Source: Promethearchaeota archaeon
GTDB taxonomy: Archaea; Asgardarchaeota; Lokiarchaeia; Sigyniarchaeales; SOKP01
DNA length: 64,000 nt
Assembly (NCBI GenBank): GCA_030599585.1
Contig: JAUVNS010000001.1
Location: 288,001-352,000, forward strand
Direction: 5' to 3'
Both the position numbers and the translations under genes were made by a program. Under the pieces are notes generated by a model. It did no database searches. It was not told where the DNA came from and was given only the letters and a program-made list of their open reading frames with translations. Below are positions 1-64,000 of this stretch, one piece after another (position 1 is the stretch's first letter; the number at the start of each line of letters is the position of its first letter).

Positions 1-2
1 TT

Positions 3-1025
3 GCAAATATTTGTAAGGAAGTGTACGAAGGCTCTTACCCATACAAAGAGATAGAAGACCCAGAAGAAGTGAAGAAAATGATCGAAAGCCCCGAAAACCA
101 TTTTATTCTCTTTAAAATTGAGGAGGACATAGTCGGTTGTTTTCGGTGCGCGTTGGATTTTGAGCATTTTAAGGGTTACACAGGAGGTTTTATGGTTCGA
201 CAAGAATATCAAGGAATTATCGATGTTACTAAATCGATTATCGGATCTTACGCGTGGATGTGGAGTACCTATAAGGACGAAATATTAATGTGGTATTGTG
301 AGAATCGAACAGCGCACGCAGCTTCACAGTATATAACTTCTGTGTGTGGAATAAACACTGTGGCGTTCTTTCCTAACAAAGATGTCTTTTTCGATCAAGT
401 AGAATCGGATGTAATGGGTGTAGTTTTTAGAGAGAAAGCTCTTAAGGAATATCGAGAAACTCAAAAACCCCAATTAATTCGGAATGCACTCGACAGCTTC
501 CTTCACTGCGATAATATTTATCGACTCGGCGGATTTAACTTGGTTTGTCCGGACATTCAACTTAATTACGAAAAAATCGAGGTACTCCATAAATCTTTTC
601 GAAGAGATGTGATCAAGGATAAATATGGTTACCAATATAACCAATTTTTTATTACAGGAACAAAATCATATTTTTCATTTCTCCATACTCCCTGTATACA
701 GAACCTCGAGAAAACCAAATATCACGTTGAATCTTTAGAAGAACTCTATATATACTTGGAGGAATTCTTAAAAGTGATTAAAGAAAACTCAATAAGATAC
801 AGCGAAGCTTTTGTTTCTGCACTTAATCCTGAACACCAACAACTATTTTACGAGTTCGGCTTTAGAGCGAGGGGATACGTACCGTGTTGGAGTTACAAAA
901 AAGATGATAAATCTTTCGAGGATTACGTGGTGTTTAATTATTTCGAGGGTAGCGTTCCGAAAGCTACCTTACTTCCGGTCGGTCAAGATTTAGTAAACAT
1001 GTTAAACCTACAAATTAACATTTGA
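3..1025 (+). CDS. GNAT-fold (probably tandem GNAT) acyltransferase-like protein, 5' truncated by window edge
   Basis: Frame is open back to position 3 (ANICKEVYEGSYPY). GNAT motif-A-like GGFMVRQEYQG and a second GNAT-like C-terminal half (QQLFYEFGFRARGY). Confidence 0.6.
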   Translation, partial: ANICKEVYEGSYPYKEIEDPEEVKKMIESPENHFILFKIEEDIVGCFRCALDFEHFKGYTGGFMVRQEYQGIIDVTKSIIGSYAWMWSTYKDEILMWYCENRTAHAASQYITSVCGINTVAFFPNKDVFFDQVESDVMGVVFREKALKEYRETQKPQLIRNALDSFLHCDNIYRLGGFNLVCPDIQLNYEKIEVLHKSFRRDVIKDKYGYQYNQFFITGTKSYFSFLHTPCIQNLEKTKYHVESLEELYIYLEEFLKVIKENSIRYSEAFVSALNPEHQQLFYEFGFRARGYVPCWSYKKDDKSFEDYVVFNYFEGSVPKATLLPVGQDLVNMLNLQINI

Positions 1026-1069
1026 TCTCATTAACAACATTTATATATCGAATTTTATTGTTGAATTAC

Positions 1070-1642
1070 ATGGACGATATATCAAGAGACGAATATGAAA
1101 TCATAGATCTAATTTTTACATTCCTTAACACGCTGTGTATGGTCTTAACGGCATTCTTTCTTCTAAATAATCTGATAATTTCTCTTATATATAGCATTGC
1201 AGTTGTAATGTTCGCATTTGTAGTTATATACATGTGGGTAGCTCGGAACCCATTTAATATCTATCTAATTAGAGCCTTTGCTTTTAATAATTTTATCTTT
1301 TCATTTATATCGCTCATCTTTTTCTTTTCTAATTTTGCTCACGCCTTAACCGAAAATCTTGGGTACGTAGTATTCCTTTTCCCTTCAGGTTTTTATCTTT
1401 TAATTTCGTATAAATTTTCTGCAGTTACACTTCCTTATGATAAAAAGACTGGTGCTATGTTAGCCTATACTGGAAGAACTGAGGCTTCACGACTACAGTT
1501 ATTTAGAGATAATATGGAGGAAAGGAAAAATCGAGAAGAATTAGTTGCCAAACAGAAGAAAGTATTTAAATATAATTTAATCATAGTTTTAACAATATCT
1601 TTAACTCTAATTAGTCTATTAACTCTAATCTTTGGATTTTAA
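1070..1642 (+). CDS. Hypothetical multi-pass membrane protein
   Basis: ~5 hydrophobic segments. The ATG at 1070 (MDDISRDE) is a more plausible start than the TTG at 1022. Confidence 0.7.
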   Translation: MDDISRDEYEIIDLIFTFLNTLCMVLTAFFLLNNLIISLIYSIAVVMFAFVVIYMWVARNPFNIYLIRAFAFNNFIFSFISLIFFFSNFAHALTENLGYVVFLFPSGFYLLISYKFSAVTLPYDKKTGAMLAYTGRTEASRLQLFRDNMEERKNREELVAKQKKVFKYNLIIVLTISLTLISLLTLIFGF

Positions 1643-1763
1643 TTTTTTTTTTATTTAGCATTAGGAGTTATAAAATTAGTAAATTTCGTTTTTTTTCTTT
1701 AAATATAATCCATTTTGGAGAATATTATCGTTTTTAATTTAAAAAAATTAAAGTGATGAAAAA

Positions 1764-2936
1764 ATGGAAATTAGTTTAGAGAAACCCATTTCAAAAGAGT
1801 TTACTGTCGCATCAACCCGTAATATTACGGAAATTCAATATGTTTTAACTGAGCTTTTATACGTTCCTGATGAGAGATTAAAACTTGTGGTTGTATTAGA
1901 TCTTGCAGATTATCTTTTAGAGAAATTTTCGAAACCAGACTATAAGATTAGCTTTTTTTATAGCACTCAGAACGGAATCTTAACGGGATTCGTAATATGT
2001 CAAATAGACGACGAGTACAAAAGTTACGGTAAGCCGTGCCCTACTTTTGGCTGGCTCCATGCTAAAAATTATCTTTCCTGTAAGAGGCTTATGAACGAAT
2101 GTGAAAATTTCGTTCGACAGAACAACTTTCGAAAGCTTAGAGGTCCTGTGAATTATCCCAAACTTATTGGGGGAATCGGTTGGCAGACCGAAGGTTTTGC
2201 TGCTCCGATGATGAGTGGAGTAGCATATAACGATCCAGGATCAAATGCTCTAGTTTACTTAAAAGAATTAGGCTTCAAGATTGACACAAAATATTCTTGC
2301 GTAGACGCTTTCGTTAAGATTTGGTCCAAAGGAAAAGAATTAGATGAAGATATTATGCTTCGTTTTTTACCGCTCGAAGAAATAAAAGCATTGAAGGGCC
2401 AAATATTGAAATTAGCTCAACAATCTTTTTATTCCATATTAGCTGACGCTTCAGGAGGTCAATCTCGGTTTGAAGAGATAATGGAAATTTTTTACCAAGC
2501 TAGCAAAAAGGTTAAAATATTAAATCCCGGCTTCGATCCCCAGACCTACGCTGACATGCCAGGCTTTTTAGAAACTTGGAATGCAGCCGATCTCGAAAAT
2601 ATCGTCTCCACGAGCATTTTTGCTTTTGATAGAGGTTCTGGAGAGCTTGTGGGAGTATTGATGGCTCAACCAAATATGTTTCAGTTGTGGGCTGATGAAC
2701 CACTTACGCACATGAACGTTGATACGGTAATTATCAAAAAAGAATACGCTGGAAGAGGTATATTTTCTGCGCTTCATAATGTTGGTAAAACGCTATCGTC
2801 TGCTGTGTACGGGTATGATTACTATGAAGGGACAACTATTTGGGCAAACAATGACCGCGCAATTAAATCGATCTTTCCCCACAGCTCCCCACTAAGAACT
2901 CACTATGTGGTCCAGAAGCGAATCTTAAGAAAATAA
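1764..2936 (+). CDS. YghO-like tandem GNAT N-acyltransferase
   Basis: FGW..., RGPVN, GF..PMM...YN, LGF and the C-terminal VIIKKEYAGRGI, GTTIWANN motifs typical of YghO-type GNAT proteins. Confidence 0.65.
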   Translation: MEISLEKPISKEFTVASTRNITEIQYVLTELLYVPDERLKLVVVLDLADYLLEKFSKPDYKISFFYSTQNGILTGFVICQIDDEYKSYGKPCPTFGWLHAKNYLSCKRLMNECENFVRQNNFRKLRGPVNYPKLIGGIGWQTEGFAAPMMSGVAYNDPGSNALVYLKELGFKIDTKYSCVDAFVKIWSKGKELDEDIMLRFLPLEEIKALKGQILKLAQQSFYSILADASGGQSRFEEIMEIFYQASKKVKILNPGFDPQTYADMPGFLETWNAADLENIVSTSIFAFDRGSGELVGVLMAQPNMFQLWADEPLTHMNVDTVIIKKEYAGRGIFSALHNVGKTLSSAVYGYDYYEGTTIWANNDRAIKSIFPHSSPLRTHYVVQKRILRK

Positions 2937-3024
2937 AATTTTATTCTTTTTTTTCCTTTTTATATATCGACTCATTTTCGATGTAAACTAAAAAAAAATC
3001 AAAGATAAAGAGAAAATTAAAATT

Positions 3025-4710
3025 ATGACAATTGCATTAGTAAAAGTATCGTGCATCAATGATCGATTAATACCACTTGGACTTGCTTGCTTACAGGCAT
3101 TTCTTAAGCACAATTTAATTCCAGTAAAGATTTTTAATTTTAGAACATCTGATTACACCCTACCTAAAGTTGTTTTTGATCCACTTATCCAGTTGAACCT
3201 AACCAATTTTATTGTGAACCATCAAGATATACCGCTTTTAATCCCTATTACGAACGATATTCTAAACAATCGGGAAGTAAACATAAGTGAGGGTTTGTAT
3301 CCAGATATCTTAAAGGATTATTCTCTGAGAATGTTCGAAAATCCCGATACGACAAAAAGCCGATTTGAAAGTATGATAAATTATTGTAAAAACACAGTTC
3401 TGGATGCGTTAAAAGAGTTTGATACACTTGGTTTCTCGCTAAACTATCTAAACATTTCTGAAACTGTTATCTCAACTTGCTTCTTAAAACTACACAATCC
3501 TAAATGTAAAATAATATGGGGCGGTCCCACCATCACGCAATCTTACGATGCCTTTAAAATATTCCTCGATAATGGTATTTGCGATGGGTTAGTTATAGGA
3601 GAAGGTGAAAAGCCATTATTGGATATTGCTCGTGGAAACGATTTAAAGGGAATTAAAGGAGTAATGAGCATAAATGAGAAAGGCATAGTTCAGTTTTCTA
3701 AGGGAGAACAAATCGATTTGGATTTACTACCCACACCAGATTATACCGATATTCCATTGGACACCTATTATCAAATCGCCTCAACATACCGATCACGCGG
3801 GTGTACGAATAGATGTAAATTTTGTGCGGAGTGGAAACTGTTTGGACCTCGATTTAGAACTCGTTCGATCGAAAAAGTCGTTCGAGATATAGAAAAAATA
3901 GTTCAAAATCACAAACCAGGGTATATGTTATTTGGAGAATCGTTAATAAACGACGATTTAGACTATTTCGAGCAGTTATGTGACGCTTTAATCGATAAAA
4001 ACTTAGATATTAAGTTTGGTACGCACTTTAGGGCCAATATCACTCCAGGTCTAGCTAAGAAAGCGAAACTAGCGGGATTCGAGGACGCTTGGGTGGGATT
4101 TGAGGCGTTTTCTGACGAAGATTTAAAAGAAATGAACAAAGGAACGAGCGTGTATCAAAACATGGAAACGATCGAGAACTTAACTCAAGCAGGCGTGAAT
4201 GTTATTGCGATGTTAGTAGTTGGGTTCAGTGATCTTGACACAGAATTAAAGAACAGCGAAAATGTGGTTAACACAATAGAATATTATTCCAACAAGAAAC
4301 GTAAAACCGAAGATGGCAATCAGGTTCAGCTCCCAATACAATTTCGCCCAGCTCCCATATATCTCGTGCCAGGTTCGTTGGATTATCAAAATAAAATAAT
4401 ATCTGACACGAAGCCATGGAAATGTACTGTAGTATCGAAACAAAATCAACTCGAGATTAAAAATCTTGAACGCGAACTAAACACAATTCCATACACATTT
4501 GAGCGCCCTATACCTAATCAAAAAGTCGCACAGTTTATACAAATAATACAAGACGCAGATCGAAAAGCAGGGTTTACTATTGGTGGGGTCACGAAATATG
4601 TCATTGATTATACGATGGAAGAACGCAGAAAAAACCGTAAAGCGCGAAAAATACAGAGAATTGGAGTGTCTGCTCAACGACTTGAACAAGATGTTGATCT
4701 GCAAATCTAA
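3025..4710 (+). CDS. B12-binding domain radical SAM protein (class B methyltransferase-like)
   Basis: PLGLACL, WGGPTIT and IGEGE cobalamin-domain motifs; SRGCTNRCKFC CxxxCxxC motif. Confidence 0.9.
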   Translation: MTIALVKVSCINDRLIPLGLACLQAFLKHNLIPVKIFNFRTSDYTLPKVVFDPLIQLNLTNFIVNHQDIPLLIPITNDILNNREVNISEGLYPDILKDYSLRMFENPDTTKSRFESMINYCKNTVLDALKEFDTLGFSLNYLNISETVISTCFLKLHNPKCKIIWGGPTITQSYDAFKIFLDNGICDGLVIGEGEKPLLDIARGNDLKGIKGVMSINEKGIVQFSKGEQIDLDLLPTPDYTDIPLDTYYQIASTYRSRGCTNRCKFCAEWKLFGPRFRTRSIEKVVRDIEKIVQNHKPGYMLFGESLINDDLDYFEQLCDALIDKNLDIKFGTHFRANITPGLAKKAKLAGFEDAWVGFEAFSDEDLKEMNKGTSVYQNMETIENLTQAGVNVIAMLVVGFSDLDTELKNSENVVNTIEYYSNKKRKTEDGNQVQLPIQFRPAPIYLVPGSLDYQNKIISDTKPWKCTVVSKQNQLEIKNLERELNTIPYTFERPIPNQKVAQFIQIIQDADRKAGFTIGGVTKYVIDYTMEERRKNRKARKIQRIGVSAQRLEQDVDLQI

Positions 4711-4795
4711 TTCTTATTTGAAAAAAAAATATAACTCAAGAGCTATCACTAAAAATTTAAATAAAAATCTATCATTATCAAAATTGGTTATAAAG

Positions 4796-5194
4796 ATGTC
4801 GAAACCAACAAAAGAAGACGCAGCATTGTTACTCCAATTATTGTCGGTATTTGCTGCGAACGAAAAAAATAATATAGCTGCCAACTGGGTCTTTGAAAAA
4901 CTTCACGAAAAGGATTACGATGATTTCAAAACCAAGTATCCAATGGGAAGTGAAGGATATAAAAACCTCGCAAGATTTGCTAGCAATGGAGAACTTATAG
5001 GTACGCTTGTTAACCAGGAACTTCTTAGTGAAGATCTAGTTTTTGATTTATGGGGTGGGATGCTTTGGGAAAAAGTTGAACCAATTCTTCTTGGTATGCG
5101 AAAAGAAGCAAATATGCCTAGATTATACGAAAACTATGAAGTTTGCGCTAAGAAATATCAAACTTGGGCCGAGAAAAATCCTCCTAAAGTTTAA
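4796..5194 (+). CDS. DUF4760-like hypothetical protein
   Basis: True start likely MSKPTKEDAALLLQL at 4796. ELIGTLV...EDLVFD...WEK...R..ENYE pattern resembles DUF4760. Confidence 0.55.
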   Translation: MSKPTKEDAALLLQLLSVFAANEKNNIAANWVFEKLHEKDYDDFKTKYPMGSEGYKNLARFASNGELIGTLVNQELLSEDLVFDLWGGMLWEKVEPILLGMRKEANMPRLYENYEVCAKKYQTWAEKNPPKV

Positions 5195-5325
5195 AAATTC
5201 AATATTAAAGAAATTCTTTTTTTTTTTTTTATCAAAATTAATTTAATTCTTTGAATGGTATAAATTTATTAAGCGTAAATTTATTTTCATTATTGCTATA
5301 TTTCTTATTTAGGTGATATGATTAA

Positions 5326-5586
5326 ATGGATGAAATTACGGGAATTCTTAGCGTTAAAATTGCACGAGTCGGAACCAAATCTGAAGGGCCTGATTATTAT
5401 ATTAAACCTCTGGATGATTATGCAAATAGATGGTCAGAAATTCTTGTATGGAAAAAAACTCATTTATGGGAGAACGATCCTGGATTGCATAAGTTTATAG
5501 ATAAAAAAGTGCTAATACTTGGCGAGATAATTGAAACAAAGAGTACAATTACCGTTGAGTATGAATTCGTTGAAGTTTTAGATTGA
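5326..5586 (+). CDS. Small hypothetical protein, possible OB-fold
   Basis: 86-aa beta-rich ORF (GTKSEG..., KVLILGEI) preceded by an AGGTGA SD-like sequence. Confidence 0.6.
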   Translation: MDEITGILSVKIARVGTKSEGPDYYIKPLDDYANRWSEILVWKKTHLWENDPGLHKFIDKKVLILGEIIETKSTITVEYEFVEVLD

Positions 5587-5640
5587 ATATTTATTTTATT
5601 CAAACCAAAGATGTAAAGAACTGAAAAATAGCTTAAAAGA

Positions 5641-5865
5641 TTAAGCTTTTATTTTTTTGAGTTTATGAAATTTATTTGAGTAATTTTCTTTATAAGTTGA
5701 ACCTTGTTTAGTTTTACGTTCTCTCAGAATTTCCTTTACCATTGCTGCACTTCCACCCTTTAAAAACAATTTAATGAATTTTAACTCGTTCACGCTTATA
5801 TTTAGCGATTGTAAAAATTCGGGGTGCCGATAATTCCCCCATTCTATATTTCGATTTTTTTTCAA
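5641..5865 (-). CDS. Small basic hypothetical protein
   Basis: 74-aa ORF overlapping the upstream ORF by 4 nt; no recognisable motif. Confidence 0.35.
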   Translation of the reverse strand: MKKNRNIEWGNYRHPEFLQSLNISVNELKFIKLFLKGGSAAMVKEILRERKTKQGSTYKENYSNKFHKLKKIKA

Positions 5866-6050
5866 GTAATTAACCTCTTTTTTGCGTATTTTTTCACCAT
5901 TTTATCCCAATTAACCGAATCAAGACAGCTGGGCATTAGAAAATCGCCTATTGAGGGCGAAATTCTGTTCGATTGGAAATTTTCTTCATAGATATAGCTA
6001 AAATTATTATCTTGATCAATATTCTGTTTGTAGATATCTAAACACCTCAT
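5862..6050 (-). CDS. Small hypothetical protein
   Basis: 62-aa ATG ORF filling an otherwise empty gap. Confidence 0.35.
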   Translation of the reverse strand: MRCLDIYKQNIDQDNNFSYIYEENFQSNRISPSIGDFLMPSCLDSVNWDKMVKKYAKKRLIT

Positions 6051-6228
6051 ATTTTTTAATATTAAATAAGCTTGAGTAGTTAAATATCTAAAATTATGAA
6101 GTTATTTAAAGAAAAAGTGTAATTTCTTAATTTTTTCCAAATCTGATGCGTGATTTTTCTTTTATATATCACTATTTTATCGAATATTTAAAACGAAAAC
6201 ATCCTCAATAACTAATTTCTTCGTATCT

Positions 6229-6582
6229 ATGATGATCTGTGAATACTGTGGTGAATCATTCAAGATTCAGGGCTCTGAAAAAAAATTAGTAGAGCATGTG
6301 AATATAGCGCAAAAAACTAGAAGACATTGCTTCTGTTCACTTAGATGTAAAGATAAATGGTCTCTTCAAGTTCAAAATAGGAAATCACGAATGCTTGTTA
6401 TTTGGGCAATAGGCTCTTATTTAGATAAGTATTTTTTCCTCAAAAAACTCATGAAAGTACGTAGCCCGTCATTATTGGGTTCAGAGACAAAAAAAACGTA
6501 TTTCAAATCTAATTTCGACGAGATAGAAACGTTGGAATTGATTAAATCTAACGGTAAAAAGGTTTTAAAAGTAAAGACTTAA
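6229..6582 (+). CDS. TRASH/MYM(FCS)-type zinc-finger protein
   Basis: CEYC...FCSLRC treble-clef motif. Confidence 0.6.
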   Translation: MMICEYCGESFKIQGSEKKLVEHVNIAQKTRRHCFCSLRCKDKWSLQVQNRKSRMLVIWAIGSYLDKYFFLKKLMKVRSPSLLGSETKKTYFKSNFDEIETLELIKSNGKKVLKVKT

Positions 6583-6586
6583 TTCA

Positions 6587-6877
6587 TTACTTTCGAGGTT
6601 CGATATGCTCGAGGGATGAGAGATAGCTCAACGAGAAATCGTGGTAACCGTCTTTAGAAGGGGATCTTCTTCCTTCCGCTCGAATATAATGTCCAACGCG
6701 AGGTAAAAATCCGTATGAATTTATTTTTGAAGCATTAACTAATACTGAATACATTTCGATTCCCACGCGAACGGTTAATGACATATAACCATAAGTGTAG
6801 GCTCGAGAAATGCGCTTCTCACCCCCCCTGACTTCTACAATTCGTCCTTCAATTGTAGTTTTTCCCTTAAACGACAT
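6587..6877 (-). CDS. Small OB-fold protein
   Basis: IEGRIVEV...PRVGHYIRAEG OB-fold pattern; start set at MSFKGK (6877). Confidence 0.55.
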   Translation of the reverse strand: MSFKGKTTIEGRIVEVRGGEKRISRAYTYGYMSLTVRVGIEMYSVLVNASKINSYGFLPRVGHYIRAEGRRSPSKDGYHDFSLSYLSSLEHIEPRK

Positions 6878-6884
6878 ATTTGGG

Positions 6885-7277
6885 TTAGAAAAAGGGACCA
6901 AATTTTTTATAGACTCGAATTAAATTGTCGCGATAAAACTGTATTTTTTCGTCGTGAGGGTTTTTTTCAGCTGCAGCCTTCATGATCTCTTCCGCTTTTT
7001 CTAGTTCACCTTTATCTAAAAAAGTGATCGTAAGTAATCCCCACGCTTCTATAAGAGTGTTGTTTAATTCTGTAGCGGTTTCAAAACTAGTAATTGCGAC
7101 ATCTAACTTGCCAATACGACGGTTGACGATACCCAAGTAAAGCCAAGCTTGATCGTTCGAAGGATCTCTATCCAAAAGCTTATTTACGGCTGATAACGCT
7201 TTATCGTTGTCTTGCTCAGCCAAATATTTGTTGACGAGCTCAAAAACTTCGTTGTTCTTAATTTCATCTAGTGCCAT
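6885..7277 (-). CDS. Tetratricopeptide repeat protein
   Basis: AWLYLG...A...F..A and AWGLL TPR consensus, ~3 repeats. Confidence 0.85.
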   Translation of the reverse strand: MALDEIKNNEVFELVNKYLAEQDNDKALSAVNKLLDRDPSNDQAWLYLGIVNRRIGKLDVAITSFETATELNNTLIEAWGLLTITFLDKGELEKAEEIMKAAAEKNPHDEKIQFYRDNLIRVYKKFGPFF

Positions 7278-7432
7278 GCTATTCAAAGCTTTTTGTAATT
7301 GTTTTTGTTACGTTATGTTAATTGTAACTTACTTATGCAAACTTATAAAGATATAATATTAAATCTTTATAAAAAAAAAGTATACGATTAGAATAACACA
7401 ACAAATCAAGTTCGAGTATCTAAAAAGTTAGG

Positions 7433-7684
7433 TTAAAATAGCTCAGGATGCTTTTTCTCGATATTATTGAGAGTCGACACGAGATCGTAGAGAAGTTTTT
7501 CATCCTGACAAAGGTTTATTGACTCAGATAACTTATTGAGAAGTGAGTTCGCAATATTTTTTTCAAATTCAGTAAGATTTGGGGATTTATTTTGGAATAT
7601 CTCGTCAAATTCTGTTTCAAACCAATATAAGTGTTGTTGGAATTCTTCTTTTTGCAGACTTTCACTATTATAGTTAAGAAACAT
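7433..7684 (-). CDS. Hypothetical helical protein
   Basis: ORF with normal codon usage; start probably MFLNYN. Confidence 0.55.
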   Translation of the reverse strand: MFLNYNSESLQKEEFQQHLYWFETEFDEIFQNKSPNLTEFEKNIANSLLNKLSESINLCQDEKLLYDLVSTLNNIEKKHPELF

Positions 7685-7987
7685 ATGTCTCCTCAATTTT
7701 ACTTTTAGAAAATTATATTGAACTACAATAATAGTTATAAAACTTATTTAAAAACTTAAGTATCTCTGCGGGTTTTCTAATATGTCCTAAGACAAAAGGG
7801 AAAATACGTATAAAATTAAAGAAGGTAAATAAGTCGGATTGGGAATCTCGAATAATCTAAAAATTAGAGCGCCAGTTCGCAACTTTAAATATATTTGTAG
7901 AATAATAATATTTTTGTCGAAGCTTAGAATAAAAAACAAAAAAAAGTGTTTTAATATTGTATTTTGTATCTAGAATTATTATGGTGG

Positions 7988-8398
7988 TTAGTTAACTAGA
8001 ATGTCTAGTGATACTAATCCAAAAATAGAACCAAATAAGATTGCTATTATGAAGAGAATTACTTGAATAACTAAAATTAATTGAATAGATTCTCCTCTAT
8101 CCTTCTTATAATACCTCATAGCTAATATAACACCTACAATCGTATTTATAATCAACCTCATATAGTCGATGAATAGAGTATCTCCAGCGAAGAATGATAG
8201 TGGAATACCGATTGCGAGAGTAATTATTAACCATATTATGTTAATCTTCAAAGGAATGCTAAAGGAATCGTCCCACTTCTTTGAACTAGCATACATTTGC
8301 ATAATATAAGTGCCTGCGATAAATAAAATGAGTGATGTCGCAAGATATGAAATCAATACAAAAGTAATTACCGTAGCATAATCTAATTGAAAAATCAT
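7988..8398 (-). CDS. Hypothetical 4-TM membrane protein
   Basis: Four hydrophobic segments. Confidence 0.7.
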   Translation of the reverse strand: MIFQLDYATVITFVLISYLATSLILFIAGTYIMQMYASSKKWDDSFSIPLKINIIWLIITLAIGIPLSFFAGDTLFIDYMRLIINTIVGVILAMRYYKKDRGESIQLILVIQVILFIIAILFGSIFGLVSLDILVN

Positions 8399-8531
8399 TG
8401 TTATTTCCTAATTTATAGTTTAATAGATAATCAACTGAAATTTTTACCTTATTTATAGTTTTTATTTATAAAAAAAGTTCTGCCATTAAGAACATAAATG
8501 GTTTATAAACATCCAAACTAAGATATTAAGA

Positions 8532-8553
8532 TCGTGAAAGCACACTTTCACGA
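8532..8553 (-). terminator. Perfect 9-bp hairpin next to a T-tract, downstream of the ATC-hydrolase gene
   Basis: TCGTGAAAG-CACA-CTTTCACGA, 12 nt after the stop at 8566. Confidence 0.45.
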
Positions 8554-8565
8554 AGAAAAAAAGTA

Positions 8566-9342
8566 TTATTTATCTTGAAACGATTCAGCATTAAACTCCT
8601 TCAGATCGTCCGGTGGCCATGCACGAGGTGTTTTGTAATTTTTTACGAATCTGTGCGTACAAAGCGGAGCACCAAATCCAAGAGCCTGAGTCCGAGAAAA
8701 ACCAAATCCTAAACCTTCAGCTTCGTAGTAATCTCCTAGGCAAATGAACGGAAGATATTTCTCGTCACCTAACTTCTTATAGGCTTTTTGAACACCACAT
8801 TCCGTAATGTCCCAGCCCCATTCAAAAGTATCTCCTTCTCCCTTACTCTCTATGAAATCCATTACCCAATCGTCTGGATAGAGGTTCATTTGCGTATCTT
8901 CAGTTAATTTTTTTTGGTAATCCCTATAAACAGGATCGAAAGGGTATTCGGATGGGTCTCTTCCCGCCTTTTCTAGAGCTTCTTTTCTTAGTTTAAGGGC
9001 TGTCATTACATAATTATAATGAAATTCTCCGATTTCTCTGAATGAAAATCCTTCTTTTTCTAATGTGCGAAATATAGCGAGATCAGACATGCATTTTACA
9101 AGGACTAAAGTGAGAGGACTCTTTTGTCCACCAATATAGGGAATATCGGGTAAAATCTTCTCGAATTCCTCCTTCATTTGATTTAATAGTTCTTCGGATT
9201 TCTTGTCGTCAAATTTCTTGCAAAGTTCCTCATTTACTACAGTTAAACGCTCGTCAAAGCTCCTCAAGAATTTTGATTTCTTTCTAATGTAAAAATCATC
9301 CACGATTTTAGCTACCATACTTATTATTTTAGGATCACACAT
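8566..9342 (-). CDS. L-2-amino-thiazoline-4-carboxylic acid hydrolase (ATC hydrolase)-family protein
   Basis: IPYIGG, ITECG, FIC..DY and FSRTQALGFGAPLCTHRF family motifs. Confidence 0.8.
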   Translation of the reverse strand: MCDPKIISMVAKIVDDFYIRKKSKFLRSFDERLTVVNEELCKKFDDKKSEELLNQMKEEFEKILPDIPYIGGQKSPLTLVLVKCMSDLAIFRTLEKEGFSFREIGEFHYNYVMTALKLRKEALEKAGRDPSEYPFDPVYRDYQKKLTEDTQMNLYPDDWVMDFIESKGEGDTFEWGWDITECGVQKAYKKLGDEKYLPFICLGDYYEAEGLGFGFSRTQALGFGAPLCTHRFVKNYKTPRAWPPDDLKEFNAESFQDK

Positions 9343-9356
9343 TATAAACTATAACA

Positions 9357-10346
9357 TTGACGAAGGAAAAAATTGTAGATTCTGTCCTTGATGCTAATAG
9401 AAAACAGGAAATCATAGCATATCTTTTATTGATTTTAACTACGATTATCTGGGGATTTACATGGCCTTTAGGGCGATGGTTAGTCTCAGAGGAAGTTGGA
9501 GGTGATACTATCCCTCCCTTTATGATTGCGGTGATTCGGTATTTCCTAGCCGTAATTTGTTTTTTTTTTATTCTTAGATTCAAGGAAGGAACTTTAAACT
9601 GGCATTTTGCTAAAAAGAACTGGAAGATTTTAAGTTTAATGGGACTGTTATCGGTGACAATTTATCAAGCGGGTTATTTAATTGGAGAGCTTCTTACCAG
9701 TGCGAGCGATGCCAGTATAATGGTGGCAACAAATGCAGTTTGGGTAATAATCATTTCAAGTGCTTTCTTAAAAACTGAACGATTTGCGTGGAGAAAGATG
9801 GTTGGTTCGTTATTAGCATTCACTGCAGTAGTCATTGTTGTAGGGTTTTCTCCGAATGTAAATGTTGAGAATAGAATTCTGGGGGATATTATGATACTAC
9901 TGGGGGCATTTGCATACGCCACTTATACGGTTATTTCCCGGTTTTTCTTGAATAAAACTCGCGAAGATACTGAATCCTATCAACCAAGCTCTATTTGGAT
10001 CATGACCTGGATTTCCTTGTTTGGATTTTTGATAACCACTCCGATCGCATTAGCTATTAGTCCAGAATTCTTAATTCCAGCAACATATTTAACCATTCCA
10101 CCTAGAATCTGGATAGGTATCTCGTATCTAGCATTTATCTCTACGATTGGGGCATATACATTCTACTTAGAAGGAGTTAAACGGTTGAATGCTAGTAGAG
10201 CAGCTATTTTTCAAGCTTTGGTTCCATTATTTGGGGTACTTTTCTCTGCAATATTTTTGCTCGAAGAATTTGATGTAGTTGTTTATCCTGTTGCCCTATT
10301 ATTGGTTATCTTAGGAATTATTCTGGTGAATTTAAAAAAAAATTAG
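9357..10346 (+). CDS. DMT/EamA family transporter
   Basis: IWG...RY, 10 TM segments, two EamA repeats, LKTER and GD...L. Confidence 0.9.
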   Translation: MTKEKIVDSVLDANRKQEIIAYLLLILTTIIWGFTWPLGRWLVSEEVGGDTIPPFMIAVIRYFLAVICFFFILRFKEGTLNWHFAKKNWKILSLMGLLSVTIYQAGYLIGELLTSASDASIMVATNAVWVIIISSAFLKTERFAWRKMVGSLLAFTAVVIVVGFSPNVNVENRILGDIMILLGAFAYATYTVISRFFLNKTREDTESYQPSSIWIMTWISLFGFLITTPIALAISPEFLIPATYLTIPPRIWIGISYLAFISTIGAYTFYLEGVKRLNASRAAIFQALVPLFGVLFSAIFLLEEFDVVVYPVALLLVILGIILVNLKKN

Positions 10347-10542
10347 AGTAAGCAAAATATTAACAGGGATTAGGAAAACCAAAAATAGCCTTATTGTAAA
10401 TATCGAAAATCAGATAAAAATTCCAATCTAAGCCTTACATTTATGTATAGATTTAACTCTTTTTAAACTAAATATCTATACATTTATATTAACGGAAGTT
10501 GATGAATGCCTAACAAAAATTTATAAAAAAAGAGGAAAAATC

Positions 10543-11916
10543 ATGGGAGAAAATAAAAGTTCAACATTAGCTATTATTGCTGTTATTATTGCAGCTTCTG
10601 GCTTAGGTGTCGGAGCATATTCAATATTTATCGAGGGTCCTCCAGGACAAGATGGAACAAACGGACTAGATGGTTTAGATGGTACAGATGGTTTAGATGG
10701 TACAGATGGTTTAAATGGCACGGATGGTATAGACGCTCTAGGAGGGATCGTGGTAGGTGTTTTAGAACCGGACCATGGAGAAATTGTTTCGGGTAATGTT
10801 ACAATCCGGGCTTTAATTTCGGGAAGTGATAGTTATACTGTCCAAGTTCTTATTAATGGTTGGTTGAATGCAACTTACGTTCCATTTCAGTGGAATACTT
10901 TAGAAGTAAGTGATGGTTTGTGGAATATTACTGTTATTGCGACTGATGTGGGATCTAATAATGTTAGCCAAAATGTAGTTATTGTATACGTAAAGAATCC
11001 AAGCGATACCAACATCTATTATTGCTCATCCCAATCTGAAATAGAGTTAGCTCTAAGCTCAATTGGCACTGGCCATGGGACGATTATGATAACCGAAGAT
11101 ATAACGCTTACTAGCACTATTAATCTAGATGACGGTGGAAGCTATGTTATTCAAGGTGTAGGTTCAATCACGATTGATCGCAATGCGGATGATGAGACGT
11201 TCTCAATCACAAATACTCAATCTTGTATTATAAGAGATTTAATGATAGACGCATCTGATCTCACGGGGGAAAATCGTGCAATAAGTATAATTGATTATAA
11301 TACTAATCTTCTTCACATTGAAAATGTTAAGGTATACGGCGATGGGGGGGGCTATGGAATTTATGTAATATCTTACGATGTATCAATTAATAATTGTGAT
11401 TTTTATAATTTAACTACTGGAATTTATGCCATGTCGGCACATAGACATCGTATTACAGGAAATTTAATTCAATATATGACTGAACATGGAATCCTTGCTT
11501 TTACTAATATTGAAGGTGTTATAACTGACAATATTATTAGATATTGTTATGATGGAATTGAAATACGGCATTGCATGCTTACCACAGTTTCTAACAATGT
11601 TATAAGAAATATTGGGCGCTATGGAATTTACATAAGCGGTTATGGATGTACTTTTACAGGAAATAGTATTGCATATGATAATTTTGTAAATAACGCAGAT
11701 GTTTACGGAATTTTAGTGGCTTCTTTTTATTATTATAATACTATTGTAGGTAATGTGATAAGTTTAATTGATGCTGACGGAACGGGTACAGGCTATGGTA
11801 TGACGATCAATGGTGATAACAATACAGTTGTTGGTAATACACTTTACGATAATGACAATAATACCATCAATGATTTTGGGCTTAACAATGTAATAGAACA
11901 TAATATTGAAGGTTAA
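10543..11916 (+). CDS. Membrane-anchored protein: collagen-like GXY stalk, Ig-like domain and right-handed beta-helix (CASH/NosD)
   Basis: N-terminal TM, 11 GXY triplets, GNVTI...WNT...DG.WNITVIATD Ig-like domain, repeated I.GN.I....GI. Confidence 0.8.
   Translation: MGENKSSTLAIIAVIIAASGLGVGAYSIFIEGPPGQDGTNGLDGLDGTDGLDGTDGLNGTDGIDALGGIVVGVLEPDHGEIVSGNVTIRALISGSDSYTVQVLINGWLNATYVPFQWNTLEVSDGLWNITVIATDVGSNNVSQNVVIVYVKNPSDTNIYYCSSQSEIELALSSIGTGHGTIMITEDITLTSTINLDDGGSYVIQGVGSITIDRNADDETFSITNTQSCIIRDLMIDASDLTGENRAISIIDYNTNLLHIENVKVYGDGGGYGIYVISYDVSINNCDFYNLTTGIYAMSAHRHRITGNLIQYMTEHGILAFTNIEGVITDNIIRYCYDGIEIRHCMLTTVSNNVIRNIGRYGIYISGYGCTFTGNSIAYDNFVNNADVYGILVASFYYYNTIVGNVISLIDADGTGTGYGMTINGDNNTVVGNTLYDNDNNTINDFGLNNVIEHNIEG
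10636..10734 (+). repeat. Collagen-like G-X-Y coding repeat with tandem 18-bp units (gatggtttagatggtaca)
   Basis: GPPGQDGTNGLDGLDGTDGLDGTDGLNGTDGID. Confidence 0.85.
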
Positions 11917-11989
11917 AGTAAAAATCTTAAAGTCATTAAATTTTAATCTTTTTTTTTTTTCATTGTTTTACAAGAGATGAGAATATTAA

Positions 11990-12439
11990 ATGAGAATTCC
12001 GATACAAGTATTAATATATCCAGTTAGAAAAATAAATGAAGATTGGGAGTATCTAATGCTTAGAAGGGTTGAAAATCGAGGGGGTTTTTGGCAAGGCGTA
12101 ACAGGAGCTCCTGAAAACGATGAAACTCTTTCAGAGGGCGCAAAAAGAGAATTATACGAAGAAACTGGTTATATTCCATTGAATTTAATAAAAACAGACA
12201 TCTCCTATATAATTCCAATGGAAGATAGATGGAAAGAAATCTATCCTGAAGGCACCACAGAAATCCCTGAATATCTTTTTATTGCCAAAATAGATGAATC
12301 TAGCCCACCTAAAATAGACCCTATTGAACACAACGCTTGGAAATGGTGTTCATACGAAGAGGCTATGAACCTCCTATCATTGGAAGATAATAAAAGAGCT
12401 CTCGAATTCGTTCATACGTTTTTAGGAAAAGAAGAGTAA
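11990..12439 (+). CDS. Nudix hydrolase (NudB/dihydroneopterin triphosphate diphosphatase-like)
   Basis: FWQGVTG + Nudix box GAPENDETLSEGAKRELYEETG + EH..W.W. Confidence 0.85.
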   Translation: MRIPIQVLIYPVRKINEDWEYLMLRRVENRGGFWQGVTGAPENDETLSEGAKRELYEETGYIPLNLIKTDISYIIPMEDRWKEIYPEGTTEIPEYLFIAKIDESSPPKIDPIEHNAWKWCSYEEAMNLLSLEDNKRALEFVHTFLGKEE

Positions 12440-12473
12440 TTGGTAAACTCTCTATAAATCGCTTCCCTCTTTC

Positions 12474-13589
12474 TTATTTGAGTATTTGAACCTCATTTTT
12501 TCCTTTCGCTTCTACTAATTTTTCCCCAATGTTAGCTATTCTGCGTGCTAGTTCAGAAATCTTCCATTTTTCGTATCCCTTTACATATGTAGAAAAAGTA
12601 TCTTGTAGTGGTTCGCTCCATTTTGAAGGAATGTTATCAGCACTTAATTGAGCACCAAGTATCGCACCAATATTCCCACAATTACAATCGGTATCGTATC
12701 CCATCATAGCCGCCACACAAATAGACCTACCAAGAGGATCTTCTTTGTCCTGAACACCATATAGAAGAGAAAGAATAATAATTCCTATATTTGGAAGGAC
12801 GTGCACTTTTGACTCCACTCCTTTCAATATTAATGCTCTTTTCGATTCTGAAGTAGGTTCTCTATTGATTAAATCTTCTTTTATCTTTCTCCAATACTCG
12901 TTTATTAAAATTTCTCTCGCTTTTCTGAAGTCGTCTGGATTTTGTTCATACAGATTTATAGCTTTTTTTACGGTTTGAGTATATAAACTAACGTGTTCAT
13001 TAGGTAAAAATGTAAGAGCCTGGTCTATATTTTTTCTTAAATTATTTTCAAAAAAGGCGTTTGAAATTAAGATCGCAACAAAAACTTCACCTTCTATACC
13101 AATCCACGCATGGGAGATTGATCCATCCTTTACACTATAATACTTAGCGATTTCTGGACACCCTGGGGCAATCTGACCCCAAATATCTGCTCTCATTTGA
13201 GCGCCAATAAAATCATAATATGGGTTAGCATATGTCCCCGATTTCGGAGGGAAAATCCCCGATCTAATGTTATTTAAAGCCACTTTTTCGGCAGTAAAAA
13301 CTGCTTTATCGTATTTCAGGAGATTTACCCATTCTAAGGCAATATCCCTTGCGGTTAAATCTATTCCGTATTTCTCTAAGGATATAAGTGCGATGATTTC
13401 ATACATTTCGTCGTCGTTGACATAGTTCAAATTGATTTTCTTTGGATAATAATCAATTTCGCCGTATCTTCGCTGAATTGTTTTAACAGGTCTTAATTCT
13501 AAGGGCGCTCCAACGAAATCTCCAGCAACTCTACCAATCCAAGAGCCATAAACTTTATTGTAATATATTTCAGAAGTTATTTCTTTCAT
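12474..13589 (-). CDS. ADP-ribosylglycohydrolase family protein
   Basis: GD..GAPLE, NDD, GAQMRAD, DGSISH and GYDTDCNCG motifs. Confidence 0.9.
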   Translation of the reverse strand: MKEITSEIYYNKVYGSWIGRVAGDFVGAPLELRPVKTIQRRYGEIDYYPKKINLNYVNDDEMYEIIALISLEKYGIDLTARDIALEWVNLLKYDKAVFTAEKVALNNIRSGIFPPKSGTYANPYYDFIGAQMRADIWGQIAPGCPEIAKYYSVKDGSISHAWIGIEGEVFVAILISNAFFENNLRKNIDQALTFLPNEHVSLYTQTVKKAINLYEQNPDDFRKAREILINEYWRKIKEDLINREPTSESKRALILKGVESKVHVLPNIGIIILSLLYGVQDKEDPLGRSICVAAMMGYDTDCNCGNIGAILGAQLSADNIPSKWSEPLQDTFSTYVKGYEKWKISELARRIANIGEKLVEAKGKNEVQILK

Positions 13590-13856
13590 GTCTAACCCGA
13601 ATTTTGTTGTTAGGAAAGTACTTTCTAAAAAAAATGCACCCCAAATGTTAAATCTTCTGTCTCAAATTACTCGAATTATTTTCTTTATTTCTTTAATAAA
13701 TGACCAGAAATATGCTACAACAAATTTAAACGCTAATAACACAGATAGTCTAAAATGATGTTAAGAGTTCAACCTAAGTTTCGGATTGTAAACTATTAAT
13801 GAACTTTATCACATATTATAATTATGATAGAATATTGTATACAGAAGGAAAGAAAG

Positions 13857-14186
13857 ATGAGTGTAGTTGAAATGCTAGGACCTGAAATAACTACCAAACC
13901 TGTAGTGATAGATAATAAGAATGAAAGAAAAAGTTTACCCATGTATGGCATGGTATCATTACTTTTCGTTTTGGTTGGAGTTATAGTAGTGTCGATTAAT
14001 TTTAGCAATCTCAGTATTTCACTCGCGACACCAGTCTTACTAGTTTCGGTAATCACTGCAGGAGCAGGGATCGAAGCGGATGTTGTAAGAGGAATTTCTA
14101 TAATCGGACTTATCTCGGGTATTGTCTTTTTATTAATTAGTCTGTCACCCGTAATCCTATATGTAGCTGGAATATCTGCTTATTAG
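13857..14186 (+). CDS. Hypothetical 3-TM membrane protein
   Basis: Hydrophobic ORF; start at MSVVEM. Confidence 0.6.
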   Translation: MSVVEMLGPEITTKPVVIDNKNERKSLPMYGMVSLLFVLVGVIVVSINFSNLSISLATPVLLVSVITAGAGIEADVVRGISIIGLISGIVFLLISLSPVILYVAGISAY

Positions 14187-14312
14187 TTATTGTGGAACTT
14201 AGCGCATAAGTTTGTTATATTTTTTTCTTTTTATATTTCATTTACTTGATTGTTGATTGGTTAAAACCTTTAACTAAAAATAAAAAGAAATCCTATCCAA
14301 TTATAAAATATC

Positions 14313-14597
14313 ATGGAGCAAAAAAATCAAAAGGAAAATAAGTCAATAGATTTTGATACGATTGACGAAGTTGATTCTTTGAATCAAATGAAAGTAGATA
14401 TTAATTATTTTTTGGCTGCAATAGTCAAAATGAAGCTGGTGGACAATTTTGATCACACCATTCCCTCGGGTTTAACATCATTTGCTCAATTTTTCTTCTC
14501 TTACCATGAAATTATTTATCGAAATCAAGAAGTGCCAAACAAAATCTATACACTATTTTTAGAGTGGTTAAATAAGAAAATTTTAGATTTCAAGTGA
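14313..14597 (+). CDS. Hypothetical protein
   Basis: 94-aa ATG ORF. Confidence 0.55.
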   Translation: MEQKNQKENKSIDFDTIDEVDSLNQMKVDINYFLAAIVKMKLVDNFDHTIPSGLTSFAQFFFSYHEIIYRNQEVPNKIYTLFLEWLNKKILDFK

Positions 14598-14635
14598 TTT
14601 TTATAAAAAAGAAGTAAAAAAAAGAGAGAATTTGA

Positions 14636-16111
14636 TTATAACTTTCCTTTAATTTTAATGGATAGTGTATAATATAACGCAAAAACAGAGTAAGCACTCA
14701 TAGGAATTAAGAAAATAACATATTCGTATGGCCAGAATGTATATCTAAGGATCATTGAAATAAAGCTAATCACTAAAAATCCCGTCCATACAGCTAAAAG
14801 TCTTGTATTTAGTGGTTTTTTATGTTTTTTAATTACAAAATGTAGTATTGTAGCAGCTATGGCATAACCTATAATTACGACAAGTTGAATGGGAACCCAA
14901 GAGGTTTGCGCCCAGAAAGTTAGAAACAAAATGCACGGAAATATAATGAAAAAATTCACGTAATATAATATTCTTCTTCCTAAATCTTTTTGCCGATCAA
15001 TTTTATACCAAATTATACCTACCCAAATAAATAAAAGCCACAGTGCTGCTAAATCTATTAACTCAAAAGGATCGAAGGGCAAATATATTCCATAATGAGT
15101 CCCCCAAAAAGCAGTTAAGATTCCAAATCCCAATATCTGGGTGAGTAATATGTGATATGTTGATCTCCCAATTAACGAAATTGTCTTCGAGATTTTTCTA
15201 GTTGAAGTATTGGGTAAAAATTTGAGTGCTAGCAAAACTAAGAACGCGGAATAAGGAAAAACCAAGAAATGGTAGTCTCCTCTTAGGAGGGGTGTGCCAT
15301 CAATCATGAACCTAAATCCAAAAAATTGGTATACAACAATGTAGGCTAAACTGATTGGATATATAATCCACATAAAAAAGTTATGTTTGCTCTGAAGGTC
15401 ATGATCCATAGAAAACCACATACCTAGCCCTACAGCTGAAAGATAAAATGGGATACTGGTCATGAACAAGGTTAAGATATGCGATTCTTCCCAGGTTGTT
15501 ATATCACCGATTACAAAAAAAACTGTGAGTTGCATAACAATTTCTACTACAACGGTTAAAATTAACGTCAGCACGGGTTTTTTAGTAAAACCCCAATACA
15601 ATAATGGCACGACGAGAATTGATTGCATTAAAACGGGAATGAACCAATTACCTGGTCCCCAAAATGGCATTATCAACCAGAATAAATTAATGATTCCGTA
15701 ATCGGGGGAATATTGCGTATCATACATTGCTATGAAATCGAATCCAAAGATAAACAAACCAATAAAAGTTGATGCGGCATATAGAATAAGAAAAGGAACA
15801 ATATAACGTAAAATCTTCTTCTTGAAATAACTCCAAGAATATAATTGCTTTAACGTTGTAGCACCTTGTCCTCTAAAAGAGAGTCCCATATTCAATCCCA
15901 TTACTACTAAAAAGACAGGTATCGAAATTCTCTCCCAGAGAGCGGCCCCAATTTCCCTTTTGACGTCCCAATATACATAATGATCAAAAATAACAAGAAA
16001 TATCATTACTGCTTTTAGAAAATCAATCTGAAAGAAAGAAGTTCTATCTTCTAATCCACTTGAAGTGGATATTTCATCTTGCTCAGTTATTTGAAAATTT
16101 TGATCGTTCAT
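14636..16111 (-). CDS. Acyltransferase family 3 (OafA-like) membrane protein
   Basis: IDFLKAVMIFLVIFDH, IPVFLVVMG, WFI and IGRSTYHILLTQ motifs; many TMs. Confidence 0.85.
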   Translation of the reverse strand: MNDQNFQITEQDEISTSSGLEDRTSFFQIDFLKAVMIFLVIFDHYVYWDVKREIGAALWERISIPVFLVVMGLNMGLSFRGQGATTLKQLYSWSYFKKKILRYIVPFLILYAASTFIGLFIFGFDFIAMYDTQYSPDYGIINLFWLIMPFWGPGNWFIPVLMQSILVVPLLYWGFTKKPVLTLILTVVVEIVMQLTVFFVIGDITTWEESHILTLFMTSIPFYLSAVGLGMWFSMDHDLQSKHNFFMWIIYPISLAYIVVYQFFGFRFMIDGTPLLRGDYHFLVFPYSAFLVLLALKFLPNTSTRKISKTISLIGRSTYHILLTQILGFGILTAFWGTHYGIYLPFDPFELIDLAALWLLFIWVGIIWYKIDRQKDLGRRILYYVNFFIIFPCILFLTFWAQTSWVPIQLVVIIGYAIAATILHFVIKKHKKPLNTRLLAVWTGFLVISFISMILRYTFWPYEYVIFLIPMSAYSVFALYYTLSIKIKGKL

Positions 16112-16232
16112 TCTTTACATCATTTATTTTTAATTTTAATTCAGTCAGAGAATTGTTACTAATTCTAAACAAGATGTATCTTATTAACATTAAAGGAGTC
16201 CATTTTTTTTTTTTGATGGAATATAAAATATT

Positions 16233-16721
16233 CTAGTTTGATTCAATAAATTTAGGAGGTAAACTGGCTGCTCCTAGGTGCTTTAAAGGTGGTTTGACCA
16301 TCACAGTTAATGTACCATGCGCTAAAAGTTTGTCTTCCTCATTTTTGATTGATACTTCCGCCAAGCCAATACTCTTCCCTAAGGTTATACAACGAGCGTA
16401 AGCTAACAATTTCCCACTTTTGACGCTAGATAAATAATTCACTTTCATCTCAATCGTGGCTGCACTATCATCACCCTCGACTCGAGAGTAAACAGAAAAA
16501 AATCCAGCACTATCAATAAGAGCAGAGTAAACTCCACCGTGAACATATCCGTATCCTTGGAGATGCTTGCGATTTAGCTCTATTTCTACGAAGGACTCGC
16601 CGTATTTCAAATCTACTATCTTCATATTCTGATTTTTAAAGTAACCACTACCGTTTACAACTAATTTTACAAAATCAACCCATTTTGGAGATAATTGCTT
16701 CATTCTAGATTGCGCTTCCAA
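16233..16721 (-). CDS. PaaI family thioesterase (hotdog fold)
   Basis: GYVHGGVYSALIDSA, TIEMKVNYL. Confidence 0.9.
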   Translation of the reverse strand: MEAQSRMKQLSPKWVDFVKLVVNGSGYFKNQNMKIVDLKYGESFVEIELNRKHLQGYGYVHGGVYSALIDSAGFFSVYSRVEGDDSAATIEMKVNYLSSVKSGKLLAYARCITLGKSIGLAEVSIKNEEDKLLAHGTLTVMVKPPLKHLGAASLPPKFIESN

Positions 16722-16828
16722 GTTTTATTGAATTATTTAAAATAAGGACATGTAACAATAGCTATTCTAATTGTTGGATTATTTAATTATTTTTGATTAA
16801 TAAAAAAAAAGTTAGAAGTGATTATGAA

Positions 16829-18373
16829 TTATTCTGGTGTAGCTCGTTTTTTCATAAATATATAGAGACCAGATATAACCGCTACTCCTCCTACTATGGA
16901 AATAACAACGATAATTACAATACCTCCGGGATCTGGTCCTTCTTCTGAAAAGCTTTTAGTTAGTGTTACTTCTTCAAACGCTTCGTTTCCTACAATGTCA
17001 TTCGCGTAAAAGGTAATAGTAACACTTCCTTCACCTAAAGCATCCCAAGCCGATTGATCAATCGTTCCATTTTCTGTAAACGTATAATTATTTAATCCTC
17101 CATCAATTGTATACCACATCTCAAACAGAAAATCATCAATGACTTCAATGTTGAAAAAGGGAGCAACACTACTAAAACTACTACCAGCACTAGGCGCATG
17201 AATAGTAATCCGGGGTGCTCCATCTTCAGCTATAGGTAAATAATCTATACTTCCAGCAGAACCACCTATATGTGTGTACGAAACATCTACAATTCCATCT
17301 TGTGGGGTTGTATCTGGACCAGTATGATTGTCCCAGTAATTACCAATTGTCATGCTGTTCCATTTGTTATCAGTTCCATTATCCATAGCATGTATTTCAT
17401 TTGCTAGAAAGAAATTTCCATAGATGATGTTATTAATACTATTTCCTATATTAATTCCATACTTGTTATCGCTTAGAATGTTTCCCGAAATAGTATTATT
17501 ATTGCAACTATTAATTAAAATTATCCCGGTATAGGTATTGTTACTTGCGATGTTTTCCGAGATGATGTTATTGTTACAGCCATCCAACACTATCCCAGTA
17601 TTATCGATATTATCGTTTACGGTGTTTTCTGTAATGATATTGTAATTACAATTGTAAAAATACATCCCGATTTCGTTATCGTTTACGGTGTTTCCTAAAA
17701 TGGTATTGTTAGTGCATGTGTTAGATAAATATATCCCATTACTAGAACTGTTACATGCGGTGTTTCCCGATAGGGTGTTGTTATTACAGTCGTTTAACGT
17801 TATCCCAGTAATGTCATCGTTTGCAGTATTTCCCGAGATATAATTATTATTGCATTCATCTTTTAAAAATATCCCAGTATAATTATTGTCTACAATGTTT
17901 CCCGAAATAGTGTTATTTTCACAATTATTAATCAAGATTATTCCGTCCCGAGCGTTGTTAGAACAGTTATTATTTGTTAATGTTCCGTTATTTGTATTTT
18001 CCAATTTGATTCCCCCGTCATATTGTCCACTTCCTGCGTTGTAAACCGTGCAGTTTCTGATGATAAAATAATCATTTTTGGAATTGTTTATAAAAATTCC
18101 ACTTCCCGTAGGTGAAGAACTTGCGTCAATGGTAACGTTTTCAATAGTGTAGGGATTACTCCACGAACCATCACCGCTACACCAACCATAAGATGTAGTA
18201 GCTGACCAATTACCATTAACATGTATGAATTTTGCAAGGTAACCAGCCGATTCTTTCGGAGTAATAACATTAGTTTTTTGCCCATGGTCGAAATCAAGCA
18301 TAAAATTAGGCAAAAACACGAAGCCCATTGCTAAAACAATTAAGAATACTATTTTTTTCGAATTGGATTTCAT
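16829..18373 (-). CDS. Cell-surface CASH/NosD beta-helix protein with C-terminal TM anchor
   Basis: Signal peptide, G.GS..NPY.IE, repeated GI.L..C.NNTISGN, GNYWD, C-terminal TM + KKR. Confidence 0.85.
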   Translation of the reverse strand: MKSNSKKIVFLIVLAMGFVFLPNFMLDFDHGQKTNVITPKESAGYLAKFIHVNGNWSATTSYGWCSGDGSWSNPYTIENVTIDASSSPTGSGIFINNSKNDYFIIRNCTVYNAGSGQYDGGIKLENTNNGTLTNNNCSNNARDGIILINNCENNTISGNIVDNNYTGIFLKDECNNNYISGNTANDDITGITLNDCNNNTLSGNTACNSSSNGIYLSNTCTNNTILGNTVNDNEIGMYFYNCNYNIITENTVNDNIDNTGIVLDGCNNNIISENIASNNTYTGIILINSCNNNTISGNILSDNKYGINIGNSINNIIYGNFFLANEIHAMDNGTDNKWNSMTIGNYWDNHTGPDTTPQDGIVDVSYTHIGGSAGSIDYLPIAEDGAPRITIHAPSAGSSFSSVAPFFNIEVIDDFLFEMWYTIDGGLNNYTFTENGTIDQSAWDALGEGSVTITFYANDIVGNEAFEEVTLTKSFSEEGPDPGGIVIIVVISIVGGVAVISGLYIFMKKRATPE

Positions 18374-18450
18374 TTTATTTTCCCTTAAAATAATAGTTAA
18401 CTAATAGGATGATAATGAATTATTTAACACTTTTGTTAACAAATAGTTTC

Positions 18451-18582
18451 CTATTGCTCTCGAGATTGACAAAATGTCTCATTTTTAAACGAAAGAGCAT
18501 ATTCAAGAGAGTCTTGAGCAATATAATCAATAATCTCATTCAAATCATTTTCTGCTTTTAATGACCATTCTATTTCAGCCAT
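18451..18582 (-). pseudogene. Truncated RelE/ParE-family toxin (43 aa)
   Basis: MAEIEWSLKAENDLNEIIDYIAQDSLEYALSF matches the ParE N-terminus, overlaps the antitoxin stop, then runs into unrelated sequence and a TAG. Not in the ORF track. Confidence 0.8.
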
Positions 18583-18770
18583 TGTTCCAATCTCTTTTTA
18601 GCATTTTCCATGACTTGTTCATGAGGAATTACTCTCCCTTGCTCAATTTCTTCAATACCAGCGATGATTTTTTTTTTGACATAAAGATGATACATAATAT
18701 CATCAATTGTAGCATTTTCTGGCAATTTTTTTATAAGTTCTATAATCTCTTCCTTTAGATTAGAAGTCAT
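18570..18770 (-). CDS. Type II antitoxin of a RelE/ParE module
   Basis: KEEIIELIKKLPENATIDDIMYHLYVKKKI..GIEEIEQGRVIPHEQV pattern of ParE-associated antitoxins; overlaps the toxin start. Confidence 0.8.
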   Translation of the reverse strand: MTSNLKEEIIELIKKLPENATIDDIMYHLYVKKKIIAGIEEIEQGRVIPHEQVMENAKKRLEQWLK

Positions 18771-18971
18771 AATATCTCACTATCTAAATAATCATACCAA
18801 CTTTTATATTTTCTTATCTTGCTCTTGTGTATAATAGTAAAGAATCTATTAGATTAAATTAATAATTGAGAATTAAAAGGCTACTCCCTGATTTCCCCTC
18901 ACATTATGGTCTTGGAATAGAGATTAAATCTTAAAAAAAAGAATTGAAAAAAATATAATTTAAAGATGAAC

Positions 18972-20681
18972 TCATGCTTTCCGTTTTTTGATAAAAATAT
19001 ACACTACAGCAGCTACAGCAACCCCCCCTACAAGAGAAACAATAACTATCACCAGTGTTGGATCAAATTCTTCTGGGAGATTCTTACTTATCGTTATTTC
19101 CGTAGTCCCGATATTTCCTGCTATATCAATCGCATAAAATGTAATCGTAATAGTACCATCGGACATAGCATCCCACGCAGATTGCGCGATTGTTCCAGCA
19201 AATCCTGTAAATGTGTAATTGTGCTGGCCATCATCAAGTGTGTACCACATTGAGACGATATAAATATCGGTGACTGTTATTATGAAAGAGGGAGCGATAT
19301 TGTCAAATCTTCCACCTTCATGCGGGGAATTAATTGTTATTATTGGCTTCCCATCCTCCGCTATAGGCAAGTAATCTTTACTTCCAGCAGGTCCACCGAT
19401 ATAGGTATGTGGCGTGTCGACAATTCCATCTTGTGGGCTTGTATCTGGACCAGTATGATTGTCCCAATAATTACCAATAACCGTGTTATTCCATATGTTA
19501 TTAATTCCATCATCGAACGCGTGCTTAAAATTCTTTGAAAAGAAATTTTCATAGATTGAGTTGTTATCGCCGTTATCAATATAAACACCATAAGTATTGT
19601 TGAACAGTAGATTTTCGGTGAGGGTGTTATAATTAGAAAAATCGTATATCCCAATTCCGTTTAATCCGTTGAAACTTACTACGTTGTTCGAAACCGTGTT
19701 ATTTTCGCAATAATCATACAGTTCTATTCCAATCTGTTCATTGTAATTTGCTGTATTGTCTACAATAGTATTGTTACTGCTGTACCAATGTAAAGATATC
19801 CCTTCCTCTCCACTACCATTTACAAAGTTGTTCGAAATCGTGTTATAACTACAATCATCATAAAAATATATCCCCTGACTTGTTGAACTATTCACGGCAT
19901 TTCCCGAGATGGTATTATAATAGCATTCATATTCTAAAGATAGCCCAGCATAACCATTTTCGTTCGCTATATTGTTCGAAATCGTGTTATAATTACAAAA
20001 TCCATAAAGGTATATCCCATAATCTTCGTTATTATTCGCAGTATTTCCCGAGATGGAGTTGTTTATGCACTCGGTATCGAGATATATCCCATAGTCATTA
20101 TTAGAACAATTATTATTGATTAACCGAGAATTACTTACATTATTAAAAGTGATTCCCTCTATGTGATCATATATTGTATTGCCAGTTATGTTTATATTTT
20201 CGCAATCTTCTACCACGATTCCGTATCCTAAATGATAAATAAGATTATCTTCTATTCGGCCATGAGTAGTGTTGAGTAAGTAAATCCCCGTCATAGGTAT
20301 ACTATTTGTTAATTCGTTCCATTTGAATGTACAACTTCTTATTATGAAATGCTTATTATGTGAGTTAGAAATTTTTAATCCATCTATACTCATTGACATA
20401 TTTAAAATATGACCTTCAATAATATATGGATCCAATAACGTTCCCGAACCAGAGCACCAAACTTGACTTTCTGCCCATGCCCAATTGTTCGAGCTGCCTG
20501 GAAGATTGTCAATTGTGATGTTTTTGTACGTTCCAGATGTCTTTAAATCGTCAACAATCATATTTTGATCATAACTATCAGAATTTGCATTACTTATATA
20601 GTCAACATTATGAAGACTGAACAATGCTATAATTAGCATCAATCCTAAAATTAAACAAAACTTTTGTTGATTGGATTTCAT
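18972..20681 (-). CDS. Cell-surface CASH/NosD beta-helix protein with C-terminal TM anchor (paralog of 16829-18373)
   Basis: Same architecture; shares GNYWDNHTGPDT.PQDGIVD...DYLPIAEDG. Confidence 0.85.
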   Translation of the reverse strand: MKSNQQKFCLILGLMLIIALFSLHNVDYISNANSDSYDQNMIVDDLKTSGTYKNITIDNLPGSSNNWAWAESQVWCSGSGTLLDPYIIEGHILNMSMSIDGLKISNSHNKHFIIRSCTFKWNELTNSIPMTGIYLLNTTHGRIEDNLIYHLGYGIVVEDCENINITGNTIYDHIEGITFNNVSNSRLINNNCSNNDYGIYLDTECINNSISGNTANNNEDYGIYLYGFCNYNTISNNIANENGYAGLSLEYECYYNTISGNAVNSSTSQGIYFYDDCSYNTISNNFVNGSGEEGISLHWYSSNNTIVDNTANYNEQIGIELYDYCENNTVSNNVVSFNGLNGIGIYDFSNYNTLTENLLFNNTYGVYIDNGDNNSIYENFFSKNFKHAFDDGINNIWNNTVIGNYWDNHTGPDTSPQDGIVDTPHTYIGGPAGSKDYLPIAEDGKPIITINSPHEGGRFDNIAPSFIITVTDIYIVSMWYTLDDGQHNYTFTGFAGTIAQSAWDAMSDGTITITFYAIDIAGNIGTTEITISKNLPEEFDPTLVIVIVSLVGGVAVAAVVYIFIKKRKA

Positions 20682-20802
20682 TTTTATATACCTAAATTTT
20701 TTTGTTATGTATTTCTAACCCATATTGATTAATAATAATATGTTTTAATTTGATACGATACAATTTTTAGAAAGAACTTAAAATTGAATGACGCAATGAA
20801 GT

Positions 20803-20938
20803 TTTAAAAAGAACTTATGAGGCAGGGAAGCTAAAGACGATTATAGATAGGAGATATCCGTTGGAACAGATTGTCGATGCTCACAGGTATGTTGAAACAG
20901 GACAGAAATCGGGACAAGTAATAATAACCATGACATAA
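20803..20938 (+). pseudogene. C-terminal remnant of an NAD(P)-dependent zinc-binding alcohol dehydrogenase/quinone oxidoreductase (MDR) family gene
   Basis: 20819-20938 reads [39 protein letters not shown], preceded by an out-of-frame KEL; no 5' part. Confidence 0.8.
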
Positions 20939-21154
20939 TAACAGAGCCTAACAAAACATTGCAGTTAACTCAATATTAAAATTGTATCTATTTATTAAAA
21001 CAATTGCAAGGACTTTAATTTTTTAAAAATTATTTTGAGATTTTACACAATTTTTATAGCTCTCTGATGGTGAAAACTAATAGTTCTTTAAGTGAAGTTT
21101 TATTTACTTGAACATTTATTTATAAAATAAGTATCAGTCACGAAGTGTGAAAAA

Positions 21155-21379
21155 ATGGCAGATTTAACTCTTAATGCACTAGGAAAAAAATGCCCAATGC
21201 CTATCCTCCTGACTAAAAAAGAATTAAAGAAAATGAGTCCAGGACAAACTCTTGAGTTGATCGTCGACGATAAAGGAGCTTTAAAAGATGTACCTGCTCT
21301 TATCCGTAAGACGGGTGATACGATACTCGAGACGAAAGATAATGGCGAACAAATAACTTTTATGATACAAAAGGTTTAA
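21155..21379 (+). CDS. tusA: Sulfurtransferase TusA family protein
   Basis: LNALGKKCPMP motif, 74 aa. Confidence 0.9.
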   Translation: MADLTLNALGKKCPMPILLTKKELKKMSPGQTLELIVDDKGALKDVPALIRKTGDTILETKDNGEQITFMIQKV

Positions 21380-21446
21380 ACCTTAAATTTACGAGAAAAT
21401 TAGTTAATGACGATAATAATTAAAAAAATCAAAAAAAGTGAATAAA

Positions 21447-21878
21447 ATGACAGAAGATATAAGTTTTATTGTAAGTGATAGATCCTTCGAAAAGTTTGGT
21501 ATGATGTTGATTCTTGGAACTACCGGCGACGCGATGGACGTTAAAATGAACTTCTTTTTTACATTTTGGGGATTATATCTTTTGAAAAAGAAATTCAGAA
21601 AAATTAGGAAGATCCCGAAGTCATCTGGTATGGCTTCTATGATGAAAGGAATGGGCGGTAAAATCTTTTCTAAGAGATTAAAGAAGTTTGGGATGGAAGA
21701 TCAATGGGGAATGATTAAAGAAGCTGTCGAAAACGGAAACGTGAAACTCTATCCGTGCCAAATGACGATGGATTTAATGGGTATCAAAAGAGAAGAAATG
21801 TGGGACTTTGTAGAAGATCCAATTGGAGCTGCTGGGTTCTTAGAGCTTAGTGCAGATGCCAAAATAGTCTCACTATAA
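21447..21878 (+). CDS. dsrE: DsrE/DsrF/DrsH-like sulfur carrier/peroxiredoxin-family protein
   Basis: FFTFWGL, YPCQMTMDLMG and GAAGFL motifs; directly downstream of tusA. Confidence 0.85.
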   Translation: MTEDISFIVSDRSFEKFGMMLILGTTGDAMDVKMNFFFTFWGLYLLKKKFRKIRKIPKSSGMASMMKGMGGKIFSKRLKKFGMEDQWGMIKEAVENGNVKLYPCQMTMDLMGIKREEMWDFVEDPIGAAGFLELSADAKIVSL

Positions 21879-21903
21879 ATAAAAAAAAATTTTATTTCTC
21901 TTT

Positions 21904-23127
21904 TTACAACATATCTGATTCTCTTTTATAATACTCAGAAATGTTTTTGCCCTTACCAAGAATTGCATCTACCTTTTCAAGTTCTTCAGGTATATTTATC
22001 TCCTGCGGACATTTCTCTAAACATTCGCCGCATTTAGTACAGAAAAAGGCATTTCCATTGGGATATTCTTTATTCAACTTTTTCTTGGATTTAGCTAATT
22101 TTTTGTATCTTCGGTTTATAAGGAAGGTCATTCCTCCTTTCTGTCCGGTATAAGCTACATTATTGAGAACTGCAAAATTTTCCGGAATATTGACGCCAGA
22201 AGGGCAAGGCATGCAATATTTACATGCCGTACATTGAACAAGAATGCTTTTACGATAAATGCCTGCTAACTCAGTAATTATTTTATTATCTTCTTCACTC
22301 AATGAATTAATTCCCGATTTAGAGGCGCTTTCAACATTTTCATCTATCATTTTTATGGATCCCATTCCGCTGAGTACAACCGCTACTTCAGGTTGATTCC
22401 AAACGTACTGTAAAGCCCAATCAACGGGGGTTCGCTGGGTTGATGTTTTCTTCATTATTTCTAAAGCTTCTTCAGTAGGATTGGCTAACTTTCCTCCTTT
22501 TACAGGCTCCATAACCACAACTGCTATTCCTTTTTCGTGGGCATATTTTAGCCCCTCGTGAGTTGCTTGAATAGCCGTATCCATGTAATTATATTGAATT
22601 TGGGCGAGATCCCACTTGTAATAATCGATTATCTCTTTAAATACCGGAAGCGTGTCGTGAAAAGAGAATCCTATATGTTTAATCAGTCCTTTTTCTTTAG
22701 CTTCTTCCATCTTTTCCATTAATTTTAATTCCTTAACTTTCTTAAATGAATTTCTCGAGAGACCGTGGAAAAAGTAGGCGTCTAAGTAATCGGTTTGAAG
22801 ACTTTTTAATTGCTGGTTGAGATATTTGTAAAAATCTTCTGTTTTTCTGACGAGGAACATTGGTAACTTGGTTACGAGGAAAATTTTTTCTCTATATCCG
22901 TCTTTTAATGCTTCACCTAGTACTTTTTCGCTTGCTCCAAAGCCATAAATCCAACCGGTGTCGATATAATTAATGCCTTTATCGATTGCATAACGAATTA
23001 ACTTTATTGATTCGTCCCAATCTACTCTAGGGAGAAATTTTTTTGTAGGGAGTCGCATAGCACCCAACCCAAGCGCAGATACATTCCAAGCTATGGAACC
23101 AAAATTTCGATATTTCATTTCATTCAT
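21904..23127 (-). CDS. Aldo/keto reductase with C-terminal 2x[4Fe-4S] domain
   Basis: GLGAMRLP, IDTG..Y, IGFSFH, VMEPVKGG, CTACKYCMPCP and CTKCGECLEKCP. Confidence 0.92.
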   Translation of the reverse strand: MNEMKYRNFGSIAWNVSALGLGAMRLPTKKFLPRVDWDESIKLIRYAIDKGINYIDTGWIYGFGASEKVLGEALKDGYREKIFLVTKLPMFLVRKTEDFYKYLNQQLKSLQTDYLDAYFFHGLSRNSFKKVKELKLMEKMEEAKEKGLIKHIGFSFHDTLPVFKEIIDYYKWDLAQIQYNYMDTAIQATHEGLKYAHEKGIAVVVMEPVKGGKLANPTEEALEIMKKTSTQRTPVDWALQYVWNQPEVAVVLSGMGSIKMIDENVESASKSGINSLSEEDNKIITELAGIYRKSILVQCTACKYCMPCPSGVNIPENFAVLNNVAYTGQKGGMTFLINRRYKKLAKSKKKLNKEYPNGNAFFCTKCGECLEKCPQEINIPEELEKVDAILGKGKNISEYYKRESDML

Positions 23128-23409
23128 TATTTTAAAAATTTTTTATTGCAGATAATTATTTTTATTAATTCATTCTGGGACATTAATTGGGTAGTATCCA
23201 TATTTTTCCCGAATTTCTAACAATAACTGAAAATGTTCTAATGGAATTGCGGGATTTCTAATTTTATCCTAACCAACCGTATCTTTCTTACTAATTGAAG
23301 CATGTTTTTGTGAGAAATTAAAATCTCTCTTAAATTCTGAATTGACCATAATCTAATGAAAAAATATTTAAACCAAGCTATCTACTATAGAAACTAGAGG
23401 CTATGGTTA

Positions 23410-25695
23410 GTGAAATCGAAAAGTTTCTTAGATAAATGGAACTTAAACAGAAATAGGGTTTGCCTAATAATTACTTTATTCTTAATTTTTTTGTTACATA
23501 TTTCTGTAAGAGATATTTTAATAAATCCGACTGCTAATGGAAGTGTGTATGATTCACCATTAGATGTCCAGTTAAGATCTTCAAGTTTTAATGCCACTCT
23601 AACAAAATCCGTTGGAGGTGGGCCAGAGCACGTTGTCGTAGAGGATGTTAATAATGATGGATATGACGATATTATTACAGCAAACTATTGGGATGATAAT
23701 GTATCTATAATTTTATGGAATTCGAGTACAAGTGATTGGGAGGAGCACTTTACTAGATCTGTTGGAGATGGACCTAGTAGTGTTTTTATCGGTGATGCGG
23801 ATAATGATGGATTTAATGATATTATAACTGCGAATTATTGGGATGGAAATGTCTCAATTCTGTTATGGAATTCGACTTTACTTGACTGGGAAGAACCCAT
23901 AACGAAATTAGTAGGTAATGGTCCAGAAACTGCTATATTGGGTGACCTCAATAACGATGGATATAACGATATCGTTACAGCAAATAATTGGGATAATACA
24001 ATCTCTTTATTAATCTGGAATGAGAGCCTTGGTTTCTGGAACCCAGAAGTAACACAATCTGTAGGCGATGGACCTGAATGTATATTTGTTGGTGATGTCA
24101 ATAATGATGGGTTAAACGATACTGTAACTACTAATTATTCAGACGATACGATTTCGTTATTTCTATGGAATGGTAGTATAAATGCTTGGGATCCTGAAGT
24201 AATATTATCAGTTGGAAATGGTCCTGGAAGTGTTTTTATTGAAGATGCTAATAATGATGGATATGCCGATATAATTACATCAAACTATGTTGATGATACT
24301 GTTTCAATCTTAACTTGGAATAACAGCACTAAACTTTGGAATCAAGAAATCACTGCGTCAGTAGGGGATGGGCCAGAAATTGTTTTAGTTGATGATGTAA
24401 ATATCGATGGATATAATGATATTTTAACTACTAATTATGGAGATAATGACATATCTATATTGATATGGAACGTTATTTCTTCTGATTGGAATCCTCAATT
24501 CACCATCTCTGTTGGAAATAGACCGCAAAGTGGTGTTATAGCAGATTTAAACTACGATGGTTACAATGACATATTAGTTTCAAACTTCCTGGATAATAAT
24601 TTGTCCATTCTTTTATTTATGACTAATCCGATATCAGACGACACATATGAAGAAAACGATGATTTACCAACAGCCTCCTATATCACTAATGACACTCGAT
24701 ATACAAATCTGGCATATTTAGATTTGGATTACTATTATTTTAATGTTTCTAAAGACTTTCTTATTAATCCGAAAATTGAATATGATAGTTTTAGCACAGA
24801 ATTTTATTTATACTTATATAATTCTTCCTATGACCTTGTAGCAGAGAGTCGCTCAAATCAAGTTTTTCAATATTTAGCTAATAATACAGATTATTTCTAT
24901 CTAGGAATTCTCTGTAACGAATTATATACATCCTATAATCTTACCATCAGCTTATTTCCCCTTCCAGGTAATTTCTCTCTTACTTCTGATGCCGCTAATC
25001 CTGATTTAGATGGGAATTTTACATTATCGTGGAGCCATGCTGAAGATGTTACTAATTATTCAATTTATCAACATAATAGTTATATTTCGGAAATTAATGC
25101 AAGTTTAACACTGGTAATAGAGGGAATCTTTCAAAATAATTACAATTTAACCAAATACCTTAATGGAACTTATTATTTTATACTATTGGCAACCAATTTC
25201 GTTGGCTCCACTCTTTCAAATTGTATATCACTAAATATATCTATTCCAGCTCCACCCAAACCACCTGGCAATTTTTCATTATTTTCAAGTGCAGGAACCC
25301 CTGATGATGATGGAAACTTTACATTAATTTGGTCTAAATCAATTAGAGCAGAAAATTATAGCGTATATCAATATTCTAAGTTTATATCAGAAATAAATGG
25401 TAGTTTAAATTTACTGGTAAGCGGATTAACTAATAATTCACTCAACATTTTTGATTATGTTAATGGAACTTACTTTTTCATGATCGTTGCTTTTAATGAT
25501 GCGGGGGTCACATCATCAAACTGTTATTCTGTTACTGTAATGATTCCCCAAAAAAATGACCCAGAGGTGATTCCAACAATTAAGATTTTTGGTTACAATT
25601 TTTGGTTTATAATTTTAATTATTGTATCATTTTATATTGCTTTAATTATTAAATTAATAACTAAGAAAGATATACACTATATTGTTCTAAATTAA
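23410..25695 (+). CDS. FG-GAP/VCBS 7-repeat beta-propeller surface protein with FN3-like domains and a Loki-CTERM-like anchor
   Basis: Seven 49-aa SVGxGP...DxNNDGYxDI repeats, two PGNFSL.S.A..PD.DGNFTL.W repeats, C-terminal IFGY + TM + basic residues. Confidence 0.85.
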   Translation: MKSKSFLDKWNLNRNRVCLIITLFLIFLLHISVRDILINPTANGSVYDSPLDVQLRSSSFNATLTKSVGGGPEHVVVEDVNNDGYDDIITANYWDDNVSIILWNSSTSDWEEHFTRSVGDGPSSVFIGDADNDGFNDIITANYWDGNVSILLWNSTLLDWEEPITKLVGNGPETAILGDLNNDGYNDIVTANNWDNTISLLIWNESLGFWNPEVTQSVGDGPECIFVGDVNNDGLNDTVTTNYSDDTISLFLWNGSINAWDPEVILSVGNGPGSVFIEDANNDGYADIITSNYVDDTVSILTWNNSTKLWNQEITASVGDGPEIVLVDDVNIDGYNDILTTNYGDNDISILIWNVISSDWNPQFTISVGNRPQSGVIADLNYDGYNDILVSNFLDNNLSILLFMTNPISDDTYEENDDLPTASYITNDTRYTNLAYLDLDYYYFNVSKDFLINPKIEYDSFSTEFYLYLYNSSYDLVAESRSNQVFQYLANNTDYFYLGILCNELYTSYNLTISLFPLPGNFSLTSDAANPDLDGNFTLSWSHAEDVTNYSIYQHNSYISEINASLTLVIEGIFQNNYNLTKYLNGTYYFILLATNFVGSTLSNCISLNISIPAPPKPPGNFSLFSSAGTPDDDGNFTLIWSKSIRAENYSVYQYSKFISEINGSLNLLVSGLTNNSLNIFDYVNGTYFFMIVAFNDAGVTSSNCYSVTVMIPQKNDPEVIPTIKIFGYNFWFIILIIVSFYIALIIKLITKKDIHYIVLN

Positions 25696-25740
25696 TTAGA
25701 AATCTATGAATGATCCATTAATTGAAAATGAATAGATTAA

Positions 25741-26382
25741 TTAGTTATCTTTAGTGGTGATTAGTGAATTTTTTAAATTCTCTCTAAATTGTTTAATACG
25801 ATCTAATTCTTTCAATTGAATCTCAGTATTCTCGGGTAAATTTTCAGTATGCAAATTTAATTCAAAATCAATGCTAAAGCTAGTACAAAACTGTTTTAAT
25901 TTTGATATAATTAATTCCATATTCTCTTTTCGAAAACGCAATAAAAATATTCTTAAGTCTTGTGAATCCCTTTCAGTTGTCACTTTTACCACGTAATTAT
26001 GTTTAAATTTATAAGAATTGAAATATTTTTCATTAGAAATATCTACTTTTTTAATTTCAAACCATAATAATTTTAAATAAACTTGGTTTTGAAGTAAAAT
26101 TTTTATTTCTTTGGCTGTTATAAAACATTTTACATAATAAATTGGAGTGTTGCGATTAAGATATTTTTTTATGGTGTAATATCCCATTATTAATAATGTA
26201 ATAGTTACGAAAAAGAAAAGAAGAAAACCAAATGTATTAACTTCTTGGTAAAAAATGATTACCAAAGTGATTATTACAATGATAGGCAAAATGAATGGGA
26301 TTGTAGTAAACAACAGATCAATTATAAATTCTCTTTTATAGTGGTCTTCCACTTCAAATAGTTCTTCATTCAAATTATTCAT
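25741..26382 (-). CDS. Hypothetical 2-TM membrane protein with a PH-like soluble domain
   Basis: Two N-terminal TMs, then I..KEI.I...W.EIKKV bPH-like pattern; very AT-rich. Confidence 0.65.
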   Translation of the reverse strand: MNNLNEELFEVEDHYKREFIIDLLFTTIPFILPIIVIITLVIIFYQEVNTFGFLLFFFVTITLLIMGYYTIKKYLNRNTPIYYVKCFITAKEIKILLQNQVYLKLLWFEIKKVDISNEKYFNSYKFKHNYVVKVTTERDSQDLRIFLLRFRKENMELIISKLKQFCTSFSIDFELNLHTENLPENTEIQLKELDRIKQFRENLKNSLITTKDN

Positions 26383-26428
26383 GTAAAATTCCCTATATGT
26401 TAATATTTTTATAAAAAAAAAAAAAAAT

Positions 26429-29400
26429 TTAAGGTTGATTATATATCATTAAAATTCTCCATATAAATATACCGATCATTCCCAGGAAAAAGCTTACTTT
26501 ATACCATAGGTCTAATTGAGAACTGCGCTCATCTAGATCTGGATTAAGGACTATTGCTATAACTCCCGTGACTATACCAACAATTCCCAAAGATGCGCCA
26601 ATATCGCCAAAAAATTCCAAGGGATTTATGTTATTAATGTCTGTACCAATTATACCCAATAGCGGTCCTATAAGATCTAATACTAGCCCTCCAACAAAAA
26701 AAAACGCTATAAGGTTTTCAATTTGTTTAGGGATTTTTCCAGATAGCCCTCCGAATATCAAAGAAGATATAAAAAGCATACCAGCAACAATAAAACTACC
26801 CACAGCTAAACCGAAAAAGTATGAGTCGGGATCGGTCTGTGGAGTATCAAAAATCGCCGTTAAAAAGCCACAAATCAATGCAATTACACTAAAAGCAATC
26901 GCTACACGTATTAAGCGCATTGCTAATTTGTTTTGTGGAGTTGCTGGTTTCATCGCAAACGCACTTAAAGCATCAACATTCATCCCTATAGCAATTAAAT
27001 CAAATGCTAATAAAACTCCAGAACTAAATGACTCAAAATCAAATCCTTGGGGATATTCAACAATATCTAAACCTGATGGAGGTTGAATTAGTAATGAAGT
27101 CTTCGGAGTTTCGCCAGTTTGTTCATAGTCTGAGGATTCTGGGTTTGGATCTTCATTTGTTTCAAATGTTATAATGTCAATCACGGTATCTTCCATTGAA
27201 TCTGTATCGGTTTTAAAGAAATTACTAGATACCTCAAAACTCAAATCATTACAAATAATTGAAAAAGTTAGAGAGGGTATATATAAATCTAAAAATGATA
27301 CATAGTCTAATCCAATGGAATATCCAAAGTAAAAGTTGAAATAATCATTTTGTGCTGTAATTGAGTTTATCGATATCTGCGGTTCAATACCTAGGATATT
27401 GCTTAATAATAAAACGGCAGGTAATAATATTAAGATCATAGGGATCATTAGTATCAAAAGCAATGCAAACATTAGATAAATGAATACTAAAATAACTGCT
27501 TTAAGAATTGCTTCTACCGCAGCAAGAATAGTTTGTGTTATAGCTTCCATCAAATTCATTCCAATTTCCATTATCCACTCAAATAATGCTACGAAGAATT
27601 CTCCAATTGCTACTAAAACATCAATAATAAATTGGATTATCTCCACGATTATTTGAATAAAATTTTGCCACGGCGTTCTCGGCCACACCCCAACTTCGCT
27701 GTTTTGAAGGTCTCCCATATTTAATGGTATTAACTCTAGAATATCTGATGCTACACCTAAGCTTTCTGCGACGTAATCGTTAGTATATCCATAAATAATA
27801 CCTTCGGTCTCATTCGCACTCGTTACAGCAAGAAGCAGAAGATCATATGCGTCTTCAGCGTTTAGTGTTTTAGCGATAACGCATTCCACATTAGGACTGA
27901 TAGAATCCTTTAATTCTTCCCTATTGATTCCTGATACATTTGCACCTTTTATACAAGAGGGTACATCATACCATTTGGAGTCAGAGACAATACCAAATTC
28001 ATCTACGGATGTTTCAATAATTCTATGAAGTTTGCTATTAGTAAAAACTGATGTAGGAATCAATATTGCATTTATTCCTGCAACAAAGTAATCATTTGTT
28101 CCAGAATTAACATCTAACAACACTACAGTCATTTTTTCAATAGCGGAATAATGTCCATTATAGAATGTTCCATTTTCATATACAGCTACCGTGTTGACTC
28201 TTGGAATACCTTTAGTTTCAATACTTATATTAATAAAATTGCTACCACTATAGATAAATTTCTCTTGTGTGTTCATTTCACCGTCTTTCATGAAATCGTG
28301 ATTAATAACTCCATCTACATGAGGTAACCATCCTAATAAGTAAAACTTCCAAAGTTCGGCTTTAATACTTATATCGGTATCTCCATCATCTACATCAAAA
28401 TAGTATTCGTCGTCAAATTTTGCAATCGTATTAACAGATCCTATTGTAAATGGCTTTAAACCGGGATAAGGAACACAGAATCTCGTACAAATTGTATAAG
28501 ATCTCCATCTACACCTAAGTGCCCACCAGCATATTTTACCTAACCACGTACTTGCACATTTTTTAATCCAATAACAGTCCAACCAAGGAATAGTAATACA
28601 CGAAGTCCAACAATACCAGTAAATCCAAGGTAAATATACAATTATGGGTCTATTTCCATCACTAGCAACCTCAGTGGGTGTAGCTACCTCCCATTTATGT
28701 TCGGGATCAGCTTCAACCTCTAAGGTAACCTGTAAGGTCGGATTAAATATTTGAAAAATATCATCGTATTTTGCTGTGTTCACTCTTACCATTACAATAA
28801 GGTTGTGGAGTGGATCTGCGTCTGCCCAATCTTCAACACCGTCTCCGTCGGTATCTCTTGAATTAGGGTTCCAACCCATATCAATCTCATATTTATCATT
28901 GATAGTATCACCATCTGTGTCTCTCTTAGCAGGATTAGTAATCCATCCATTATTTTCTTCTGGATTTACTTCTACGCCATCTAAAATTCCATCGTTATCT
29001 GTGTCTGCAGCTCGAGGATTAAGATATTTTGTAAAAGCTAATGCGTATTCTTCTAGAAGACAATCCATGGAACTATGAATTTTCAGCTTCCATTCGCCAC
29101 CAAATGTTTTTCCACTGTTTTCCACAATTTGTTTTATGTCTGAAACATTTACATAATATCTCTGGTTTGACGCTTGCTTTTCAAATAATAATTCGCTTTG
29201 CAGAAATAATTGGATAGTTAGATCAACAGTATTTACTCCCTCACCAACAGATATAGAGGTTGTAAGCCCTGCTTGAATTATTCTCTTAGTTCTCTCAGTA
29301 GACAGGATAAATGTGTTCCAACCGGTTGATAATTTCTTTCTTTCTTTTATCTCTTTTGTAACTGAATATACTTCTTGCCCATCTAACAAAAGGTCACCAT

Positions 29401-32400
29401 CAGAGTCAGCAACTAAAGGAAGAGTAATGTACCCATCTTGACCGGGATAAACTTCTTCACTGTCTGATAAGCCATCTTCATCCGAATCTTTCTTATTGGG
29501 ATCAGTACCAATTTCTCTTTCTTTTGAATCAGATAATCCGTCACCATCTGCGTCTACTTTCCAGGGATACAAGTCTTCTAAATCATCAACTCCATCATTA
29601 TCACTATCTTTATTTCTGGGGTCCGTACCATTCACATATTCAGAGTAATCGCTCACTCCGTCAAAATCTGTGTCAAATTTCAGAGGATCTGAATCTACAG
29701 CAAAAATCTTTGTCACGTATACATCTGGGTAATTGACTGGATCTTCATAATAATCTATTGTTAGTTCCCAGCCAAATATTTCGCAACTATCAGTTAAATT
29801 GTCATTGTCGGTATCATTTGACAAAGGATCTGTCCCATAATAAAACTCACCCTTTATTCCATATTTATACCCATCAGGAAGGCCATCCGCATCAGTGTCT
29901 GCATTTAACGGATCTGTTCCATAAATATACTCTTCATACCAATCAGTTAGTAAATCACCGTCACAATCAGAATCATCTGGCGATGTACCCAACATTGCTT
30001 CAATTTCGTCAGTAATACCATCCCCATCGGAATCTAGGACAACTACAATCTCAAATTGAGCCATTCCTCTTTTGCCTACATCGTCATACGCTTCAACTAT
30101 ACACTTATATGTAGACGAGATTTCGTACTTAAAATTGATAGTTGAACTGTGTTCTGTAATTGAAGTTGTTCCATTAAATGTCCAATTATAGAATATATTA
30201 CTAGAATCCATGAAAGAATCGAGTGTATAGGCATTAAGTGATATTTCTCCTGGTGGACCGTATATGTATTTACTTGAAGTTGTTACAGTTGGAGTTATTC
30301 CCTCAATAATGAAATCTAAATCAATCGTGGTCGTGTCTCCGTCCATATCAGATACTGTTAAATTACCTGTGTAGTCTCCATCATTTAGACAAATAGACGG
30401 CTTGTTTCCGTATAAAATCTCTCCATTAACATCCCAAATAAAATCTAAGCCCCACTCATCTGCAATACTATCAAAGACTGCCATATCTAAGTTAATTACG
30501 GTTCCTTCCAGGCCTTCAAATCCGTAGGGCCCTTCTATAAGTGGAGGTTCATTGGTGACATTCATGATTATCATGGTGCTATTAAATACACCATTATCGT
30601 CAAAGACAAAAAGAGTCAAATTGTAAAATCCAGACTCTGCCCATACATGTCCCCTAAGAGAAGAATCGCATTGTTCGCCCCAGAAAGGAATAAAATCTAA
30701 GTCATAATAAGTGTAACCATCTCCAAAATCCCAGTAAAACCTAAGTTCATCTAGATCAGAGTCGGAATCACTAAACGACGAAGATTCATTTAGACGTACA
30801 TATTGATCTTCAAGAATATTTGGATAGATATTCTTAAGAGTTATTTCAGGGACGCGATTAAAGATTTCTATTAAAGTTCCAGTTTTAGATGTGGCATCAC
30901 CATCACTAGCAGTAATTGTTATAAGATATACCCCTTCATTTTCATAGGTGTGAAATATTTCAGCATCCCCAGAAGCAGTTTCCATAGGTGAACCATCGCC
31001 AAAATTCCATTCCACATTTAAAGTCGCATCGTTATCAAAATCGAATAAATCTGCAAACATCGGTACGATTTCATCCTCATATGAAGAACCATAGGCATAT
31101 ATAAAAGCGTCTGGTGCAAAGTTTATAAAATCAGTAGTGCCTTGAGTTGTATCAATTTTTACTGTTTTGGAGTCTTGTCCACCGTCGTCATCTTCAGCAT
31201 AAACTTCCAATATGTTTACAGCTTCAATGATGTTAATTACTTGTGCTCCATCTATATTAATCTGTTGATGCATTTCTAAGAAACTTAGATCAATAGGATA
31301 GAAGGTAAATTTTATTGGAATATTAGTCGGAAATTCATTTTCATAGTAGTCATCAATAGCTAATTTCTGAGTGAAGGTTAGATCTGAATAAATTTTACCA
31401 CTTTCATTGTACACATATGCCTCATATAAAATATGATTTGGATCATGAGGTATTGTAAGTGTTTTTGTATAAGGATACGAAATATCTGCAGCTCCAGGAA
31501 AGTCAATCTCAAGTAATAAATGCAGTTTAAAATCAGCTTCAACATGTATATCATCTTTGCTTGGATCGAATATTGACCCTTCAAAAGTAATCGGCATTTT
31601 ATACATATGATCTGCAAGTCTAGCGGTAAATTCATCAGGATCTAATTTCCATCCTGGCCAAAATTCACTGAATGAAGTACCAATTGAAAAACTGCTTCCA
31701 TCCAAAAATGAAAACACCAAATCTATGTAATAAACGCCAGGAAGAAGTTCATGAGTTCTATTGATTTTTATGACATAATCCTTAGACAAGTCAAATCGGA
31801 AAGGAATTGGTGGAGTCTCCATTCTATTTTCTCCCGATGGTTTGCCTACAAGGTAACCAACCTCAGTTTCTCCATCTCCAATAAATTCTACAGAAAAATT
31901 GCACACTTTTGGCGTTGGTGCTTTAATAAACGCTGTCACATTAACATCAATGTACGCCCAATTAAGGTTAATATGGGGTGGTACATTTTCAACGGTTATC
32001 TTTGTTCCGTCAGTTGCAGATAAGCCTTCTGGATCTTCCACAGAAACATTAACATCTCCGATAAAATCATCAGTCCATAAATTTGATACTCTCCAACCGG
32101 AATCGCCGAAACTCCATGAATAGTTTAGAAGTGGAGAATCTGGAAAAGAATCAGACGAGTCTACTTCGAAAACAAAAGTTTCACCTTCGTTAATGGTGAT
32201 AAATTCTTCTATAAGATCGATCGTAGGAGCCTCATTAATCACATAGACGGTTTTATGAATTACATCAATGGTACCATCGTCATCTCTAACTGTTAAACTC
32301 ACATCATATTCCCCTGATTGAATATATTGGTGTACTATTCCAAGTCCCCATCCTGTTTGCCCATCTCCAAAGTCCCAATAGTATTGTAAACTTCCGAGAT

Positions 32401-41199: not shown

Positions 41200-42444
41200 A
41201 TGGGTTCAATTAGTCTATCCAATAAAATATGTGAACTGTCTAAGGAAGATTTGCTTCAGAGGGCAAACGAATTCATTTTTTCTTCGGGATTGAATGACGG
41301 TGCTTCGAAACTGTGTAAAGCCAACATGAAATATGGTTTAGCACAATTCCATCTTATTCAAGAAAAATATGGTTTTAAACCTAAAGCAACCTTTATTTCA
41401 TCCCCTGATGAAACAATTTCAAGAAATAATTTCCGTTGGAATTCTGGATTGGGATATGGTGGAAGATTAAATTGGGGAGAAGGGGACGATAAATTAATAT
41501 TTTTAAATATTAAGCCTAATTGTTGCGGATTATTAGTCGGAGGATTAGAAGAGTTACCTGATCCTTACGATATCATAAAAAAAATAGACACTGTAAAGAG
41601 TACCGAATTATATTACGATGATGCTTTAATTAATTGGGATTATGGTGTTTCTAATCACTTCATTAATTGTTTTGAAACAAAAAATCTATCTGATACCAAC
41701 TTTCCTCCTTATATGTTCATGATACATGGCTCTGCTCCTGAATTTCGCGACGACAGGCATGGAATTGGTTTGTACATTGACACTTCGAAGTCATTAAAAG
41801 AACGAGCTATTGAGGAACAAACGGTATTTGGGAAACAATATATATTATTAGACTCTGATGCGGAAGAATATCTTGAATTTAATAAAAAGGCACTTAATTT
41901 TTCGAATAAGAAGAGAGAAATGATAGCTCGCAAGATTTTTAATCCAGATTACAAAGTAGTATGTAACACACCACACCAATTCTTAAAAGACTTCAATAAT
42001 ATGTATTTAGGAAGTAATTGTACTGACATAAAAAGCAACAGCCTTCACACTAACATTTTCCCTACGGCATTACGCGCCGATTTAGCGTGTTATCTTTGGA
42101 GAGGTAAAAAAAGTTATTCGAGAACTACACTAAGAAACAATGATTTCTTCACAAGAGCTGAAGATTTAGAGCTTCTTGACTTACTGAGCAACGCTGATAT
42201 ACTACCACACGGTGGGGGTTACATGTTACCTGATATAAGAAGAGTACAAAAAGTTTTGGAATACAAGTATCAAAGATATTTTGTGTGCGAACTAGAAAAA
42301 GATACAGAAAAATTAAAAATCGTGAAAAATGTTAAAGAGTTACAATTCATATATAGAGGACGGGATGTTATACTCAAGTCCATTCAGTTTGAACTCGGTG
42401 AAATCATTGCCCGATTAAACCCTATCTTTTCTCTTAAACTATAA
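41200..42444 (+). CDS. Divergent RtcB-like RNA ligase-family protein
   Basis: PD...G.GYG, CG, SNHFI, MIH, H, PHGGG and RLNP...K occur in RtcB motif order. Confidence 0.65.
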   Translation: MGSISLSNKICELSKEDLLQRANEFIFSSGLNDGASKLCKANMKYGLAQFHLIQEKYGFKPKATFISSPDETISRNNFRWNSGLGYGGRLNWGEGDDKLIFLNIKPNCCGLLVGGLEELPDPYDIIKKIDTVKSTELYYDDALINWDYGVSNHFINCFETKNLSDTNFPPYMFMIHGSAPEFRDDRHGIGLYIDTSKSLKERAIEEQTVFGKQYILLDSDAEEYLEFNKKALNFSNKKREMIARKIFNPDYKVVCNTPHQFLKDFNNMYLGSNCTDIKSNSLHTNIFPTALRADLACYLWRGKKSYSRTTLRNNDFFTRAEDLELLDLLSNADILPHGGGYMLPDIRRVQKVLEYKYQRYFVCELEKDTEKLKIVKNVKELQFIYRGRDVILKSIQFELGEIIARLNPIFSLKL

Positions 42445-42445
42445 T

Positions 42446-44494
42446 TTATTCTATTTTAGCTCCAGCGGGAATATCTCTATCTGGTGTTAAGATAGACACC
42501 ATCTTCCCATCTACAGCAGCAAGAAGCATCCCTTCGCTTAAAATTCCTCTTAATTTCCTCGGTTCTAAATTCGCTAAAATAGCAATACTTTTACCTTCTA
42601 ACTCTTCGATTTTGTATTGTTCCGCTAAACCTGCAACTAAGGTTCTCTTTTCTTCCCCTAAGGAAATAGATAGTTTATATAATTTGTCAGCTTTAGGGAC
42701 CTTTTCAACCTTATCAATTACAGCAATTCTAATATCGAGTTTCTTAAAATCTTCGTATGACACCATCTCTTTCTCACCTTTTTTTCCACTCTTCTTTCTT
42801 AATTCTTCAAGACCTTTTTTTAAATCATCAATCTCAAGTTTTTTAAATAACGGCTTTGGTTTTTTAATTTTCAAGCCTTCTCTAACAGCATTTTCATCTA
42901 TACTATCCCAAGCTAAGTCCTTAGAATTTGATACATTCAGATAAGAAAGTATCTTTTCAGATGTTCCGGGAATAAATGGACTTAATAACACACCAAATGC
43001 GTAAACAGCTTGAGCACATATATTAAATACGTGTCCAGCGGCATCCTTATTCTGCTTAATCAAATGCCAAGGGGCTTTGTTATTGAGGTAGACATTACCT
43101 TCCTTACCAAAATTAACTATATCTCTTAACGCTTTTCTCAATTTAAAATTCTGTATACTTTCACCTATCTCTTCGCTGATCGAATTTATGCGATCTATAA
43201 ATTGTATATCAACTTCATCGTTTTCTAATTTTTTTGGAATTTTTCCTTCAAATTGTTTGTCGATGAAAGTTAGCGTTCTATGGATAAAGTTGCCAATGTT
43301 ATCGTTTAAAGTTTTAATATTGTTTTCAAATTCTGACCATAAAAATGAAGTGTCGCTCGTTTCTGGGCGATTGTATACTAAAGTAAAGCGCCAATAATCT
43401 AAAGGAGCTAATTTTAAAGCTTCATCGATCCAAATACCATTTCCTCGCGATTTAGAGAATTTATCATTCTCGTACATTAAAAATTCTGTAGAGGAAACAT
43501 TGTATGGTAATACAAACTGTTTATCGTTACTCCTACCTTCGTTATATGCTAATAAGAGTATTGGAAAAATAATAAGGTGAAAAATTATATTATCTTTTCC
43601 AATGAAAAAAACCGTTTTGGTGTCGGGATCGTTCCAAAAATACTCGTACTTTTTAGAATCTTTAACAATTGTCTCAGCCCACTCTTTAACAGCAGAAATA
43701 TACCCCAATACAGCCTCAAACCAAACATATATCGTTTTGTCTTCAGCACCTTTAAATGGTGCAGGGATTCCCCACTCTAAATCTCGAGTTATTGAGCGCT
43801 CTGGAATTCCCTTTGCGATACTATTTAAACACATCTTCTTGGCATTCTGTGGTATAATAGTATTGTTTTTTATCATCTCTCCTAATTTATCTTGTAATTT
43901 TGGTATATCTAAATACCAATGTTTAGTTTTACGGACTACTGGCGTATTGGTACAAATAGCACAACGGGAAGTTTTTAACTCTAATGGAGTTAGCAATTTC
44001 TGACACTTATCGCATTGATCTCCTCTCGCGTTCTCATCGCCACAGTGGGGACATACTCCTTCAACAAATCTATCAGGAAGAAACATTTTATCGTTTTCAC
44101 AATAGAGCGACTCGATTTCTCTTTCAAATACATATCCATTTTTTTGAACTTCCATATAGAATTTCCTTGTAAAATCAATGTGCGTTGGATTGTACGTAAC
44201 AGTATAATTATCGTACGATATTTTCCATTTCTCGTACAAATCTTTTATTAAAGCGTGATTTTTTTTAGCTAATTCTTCAGCTGGTATGTTCAACTTTTTA
44301 GCTGCGACTGCAACGGGAGTACCGTGTGTATCGGATCCTGATACAAAAACGACTTCGTCTCCTTTTAACCTACAATACCTTGCAAATACATCAGATGATA
44401 ACGTACTTCCAATCATATTTCCCAAATGAGGCATGTAAGTCGCGTAAGGCCATGCTGAAGTAATTACCCATTTTTTTTTTTTAGTTTTGGACAT
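42446..44494 (-). CDS. metG: Methionine--tRNA ligase with C-terminal tRNA-binding (EMAPII-like) domain
   Basis: PHLGN (HIGH), SGSDTHG, Zn knuckles, YVWFEA, GKDNIIFH, KFSKS, C-terminal SEGMLLAA. Confidence 0.97.
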   Translation of the reverse strand: MSKTKKKKWVITSAWPYATYMPHLGNMIGSTLSSDVFARYCRLKGDEVVFVSGSDTHGTPVAVAAKKLNIPAEELAKKNHALIKDLYEKWKISYDNYTVTYNPTHIDFTRKFYMEVQKNGYVFEREIESLYCENDKMFLPDRFVEGVCPHCGDENARGDQCDKCQKLLTPLELKTSRCAICTNTPVVRKTKHWYLDIPKLQDKLGEMIKNNTIIPQNAKKMCLNSIAKGIPERSITRDLEWGIPAPFKGAEDKTIYVWFEAVLGYISAVKEWAETIVKDSKKYEYFWNDPDTKTVFFIGKDNIIFHLIIFPILLLAYNEGRSNDKQFVLPYNVSSTEFLMYENDKFSKSRGNGIWIDEALKLAPLDYWRFTLVYNRPETSDTSFLWSEFENNIKTLNDNIGNFIHRTLTFIDKQFEGKIPKKLENDEVDIQFIDRINSISEEIGESIQNFKLRKALRDIVNFGKEGNVYLNNKAPWHLIKQNKDAAGHVFNICAQAVYAFGVLLSPFIPGTSEKILSYLNVSNSKDLAWDSIDENAVREGLKIKKPKPLFKKLEIDDLKKGLEELRKKSGKKGEKEMVSYEDFKKLDIRIAVIDKVEKVPKADKLYKLSISLGEEKRTLVAGLAEQYKIEELEGKSIAILANLEPRKLRGILSEGMLLAAVDGKMVSILTPDRDIPAGAKIE

Positions 44495-44623
44495 AACAGA
44501 ACTCTAAATTGTATATTACCAGTTTAATTATAACTAACAATTACATTGTTACTACTTATAATGGTTGTGTAAGTAATTTACTTTCTTATTTCAACTTAAT
44601 ACGAGAAAGGTGAAGAGTAATAC

Positions 44624-45793
44624 TTATAGAATTTGCGCTCCACAAGCTCTACACGCTTTAATTTCAGAATGCATTTTCTTTAAACATGGTTCGTGATAAT
44701 AAGCTGCGCATTTTTGGCATTGATATACCTTGTAATCACCTAAAAAAATACTGTGGCAATAAGTACAAGACGAATTGATATCTTCAACATCATATTCTGG
44801 AATTAAAGCCATTTGTGTAGTATTTATACCACTTTCATCAATTAATTTGATTTTTGGTTCTTGTTCAGTTTTCTCTTCTATTAACTTTGCTGCTGCTGGC
44901 GGCAGTTCCAACAAAAAGAAGCAAAACGGACATCTGAACACGTGCTCTTTATATTCAGTTTTCTTTGCCCACATAGCTGCACACGAAAGGTGCATTGGGC
45001 GTTCACAAGAAGGACAGTATCGACCTTCGCTAAAAAAATCAGAACCCGTTATTGGTGCTTTTACAGAGTGGCAGATTTGACATTTTTCTTGACCTCTCTC
45101 TCTACTACCCATCATTAGCCTTATATCCAAAACGCTAGGTCTTCTCAATTGTAGCGCTATATCACTTATTAAAGGCGCCAAGTCGCTTTTTTTATCTTGC
45201 GAATAATAATCTGTTGAGAGTTTAAGTTCTTTTTTTGATGCAAATGACATTCCAGCATTCAATAACGCTTTTGAATTGTTAAAGAATCCAAATTGCCCTC
45301 CCGTAAGTCTTACAATTTTCTTTAGGATGCTTTGAGAGTAATCTTGGGTTTTCCCTAATTGGCAAGCGTCGATATATATTCCTAGACCTTTAGCAATATC
45401 AATTGTTTTTTGAATTTTTTCTTTGTATTCTACTTTATTGTCTGATATAATAAAAATTCTACTGGTTTTACCTCCTAATTTGCGCATTTCACCAACTAGA
45501 AATTGGATTGCGAAAGCTAATCCTTCGTCTAACAAACCATTACCAGAAACTTTGATTTTTCCTAACGATTTAACCAATTGTTCTTCATCGTAACTAAATG
45601 AACTAAGTTTCTTGATCGTAGCACCAAAAGAAAGAATTGCTATTCTATCTTTAGGATCGATTATAAATTTCTCGTGAATAAAGTTTTTTGCTGTTTCCAG
45701 TGAAACTAATATACGATTAGGTTTAAAATCCTTCCTAACCATAGATCTCGAAGAATCTATAAGAATTACACAATCTTCTATTAAATCTTGCAT
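44624..45793 (-). CDS. vWA (Ssl1/p44-Rpn10-like) domain protein with two C-terminal C4HC3 RING/PHD-like zinc fingers
   Basis: IDSSRSM..KDFKPNR MIDAS region; CQIC...CPSC....HLSC...CPFC and CTYC...CQKC....HEPC...CRAC. Confidence 0.8.
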   Translation of the reverse strand: MQDLIEDCVILIDSSRSMVRKDFKPNRILVSLETAKNFIHEKFIIDPKDRIAILSFGATIKKLSSFSYDEEQLVKSLGKIKVSGNGLLDEGLAFAIQFLVGEMRKLGGKTSRIFIISDNKVEYKEKIQKTIDIAKGLGIYIDACQLGKTQDYSQSILKKIVRLTGGQFGFFNNSKALLNAGMSFASKKELKLSTDYYSQDKKSDLAPLISDIALQLRRPSVLDIRLMMGSRERGQEKCQICHSVKAPITGSDFFSEGRYCPSCERPMHLSCAAMWAKKTEYKEHVFRCPFCFFLLELPPAAAKLIEEKTEQEPKIKLIDESGINTTQMALIPEYDVEDINSSCTYCHSIFLGDYKVYQCQKCAAYYHEPCLKKMHSEIKACRACGAQIL

Positions 45794-45810
45794 TTTTAAT
45801 TCAAATTAAA

Positions 45811-47169
45811 TCATTTTTTACTTAGAAATTTGTAGGCGAAAATCGCATAAACCTTTATTGCTCTAATAAAATCTAGAATTTCAATATTTTCATCGATTGC
45901 GTGAGCGGTTCTTGCTTTACCAGGTCCGAATAAGATAGTTTGCGGACAGTATCCGTCGTTACGCAAATAATGCGCATCAGCAGAAGCAGGTAAAAGAAGA
46001 TAGAATGGTTTCTTCTCGTAGATAGTTTCAACAAGCTCAAAAAAATCATTCAATTCGTTTGATTCTTCCCAATTTTCCCAATAAGAGCCTTCAGAAGCCG
46101 TTACTATTTCAACCTCAACAAAAATTTCCCCAGGAGGATTATTTGTATCATCCTTGACTAAATATCCTACTACATCCCTAATTAGTTTTTTTAAAGCCTC
46201 TATGATGGGATCAACTTGTTGTCCCGGTAAGAGTCTTACATCTAATAAAGCCTCGCAAGTATCGGGAATTACATTCACTTTAATTCCACCCTTTATCATG
46301 GTAAGCGCTTTTGAATAACTAACAAGCGATTGGAATAAGCTTTCTATTTCAGGTTGTTCGTTTAAGATTCTGTTGAAAATATCTTCACTCGGGAAAGTAG
46401 ATGCTAATAAATTCTTGAGTTTTTTCAATTTAATCGGTGGATCGCTTTTAAGGATATATTCATCGATTTTATCTAGGCTCTCAATTATTTCGGTCATCAT
46501 ATAAATTGCGTTTTTACTCATTGCTGGCATTGAAGAATGACCTGAAATCCCATGTGTCGTTATTTTTATGATGAGATGCCCCTTTTCCCCTACAAGAATT
46601 GCTTTTGGAAGCGGATTTAGACCTGTTGATTCACCTATCACAGCAAAATCACACTTTATAGACTTTAAGGGATTATCAACGCACCAACCTGTTCCAAACT
46701 TTCCTCCAGTTTCTTCATCTGCAACAGCATTTAAAATTAAATTTCCAGGAAGATCGAATTTTAACTCTTTTAAAACTTTTAGAGCAATAACCATAGCTGC
46801 TAATCCGCTCTTCATATCAGAACTTCCTCTACCATATATAATTTTCTTACGTTTAACTAACGCTGAAAAGGGAGGATATTTCCAATCTGTTTCGGATCCT
46901 GGAGGAACAACATCCATGTGTCCGTTATATAACAGATTTTTTCCTTTAAAATTTTTGTTCAAATATGCTATTAAATTTGCTCGATTATTTCCAAAGGGAA
47001 AAATTTCAGTCTTAATCCCTATATCTTTCAAAAATTCTTCGATTATTAAAGCTACATTCTTTTCATTCCCAGGTGGGTTAACAGAATCGCTTTGAATAAG
47101 CGTTCTTAAAAATTCAACGTAAATTTCTTTGTTTTGCTCAATTTTGGTGATAATAGATTCTACACTCAT
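45811..47169 (-). CDS. M20 family metallopeptidase (ArgE/DapE-like)
   Basis: NGHMDVVP, GRGSSDMK, DEE, GH, AH..DE. Confidence 0.92.
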   Translation of the reverse strand: MSVESIITKIEQNKEIYVEFLRTLIQSDSVNPPGNEKNVALIIEEFLKDIGIKTEIFPFGNNRANLIAYLNKNFKGKNLLYNGHMDVVPPGSETDWKYPPFSALVKRKKIIYGRGSSDMKSGLAAMVIALKVLKELKFDLPGNLILNAVADEETGGKFGTGWCVDNPLKSIKCDFAVIGESTGLNPLPKAILVGEKGHLIIKITTHGISGHSSMPAMSKNAIYMMTEIIESLDKIDEYILKSDPPIKLKKLKNLLASTFPSEDIFNRILNEQPEIESLFQSLVSYSKALTMIKGGIKVNVIPDTCEALLDVRLLPGQQVDPIIEALKKLIRDVVGYLVKDDTNNPPGEIFVEVEIVTASEGSYWENWEESNELNDFFELVETIYEKKPFYLLLPASADAHYLRNDGYCPQTILFGPGKARTAHAIDENIEILDFIRAIKVYAIFAYKFLSKK

Positions 47170-47322
47170 TCAATCTTTCTACCTTATATGTAATTTAATT
47201 CTCTGATCGTACTAATTATCTTAATATTTCAACATAAAGTAATCTATCGAATAAATTTAATATAAATTAGCAAATTTTAATATTCTTAGATTATTTAATC
47301 ACTAAATTATTGACAATTACGG

Positions 47323-50300
47323 TTGGTTAATTTGATTTTACGACGAACAAAGAAGGTTAAAAGAATTTTATTTGCGAGCATATTCATCTTTTCAATGATA
47401 TTAGTAAATACGCTGATGTTGAGTGACTTTAATGTAGATTTGAACAATAACCAACAATATGAGTGGTCAATTGACGAAAATGATGTTTTAACCTCCGATA
47501 TCGACCCATATCTGACAGATTATATCATATCAGGTACAGGAGATAATCAAGAAGTAAGAATTTACGCTTTAAATAATTCCTTTTCAAACGATAACAATCA
47601 AAATTCCTTTGATATTCCATCTCTGTCAACTACCGAATCAACTTATTTGACATATGGAAATTTTAATTTCACATTTCAGAACAATTTCACGACAGATTAT
47701 GTTATTGAAGATACAAACGCCTTTGAAGCGGATGACTTTATTGAATTCGTATATAACGAGGCTACCTCTTCTATGAAGATTAATACTGGTGAAAACCTTA
47801 CTTTAATTAATTTTGGTAATCTGGTGGACGGAGACCCATCTAATATAGAGTTGAATTCGTCTAAAGGTGTATTAAATTTCACAATAGCATCAAACTTCGC
47901 AGGTACGACTGATAATGTTGCTGGAGATGTTGTCAATTTCGATAGATCGACCATACTAGGGTTGATTTCGCAATTTTCAGGTAGTATTGATAAAGATGTA
48001 AATTTAACACTAAAAATGTATGATGTATCAAGCTCATCTTGGAAAAGCGTAGCTGATCCCTTCTTTATAAATTGGAGCTTAGGCACTCAATTATTTGAGA
48101 ACACATTTATCAATGAAAATCTCAATTATATTAATGCGTCAGATATAAACCAAATCCAATTTTACTTTGATCGGTCTGATACAACAGAGTTTATTTTTAC
48201 TTTAGAAGAATTCGAATTAGTTTCTACTTATAGTTTTGATATACCAATAACCAGTAGTAATCAAGTTGCTTTGGAGTTTGATTTAAAAGGGGAAAGTTCA
48301 AGCGTAAACGGATTCTATGCCTGGATAAGAACTCTGAACCTCACCCAAGCTTTAAATGCAGAATTAAACATAACTCTTTATGAAGCAAATGCAACTATTG
48401 CTAGAACACAATCAAATTTAAAAGCAGTAAATTTAGAACCTAACATTGCCAAACTAATTGATTCGAAGATTATTGATTATCACGGTGATTCTTTATCATA
48501 CTTCGATTTCAATCTTGCAAACACACAAAACTTAGAGCTCAACAACTATTTTATAGTTATTAAATCAAACCAGTCAGAACAAGTTTTTAGCTTGGTTACA
48601 ATACCCCAGCAAACCTATGGAGATACTGATTCGTGGGTAGATCATCAATTAAGAACAAGTAATAACAACGGAACAACATGGAATGTGGCTACGAACATAG
48701 TACCCTCCATACCAACACCCTACACTTCTGAAACACTGGACGCAGCGGCTTTTAAATTGAATGTCACGAGAGCATATATGCCTTCAGATTTTACGAATCC
48801 TTCCGACAGCCAAGATACATTGAAGATTCAAGACATTCCTATTCTTAACCAAATCAATAATAGTGCTCCTTACGATACAAGTTCGTCCTTAACATGGGGT
48901 TTAGGGCAATGGGATTATAATTTTACTACTCCAATTACAAACAATTCTTTAAATAATTTCCAGATAGACTTAACATGGAATAATAGCGTAATTCAAGATT
49001 TTAAATTTAATGCTACCTATTCGGTAAAGGCATTTTGGATAGAACAAGCTAATAACGCATATCAAGTGTCATATGATACAACTCCGATATGGGAGTTAAA
49101 CTATACTTTGAACACAGGTTATAAAAACTTCGATAACTGGAATTTACTTGAATTTTGGTATTTATTCCCGAGCGATTATACTGCAAAAAACTTAACAAAT
49201 CCAAATTCCACCGAGATTTACGAGGACGTTGTAAACAAGACGGGTGGAGAAAGAATACTAACCGATCGACCTTCATACGAATTCGTTTCAGTTTCAACCG
49301 ATATAATTAATGGTATAAGCGGAACTTACTCACTCAACCTTACTAGTAGCAACCTCATACATGAAATGAATAGTTACATTAACTACAATGACATTCTTTG
49401 GAAGACTAACGGTTTTATGTACGGAGATAACATATCAGTAAGACTTGATATAAGCGATCCTTATCTTAATCCTCCTATTAGTGGTAACGCTAATGTAGTT
49501 CTTTTTTATCCAAATAATTCAACAAAGGTACCCGGGGCTGAGCTGAATTCAGGATCAGGAATAATTAACGGGAATTCTCTAATTTATGATTTTAATAATC
49601 AATCAATTTACGATGTGACAAACGCTATACCTGTTCATGGTAATTATTACTTAGGATTCTTCTGGGAAAATGGCTCTGCAATAGGATGTCAAAAACTTAA
49701 GCTTTATATTGATAAGTACGATGTTGAGATGAATAATTTAATCTTCGAACCAACATTAAACCAGAATATTCTTGATGGAATTATCGATAAAGTGTATGAA
49801 GAATATTCAATATTAATTAGTACTGTAAATGTCACGGATGACAAATACTACCCATCGTTTTATGCTGTAAATAAAACAGACATCAATCAAGAATTTATCC
49901 ATACTATTGGCGATGAAGACATCCCAATTTTAATTGAAACTTTTCTTCAAAACGAGACAATTTTAAATCCTAATGAAAACATACGAATTACCACAAGAAT
50001 TCAAAACAAACACGATTTTGTTGATATTAAGCTAAGACTAAACGTACAACTCGTGTCTTTAGCTAATCAAGAATGGATAATCGCTGAACAGACGACAGAC
50101 CTCAAAACTTTAAAGCCAAGCATCGATCCTAATGGCGATGATACTCAAGATTTTTCTGTTGATATCACTATGCCAACTCTTCTTGGAGATGGAATTTGGC
50201 ATGGAGTAAATGCTCCAATAAGAAAAGGTGGAGCAAAAACACTAGTCACAGTTTTTATCGAATACGGTGGCGAAAGTTACGAGATCGATACTTATGAAAG

Positions 50301-51522
50301 CAGTGAATACTCGTTGATTATCAACAGTACAGATGATGTGTTTGAAGGTTACATCATTGCTTTAAAATCCGACAATGATATTACAGGAGCTTCAATTTTG
50401 AAGCCTTTTGAAAGAGATGAATGCCAATATCTCCCCAATCAAACTACAATTATAATAAATATCTACGATCGAAATTATGTAAGTAGCTACAATCAATTTA
50501 TTGATTCCTTTTCTCTGAAAATTAATAGCGATTTTACAGAAATTCAAACACACCCTCAAACGCCGATTTACGGTCAATTATTTAATTTAAGTTCTGTACT
50601 CAAAACGGAGTTAGGAGTTGTAATTTCAAATAAGAATGTTACTTGTCAATTTTATGATAGCGGAATATGGGAAAACTTATCAACTCAAATTTCGGATATA
50701 GACGGCATTACAAATTTTGAAATTGATACATTAAGCCTACCAAGCGACGATCAATTTAAATTTCGCTTAACATGGCAAGGAGATCAATATACTTTAGAAA
50801 ATTCTCGTAACATTACTGTTTTAATGTATCGAGCGTTAAACGCTCTATCCTTAGAGCTTCGATCGAATGTAGATCAGATTTTTAGAAACGCTCAACCTAC
50901 CATCCAAATAACATTAAGTAATATAGGAGACTCGGAACTCAGAATACTCGTTCCTAATATTTCTATTGGGATAAATCCCTTATTAAACTATAGTTTAGTT
51001 GAGATTGATTATTTAGCGTTAGGACAATTTAAACCCGGAGATATTACAGTCATTTTGGTGAAAATTGATGTTCCAGCAATCGATCAAATGAATATATCTG
51101 TCTCAATTAGCGTAAAAAATGAAATTACTGATGAGGAACTTACTTTTCAAGTTTCGAAACTGTTTGAGATATATGATGTGCAACTTGTTGATTATTTCTT
51201 AAACCTATTTACCCTTATCATGATATCACTTTTTATTTTAGTCTGGGTAATCATGTACTTTTATGTGAAAAAGACTATAAAGAGAATCGAAACTCCTTAT
51301 GAGGAACCTGAAAAACGAAAACAGCGAAAAGGAAGATATGTATCAGTAAGTGAAATACCGAAAGAAAAAATTCCAGAAACAAAACCAATAGATTATACAG
51401 AAAAAAAATCTAAGAAACGAAAGAAGAAGAAAAAACAGAAAAAACCAGAAGCCGAGAAAAAGGATAAATCTCCTAGTACAGATTTAGATTCGTTATTAGA
51501 AGAAAAAGGTCTAAAAGATTAA
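47323..51522 (+). CDS. Large membrane-anchored cell-surface glycoprotein-like protein
   Basis: Signal peptide, many N-x-S/T sequons, C-terminal TM, Lys-rich cytoplasmic tail. Confidence 0.8.
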   Translation: MVNLILRRTKKVKRILFASIFIFSMILVNTLMLSDFNVDLNNNQQYEWSIDENDVLTSDIDPYLTDYIISGTGDNQEVRIYALNNSFSNDNNQNSFDIPSLSTTESTYLTYGNFNFTFQNNFTTDYVIEDTNAFEADDFIEFVYNEATSSMKINTGENLTLINFGNLVDGDPSNIELNSSKGVLNFTIASNFAGTTDNVAGDVVNFDRSTILGLISQFSGSIDKDVNLTLKMYDVSSSSWKSVADPFFINWSLGTQLFENTFINENLNYINASDINQIQFYFDRSDTTEFIFTLEEFELVSTYSFDIPITSSNQVALEFDLKGESSSVNGFYAWIRTLNLTQALNAELNITLYEANATIARTQSNLKAVNLEPNIAKLIDSKIIDYHGDSLSYFDFNLANTQNLELNNYFIVIKSNQSEQVFSLVTIPQQTYGDTDSWVDHQLRTSNNNGTTWNVATNIVPSIPTPYTSETLDAAAFKLNVTRAYMPSDFTNPSDSQDTLKIQDIPILNQINNSAPYDTSSSLTWGLGQWDYNFTTPITNNSLNNFQIDLTWNNSVIQDFKFNATYSVKAFWIEQANNAYQVSYDTTPIWELNYTLNTGYKNFDNWNLLEFWYLFPSDYTAKNLTNPNSTEIYEDVVNKTGGERILTDRPSYEFVSVSTDIINGISGTYSLNLTSSNLIHEMNSYINYNDILWKTNGFMYGDNISVRLDISDPYLNPPISGNANVVLFYPNNSTKVPGAELNSGSGIINGNSLIYDFNNQSIYDVTNAIPVHGNYYLGFFWENGSAIGCQKLKLYIDKYDVEMNNLIFEPTLNQNILDGIIDKVYEEYSILISTVNVTDDKYYPSFYAVNKTDINQEFIHTIGDEDIPILIETFLQNETILNPNENIRITTRIQNKHDFVDIKLRLNVQLVSLANQEWIIAEQTTDLKTLKPSIDPNGDDTQDFSVDITMPTLLGDGIWHGVNAPIRKGGAKTLVTVFIEYGGESYEIDTYESSEYSLIINSTDDVFEGYIIALKSDNDITGASILKPFERDECQYLPNQTTIIINIYDRNYVSSYNQFIDSFSLKINSDFTEIQTHPQTPIYGQLFNLSSVLKTELGVVISNKNVTCQFYDSGIWENLSTQISDIDGITNFEIDTLSLPSDDQFKFRLTWQGDQYTLENSRNITVLMYRALNALSLELRSNVDQIFRNAQPTIQITLSNIGDSELRILVPNISIGINPLLNYSLVEIDYLALGQFKPGDITVILVKIDVPAIDQMNISVSISVKNEITDEELTFQVSKLFEIYDVQLVDYFLNLFTLIMISLFILVWVIMYFYVKKTIKRIETPYEEPEKRKQRKGRYVSVSEIPKEKIPETKPIDYTEKKSKKRKKKKKQKKPEAEKKDKSPSTDLDSLLEEKGLKD

Positions 51523-51578
51523 GTATTGAAAATGTTATCTTCCCATATTTTCTTTTTTTAAAAAAAGAGGAAATAAAT

Positions 51579-51932
51579 TTAAGCGTTTGAAATTGAAATT
51601 AGGTTTCTTTTAAGAAGAGATAAAGACGCTTTCCCATCTAAACCTGCTAAAGCGATTAAAATCCCATTATCAGAGCTAACAATTACTGCGTATCCGTCTT
51701 CTAATTCTATAGTTGCTGTTTTAATGCCTCCCTTACCTGTGGTTTCCCCCAAAGCATTGACATTTTTTATAAGTGTAGCACATGCTTTTGCGATTCCATT
51801 GTGATCCATATCCGTAATAGTTTGTCCTACGATTACTTTTCCCTCCAGATCAGAAGCTATTAAACCCTCTGTTTCAGGCACGACATCAAACAATTCTGCT
51901 AATTTTTTTTCAATAACTTCCTTATCTACCAT
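51579..51932 (-). CDS. Roadblock/LC7 (MglB-like) domain protein
   Basis: GLIASDLEGKVI...ATIELEDGYAVI Roadblock pattern, 117 aa. Confidence 0.8.
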   Translation of the reverse strand: MVDKEVIEKKLAELFDVVPETEGLIASDLEGKVIVGQTITDMDHNGIAKACATLIKNVNALGETTGKGGIKTATIELEDGYAVIVSSDNGILIALAGLDGKASLSLLKRNLISISNA

Positions 51933-52142
51933 AGTTTCACGACTCTTTATTTTGTTAGTAATAAGTTTGATTTCTGAATTAGCTTTTCTAATTCTTGTAG
52001 TTTGATACTTAAATATATATATAGATTAAACTAATTTAAATTTATTTTCCTTTGAGTATCTCAAGCTTTTTTTTCTGACATATCGCTTATTTATTTGCAA
52101 ATAATTAAATGAATTAAAAGAAGATGATGGTTTTTTAAATGT

Positions 52143-54053
52143 TTAAGCTTCTCTCGGTCCTAAAAACAGATCTACGATTGAAAGCCATTTTTTTTTGGTA
52201 AGGGGATCGTCTATGCTTTCATTTACCATATCTTTCCCTTTATTGAGATTTTCAACTCCTAACTCGAGATTTCCAAGTGTTGTATAGCAAATACCTAATT
52301 TGATGTAAGTTTGGTAAATATACCAATCGTGACTGCCTAAAACCATAGCCTTTACGAATTTTTTAGCCGCTTCCTTATATTCTTCGAAATACATTAAAAT
52401 TTCACCGTAAGTATCATAATAAATTCCTGTCTCAGGTTCAATTTCTACGAGTTTCTGAATTATTTTTATAGCTTCTTCTTTTCTATCTAAAAATTGTAGC
52501 CAATACGCTTTATAATTAAGAAGATCGTGATCTTTTGGATATTTTTGAAGTAAATAGTTAATTATCTCTAACCCGCTTTCAATTTTCTTCATTTTTTTAA
52601 GGACAGAAGCTTTTTTAATTTTGATGTCCTTTTCATTTTCTGGGAAAACTTCTAGAAGATCATCTAATAATAATAAGGATTCGCTGTATTGGTTGAAGTA
52701 AATCAAAATTCTAATTTTTGAGTAGTGTAAATTAATGTTCATTGGATCTGATTCAAGTTCTTTTTCAATTTCTTTAACCTTTTCTTTGTATTGAAGCTCT
52801 AATTTATCAGAACCTTTAATTAGAAGTATATTTGACATATCTTGCCAAATTATTCCTTCTAATTTGTCATAAGACTCCTTTAATTCCTTTTTAGACTCAA
52901 CTTTATACGCTAAATATTTAATATATTCTGGTAGAAACTCTCTTAATGACGCGTTTAATTCTTTAGTAAATAAGAATTCATTACTCCTGTTTACGATATC
53001 ATTTACAATGGATTTCATATCTATAATAGGCATAGTTGGCGTTGGTTTTGAAAAAAGTTTATTCAAATAAGAATTTTTAGCGATTTTATTCTCGGTAATT
53101 ATTCTAAGCATTTTTTCTAGTGTTCTGTCTGATTGAAAGTAGTATTGTTCACCTGAAGGTTGCCTTAACTTAAAAAATCTTAATGGATATATTTTACCCC
53201 CTGAAATCTCATCAATATAATAATCAAGTGTAGTTTTTTTTATTTTATAAAATTTTGAGAAATCTTCAGAGGAAATAAAGTTTGGATAATGATCCGGATG
53301 ATTAATTGAAAGAAATAGTAATATCTTATGAAAAATCTCCACATCTTTTAATAGCGGCTTAACTTTTTCATAATCTAATCTTAGTATATTGTTAAGAAAC
53401 CTAAATTGTATATCCTCATCTTTGATATTATATTTTTCAAAAAATTGAAGGGTTTTTTTTGTGATATCTTCGATCCTTTTACCCTCCTCCTCTAAGATAG
53501 TTTGTCGATCTAAATTGTAATTCTGAAGCATCCTTGAATATTCTGATTTACCTGCTCGCGTAATTACATATTTTCCATCCTCTTTTATTATAAAAGCTTT
53601 TTCGACTAATAGACTCAAATTCTTTGACAATGAAGATTGGTTTATGGATAAAGGATCTTCAAGGAAGTCAGACCTTTTGCAAAAATTATTGTTGTAAACC
53701 ATCCAAAGAATCCAATGAGCGTAAATTCTTCCACTTTTTAATATTATTTTAGGAGGATAATTTAGGTTACGCAACAACTTCTTAGCACTTGAAAGCTCAT
53801 AGAATTCTTTTTTTCCCTTTGATGTAATTCTGTAATGCCCTCTAGTATATTTTTCTACATAACCCTTGCGTTTTAGCGCTTCTAAATGTCTAGATAAAGT
53901 ACCTGGAGGAATTTCAAGTGGTTCTTGACAAAAATCTGCCCATTTACATATCTCATTATTATTCAACATCCAGAGAATTATATGGTCATAATTCGGTTTA
54001 TTCCATTTAGAGGGGCTATGGATCTTATCTGGAGGATAATTAATGCTTCCCAT
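52143..54053 (-). CDS. Tandem winged-helix + C-terminal TPR protein (putative transcription regulator)
   Basis: Two copies of NYPP...Y.H.ILWM..NN..C...DF...PL.I....LS..L..L..K......Y.IT..GK; TPR consensus in the C-terminal third. Confidence 0.8.
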   Translation of the reverse strand: MGSINYPPDKIHSPSKWNKPNYDHIILWMLNNNEICKWADFCQEPLEIPPGTLSRHLEALKRKGYVEKYTRGHYRITSKGKKEFYELSSAKKLLRNLNYPPKIILKSGRIYAHWILWMVYNNNFCKRSDFLEDPLSINQSSLSKNLSLLVEKAFIIKEDGKYVITRAGKSEYSRMLQNYNLDRQTILEEEGKRIEDITKKTLQFFEKYNIKDEDIQFRFLNNILRLDYEKVKPLLKDVEIFHKILLFLSINHPDHYPNFISSEDFSKFYKIKKTTLDYYIDEISGGKIYPLRFFKLRQPSGEQYYFQSDRTLEKMLRIITENKIAKNSYLNKLFSKPTPTMPIIDMKSIVNDIVNRSNEFLFTKELNASLREFLPEYIKYLAYKVESKKELKESYDKLEGIIWQDMSNILLIKGSDKLELQYKEKVKEIEKELESDPMNINLHYSKIRILIYFNQYSESLLLLDDLLEVFPENEKDIKIKKASVLKKMKKIESGLEIINYLLQKYPKDHDLLNYKAYWLQFLDRKEEAIKIIQKLVEIEPETGIYYDTYGEILMYFEEYKEAAKKFVKAMVLGSHDWYIYQTYIKLGICYTTLGNLELGVENLNKGKDMVNESIDDPLTKKKWLSIVDLFLGPREA

Positions 54054-54130
54054 AATTTGAGAGAAATAAATCTTGTTTTTCTGAATTATAGATCAGAATC
54101 TATTCTATTTATATTTATTTCATGAAACTT

Positions 54131-54225
54131 TCATAAAAACTCGAAACTATCGCGAAACTATCGATAACTCAATTATAAATGCAACAATGTCTCAACATTT
54201 AATTAATCATCATAAAGATGATAAA
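54131..54225 (+). promoter_or_regulatory. Promoter copy 1: tandem 11-bp direct repeat, TATA box and downstream inverted repeat
   Basis: CGAAACTATCG x2 (54142-54163), TTATAAAT (54173-54180), ATCATC-5-GATGAT (54206-54222); near-duplicated at 56822-56913. Confidence 0.75.
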
Positions 54226-54260
54226 AACGAAATTTAACAAAAAAGAGTTGATCTAAAAAA

Positions 54261-54656
54261 ATGACTGAAATTAAAAAAATTACTAAGATTGCCTTGCTTT
54301 GGTACGGTGTAGCAGGTATACTTTTTGCGTTTTTTTACTTGGTACTTACCGATTTATATGTAGCTATGACACAATGGCCATTTAACGACCCTGTTATGTT
54401 TTGGAGTTTAGGAGGGACCTTGTTAGTTATTGGGATAGCTTCACTAATGGCATTTTTTAAAAAAGAATGGGAGGAAATAAAGCTATTTTTCCTGTTTTCG
54501 ATGATGTGGTTACTATATTTTATAATCATGAATATCATTACTATAGTACTATTAAGTTTACCCGAGATGGCCCTAATGAGTCAGATAACTAATATAATGC
54601 TCTTAACATTCAATATAGTCCTAGGTACAATCTGCTGGATAAAACAAAAAAGTTAA
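54261..54656 (+). CDS. Hypothetical 4-TM membrane protein
   Basis: Four hydrophobic segments, WPF.DP loop. Confidence 0.75.
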   Translation: MTEIKKITKIALLWYGVAGILFAFFYLVLTDLYVAMTQWPFNDPVMFWSLGGTLLVIGIASLMAFFKKEWEEIKLFFLFSMMWLLYFIIMNIITIVLLSLPEMALMSQITNIMLLTFNIVLGTICWIKQKS

Positions 54657-54797
54657 ATCAATAGAAATATCAAAATCTTAAATTTTTTTTTCTTTTTTAG
54701 TATGTAATTAACTAGTTCTTATAGTTCATCAAACACTAGATTTAAAATTACGATTAGCTTAACTTATCTTAAGGTTATATCCAAATTTGTCATAATT

Positions 54798-56747
54798 ATG
54801 TCTAATCCAAAACTAAACAAATTAACAAGAGCAGAAGAACTTTTTGATGATGGTAAGCTTGACGAAGCTCTTGAACTCTTAAATGATAAAAGCCAATTTG
54901 AAGGGCTCAATTTTGAAAAAAAAAACCATTTTCAATCTCTTAAAGGCTTAATATTACTATATCAGAATAAAAACCTTGAACTTATTGAGTTAGGAGAACT
55001 CATGTTTAAAGAGGGCCAAGCTCTTAAAGAAAATCTCCATAGCTCTGACGGATTATTTTTTAATGCCATGGGATTAGATCTAGAAAAAAGATTTGAGGAA
55101 GCGTTTAATAGGATTGGACAAGCTGAGACTTTATTAGGACTCATTTCTAATGTACCAAAAAAAGTGATAAATCGAAGAGGATTTCGCTTAAATGTACTAA
55201 AAACAATGATTTATATACATATGGGTAAGATAGACATAGCAGAGAAGTGTTTAAAAGAACTCTTACACTCCCAAGATGACCCTAATATTTCATGGGAGCT
55301 AATTTGGGCATACACAAATATGGCATATATTAAATTGATAATGAGAGGAAGGTCTGATCTTGCTTTGGAATACGCTGAGAAAGCGATGAGTCTTGCGAAG
55401 AAAATAAAATTTAACCACTACTGGTTAGGTTATTGTCACATTGGTATGGGGTCTTTACACATGCAAAGATGCGAGTATGAAATGAGTTTTGAGCATCATA
55501 TGAAGAGTTTAGCGTATTTTAAACGGATAAATAACATTTGGTTTATTGCGCATTTATATAACAACCTGGGTAATTTACATTGCATTAAAGGAGAATGTGA
55601 CATCGCTTTGAAATATTTGGAGGAAGCTTTAATACTTTGGGAGCCATATTCGCTAATGAAGGATGCTTGTCTTGATTCTATGATATGGGTATCTCTTGAA
55701 AATGGAGATATTGAACGTGCTCAAAGATATTTTCAACAATTGGAAAATTTGTACAATGAAAATAAAAGTTCTCCTCTCAAAGTGCTTTACAAATTCAATA
55801 AAGCTAGAATATTAAAAAGAAGTTCTCGAATCCGAGATAAAGCTAAAGCTGAAGAATTATTGAAACAGGTCATCGAAAATGAATATCATTTTTTTGAAAT
55901 AAAAATTGCTGCCCATGTCAATCTTTGCGACTTACTACTAGCGGAGTTTCGTGTAAATAATAATAGTGAGGTCCTTGAAGAAGTAAATAGATATATTGAC
56001 AATTTATTATCCATTGCTGAAGCGTCTGGCTCGTACAATATTTTTTGTAATACTTTCATTCTTCAAGCAAAATTAGCCTTAATAAACTTTGATATGAAAG
56101 CAGCTCGTCGATTTTTAACCCAAGCTCAAAAAATTGCAGAATCTCACGGAATTAAGCGATTAGCAATGAAAGTTTCTCAAGAACACGATGAATTAATTAA
56201 ACAATCGAAACTGTGGGAGAATTTAAACGAATCAGAATTGCCTTTATCTGAACGCTGGAAGCTCGCAGGTTTGAATGAACAAATAGAGAATATGGTCAGA
56301 AAACGAATGATTGCAGTTCCTGAGCTTTCTAATGAGGAGCCCGTGCTACTTTTAATTGTATCCGAAGGAGGTGTTCCTTTTTTTTCACATTCTTTTGTAG
56401 AAGATAAATCGTTTAGATCTCACCTCTTTGGGGGTTTTCTAAGCACAATCGATTATTTTATTAAAGAAACATTTTCTGAAGGATTAGACAGAGCAGTTTT
56501 CGGTGAACATACTCTTCTTATGAAATCTGTTCCGCCTTTCTTTATTTCCTATATTTTTAAAGGCGATTCTTATTATGCTCTTCAAAAAGTAGATTATTTC
56601 AAAGATCATTTACAAAAAGAAGAAGATATTTGGCAAAATTTGCTTAAAAATTTTCAAAAAAACACTGCTGTTCAGTTAAAAGATTACCCCTTACTTGAAT
56701 CTCTAATAACAGAGACATTTATCGCCAAAAGGATTGTATTTGGATAA
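54798..56747 (+). CDS. TPR protein with C-terminal longin-like domain
   Basis: TPR repeats (NNLGNLH...G...AL.YLEEAL); C-terminal LLIVSEGGVPFFSHSF...LFGGFLSTIDYF longin pattern. Confidence 0.8.
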   Translation: MSNPKLNKLTRAEELFDDGKLDEALELLNDKSQFEGLNFEKKNHFQSLKGLILLYQNKNLELIELGELMFKEGQALKENLHSSDGLFFNAMGLDLEKRFEEAFNRIGQAETLLGLISNVPKKVINRRGFRLNVLKTMIYIHMGKIDIAEKCLKELLHSQDDPNISWELIWAYTNMAYIKLIMRGRSDLALEYAEKAMSLAKKIKFNHYWLGYCHIGMGSLHMQRCEYEMSFEHHMKSLAYFKRINNIWFIAHLYNNLGNLHCIKGECDIALKYLEEALILWEPYSLMKDACLDSMIWVSLENGDIERAQRYFQQLENLYNENKSSPLKVLYKFNKARILKRSSRIRDKAKAEELLKQVIENEYHFFEIKIAAHVNLCDLLLAEFRVNNNSEVLEEVNRYIDNLLSIAEASGSYNIFCNTFILQAKLALINFDMKAARRFLTQAQKIAESHGIKRLAMKVSQEHDELIKQSKLWENLNESELPLSERWKLAGLNEQIENMVRKRMIAVPELSNEEPVLLLIVSEGGVPFFSHSFVEDKSFRSHLFGGFLSTIDYFIKETFSEGLDRAVFGEHTLLMKSVPPFFISYIFKGDSYYALQKVDYFKDHLQKEEDIWQNLLKNFQKNTAVQLKDYPLLESLITETFIAKRIVFG

Positions 56748-56821
56748 TTTTAACTTTGAGTTTTCTGCTTTTAAATTGATGTTGGAAAATTTAATTTAAC
56801 TCTATACATTTTTCAAAAATT

Positions 56822-56913
56822 CCATAAAAAATCGAAACTATCGTAAAACTATCGATTGCTCAATTATAAATGCAACTATATCTCATCAATCTCTGATCAT
56901 CATAGATGATAAA
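56822..56913 (+). promoter_or_regulatory. Promoter copy 2: tandem 11-bp direct repeat, TATA box and downstream inverted repeat
   Basis: CGAAACTATCG-TAAAACTATCG (56833-56854), TTATAAAT (56864-56871), ATCATC-3-GATGAT (56896-56910). Confidence 0.75.
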
Positions 56914-56950
56914 TTTAAAGATAAACCTAAACAAAGAGGTATAATAAAAA

Positions 56951-57583
56951 ATGAAAAAAACAAAAATTTTTCTACTAGCGACTTTGGGAATATGCATGTT
57001 AACCTTTATACCAGCAGCCCTAGGAGCGGCAGAGAATAGACCAATTTCGGCCTTTACTGCCACTAACCCTAATGTAGCAGCATGGTCGGATCCTGAGTCT
57101 GGGTTGACCGTTTTTCCTCATGGATTTTATTTGTTTGGTTTGGATGGCTTAGAAAGCATCGCAGAATGTGATCATCATGGTTCTGTACTCGTGAAAGACT
57201 TGAAAGATGGACGTATTTTGTATAAAGTGAATTTACATGTAGAGGGTGCATCAATGTTTGTTGCCAATGCCACCACAGTGATATTTGCAGGAGAAATGGA
57301 CTATAGTTTCCAAGTAACCATGATTGTTTATGAAGGAGAACTCAGCGATCCTATTCCATATCTTCTTGCCATATGGTTCCCAGCAGCACTAGGAATAGAG
57401 CCTATAGGCGAAGGTACGTTTTCACATATAACGGGGAGTGGTACTGGGACATTTGTTGATGATTATGCAGCAATTAGACTAGGTTTTGCTCCTGGAGCCA
57501 TTGCGAAGCTAAAGATCAATCAAGTTGGTATTTTAAGGTCAGAGCGAGAAATGTGGCCCGTAGAATTAATATTTATACACTAA
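56951..57583 (+). CDS. Secreted hypothetical beta-rich protein
   Basis: Signal peptide MKKTKIFLLATLGICML...ALGA; GAGGT SD-like sequence upstream. Confidence 0.75.
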   Translation: MKKTKIFLLATLGICMLTFIPAALGAAENRPISAFTATNPNVAAWSDPESGLTVFPHGFYLFGLDGLESIAECDHHGSVLVKDLKDGRILYKVNLHVEGASMFVANATTVIFAGEMDYSFQVTMIVYEGELSDPIPYLLAIWFPAALGIEPIGEGTFSHITGSGTGTFVDDYAAIRLGFAPGAIAKLKINQVGILRSEREMWPVELIFIH

Positions 57584-57638
57584 AAAAGCCAAATACAAGT
57601 ACCATAATAAATATAAAGAAAAAATTTGTCTTAATTAA

Positions 57639-57706
57639 AAATATAGAAAAGGGAGGAACTAGAGATAGGGAGGGAATTCCTCCATTCTATATTTCTTTTT
57701 TTTTTT
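57639..57706 (+). terminator. Stem-loop followed by a long T-tract
   Basis: AAATATAGAA..GGAGGAA / TTCCTCC.TTCTATATTT, then a T run. Confidence 0.6.
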
Positions 57707-57921
57707 AACTTATAATAGCTTTCGTAAAAATAATCATTTATTAATGGAAAACAGAGTGATCATGATGTTTGGCACATATTTAAAAAATTCCATCAACTGA
57801 AGAAAGACTTTAACATCTAAGAATTGCTGTTAAAATATTCATTTTGCTAAACTTTTATAATATACAATATCTAATTCTACATTATAGTAAAAATATAATA
57901 CGAGAAGCACTAAATTATTTA

Positions 57922-58476
57922 ATGACGAATCCTCAAGAATTTGGATTTAAGATTTCCATAATAGGAGATGGAGGGGTAGGAAAGACATCCTTAATTAAAA
58001 AATTCACTAAAGGCACTTTCGAAAAAGATTACAACCAGACTATCGGTGCCCAATTTACAATATATGATATGGAAATTGATGGGGATTTAATTAATTTAAT
58101 ATTCTGGGATATTGCTGGACAAGATGATTTTAAATTTTTGCATCCTTTATTTTACAGGGAAAGTAGGGGGTGTATAATTGTTTTTAGCCTTGAAGAAAAT
58201 GATTTAGGTGAAGAAAGTTTTAACCATATAGAAAATTGGCATAACGAACTCAAGAAGTATTGTAGCGATATTCCCGTGGTTCTATTTGCTAATAAAGTTG
58301 ATCTAATAGAGGAAGCCAATTTAATCAAAACGAACATTCAAGAGGTTATAAAGGAAAGAAATTTTCTCGGATATTTCCTAACATCAGCAAAAATGGGAAA
58401 AGGAGTTCATGAGGCTTTCAAAGCGATCATTGAAAAACTATATTATAAGTATAAAGATTTATCTTCCGAATTATAA
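57922..58476 (+). CDS. Rab/Ras-like small GTPase
   Basis: G1 GDGGVGKTS, G2 QTIG, G3 WDIAGQ, G4 NKVD, G5 TSAK; start MTNPQEF; no CAAX. Confidence 0.93.
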   Translation: MTNPQEFGFKISIIGDGGVGKTSLIKKFTKGTFEKDYNQTIGAQFTIYDMEIDGDLINLIFWDIAGQDDFKFLHPLFYRESRGCIIVFSLEENDLGEESFNHIENWHNELKKYCSDIPVVLFANKVDLIEEANLIKTNIQEVIKERNFLGYFLTSAKMGKGVHEAFKAIIEKLYYKYKDLSSEL

Positions 58477-58625
58477 AACAATGAAACAATATATCAATGT
58501 TTTAATGGACAATTCTTTTTCTCCGTAATTTTTTATTTTTAAGTCCCTTTTTTTTGAGTTAAAAAATAAATTTTTAAGCATTTGTTTTATATTATTATTA
58601 AATATTATTATTTGAGAAGATTATT

Positions 58626-58910
58626 TTGATCAATCGACAAGAAGTCAAGAACATCATACGTCGCTTCGAAGAACGCGAGGGAATAAGGGGTGTGATCATC
58701 TGCGATTCAAGTGGTTTACCGATAGATTCTAACATGGATATCGAAATAAGTGAAGAGATATCCGCTTACGTTACATCCTTAATTGGAAAGGGAAAACAAG
58801 TCGTGGAAGCTTTAAAGGAAGGAGGTTTGAAGTTTATACGCCTGGAGACAAATAAAGGAGAGACTATGATTGCTCTTGAAGAATCGCTTATTTTAATTAT
58901 CCTTAAGTAG
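58626..58910 (+). CDS. Roadblock/LC7 domain protein
   Basis: GIRGVIICDSSGLPIDS...FIRLETNKGE, resembling dynein light chain Roadblock. Confidence 0.9.
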   Translation: MINRQEVKNIIRRFEEREGIRGVIICDSSGLPIDSNMDIEISEEISAYVTSLIGKGKQVVEALKEGGLKFIRLETNKGETMIALEESLILIILK

Positions 58911-58976
58911 CCCATCTTTTATTTTCTTGATCTTATCTGAGTAAACAACTTGTTCTTACATATATTTTTTTAAAAA

Positions 58977-59609
58977 TTAAAGAAAAAATTTCCTAAACAT
59001 ATTATTTGTTCTTTCTTCTCCTACAGTTGATAAACCCATATGCCCAGGGCATACGATAAAGCTATCGTTTATTTTCTTATTATGCATAATCTTCTTTCTT
59101 ATACTTTCAAATAATAAATTCTGATTCCCACCTGGAAAATCTGATCTTCCAATACTTCCTCTAAAGAGTAAATCCCCCGTGAACACTATACCGCTAATTT
59201 CGTTTCCTCTGAACTTATTAACATCGGAAGTGTAAAAGCACAAAGATCCTGGACTATGACCTGGTGTTTCTAAAGTAAGGAGGTTTATCTTTCCGATTTT
59301 AATTACATCTCCCTCAACTAACCACCGGTTAGCTTCTTTTTGTTTGAATGTTCCAGAATCGTATTCTTTCTTATTATACATCAGGGGTATTTGAAAGTGG
59401 CGCATTATTTTGCCTACTTTTGTTGTGTGATCGAAATGACCGTGCGTTAACAAAACTGCAATTGGTTTTCCGTTCAATTCGTCAATACTCCTAATTATAG
59501 CTTCGGCGTTTCCTCCTGGATCTATTACAACAATTTCTTTGGTCTTGTCTGATCCAAAAATATAGCAATTAGTACCCAATTGTCCTACGATAAGCTTTTT
59601 GAAAATCAT
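58977..59609 (-). CDS. MBL-fold metallo-hydrolase (glyoxalase II/YcbL-like)
   Basis: THGHFDH, TPGHSPGS, FTGD, PGH; start at 59609 after an AGGAG SD. Confidence 0.92.
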   Translation of the reverse strand: MIFKKLIVGQLGTNCYIFGSDKTKEIVVIDPGGNAEAIIRSIDELNGKPIAVLLTHGHFDHTTKVGKIMRHFQIPLMYNKKEYDSGTFKQKEANRWLVEGDVIKIGKINLLTLETPGHSPGSLCFYTSDVNKFRGNEISGIVFTGDLLFRGSIGRSDFPGGNQNLLFESIRKKIMHNKKINDSFIVCPGHMGLSTVGEERTNNMFRKFFL

Positions 59610-59718
59610 TTTTTCGTAACTCCTTCTAATCATCTAAATATATCATCTTTTTAATAAAAAAAGAAAGAAAGATTAAAAATAACTGCTGAGAATATGAGAT
59701 TTTAGCACAAAGTGAAGT

Positions 59719-60006
59719 CTATTTATTGTTTATTAGATTATTAATTTCTACTAATCTATTATACACATCTAAACCTTTAGGCGTTAATTTTACATATTTC
59801 TTTTTGTTGTTCTGCTCAATCGCAATCAATCCCCTATCAATTAAATCCTCTTTAACTCGGAAATACGAATTGTAGTAGCTAAACTTGTTCAATTCGTTAT
59901 AAAAGGAGTGTTTATCGATTTTATGCCCTTTAGAATTCATTAGGACTTCTAATGTATCTCTAAAACCTTTCTTCTTTAAAAAGCTTATCAAATCATCAAT
60001 TGTCAT
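59719..60006 (-). CDS. Small winged-helix DNA-binding protein
   Basis: LIDRGLI...YVKLTPKG wing motif. Confidence 0.75.
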   Translation of the reverse strand: MTIDDLISFLKKKGFRDTLEVLMNSKGHKIDKHSFYNELNKFSYYNSYFRVKEDLIDRGLIAIEQNNKKKYVKLTPKGLDVYNRLVEINNLINNK

Positions 60007-60271
60007 TCTATCCCTTACCTTATTTAAATGGTATCAACTAAATTTACTTAAATGTAATAAAATAAAACTTTCAAAATTAAAAAACATTTTGAAAATAATT
60101 ATTAAGCCAATAATGAAATAAACAAATAATTTAAATTATGGGCTCAAATTCCCTAAAAACAAAATAATCCTTAAAGTTAAACGCTCATCAAAATAAACTG
60201 GAGTAAATTAGGTCACAATTCTCATATTAATTTATCAAAATTTATTACTTGGAAATAATTTTTAAACTTGA

Positions 60272-60997
60272 ATGGACTTTAGAAGATATTTTGAATTCGC
60301 AAAAGGTAACACACCAGTTATCCTATCTTGTCCTCATGGAGGATACAAAAAGCCAAAGAGAATACCAGATAAAACAGTCGGACCTCGAATTGCTGACAAG
60401 AATACGTACTTCATCGCAAAGTTGATTATAAGTTCATTAAAAGTTAGAAATATCCGAATTTTCTATATTCTTAACAAAATCCACAGAAGTAAAGTAGATT
60501 TAAATCGACCTTCGCAATCGGAAAGTTCCTACAATCGATCTTCTATTGAAGCCAAGACGATTTTTCATTCTTATCAAGAAATTTTGAACGATTTCGCTCA
60601 AGAGTGCGTATCAAACTACGGAAGAGCGTTAATAATAGATTTTCATGGATATACAAAGCCTTATAGAGAATATCCAGATGTAATTTTTGGTCACATCTTC
60701 GGGAAAACCCTCGACTTATTAGAAGATTTAAACAAGCAAGATTGTAAGAAATATTGGGGTTGTTCACAGTTACAAAACGAATTCTCTAAGCATTTCAAAA
60801 TGGACGATGGTCTGGCTTTAACGGAACATAATTTATCTTACTCTGGGGGATATATAACTCAACAATTTTTTAAAAAAAGCCAAATAAACGCCCTTCAAAT
60901 AGAGGTCGCAAAAAGCATTCGCTTGGACTTAAAACTTACAAAAACTCTTGTAAACGCATTCACAAAAGCCATTATCGAATCTATTAGTGAAACATGA
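60272..60997 (+). CDS. N-formylglutamate amidohydrolase-family protein
   Basis: ILSCPHGG, HRSKVDLNR, IDFHG, YSGGYIT, ALQIE. Confidence 0.85.
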   Translation: MDFRRYFEFAKGNTPVILSCPHGGYKKPKRIPDKTVGPRIADKNTYFIAKLIISSLKVRNIRIFYILNKIHRSKVDLNRPSQSESSYNRSSIEAKTIFHSYQEILNDFAQECVSNYGRALIIDFHGYTKPYREYPDVIFGHIFGKTLDLLEDLNKQDCKKYWGCSQLQNEFSKHFKMDDGLALTEHNLSYSGGYITQQFFKKSQINALQIEVAKSIRLDLKLTKTLVNAFTKAIIESISET

Positions 60998-61013
60998 ATT
61001 GAATTATTTTTAG

Positions 61014-61232
61014 TTATGCGTCACTAAAAATTTGATTTAGAAGCGTAAAGAAGAAAAATACCGCAAATAGTAGTAAAATAGCTGGAATAAAACCTAAAAT
61101 CTGAAGTGCAACCAAACTACTAATTATTGGAACAGGGTTAACGTAAAGAATGAAATAAACAAAAATAAACGATAGTAGAAAAAAAATTGTAAATGCTATA
61201 TCTTTACAGATATACTTTTTTTTCTCGTCCAT
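61014..61232 (-). CDS. Small 2-TM membrane protein
   Basis: MDEKKK + two TMs. Confidence 0.6.
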   Translation of the reverse strand: MDEKKKYICKDIAFTIFFLLSFIFVYFILYVNPVPIISSLVALQILGFIPAILLLFAVFFFFTLLNQIFSDA

Positions 61233-61288
61233 GGTAAATATGTAACTGATTAACCTATAAAAATGTTCTTATAATAATAATACAGCGC

Positions 61289-61498
61289 TCAGCCTTTCCG
61301 AATTACATAATGTAAAGCGGAAAAGAAAAAAAACCCCATAAAAAAAATAAGCGTTACCATGACTACAATAGTAATCTGATATTCCACCCAATTGTTAAAC
61401 TCAGCGATTACTAGAAAAGTAATAGCACAGATAACAGAGATTAAAAATACAATAAAAAGAAGTGTATATTTTAAAAAATCTTTTTTCCGTTCATGCAT
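61289..61498 (-). CDS. Small 2-TM membrane protein (similar to 61014-61232)
   Basis: MHERKK + two TMs. Confidence 0.6.
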   Translation of the reverse strand: MHERKKDFLKYTLLFIVFLISVICAITFLVIAEFNNWVEYQITIVVMVTLIFFMGFFFFSALHYVIRKG

Positions 61499-61582
61499 TG
61501 TTAAAATTGTAAATGAACATCCATCTTTAAGAATTGTGTCTATATTAATAGACTAAAATAGATGAATGCCAGATTAATTTTC

Positions 61583-61921
61583 TCAACTCATCATCTCGAG
61601 GACAACTATCAATATGCCATAAAGGATGTAAGGGATAAATGGAAGTATCAAAGCAATAAAGACTAAACCTATTGGTCCAATAAACCCTATACTAAGTGGA
61701 ATCCACCACCACGAAAGCCCTCCTCCAACCATAAGATAAACGGATACAATTAACCCTAAAATTGCACCTGCTATCAATAACCCTTTCATAGGCCCCTTAT
61801 GTAATAAATACGCATAGTATTTACCCATAAAAGAATTTTTACTCTCTATTAATGCTTTTCTATCCGAAATCTCCTCTTTTTCTTCAAGCACATATAATTG
61901 TTCTTCAATCACATTAACCAC
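61583..61921 (-). CDS. Hypothetical membrane protein
   Basis: Hydrophobic C-terminal half. Confidence 0.6.
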   Translation of the reverse strand: MVNVIEEQLYVLEEKEEISDRKALIESKNSFMGKYYAYLLHKGPMKGLLIAGAILGLIVSVYLMVGGGLSWWWIPLSIGFIGPIGLVFIALILPFIPYILYGILIVVLEMMS

Positions 61922-62298
61922 CTTTTATTTTTCATTAATTTATTTTTATTTTGAGTTTTTAATTAAATAAAATAAGGTTGAAAGTATATTACTAGTTTAT
62001 TGTCTAAAACTTTAACTGAACTTTTGGACTCTTATTAAGTCTCATTTTTTGTCGGTTTAAGCTCACTTTCTCTGAAATCTGTTCAGATTAAACACAATTT
62101 AAATTGAAAATATGAATCGAGTTCAGTCTAAAATCTAAAATCTAAACAATATTCAATTGAAATAAATATTTATGTTCATTTAATGTGAAAAAAATGAAAA
62201 AAATGAAAATTATCGTAATGTTTATAACTATTTTTTCATAATATAATAGTAATAGGGAATTTTTTCCCACATCAAAGTAAAAGGTGATGTGATAAAAA

Positions 62299-62514
62299 GT
62301 GATAAAATGTGAAAAATGCGGTATGCTTCATGCGTTATACCACGATTGTAATCAAATTACAATAGGTCATGGAGTAGTATTTGAGGACGACCGAAAATGT
62401 TACGATTGGAACTGTTTTATAACAGACGCTCCAAGAATATACAAAATTGAAGAGAGAATTTTAGATAGTATTCTTAACAATCCAAAGGAAAATCCGTTAT
62501 TAATTTACGAGTAA
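62299..62514 (+). CDS. Small Cys/His-rich hypothetical protein
   Basis: CEKC...H...H.C N-terminus; AGGTGA SD-like sequence upstream. Confidence 0.5.
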   Translation: MIKCEKCGMLHALYHDCNQITIGHGVVFEDDRKCYDWNCFITDAPRIYKIEERILDSILNNPKENPLLIYE

Positions 62515-62623
62515 TTTTTATTAACTTATTTCTATTTTTAAATCGTATATCAGGAAATTTCTAACTTTATAAATTAAAAAAGATAATTTCTTAAGCTACT
62601 ATTTCATCTTAAAACCATTCATT

Positions 62624-63526
62624 ATGGTTAAAGAAGTATTTGAGTCAGACATTGTAATCATTGGGCATGTAGCGAAAGATATCATAGAAATCGACGGAGT
62701 GAGCAAATCGGTACTAGGAGGTGCCGTGTATTACGGCGGGTTAGCTGGTAGTCGAATGGGATTAAGAATAGCGATCATTACGCGGTTGAAGGCCGAAGAT
62801 TTCCCAATTTTGGATTCGTTTGAGAAAAATGGTATCAAATACTTTGCGTATCCGGCTAAAGAAACTTCAGGAATTAAAAACATATACTCTTCGGAAAATA
62901 TGGAATATAGAACTTACGAACCTTTAGGTTTTGCGGGTGCGTTTAAAAAGGAAGAAATCCCAGTTATTACTACAAAATTTTTTGTTATAGGTTCGATAAT
63001 TGCTGGCGAAATCGATTTAGAGCTGTTAGAATACTTGAATAAAAAATATAACGGCAGATTGGGGCTTGACATTCAAGGATTTCTTAGAGGTGTAAAGGAT
63101 AATAAAATGCAGTATTTCAACTTAACAGAAAAAGAGAAAGTTGAAATAATATCTAAAGTGGATTACTTAAAAGTTGACGAAACGGAAGCGAAAGTGCTAA
63201 CAAATCTCTCTTCTTTACAAGATGCAGGAAAGCAACTCATTAATTTAGGACCGAAGGAAGTTCTTATCACGCACCAAAGAGGAATCAACTTAGTTTCAAG
63301 AGAAGGATCATACTTCTTTCCTTGGAAAAATAAAGGTAGTGTAGGGAGGACAGGTAGAGGAGATACTGCCTTTATAAGTTATTTAGGATCGCGAATAACG
63401 AGAAGTCCAGAAGAATCCTTACGATTTTCTGCAGCGTTAACATCGCTTAAAATGGAATCAATGGAACCATTTTCATTACCTTTAAGTGCGGTTGAAAAAT
63501 TGATAAGGGAGGAATATGTTCAATGA
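62624..63526 (+). CDS. PfkB family carbohydrate kinase
   Basis: GH...D, LGGAVYY, DIQG, GRTGRGDT anion-hole motif. Confidence 0.88.
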   Translation: MVKEVFESDIVIIGHVAKDIIEIDGVSKSVLGGAVYYGGLAGSRMGLRIAIITRLKAEDFPILDSFEKNGIKYFAYPAKETSGIKNIYSSENMEYRTYEPLGFAGAFKKEEIPVITTKFFVIGSIIAGEIDLELLEYLNKKYNGRLGLDIQGFLRGVKDNKMQYFNLTEKEKVEIISKVDYLKVDETEAKVLTNLSSLQDAGKQLINLGPKEVLITHQRGINLVSREGSYFFPWKNKGSVGRTGRGDTAFISYLGSRITRSPEESLRFSAALTSLKMESMEPFSLPLSAVEKLIREEYVQ

Positions 63527-64000
63527 GAGTCGGTGGAATTATAGATATATCAACAAAGGACATTCCTAATAGGTCAACAATGGTTATTTTCACGGTTGGG
63601 TGCAATTTGAGTTGCGAATTTTGCCACAATAAATATCTACTACATAAAGCCGTAGGGAGAGACATCGATATTCCCGAATTAATGGGACAAATTAAAAGTA
63701 ACATGTTAGTTAGTAGTGTGAGCATTTCTGGAGGAGAACCTACGCTTCAAAAGGATTTGCTTGATCTATGTACAGAAATAAAGAATGTTGGAAAATATAT
63801 CAGTATTGACACAAATGGAACAAATCCGAAATCGATTGTGGAATTACTGCCATATATCAACAGAATTGCTTTAGATATGAAAGGTCCACTCAACAATAAG
63901 AGACTAACCAAAATTACAGGAAATCAAATTAATTCCAACCTGATTGTTGAGACGTTTAGAGCTGTAAACAATCGTAAGGATATTGATTTTGAAATAAGAA
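63523..64000 (+). CDS. Radical SAM activating enzyme (anaerobic ribonucleotide reductase activase/PflA-like), 3' truncated by window edge
   Basis: Not in the ORF track. ATGA overlap with the PfkB stop; MRVGGIIDIST...FTVGCNLSCEFCHN, SISGGEPTLQ, IDTNG, ALDMK. Confidence 0.88.
   Translation, partial: MRVGGIIDISTKDIPNRSTMVIFTVGCNLSCEFCHNKYLLHKAVGRDIDIPELMGQIKSNMLVSSVSISGGEPTLQKDLLDLCTEIKNVGKYISIDTNGTNPKSIVELLPYINRIALDMKGPLNNKRLTKITGNQINSNLIVETFRAVNNRKDIDFEIR

Follow-up and report, generated by a model that had tools for sequence, protein, structure and literature searches.

The 64-kb window, i.e. the whole stretch of DNA that was analysed, contains a gene cluster in which a putative regulator gene and a small membrane protein gene are arranged divergently, together with genes for TPR, Roadblock/LC7 and Rab-like proteins. 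The genes and probable terminators are:

51579..51932, minus strand: Roadblock/LC7 gene, downstream of the regulator gene and co-directional with it (Pfam Robl_LC7, E 4.7e-8)
52143..54053, minus strand: regulator gene (636 aa; tandem wHTH, helical linker and C-terminal TPR domain; 'W clade' of a Lokiarchaeial family)
54261..54656, plus strand: target gene of family A, 131-aa multi-pass membrane protein
54683-54698: oligo-T run, probable terminator of the family A gene
54798..56747, plus strand: TPR-longin gene (Pfam TPR_MalT; C-terminal longin/roadblock-fold domain)
56951..57583, plus strand: target gene of family C, 210-aa secreted protein (signal peptide read from the sequence)
57655-57707: hairpin and T-run, probable terminator of the family C gene
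57922..58476, plus strand: Rab-like small GTPase, 184 aa (Pfam Ras, E 9.5e-43)
58626..58910, plus strand: second Roadblock/LC7 gene (Pfam Robl_LC7, E 5.6e-14)

In the program-made list the ORF of the GTPase was extended to a TTG at 57844; its homologues have 184 aa.

The regulator belongs to an uncharacterised double-winged-helix/TPR family with more than 1136 homologues, none of which carries a functional name. Its two wHTH domains (residues ~4-92 and ~97-176) are homologous to each other (41% identity, internal repeat E 3e-14) and are, judged from profiles and model, to be assigned to the ArsR/PadR/MarR type. Domain 1 exceeded the Pfam cut-offs of HTH_45 (PF14947, 32.3 vs 25.5), HTH_34 (PF13601, 30.3 vs 27) and HTH_5 (PF01022, 23.6 vs 22), and domain 2 stayed just under that of HVO_A0261_N (33.1 vs 35). 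The AF2 model (pLDDT 83; 88-97 inside the domains) predicted two H-H-H-wing units (unit 1: H22-32, H38-42, H50-62, E66-76; unit 2: H111-121, H128-131, H139-151, E155-164), and a single domain matched AspA 5k5q (TM 0.72) and 3b73 in Foldseek searches. The recognition helices of the two domains are unlike (TLSRHLEALKRK vs SLSKNLSLLVEK). Matches to TPR_2, TPR_14 and ANAPC3-type repeats at residues ~450-570 were each below cut-off and mutually consistent. The internal repeat and the Pfam and AF2 results bear out the initial annotation, which had described this divergent neighbour as a protein with two homologous tandem wHTH domains plus TPRs.

The DNA upstream of the family A gene and that upstream of the family C gene represent the same module of ~120 bp (89% over 63 bp; blastn-short, E 6.5e-13 in the 4.85-Mb genome), and the DNA flanking both copies is unrelated. 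No similarity was detectable between the 131-aa membrane protein and the 210-aa signal-peptide protein. Elements of the module are three boxes of GAAC type, then a TATA box and a TCTCAA element, and a stem-loop where the mRNA is inferred to begin:

54104..54120, minus strand: probable TATA box of the regulator's own promoter (TCTATTTATATTTATTT on the plus strand; module positions 1-11)
54110..54229, plus strand: module copy 1 (covariance-model match, 119.6 bits)
54124..54134, plus strand: box 0, GAAACTTTCAT (family consensus GAACTTCCAT), 19 bp 5' of box 1
54143..54163, plus strand: boxes 1 and 2, GAAACTATCG CG AAACTATCG
54168..54180, plus strand: CTCAA and TATA box of the target promoter, CTCAATTATAAAT
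54190..54196, plus strand: conserved TCTCAAC element
54206..54222, plus strand: stem-loop ATCATC-ATAAA-GATGAT, beginning 1-5 nt past the inferred transcription start
54244..54252, plus strand: conserved Shine-Dalgarno-like AGAGTTGAT, preceding the start codon
56801..56917, plus strand: module copy 2 (covariance-model match, 93.9 bits), with box 0 at 56814-56825, boxes 1-2 at 56834-56854, TATA at 56864-56871, TCTCATC at 56881-56887 and the stem-loop at 56896-56910 (loop of 3 nt)

Exact matches of AAACTATCG are located at 54144-54152, 54155-54163, 56835-56843 and 56846-56854. Within a pair the period is 11 bp, and 9 bp lie between the pair and the TTATAAA downstream of it (54173-54179; 56864-56870), a distance which is kept in all three copies of this genome and in the relatives. 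With up to three mismatches, the 20-nt tandem pattern occurs at just two places in the window (0.15 expected). Thus, both the near-identity of the DNA upstream of two non-homologous genes and the helically spaced direct repeats before a TATA box, which had been reported at first inspection, were confirmed. The third copy, the third upstream box, the conserved stem-loop and the wide conservation of the module in relatives were absent from that report.

Box 0 has a mean information content of 1.47 bits, compared to 0.87 in the flanking spacers, and is retained in unlinked copies. The highest conservation of the module is found in the CTCAA and TATA block (1.65 bits), followed downstream by the TCTCAAC element (1.49 bits), which would lie at about -13 to -7 relative to the transcription start. 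The TATA box on the regulator side, probable from its position, keeps the form TATATCTATTT in copies next to a regulator gene and has decayed in copies 2 and 3, which are unlinked. AGAGTTGAT recurs as AAGAGTTGA in most module copies and presumably acts as a Shine-Dalgarno-like site.

The third copy (contig C17:20550-20669 of the same genome) is situated directly 3' of the gene of a different wHTH protein (HFX_2341_N and DUF6293_C) and drives a mere 82-codon remnant of a family-B gene; the distal leader is the sole part which its locus has in common with that of the intact paralogue (C26:125467). By itself, the half-site shows no enrichment in the genome (61 exact copies, most of them in coding sequence), so that the regulon would comprise at most three promoters here. 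No TPR gene adjoins copy 3; the pairing of each target with a TPR gene, as proposed initially, therefore holds per cluster and not per target.

Comparison of loci likewise supports the proposal that the module precedes genes of envelope or secreted proteins, since its targets are small membrane or secreted proteins, which are swapped between orthologous loci. Family A genes follow modules in at least 13 loci (no Pfam family above cut-off), and family C genes, also without a Pfam match, in L024, L029, L142, L149, L150 and L152. The divergent partner of W- and X-clade regulators is the 131-aa membrane protein or a secreted protein of ~220 aa. Among the neighbours, the TPR-longin gene is syntenic in 10 of 12 loci, and most W-clade loci have the GTPase gene in synteny with that of the regulator. 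Pfam gave no match for the C-terminal domain of the TPR-longin protein; its model (beta-beta-alpha-beta-beta-beta-alpha; AF2 pLDDT 79, pTM 0.69) matched AP2 sigma, Mon1-Ccz1, TRAPP and LAMTOR in Foldseek searches (E 2e-4 to 1e-3, TM 0.5-0.6).

Among 101 genomes of this Lokiarchaeial family, 45 contained the module, with 112 copies detected by a covariance model and distributed over five genera, and the reversed-pattern control gave no match in the relatives and two in this genome. In 33 distinct copies, the boxes, TATA box and stem reach 1.4-1.8 bits per position versus 0.85-0.9 in spacers and loop, with conserved blocks and variable spacers interleaved along the module. These comparisons indicate that the module is real and under constraint.

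The cassette lies almost always back-to-back with a gene of the regulator family. About 62 of 100 regulator homologues have a module 55-60 bp 5' of the start codon in divergent orientation, a layout which is kept across regulator clades with just 57-83% identity. The regulator is present in 44 of 44 module-positive relatives and the module in 0 of 28 regulator-negative genomes, which are related genomes and hence no independent samples. The distance to the TATA box is constant, while box sequence and arrangement vary by regulator clade: GAACTATC twice in the W clade, GGAATTTTC/GGAATTRYC in the X clade, GGAACTACC in the Y clade and inverted GAACTTC in the Z/V clades. The recognition helix of wHTH-1 varies among clades and that of wHTH-2 (INQSSLSKN) is nearly invariant. 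Synteny, co-occurrence and box variants tie the boxes to the regulator family, in agreement with the initial annotation. Linked boxes and regulator genes descend together, so that clade-specific adjacent boxes are expected even without an interaction; the independent evidence consists solely of the unlinked copies and the footprint pattern. Unlinked W-type boxes (copies 2 and 3, others in G071, G091, G054 and elsewhere) are restricted to genomes with a W-clade regulator, except for G080 (regulator 67% identical and 517 bp away), G086 (module at a contig end) and G078, in which no W-clade regulator was found.

The boxes do not follow one consistent grammar: W-clade clusters also contain a variant, GGATGTTCCATGGAATTATCGG, that matches no linked operator. 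Furthermore, it is doubtful from the sequences that one chain reads both repeats via its two domains, because the repeats are identical and the recognition helices differ, a third box is present, giving three boxes for two DNA-binding domains per chain, and sister clades use inverted repeats.

In the leader, 94.6% of the stem cells are paired and five of six pairs have changes on both sides; cells changed on both sides number 17 versus 2.0 in shuffles (0 of 500), in an alignment that was fitted to the model, so that this covariation leans towards a stem structure. G-U or U-G occurs 8 times at pair 1, 4 times at pair 3 and also at other pairs, and the loop sequence is variable. A covariance-model search of 54000-57100 against Rfam 15 gave no match at E <= 1. 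The leader would form an RNA stem-loop with compensatory changes. Alternatively, the palindrome ATCATC-N5-GATGAT might be the DNA operator of a dimeric repressor at the transcription start. A perfect inverted repeat with a variable spacer at this position has the usual appearance of a dimer operator, but the tolerated G-U/U-G pairs and the doubly changed cells fit RNA pairing better than identical DNA half-sites, and the operator reading is rather unlikely.

Other explanations concern the module as a whole. The two copies first observed are all that speaks for a recent neutral duplication or for chance similarity limited to the window; the number of copies and genomes, the uneven conservation and the empty control in the relatives leave this reading practically no probability, and a duplication confined to the window is ruled out. 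The similarity might, however, be mainly a matter of copy-and-paste by duplication or gene conversion, the cassette being a boundary at which gene cassettes readily recombine and are shuffled. The boxes would then serve ordinary promoter function and not act as an operator. Homology between copies does span the full ~120-150 bp, leader and Shine-Dalgarno region included, so that copying accounts for part of the likeness; orthologous loci differ in the gene that follows the module, tandem arrays of cassettes exist and copy 3 precedes a gene remnant. Nevertheless, divergence is uneven, the module persists over five genera and the stem carries compensatory changes, which makes copying as the main cause very improbable. 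Shuffling and regulation are compatible with each other. It is also improbable, though somewhat less so, that the boxes belong to a genuine regulated promoter read by another factor (a TBP/TFB variant or some other transcription factor); the wHTH-TPR gene would then be no more than a conserved neighbour with its promoter in the same intergenic region. Binding of the boxes by the regulator is a prediction from sequence, and the different wHTH gene beside copy 3, the orphan box variant in W-clade clusters and the shared descent of linked boxes and regulator would suit such a factor. Against it stand the fixed divergent layout across clades with boxes that change with the clade, the lack of modules in regulator-negative genomes and the restriction of the HFX_2341-like neighbour to a single locus.

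We consider it fairly probable that the cassette is a conserved promoter plus leader in which the three GAAC-type boxes between two divergent TATA boxes serve as operator of the tandem-wHTH/TPR protein. This protein would control its own promoter and every cassette-bearing promoter, i.e. in this genome those of the membrane protein gene at 54261, the secreted protein gene at 56951 and the gene remnant on contig C17, with a GTPase as candidate input. Activation of the targets is the likelier mode, as the boxes lie upstream of BRE/TATA; autoregulation is suggested by the position of box 0 directly next to the TATA box of the regulator gene. With transcription predicted to begin a few bases 5' of the conserved stem-loop, the latter probably provides a further level of control after transcription, through mRNA stability or as a binding site. 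This would represent an undescribed and directly testable Asgard gene-control circuit in one family of Loki-type archaea.

The TPR domain is the likely site of signal input, and the GTP-bound Rab-like GTPase of the cluster appears to be the best candidate ligand. The modelled complex of both proteins reached a score of 0.62 versus 0.00 for the best of three controls, part of which may be owed to likeness to solved Ras-effector complexes; of 80 solved complexes, 58 attained this mark, as did 2 of 110 mismatched pairs. At least 53% of the contacts were common to the runs (partner pLDDT at least 85), and in the predicted interface residues 421-629 of the regulator contact switch I (37-44) and switch II (67-76) of the GTPase. 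A tentative extension, to which we give somewhat less than an even chance, is that the GTPase in its GTP state docks via switch I/II on the TPR domain, gates the regulator and thereby sets transcription of the cassettes of changeable surface and secreted proteins, with the TPR-longin and Roadblock proteins as GEF/GAP-type partners. If true, this would be a complete GTPase-to-gene signalling path built from 'eukaryote-signature' parts in a prokaryote.

The RRNPP regulators of Bacillota (PlcR, Rgg, NprR, AimR) likewise combine an N-terminal DNA-binding and a C-terminal TPR sensor domain in one chain, are often encoded divergently from a target or signal gene and occur as many paralogues with their own operators. 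Unlike these XRE-HTH proteins, the regulator possesses tandem winged helices of putative ArsR/PadR type and acts, if at all, in an archaeal TATA/BRE context; a sequence relationship was not apparent (no Pfam match), its partner genes at this locus code for exported products with 130-260 aa, and a GTPase instead of a peptide is predicted as TPR ligand. No cognate small secreted peptide gene was found beside the regulator in the W and X clades. Two homologous winged-helix domains per chain are also present in SarS of Staphylococcus aureus (PDB 1p4x), a two-domain SarA homologue, which ranked second in the Foldseek search of the N-terminal model with a weak match (E 4e-3, TM 0.27). SarS lacks a TPR domain, its domains mimic a symmetric dimer and it shows no sequence similarity; a comparison of the regulator with PDB sequences gave no match, and homology to SarA was not found.

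Archaeal activators with sites upstream of BRE/TATA are Ptr2 of Methanocaldococcus and TFB-RF1 of Pyrococcus. Their sites, too, are helically phased directly 5' of the core promoter, in some cases as pairs; here, this likeness is one of position. Both have Lrp/AsnC folds without a TPR domain or a conserved leader hairpin, and their activation is demonstrated, whereas here it is inferred. In Myxococcus xanthus, the Ras-like GTPase MglA acts with the Roadblock GAP MglB and the TPR effector SgmX. The GTPase of the cluster similarly adjoins Roadblock genes, and a TPR protein is predicted at its switch regions; in contrast to SgmX, this modelled effector carries DNA-binding domains, and its output would be transcription instead of motility polarity. 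Finally, the TPR-longin protein recalls the Rab GEF platforms Mon1-Ccz1 and TRAPP and the roadblock proteins of Ragulator; its longin-fold domain is, unlike theirs, fused to a MalT-like TPR array, but has the same fold and is encoded close to a Rab-like GTPase.

The window corresponds to G000:C20:288001-352000 of the host genome (G000; 32.6% GC, 52 contigs), and the following features are relevant here:

52143-54053, minus strand: regulator gene, encoding a tandem-wHTH/TPR protein of 636 aa
54110-54229: module copy 1, divergent from the regulator gene
54261-54656: membrane protein gene
54798-56747: TPR-longin gene
56801-56917: module copy 2
56951-57583: secreted protein gene
57922-58476: Rab-like GTPase gene

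The near-identical upstream DNA of the membrane and the secreted protein gene, noticed in the initial annotation, was recovered as a 63-bp match of 89% identity (E 6.5e-13 in a search of the complete 4.85-Mb genome) between unrelated flanks. The genes behind it are non-homologous as described, encoding a 131-aa membrane protein and a 210-aa signal-peptide protein without mutual similarity. The 11-bp direct repeats were likewise found, with AAACTATCG twice at 54144-54163 and twice at 56835-56854, and in both copies the second repeat stops 9 bp short of TTATAAA, the spacing originally reported. A third copy, which had been missed, is located on another contig (C17, 20550-20669), and it has its leader in common with copy 1 nearly as far as the start codon. 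Alignment of the three copies, and then of 31 copies from relatives, delimited a module of about 120 bp.

Parts of the module, in order
Part 1: TATATCTATTT, whose opposite strand probably carries the TATA box of the regulator gene; decayed in copies without an adjacent regulator
Part 2: box 0, GAACTTCCAT
Part 3: boxes 1 and 2, GRAACTATC, 11 bp apart and 19 bp downstream of box 0
Part 4: GCTCAATTATAAA, containing the target TATA box (module positions 64-71)
Parts 5-7: a variable stretch, TCTCAA, and a second variable stretch
Part 8: inverted repeat ATCATC-N5-GATGAT, beginning at module position 97
Part 9: A-rich leader ending in AAGAGTTGAT, followed by the start codon

Neither nhmmer (E <= 10) nor a covariance model built from the module alignment detected further copies in this genome, and two tandem matches with two mismatches (C1:20593 and C26:116927) were rejected as modules, as they were matched by neither method. 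The half-site AAACTATCG by itself is not over-represented in promoters of G000, and the regulon in this genome is therefore small. Paralogues of the target genes (C21:246344, C26:262138, C26:125467 and C50:112207) all lack the boxes. Behind copy 3, only the first ~82 residues of a 98-codon ORF (L004:1628-1924) match target family B, so that an N-terminal remnant of a gene for a ~220-aa secreted protein is present. The intact family B paralogue (G000:C26:125467-126162) has the distal leader (AAAACC...GAGGTGAAAATGGTG) in common with copy 3 and is devoid of boxes, TATA box and stem; this pattern looks like a trace of recombination inside the leader. The gene upstream of copy 3 (L004:441-1313, G000:C17:19524-20396) encodes a winged-helix protein with HFX_2341_N and DUF6293_C domains, a regulator of the Csa3/CARF-like type. 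The assembly is listed with 8.9% contamination. This leaves the finding unaffected, as close counterparts of the three module copies and of the regulator paralogues are all present in the same genus.

Among 100 relatives of the same family, a 31-position pattern (up to three mismatches) matched in 23 and its reversal in none. With the covariance model, 112 copies were detected in 45 of the 101 family genomes, G000 included, with up to nine copies per genome and with 17/31, 23/30, 2/7, 1/10 and 1/5 positive genomes in the individual genera. Information content, determined for 33 distinct high-scoring copies, is 1.4-1.8 bits per position in the boxes, TATA box, TCTCAA and stem arms and 0.85-0.9 in the spacers and the loop. 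The initial annotation would have given up its reading if the motif were a neutral duplication restricted to this locus and uniformly diverged; the 112 copies in 45 genomes and their non-uniform divergence remove this objection. It is very probable that the module is a functional cis-regulatory cassette under selection.

The stem is paired in 94.6% of the alignment cells, with G-U pairs tolerated, and in five of the six stem pairs both sides have changed (17 cells, compared to 2.0 +/- 1.4 in shuffled alignments, none of 500 of which reached 17). According to the usual archaeal distance between TATA box and transcription start, transcripts would begin at about module positions 92-96. As this falls just before the stem at position 97, the inverted repeat probably forms a stem-loop at the mRNA 5' terminus. 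The same repeat might instead act as an operator at the DNA level; this is rather unlikely and was retained because the alignment had been fitted to the covariance model, which biases it towards pairing. Rfam holds no family matching the stem-loop or module region. The conserved 5' stem-loop suggests that archaeal mRNAs are subject to a leader-based control step.

The regulator has two homologous winged-helix domains (41% mutual identity, E 3e-14) followed by C-terminal TPRs, and its AF2 model contains two H-H-H-wing units (mean pLDDT 83), so that the domain structure assigned to the divergent gene at first reading holds. Homologues of its N-terminal 230 aa, up to ten in one genome, occur in 73 of the 101 family genomes, G000 included. 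Across the class, they are nearly restricted to the host's taxonomic family (97 of 126 genomes), with one positive genome in a second family and none among 23 genomes of five others. None of the more than 1136 database homologues has a name other than 'hypothetical' or 'TPR repeat protein', and full-text literature searches yielded no description of this family or of a Lokiarchaeial promoter module. A PDB sequence search with the N-terminal domain gave only marginal matches, AspA and PH1061, and Foldseek with the whole model gave nothing at E <= 1e-3. The recognition helix of wHTH-1 differs by clade (TLSRHLe.LKRK, TlSRHfTKLIlK, TLSKYls.LKgr and others), and that of wHTH-2, starting with INQSSLSKN, is nearly invariant.

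The association of motif and regulator was examined by cross-tabulating both censuses and by applying the covariance model to 100 fetched regulator loci. In about 62 of these, the first module position lies 55-60 bp from the regulator ATG in divergent orientation. The regulator is present in all 44 module-positive relatives and the module in none of 28 regulator-negative genomes, counts taken over related genomes that are not independent samples. Divergent synteny and co-occurrence support the association, and the interpretation given in the initial annotation is supported in part. When a tree of the regulator N-terminal domains was set beside the upstream DNA, sequence and arrangement of the boxes followed the regulator clade, and the distance to the TATA box was constant.

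Boxes by regulator clade, with identity to the window protein
W clade (window protein): at least 71% identity; GAACTATC twice
X clade: mostly 62-67% identity; GGAATTTTC / GGAATTRYC
Y clade: about 59-63% identity; GGAACTACC
Z and V clades: 54-65% identity over the N-terminal 230 aa; inverted GAACTTC repeats, stem-loop absent

Two paralogues in G000 extend the comparison: upstream of C21:115873, GACTCC/GACTTC direct repeats 11 bp apart precede CTATATATG, which fits the clade pattern, and upstream of C22:129910, GAAGTTC occurs twice with one inverted GAACTTC at the same place. A strict rule of one box type per clade was dropped, as a further variant, TTCCAT-N9-GGATGTTCCATGGAATTATCGG, was found inside W-clade clusters.

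The parallel between variation in the wHTH-1 helix and in the boxes is only suggestive, because linked DNA and gene share descent. Independent evidence for the putative link is the footprint-like conservation, together with W-type boxes at promoters away from the regulator. Genomes with a W-clade regulator are the only ones in which such unlinked boxes were found, apart from three: in G080 the regulator has 67% identity and is 517 bp distant, in G086 the module is at a contig end and the regulator gene may be cut off, and in G078 no W-clade regulator was found. Binding of the module boxes by the adjacent regulator is likely. The initial annotation had one chain reading both repeats, each with one of its domains. 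However, the repeats in G000 are identical and the two recognition helices differ, three boxes are present, and the sister clades have inverted repeats; two protomers each contributing the same domain are therefore at least as likely. If the regulator binds, the chances that it activates are roughly even. In a search for RNA datasets containing the locus, only DNA contigs from sediment metagenomes were found. At several of the fetched loci (L110, L124, L123, L111 and others), the region of the regulator's own promoter overlaps with weak reverse-strand matches (18-31 bits) to the module model, and the divergent promoter on the regulator side may be a degenerate mirror of the module.

As with the two window genes, the genes following the module belong to recurring membrane or secreted families.

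Gene families behind the module
Family A: membrane protein of ~131 aa
Family B: secreted protein of ~220 aa
Family C: secreted protein of 210-260 aa with an RPIxDW motif
Family D: secreted protein with a PPFIWEY motif
Others: secreted SBBP beta-propeller proteins; proteins with a Kre9/KNH Ig-like domain

Neither Pfam nor the protein atlas yielded usable information on the function of families A, B and C. Different target families face orthologous regulators, and cassettes also occur in tandem; shuffled gene cassettes are therefore also delimited by the module. At Z-clade loci such as L089, L096, L099 and L100, no ORF of at least 25 aa follows the palindromic operator. At G099:C55:77848-79970 and G091:C1:3206358-3210880, three or four module-gene units follow one another in tandem at intervals of about 650 bp, with genes of families A and C in alternation; a block duplication is seen in one case.

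In 10 of 12 W-clade loci, the cluster order is regulator, divergent module-target units, TPR-longin gene(s) and Rab-like GTPase, to which the window cluster adds two Roadblock genes. The label 'longin' is supported at fold level: in the model, the last 169 aa of the TPR-longin protein adopt a beta-beta-alpha-beta-beta-beta-alpha fold with best structural matches to AP2 sigma, Mon1-Ccz1, TRAPP and LAMTOR subunits, and Pfam gave no match. The module was rejected as a promoter of the TPR-longin and GTPase genes: oligo-T runs lie behind the family A and C genes and each of the two downstream genes has TATA-like sequences of its own, which suggests separate promoters. For the GTPase, the ORF list starts at TTG 57844 (210 aa) and the window gene call at ATG 57922, and most homologues have 184 aa; TATA-like TTTTATAATATA lies at 57853-57864, ahead of this ATG.

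Complex modelling of regulator residues 180-636 with the 184-aa GTPase, GTP and Mg gave a score of 0.62, compared to 0.00 for the best of three controls. In a calibration set, which was run without ligands, 58 of 80 solved complexes attained this mark, as did 2 of 110 mismatched pairs. At least 53% of contacts are common to the runs, the partner has a pLDDT of at least 85, and TPR residues 421-629 are placed against switch I (37-44) and switch II (67-76) of the GTPase. The model supports binding of the GTPase to the TPR domain, and the score may owe something to solved Ras-effector complexes.

RRNPP-type one-component regulators likewise combine a DNA-binding domain with a TPR sensor, a divergent target and paralogue expansion, but the regulator is not a member of this group because its DNA-binding domain belongs to another superfamily and no sequence relationship exists. 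The nearest solved single-chain double winged helix, SarS, is only weakly similar. The module boxes occupy the position of the upstream activator sites of archaeal Ptr2, and the trio of GTPase, Roadblock and TPR genes recalls MglA/MglB/SgmX. To our knowledge, almost nothing is known about gene regulation in Asgard archaea or about the roles of their many Ras/Rab-like GTPases, longin and Roadblock proteins. The analysis adds the cassette anatomy and census, the covariation of the 5' stem-loop, the differences in boxes between clades, the conserved gene order of the cluster and the predicted GTPase docking in the W clade. The locus supplies a cis-element of clear anatomy, a putative cognate factor belonging to a large family without a functional name and a predicted GTPase-regulator contact, all testable with recombinant proteins and short DNA probes and with no need for a culture of the organism. 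If the link holds, one Asgard GTPase clade would obtain a role in transcriptional control of envelope proteins, and the paralogue series would allow changes in recognition helix and operator to be compared side by side.

Outside the window, a large paralogous cluster is located at G000:C21:103000-120000. Its two regulator genes (103031-104911 and 115873-117783) are each convergent with a TPR-longin gene, and three more TPR-longin genes lie between them. A gene for a Rab-like GTPase is located divergently to the regulator gene at 103031.
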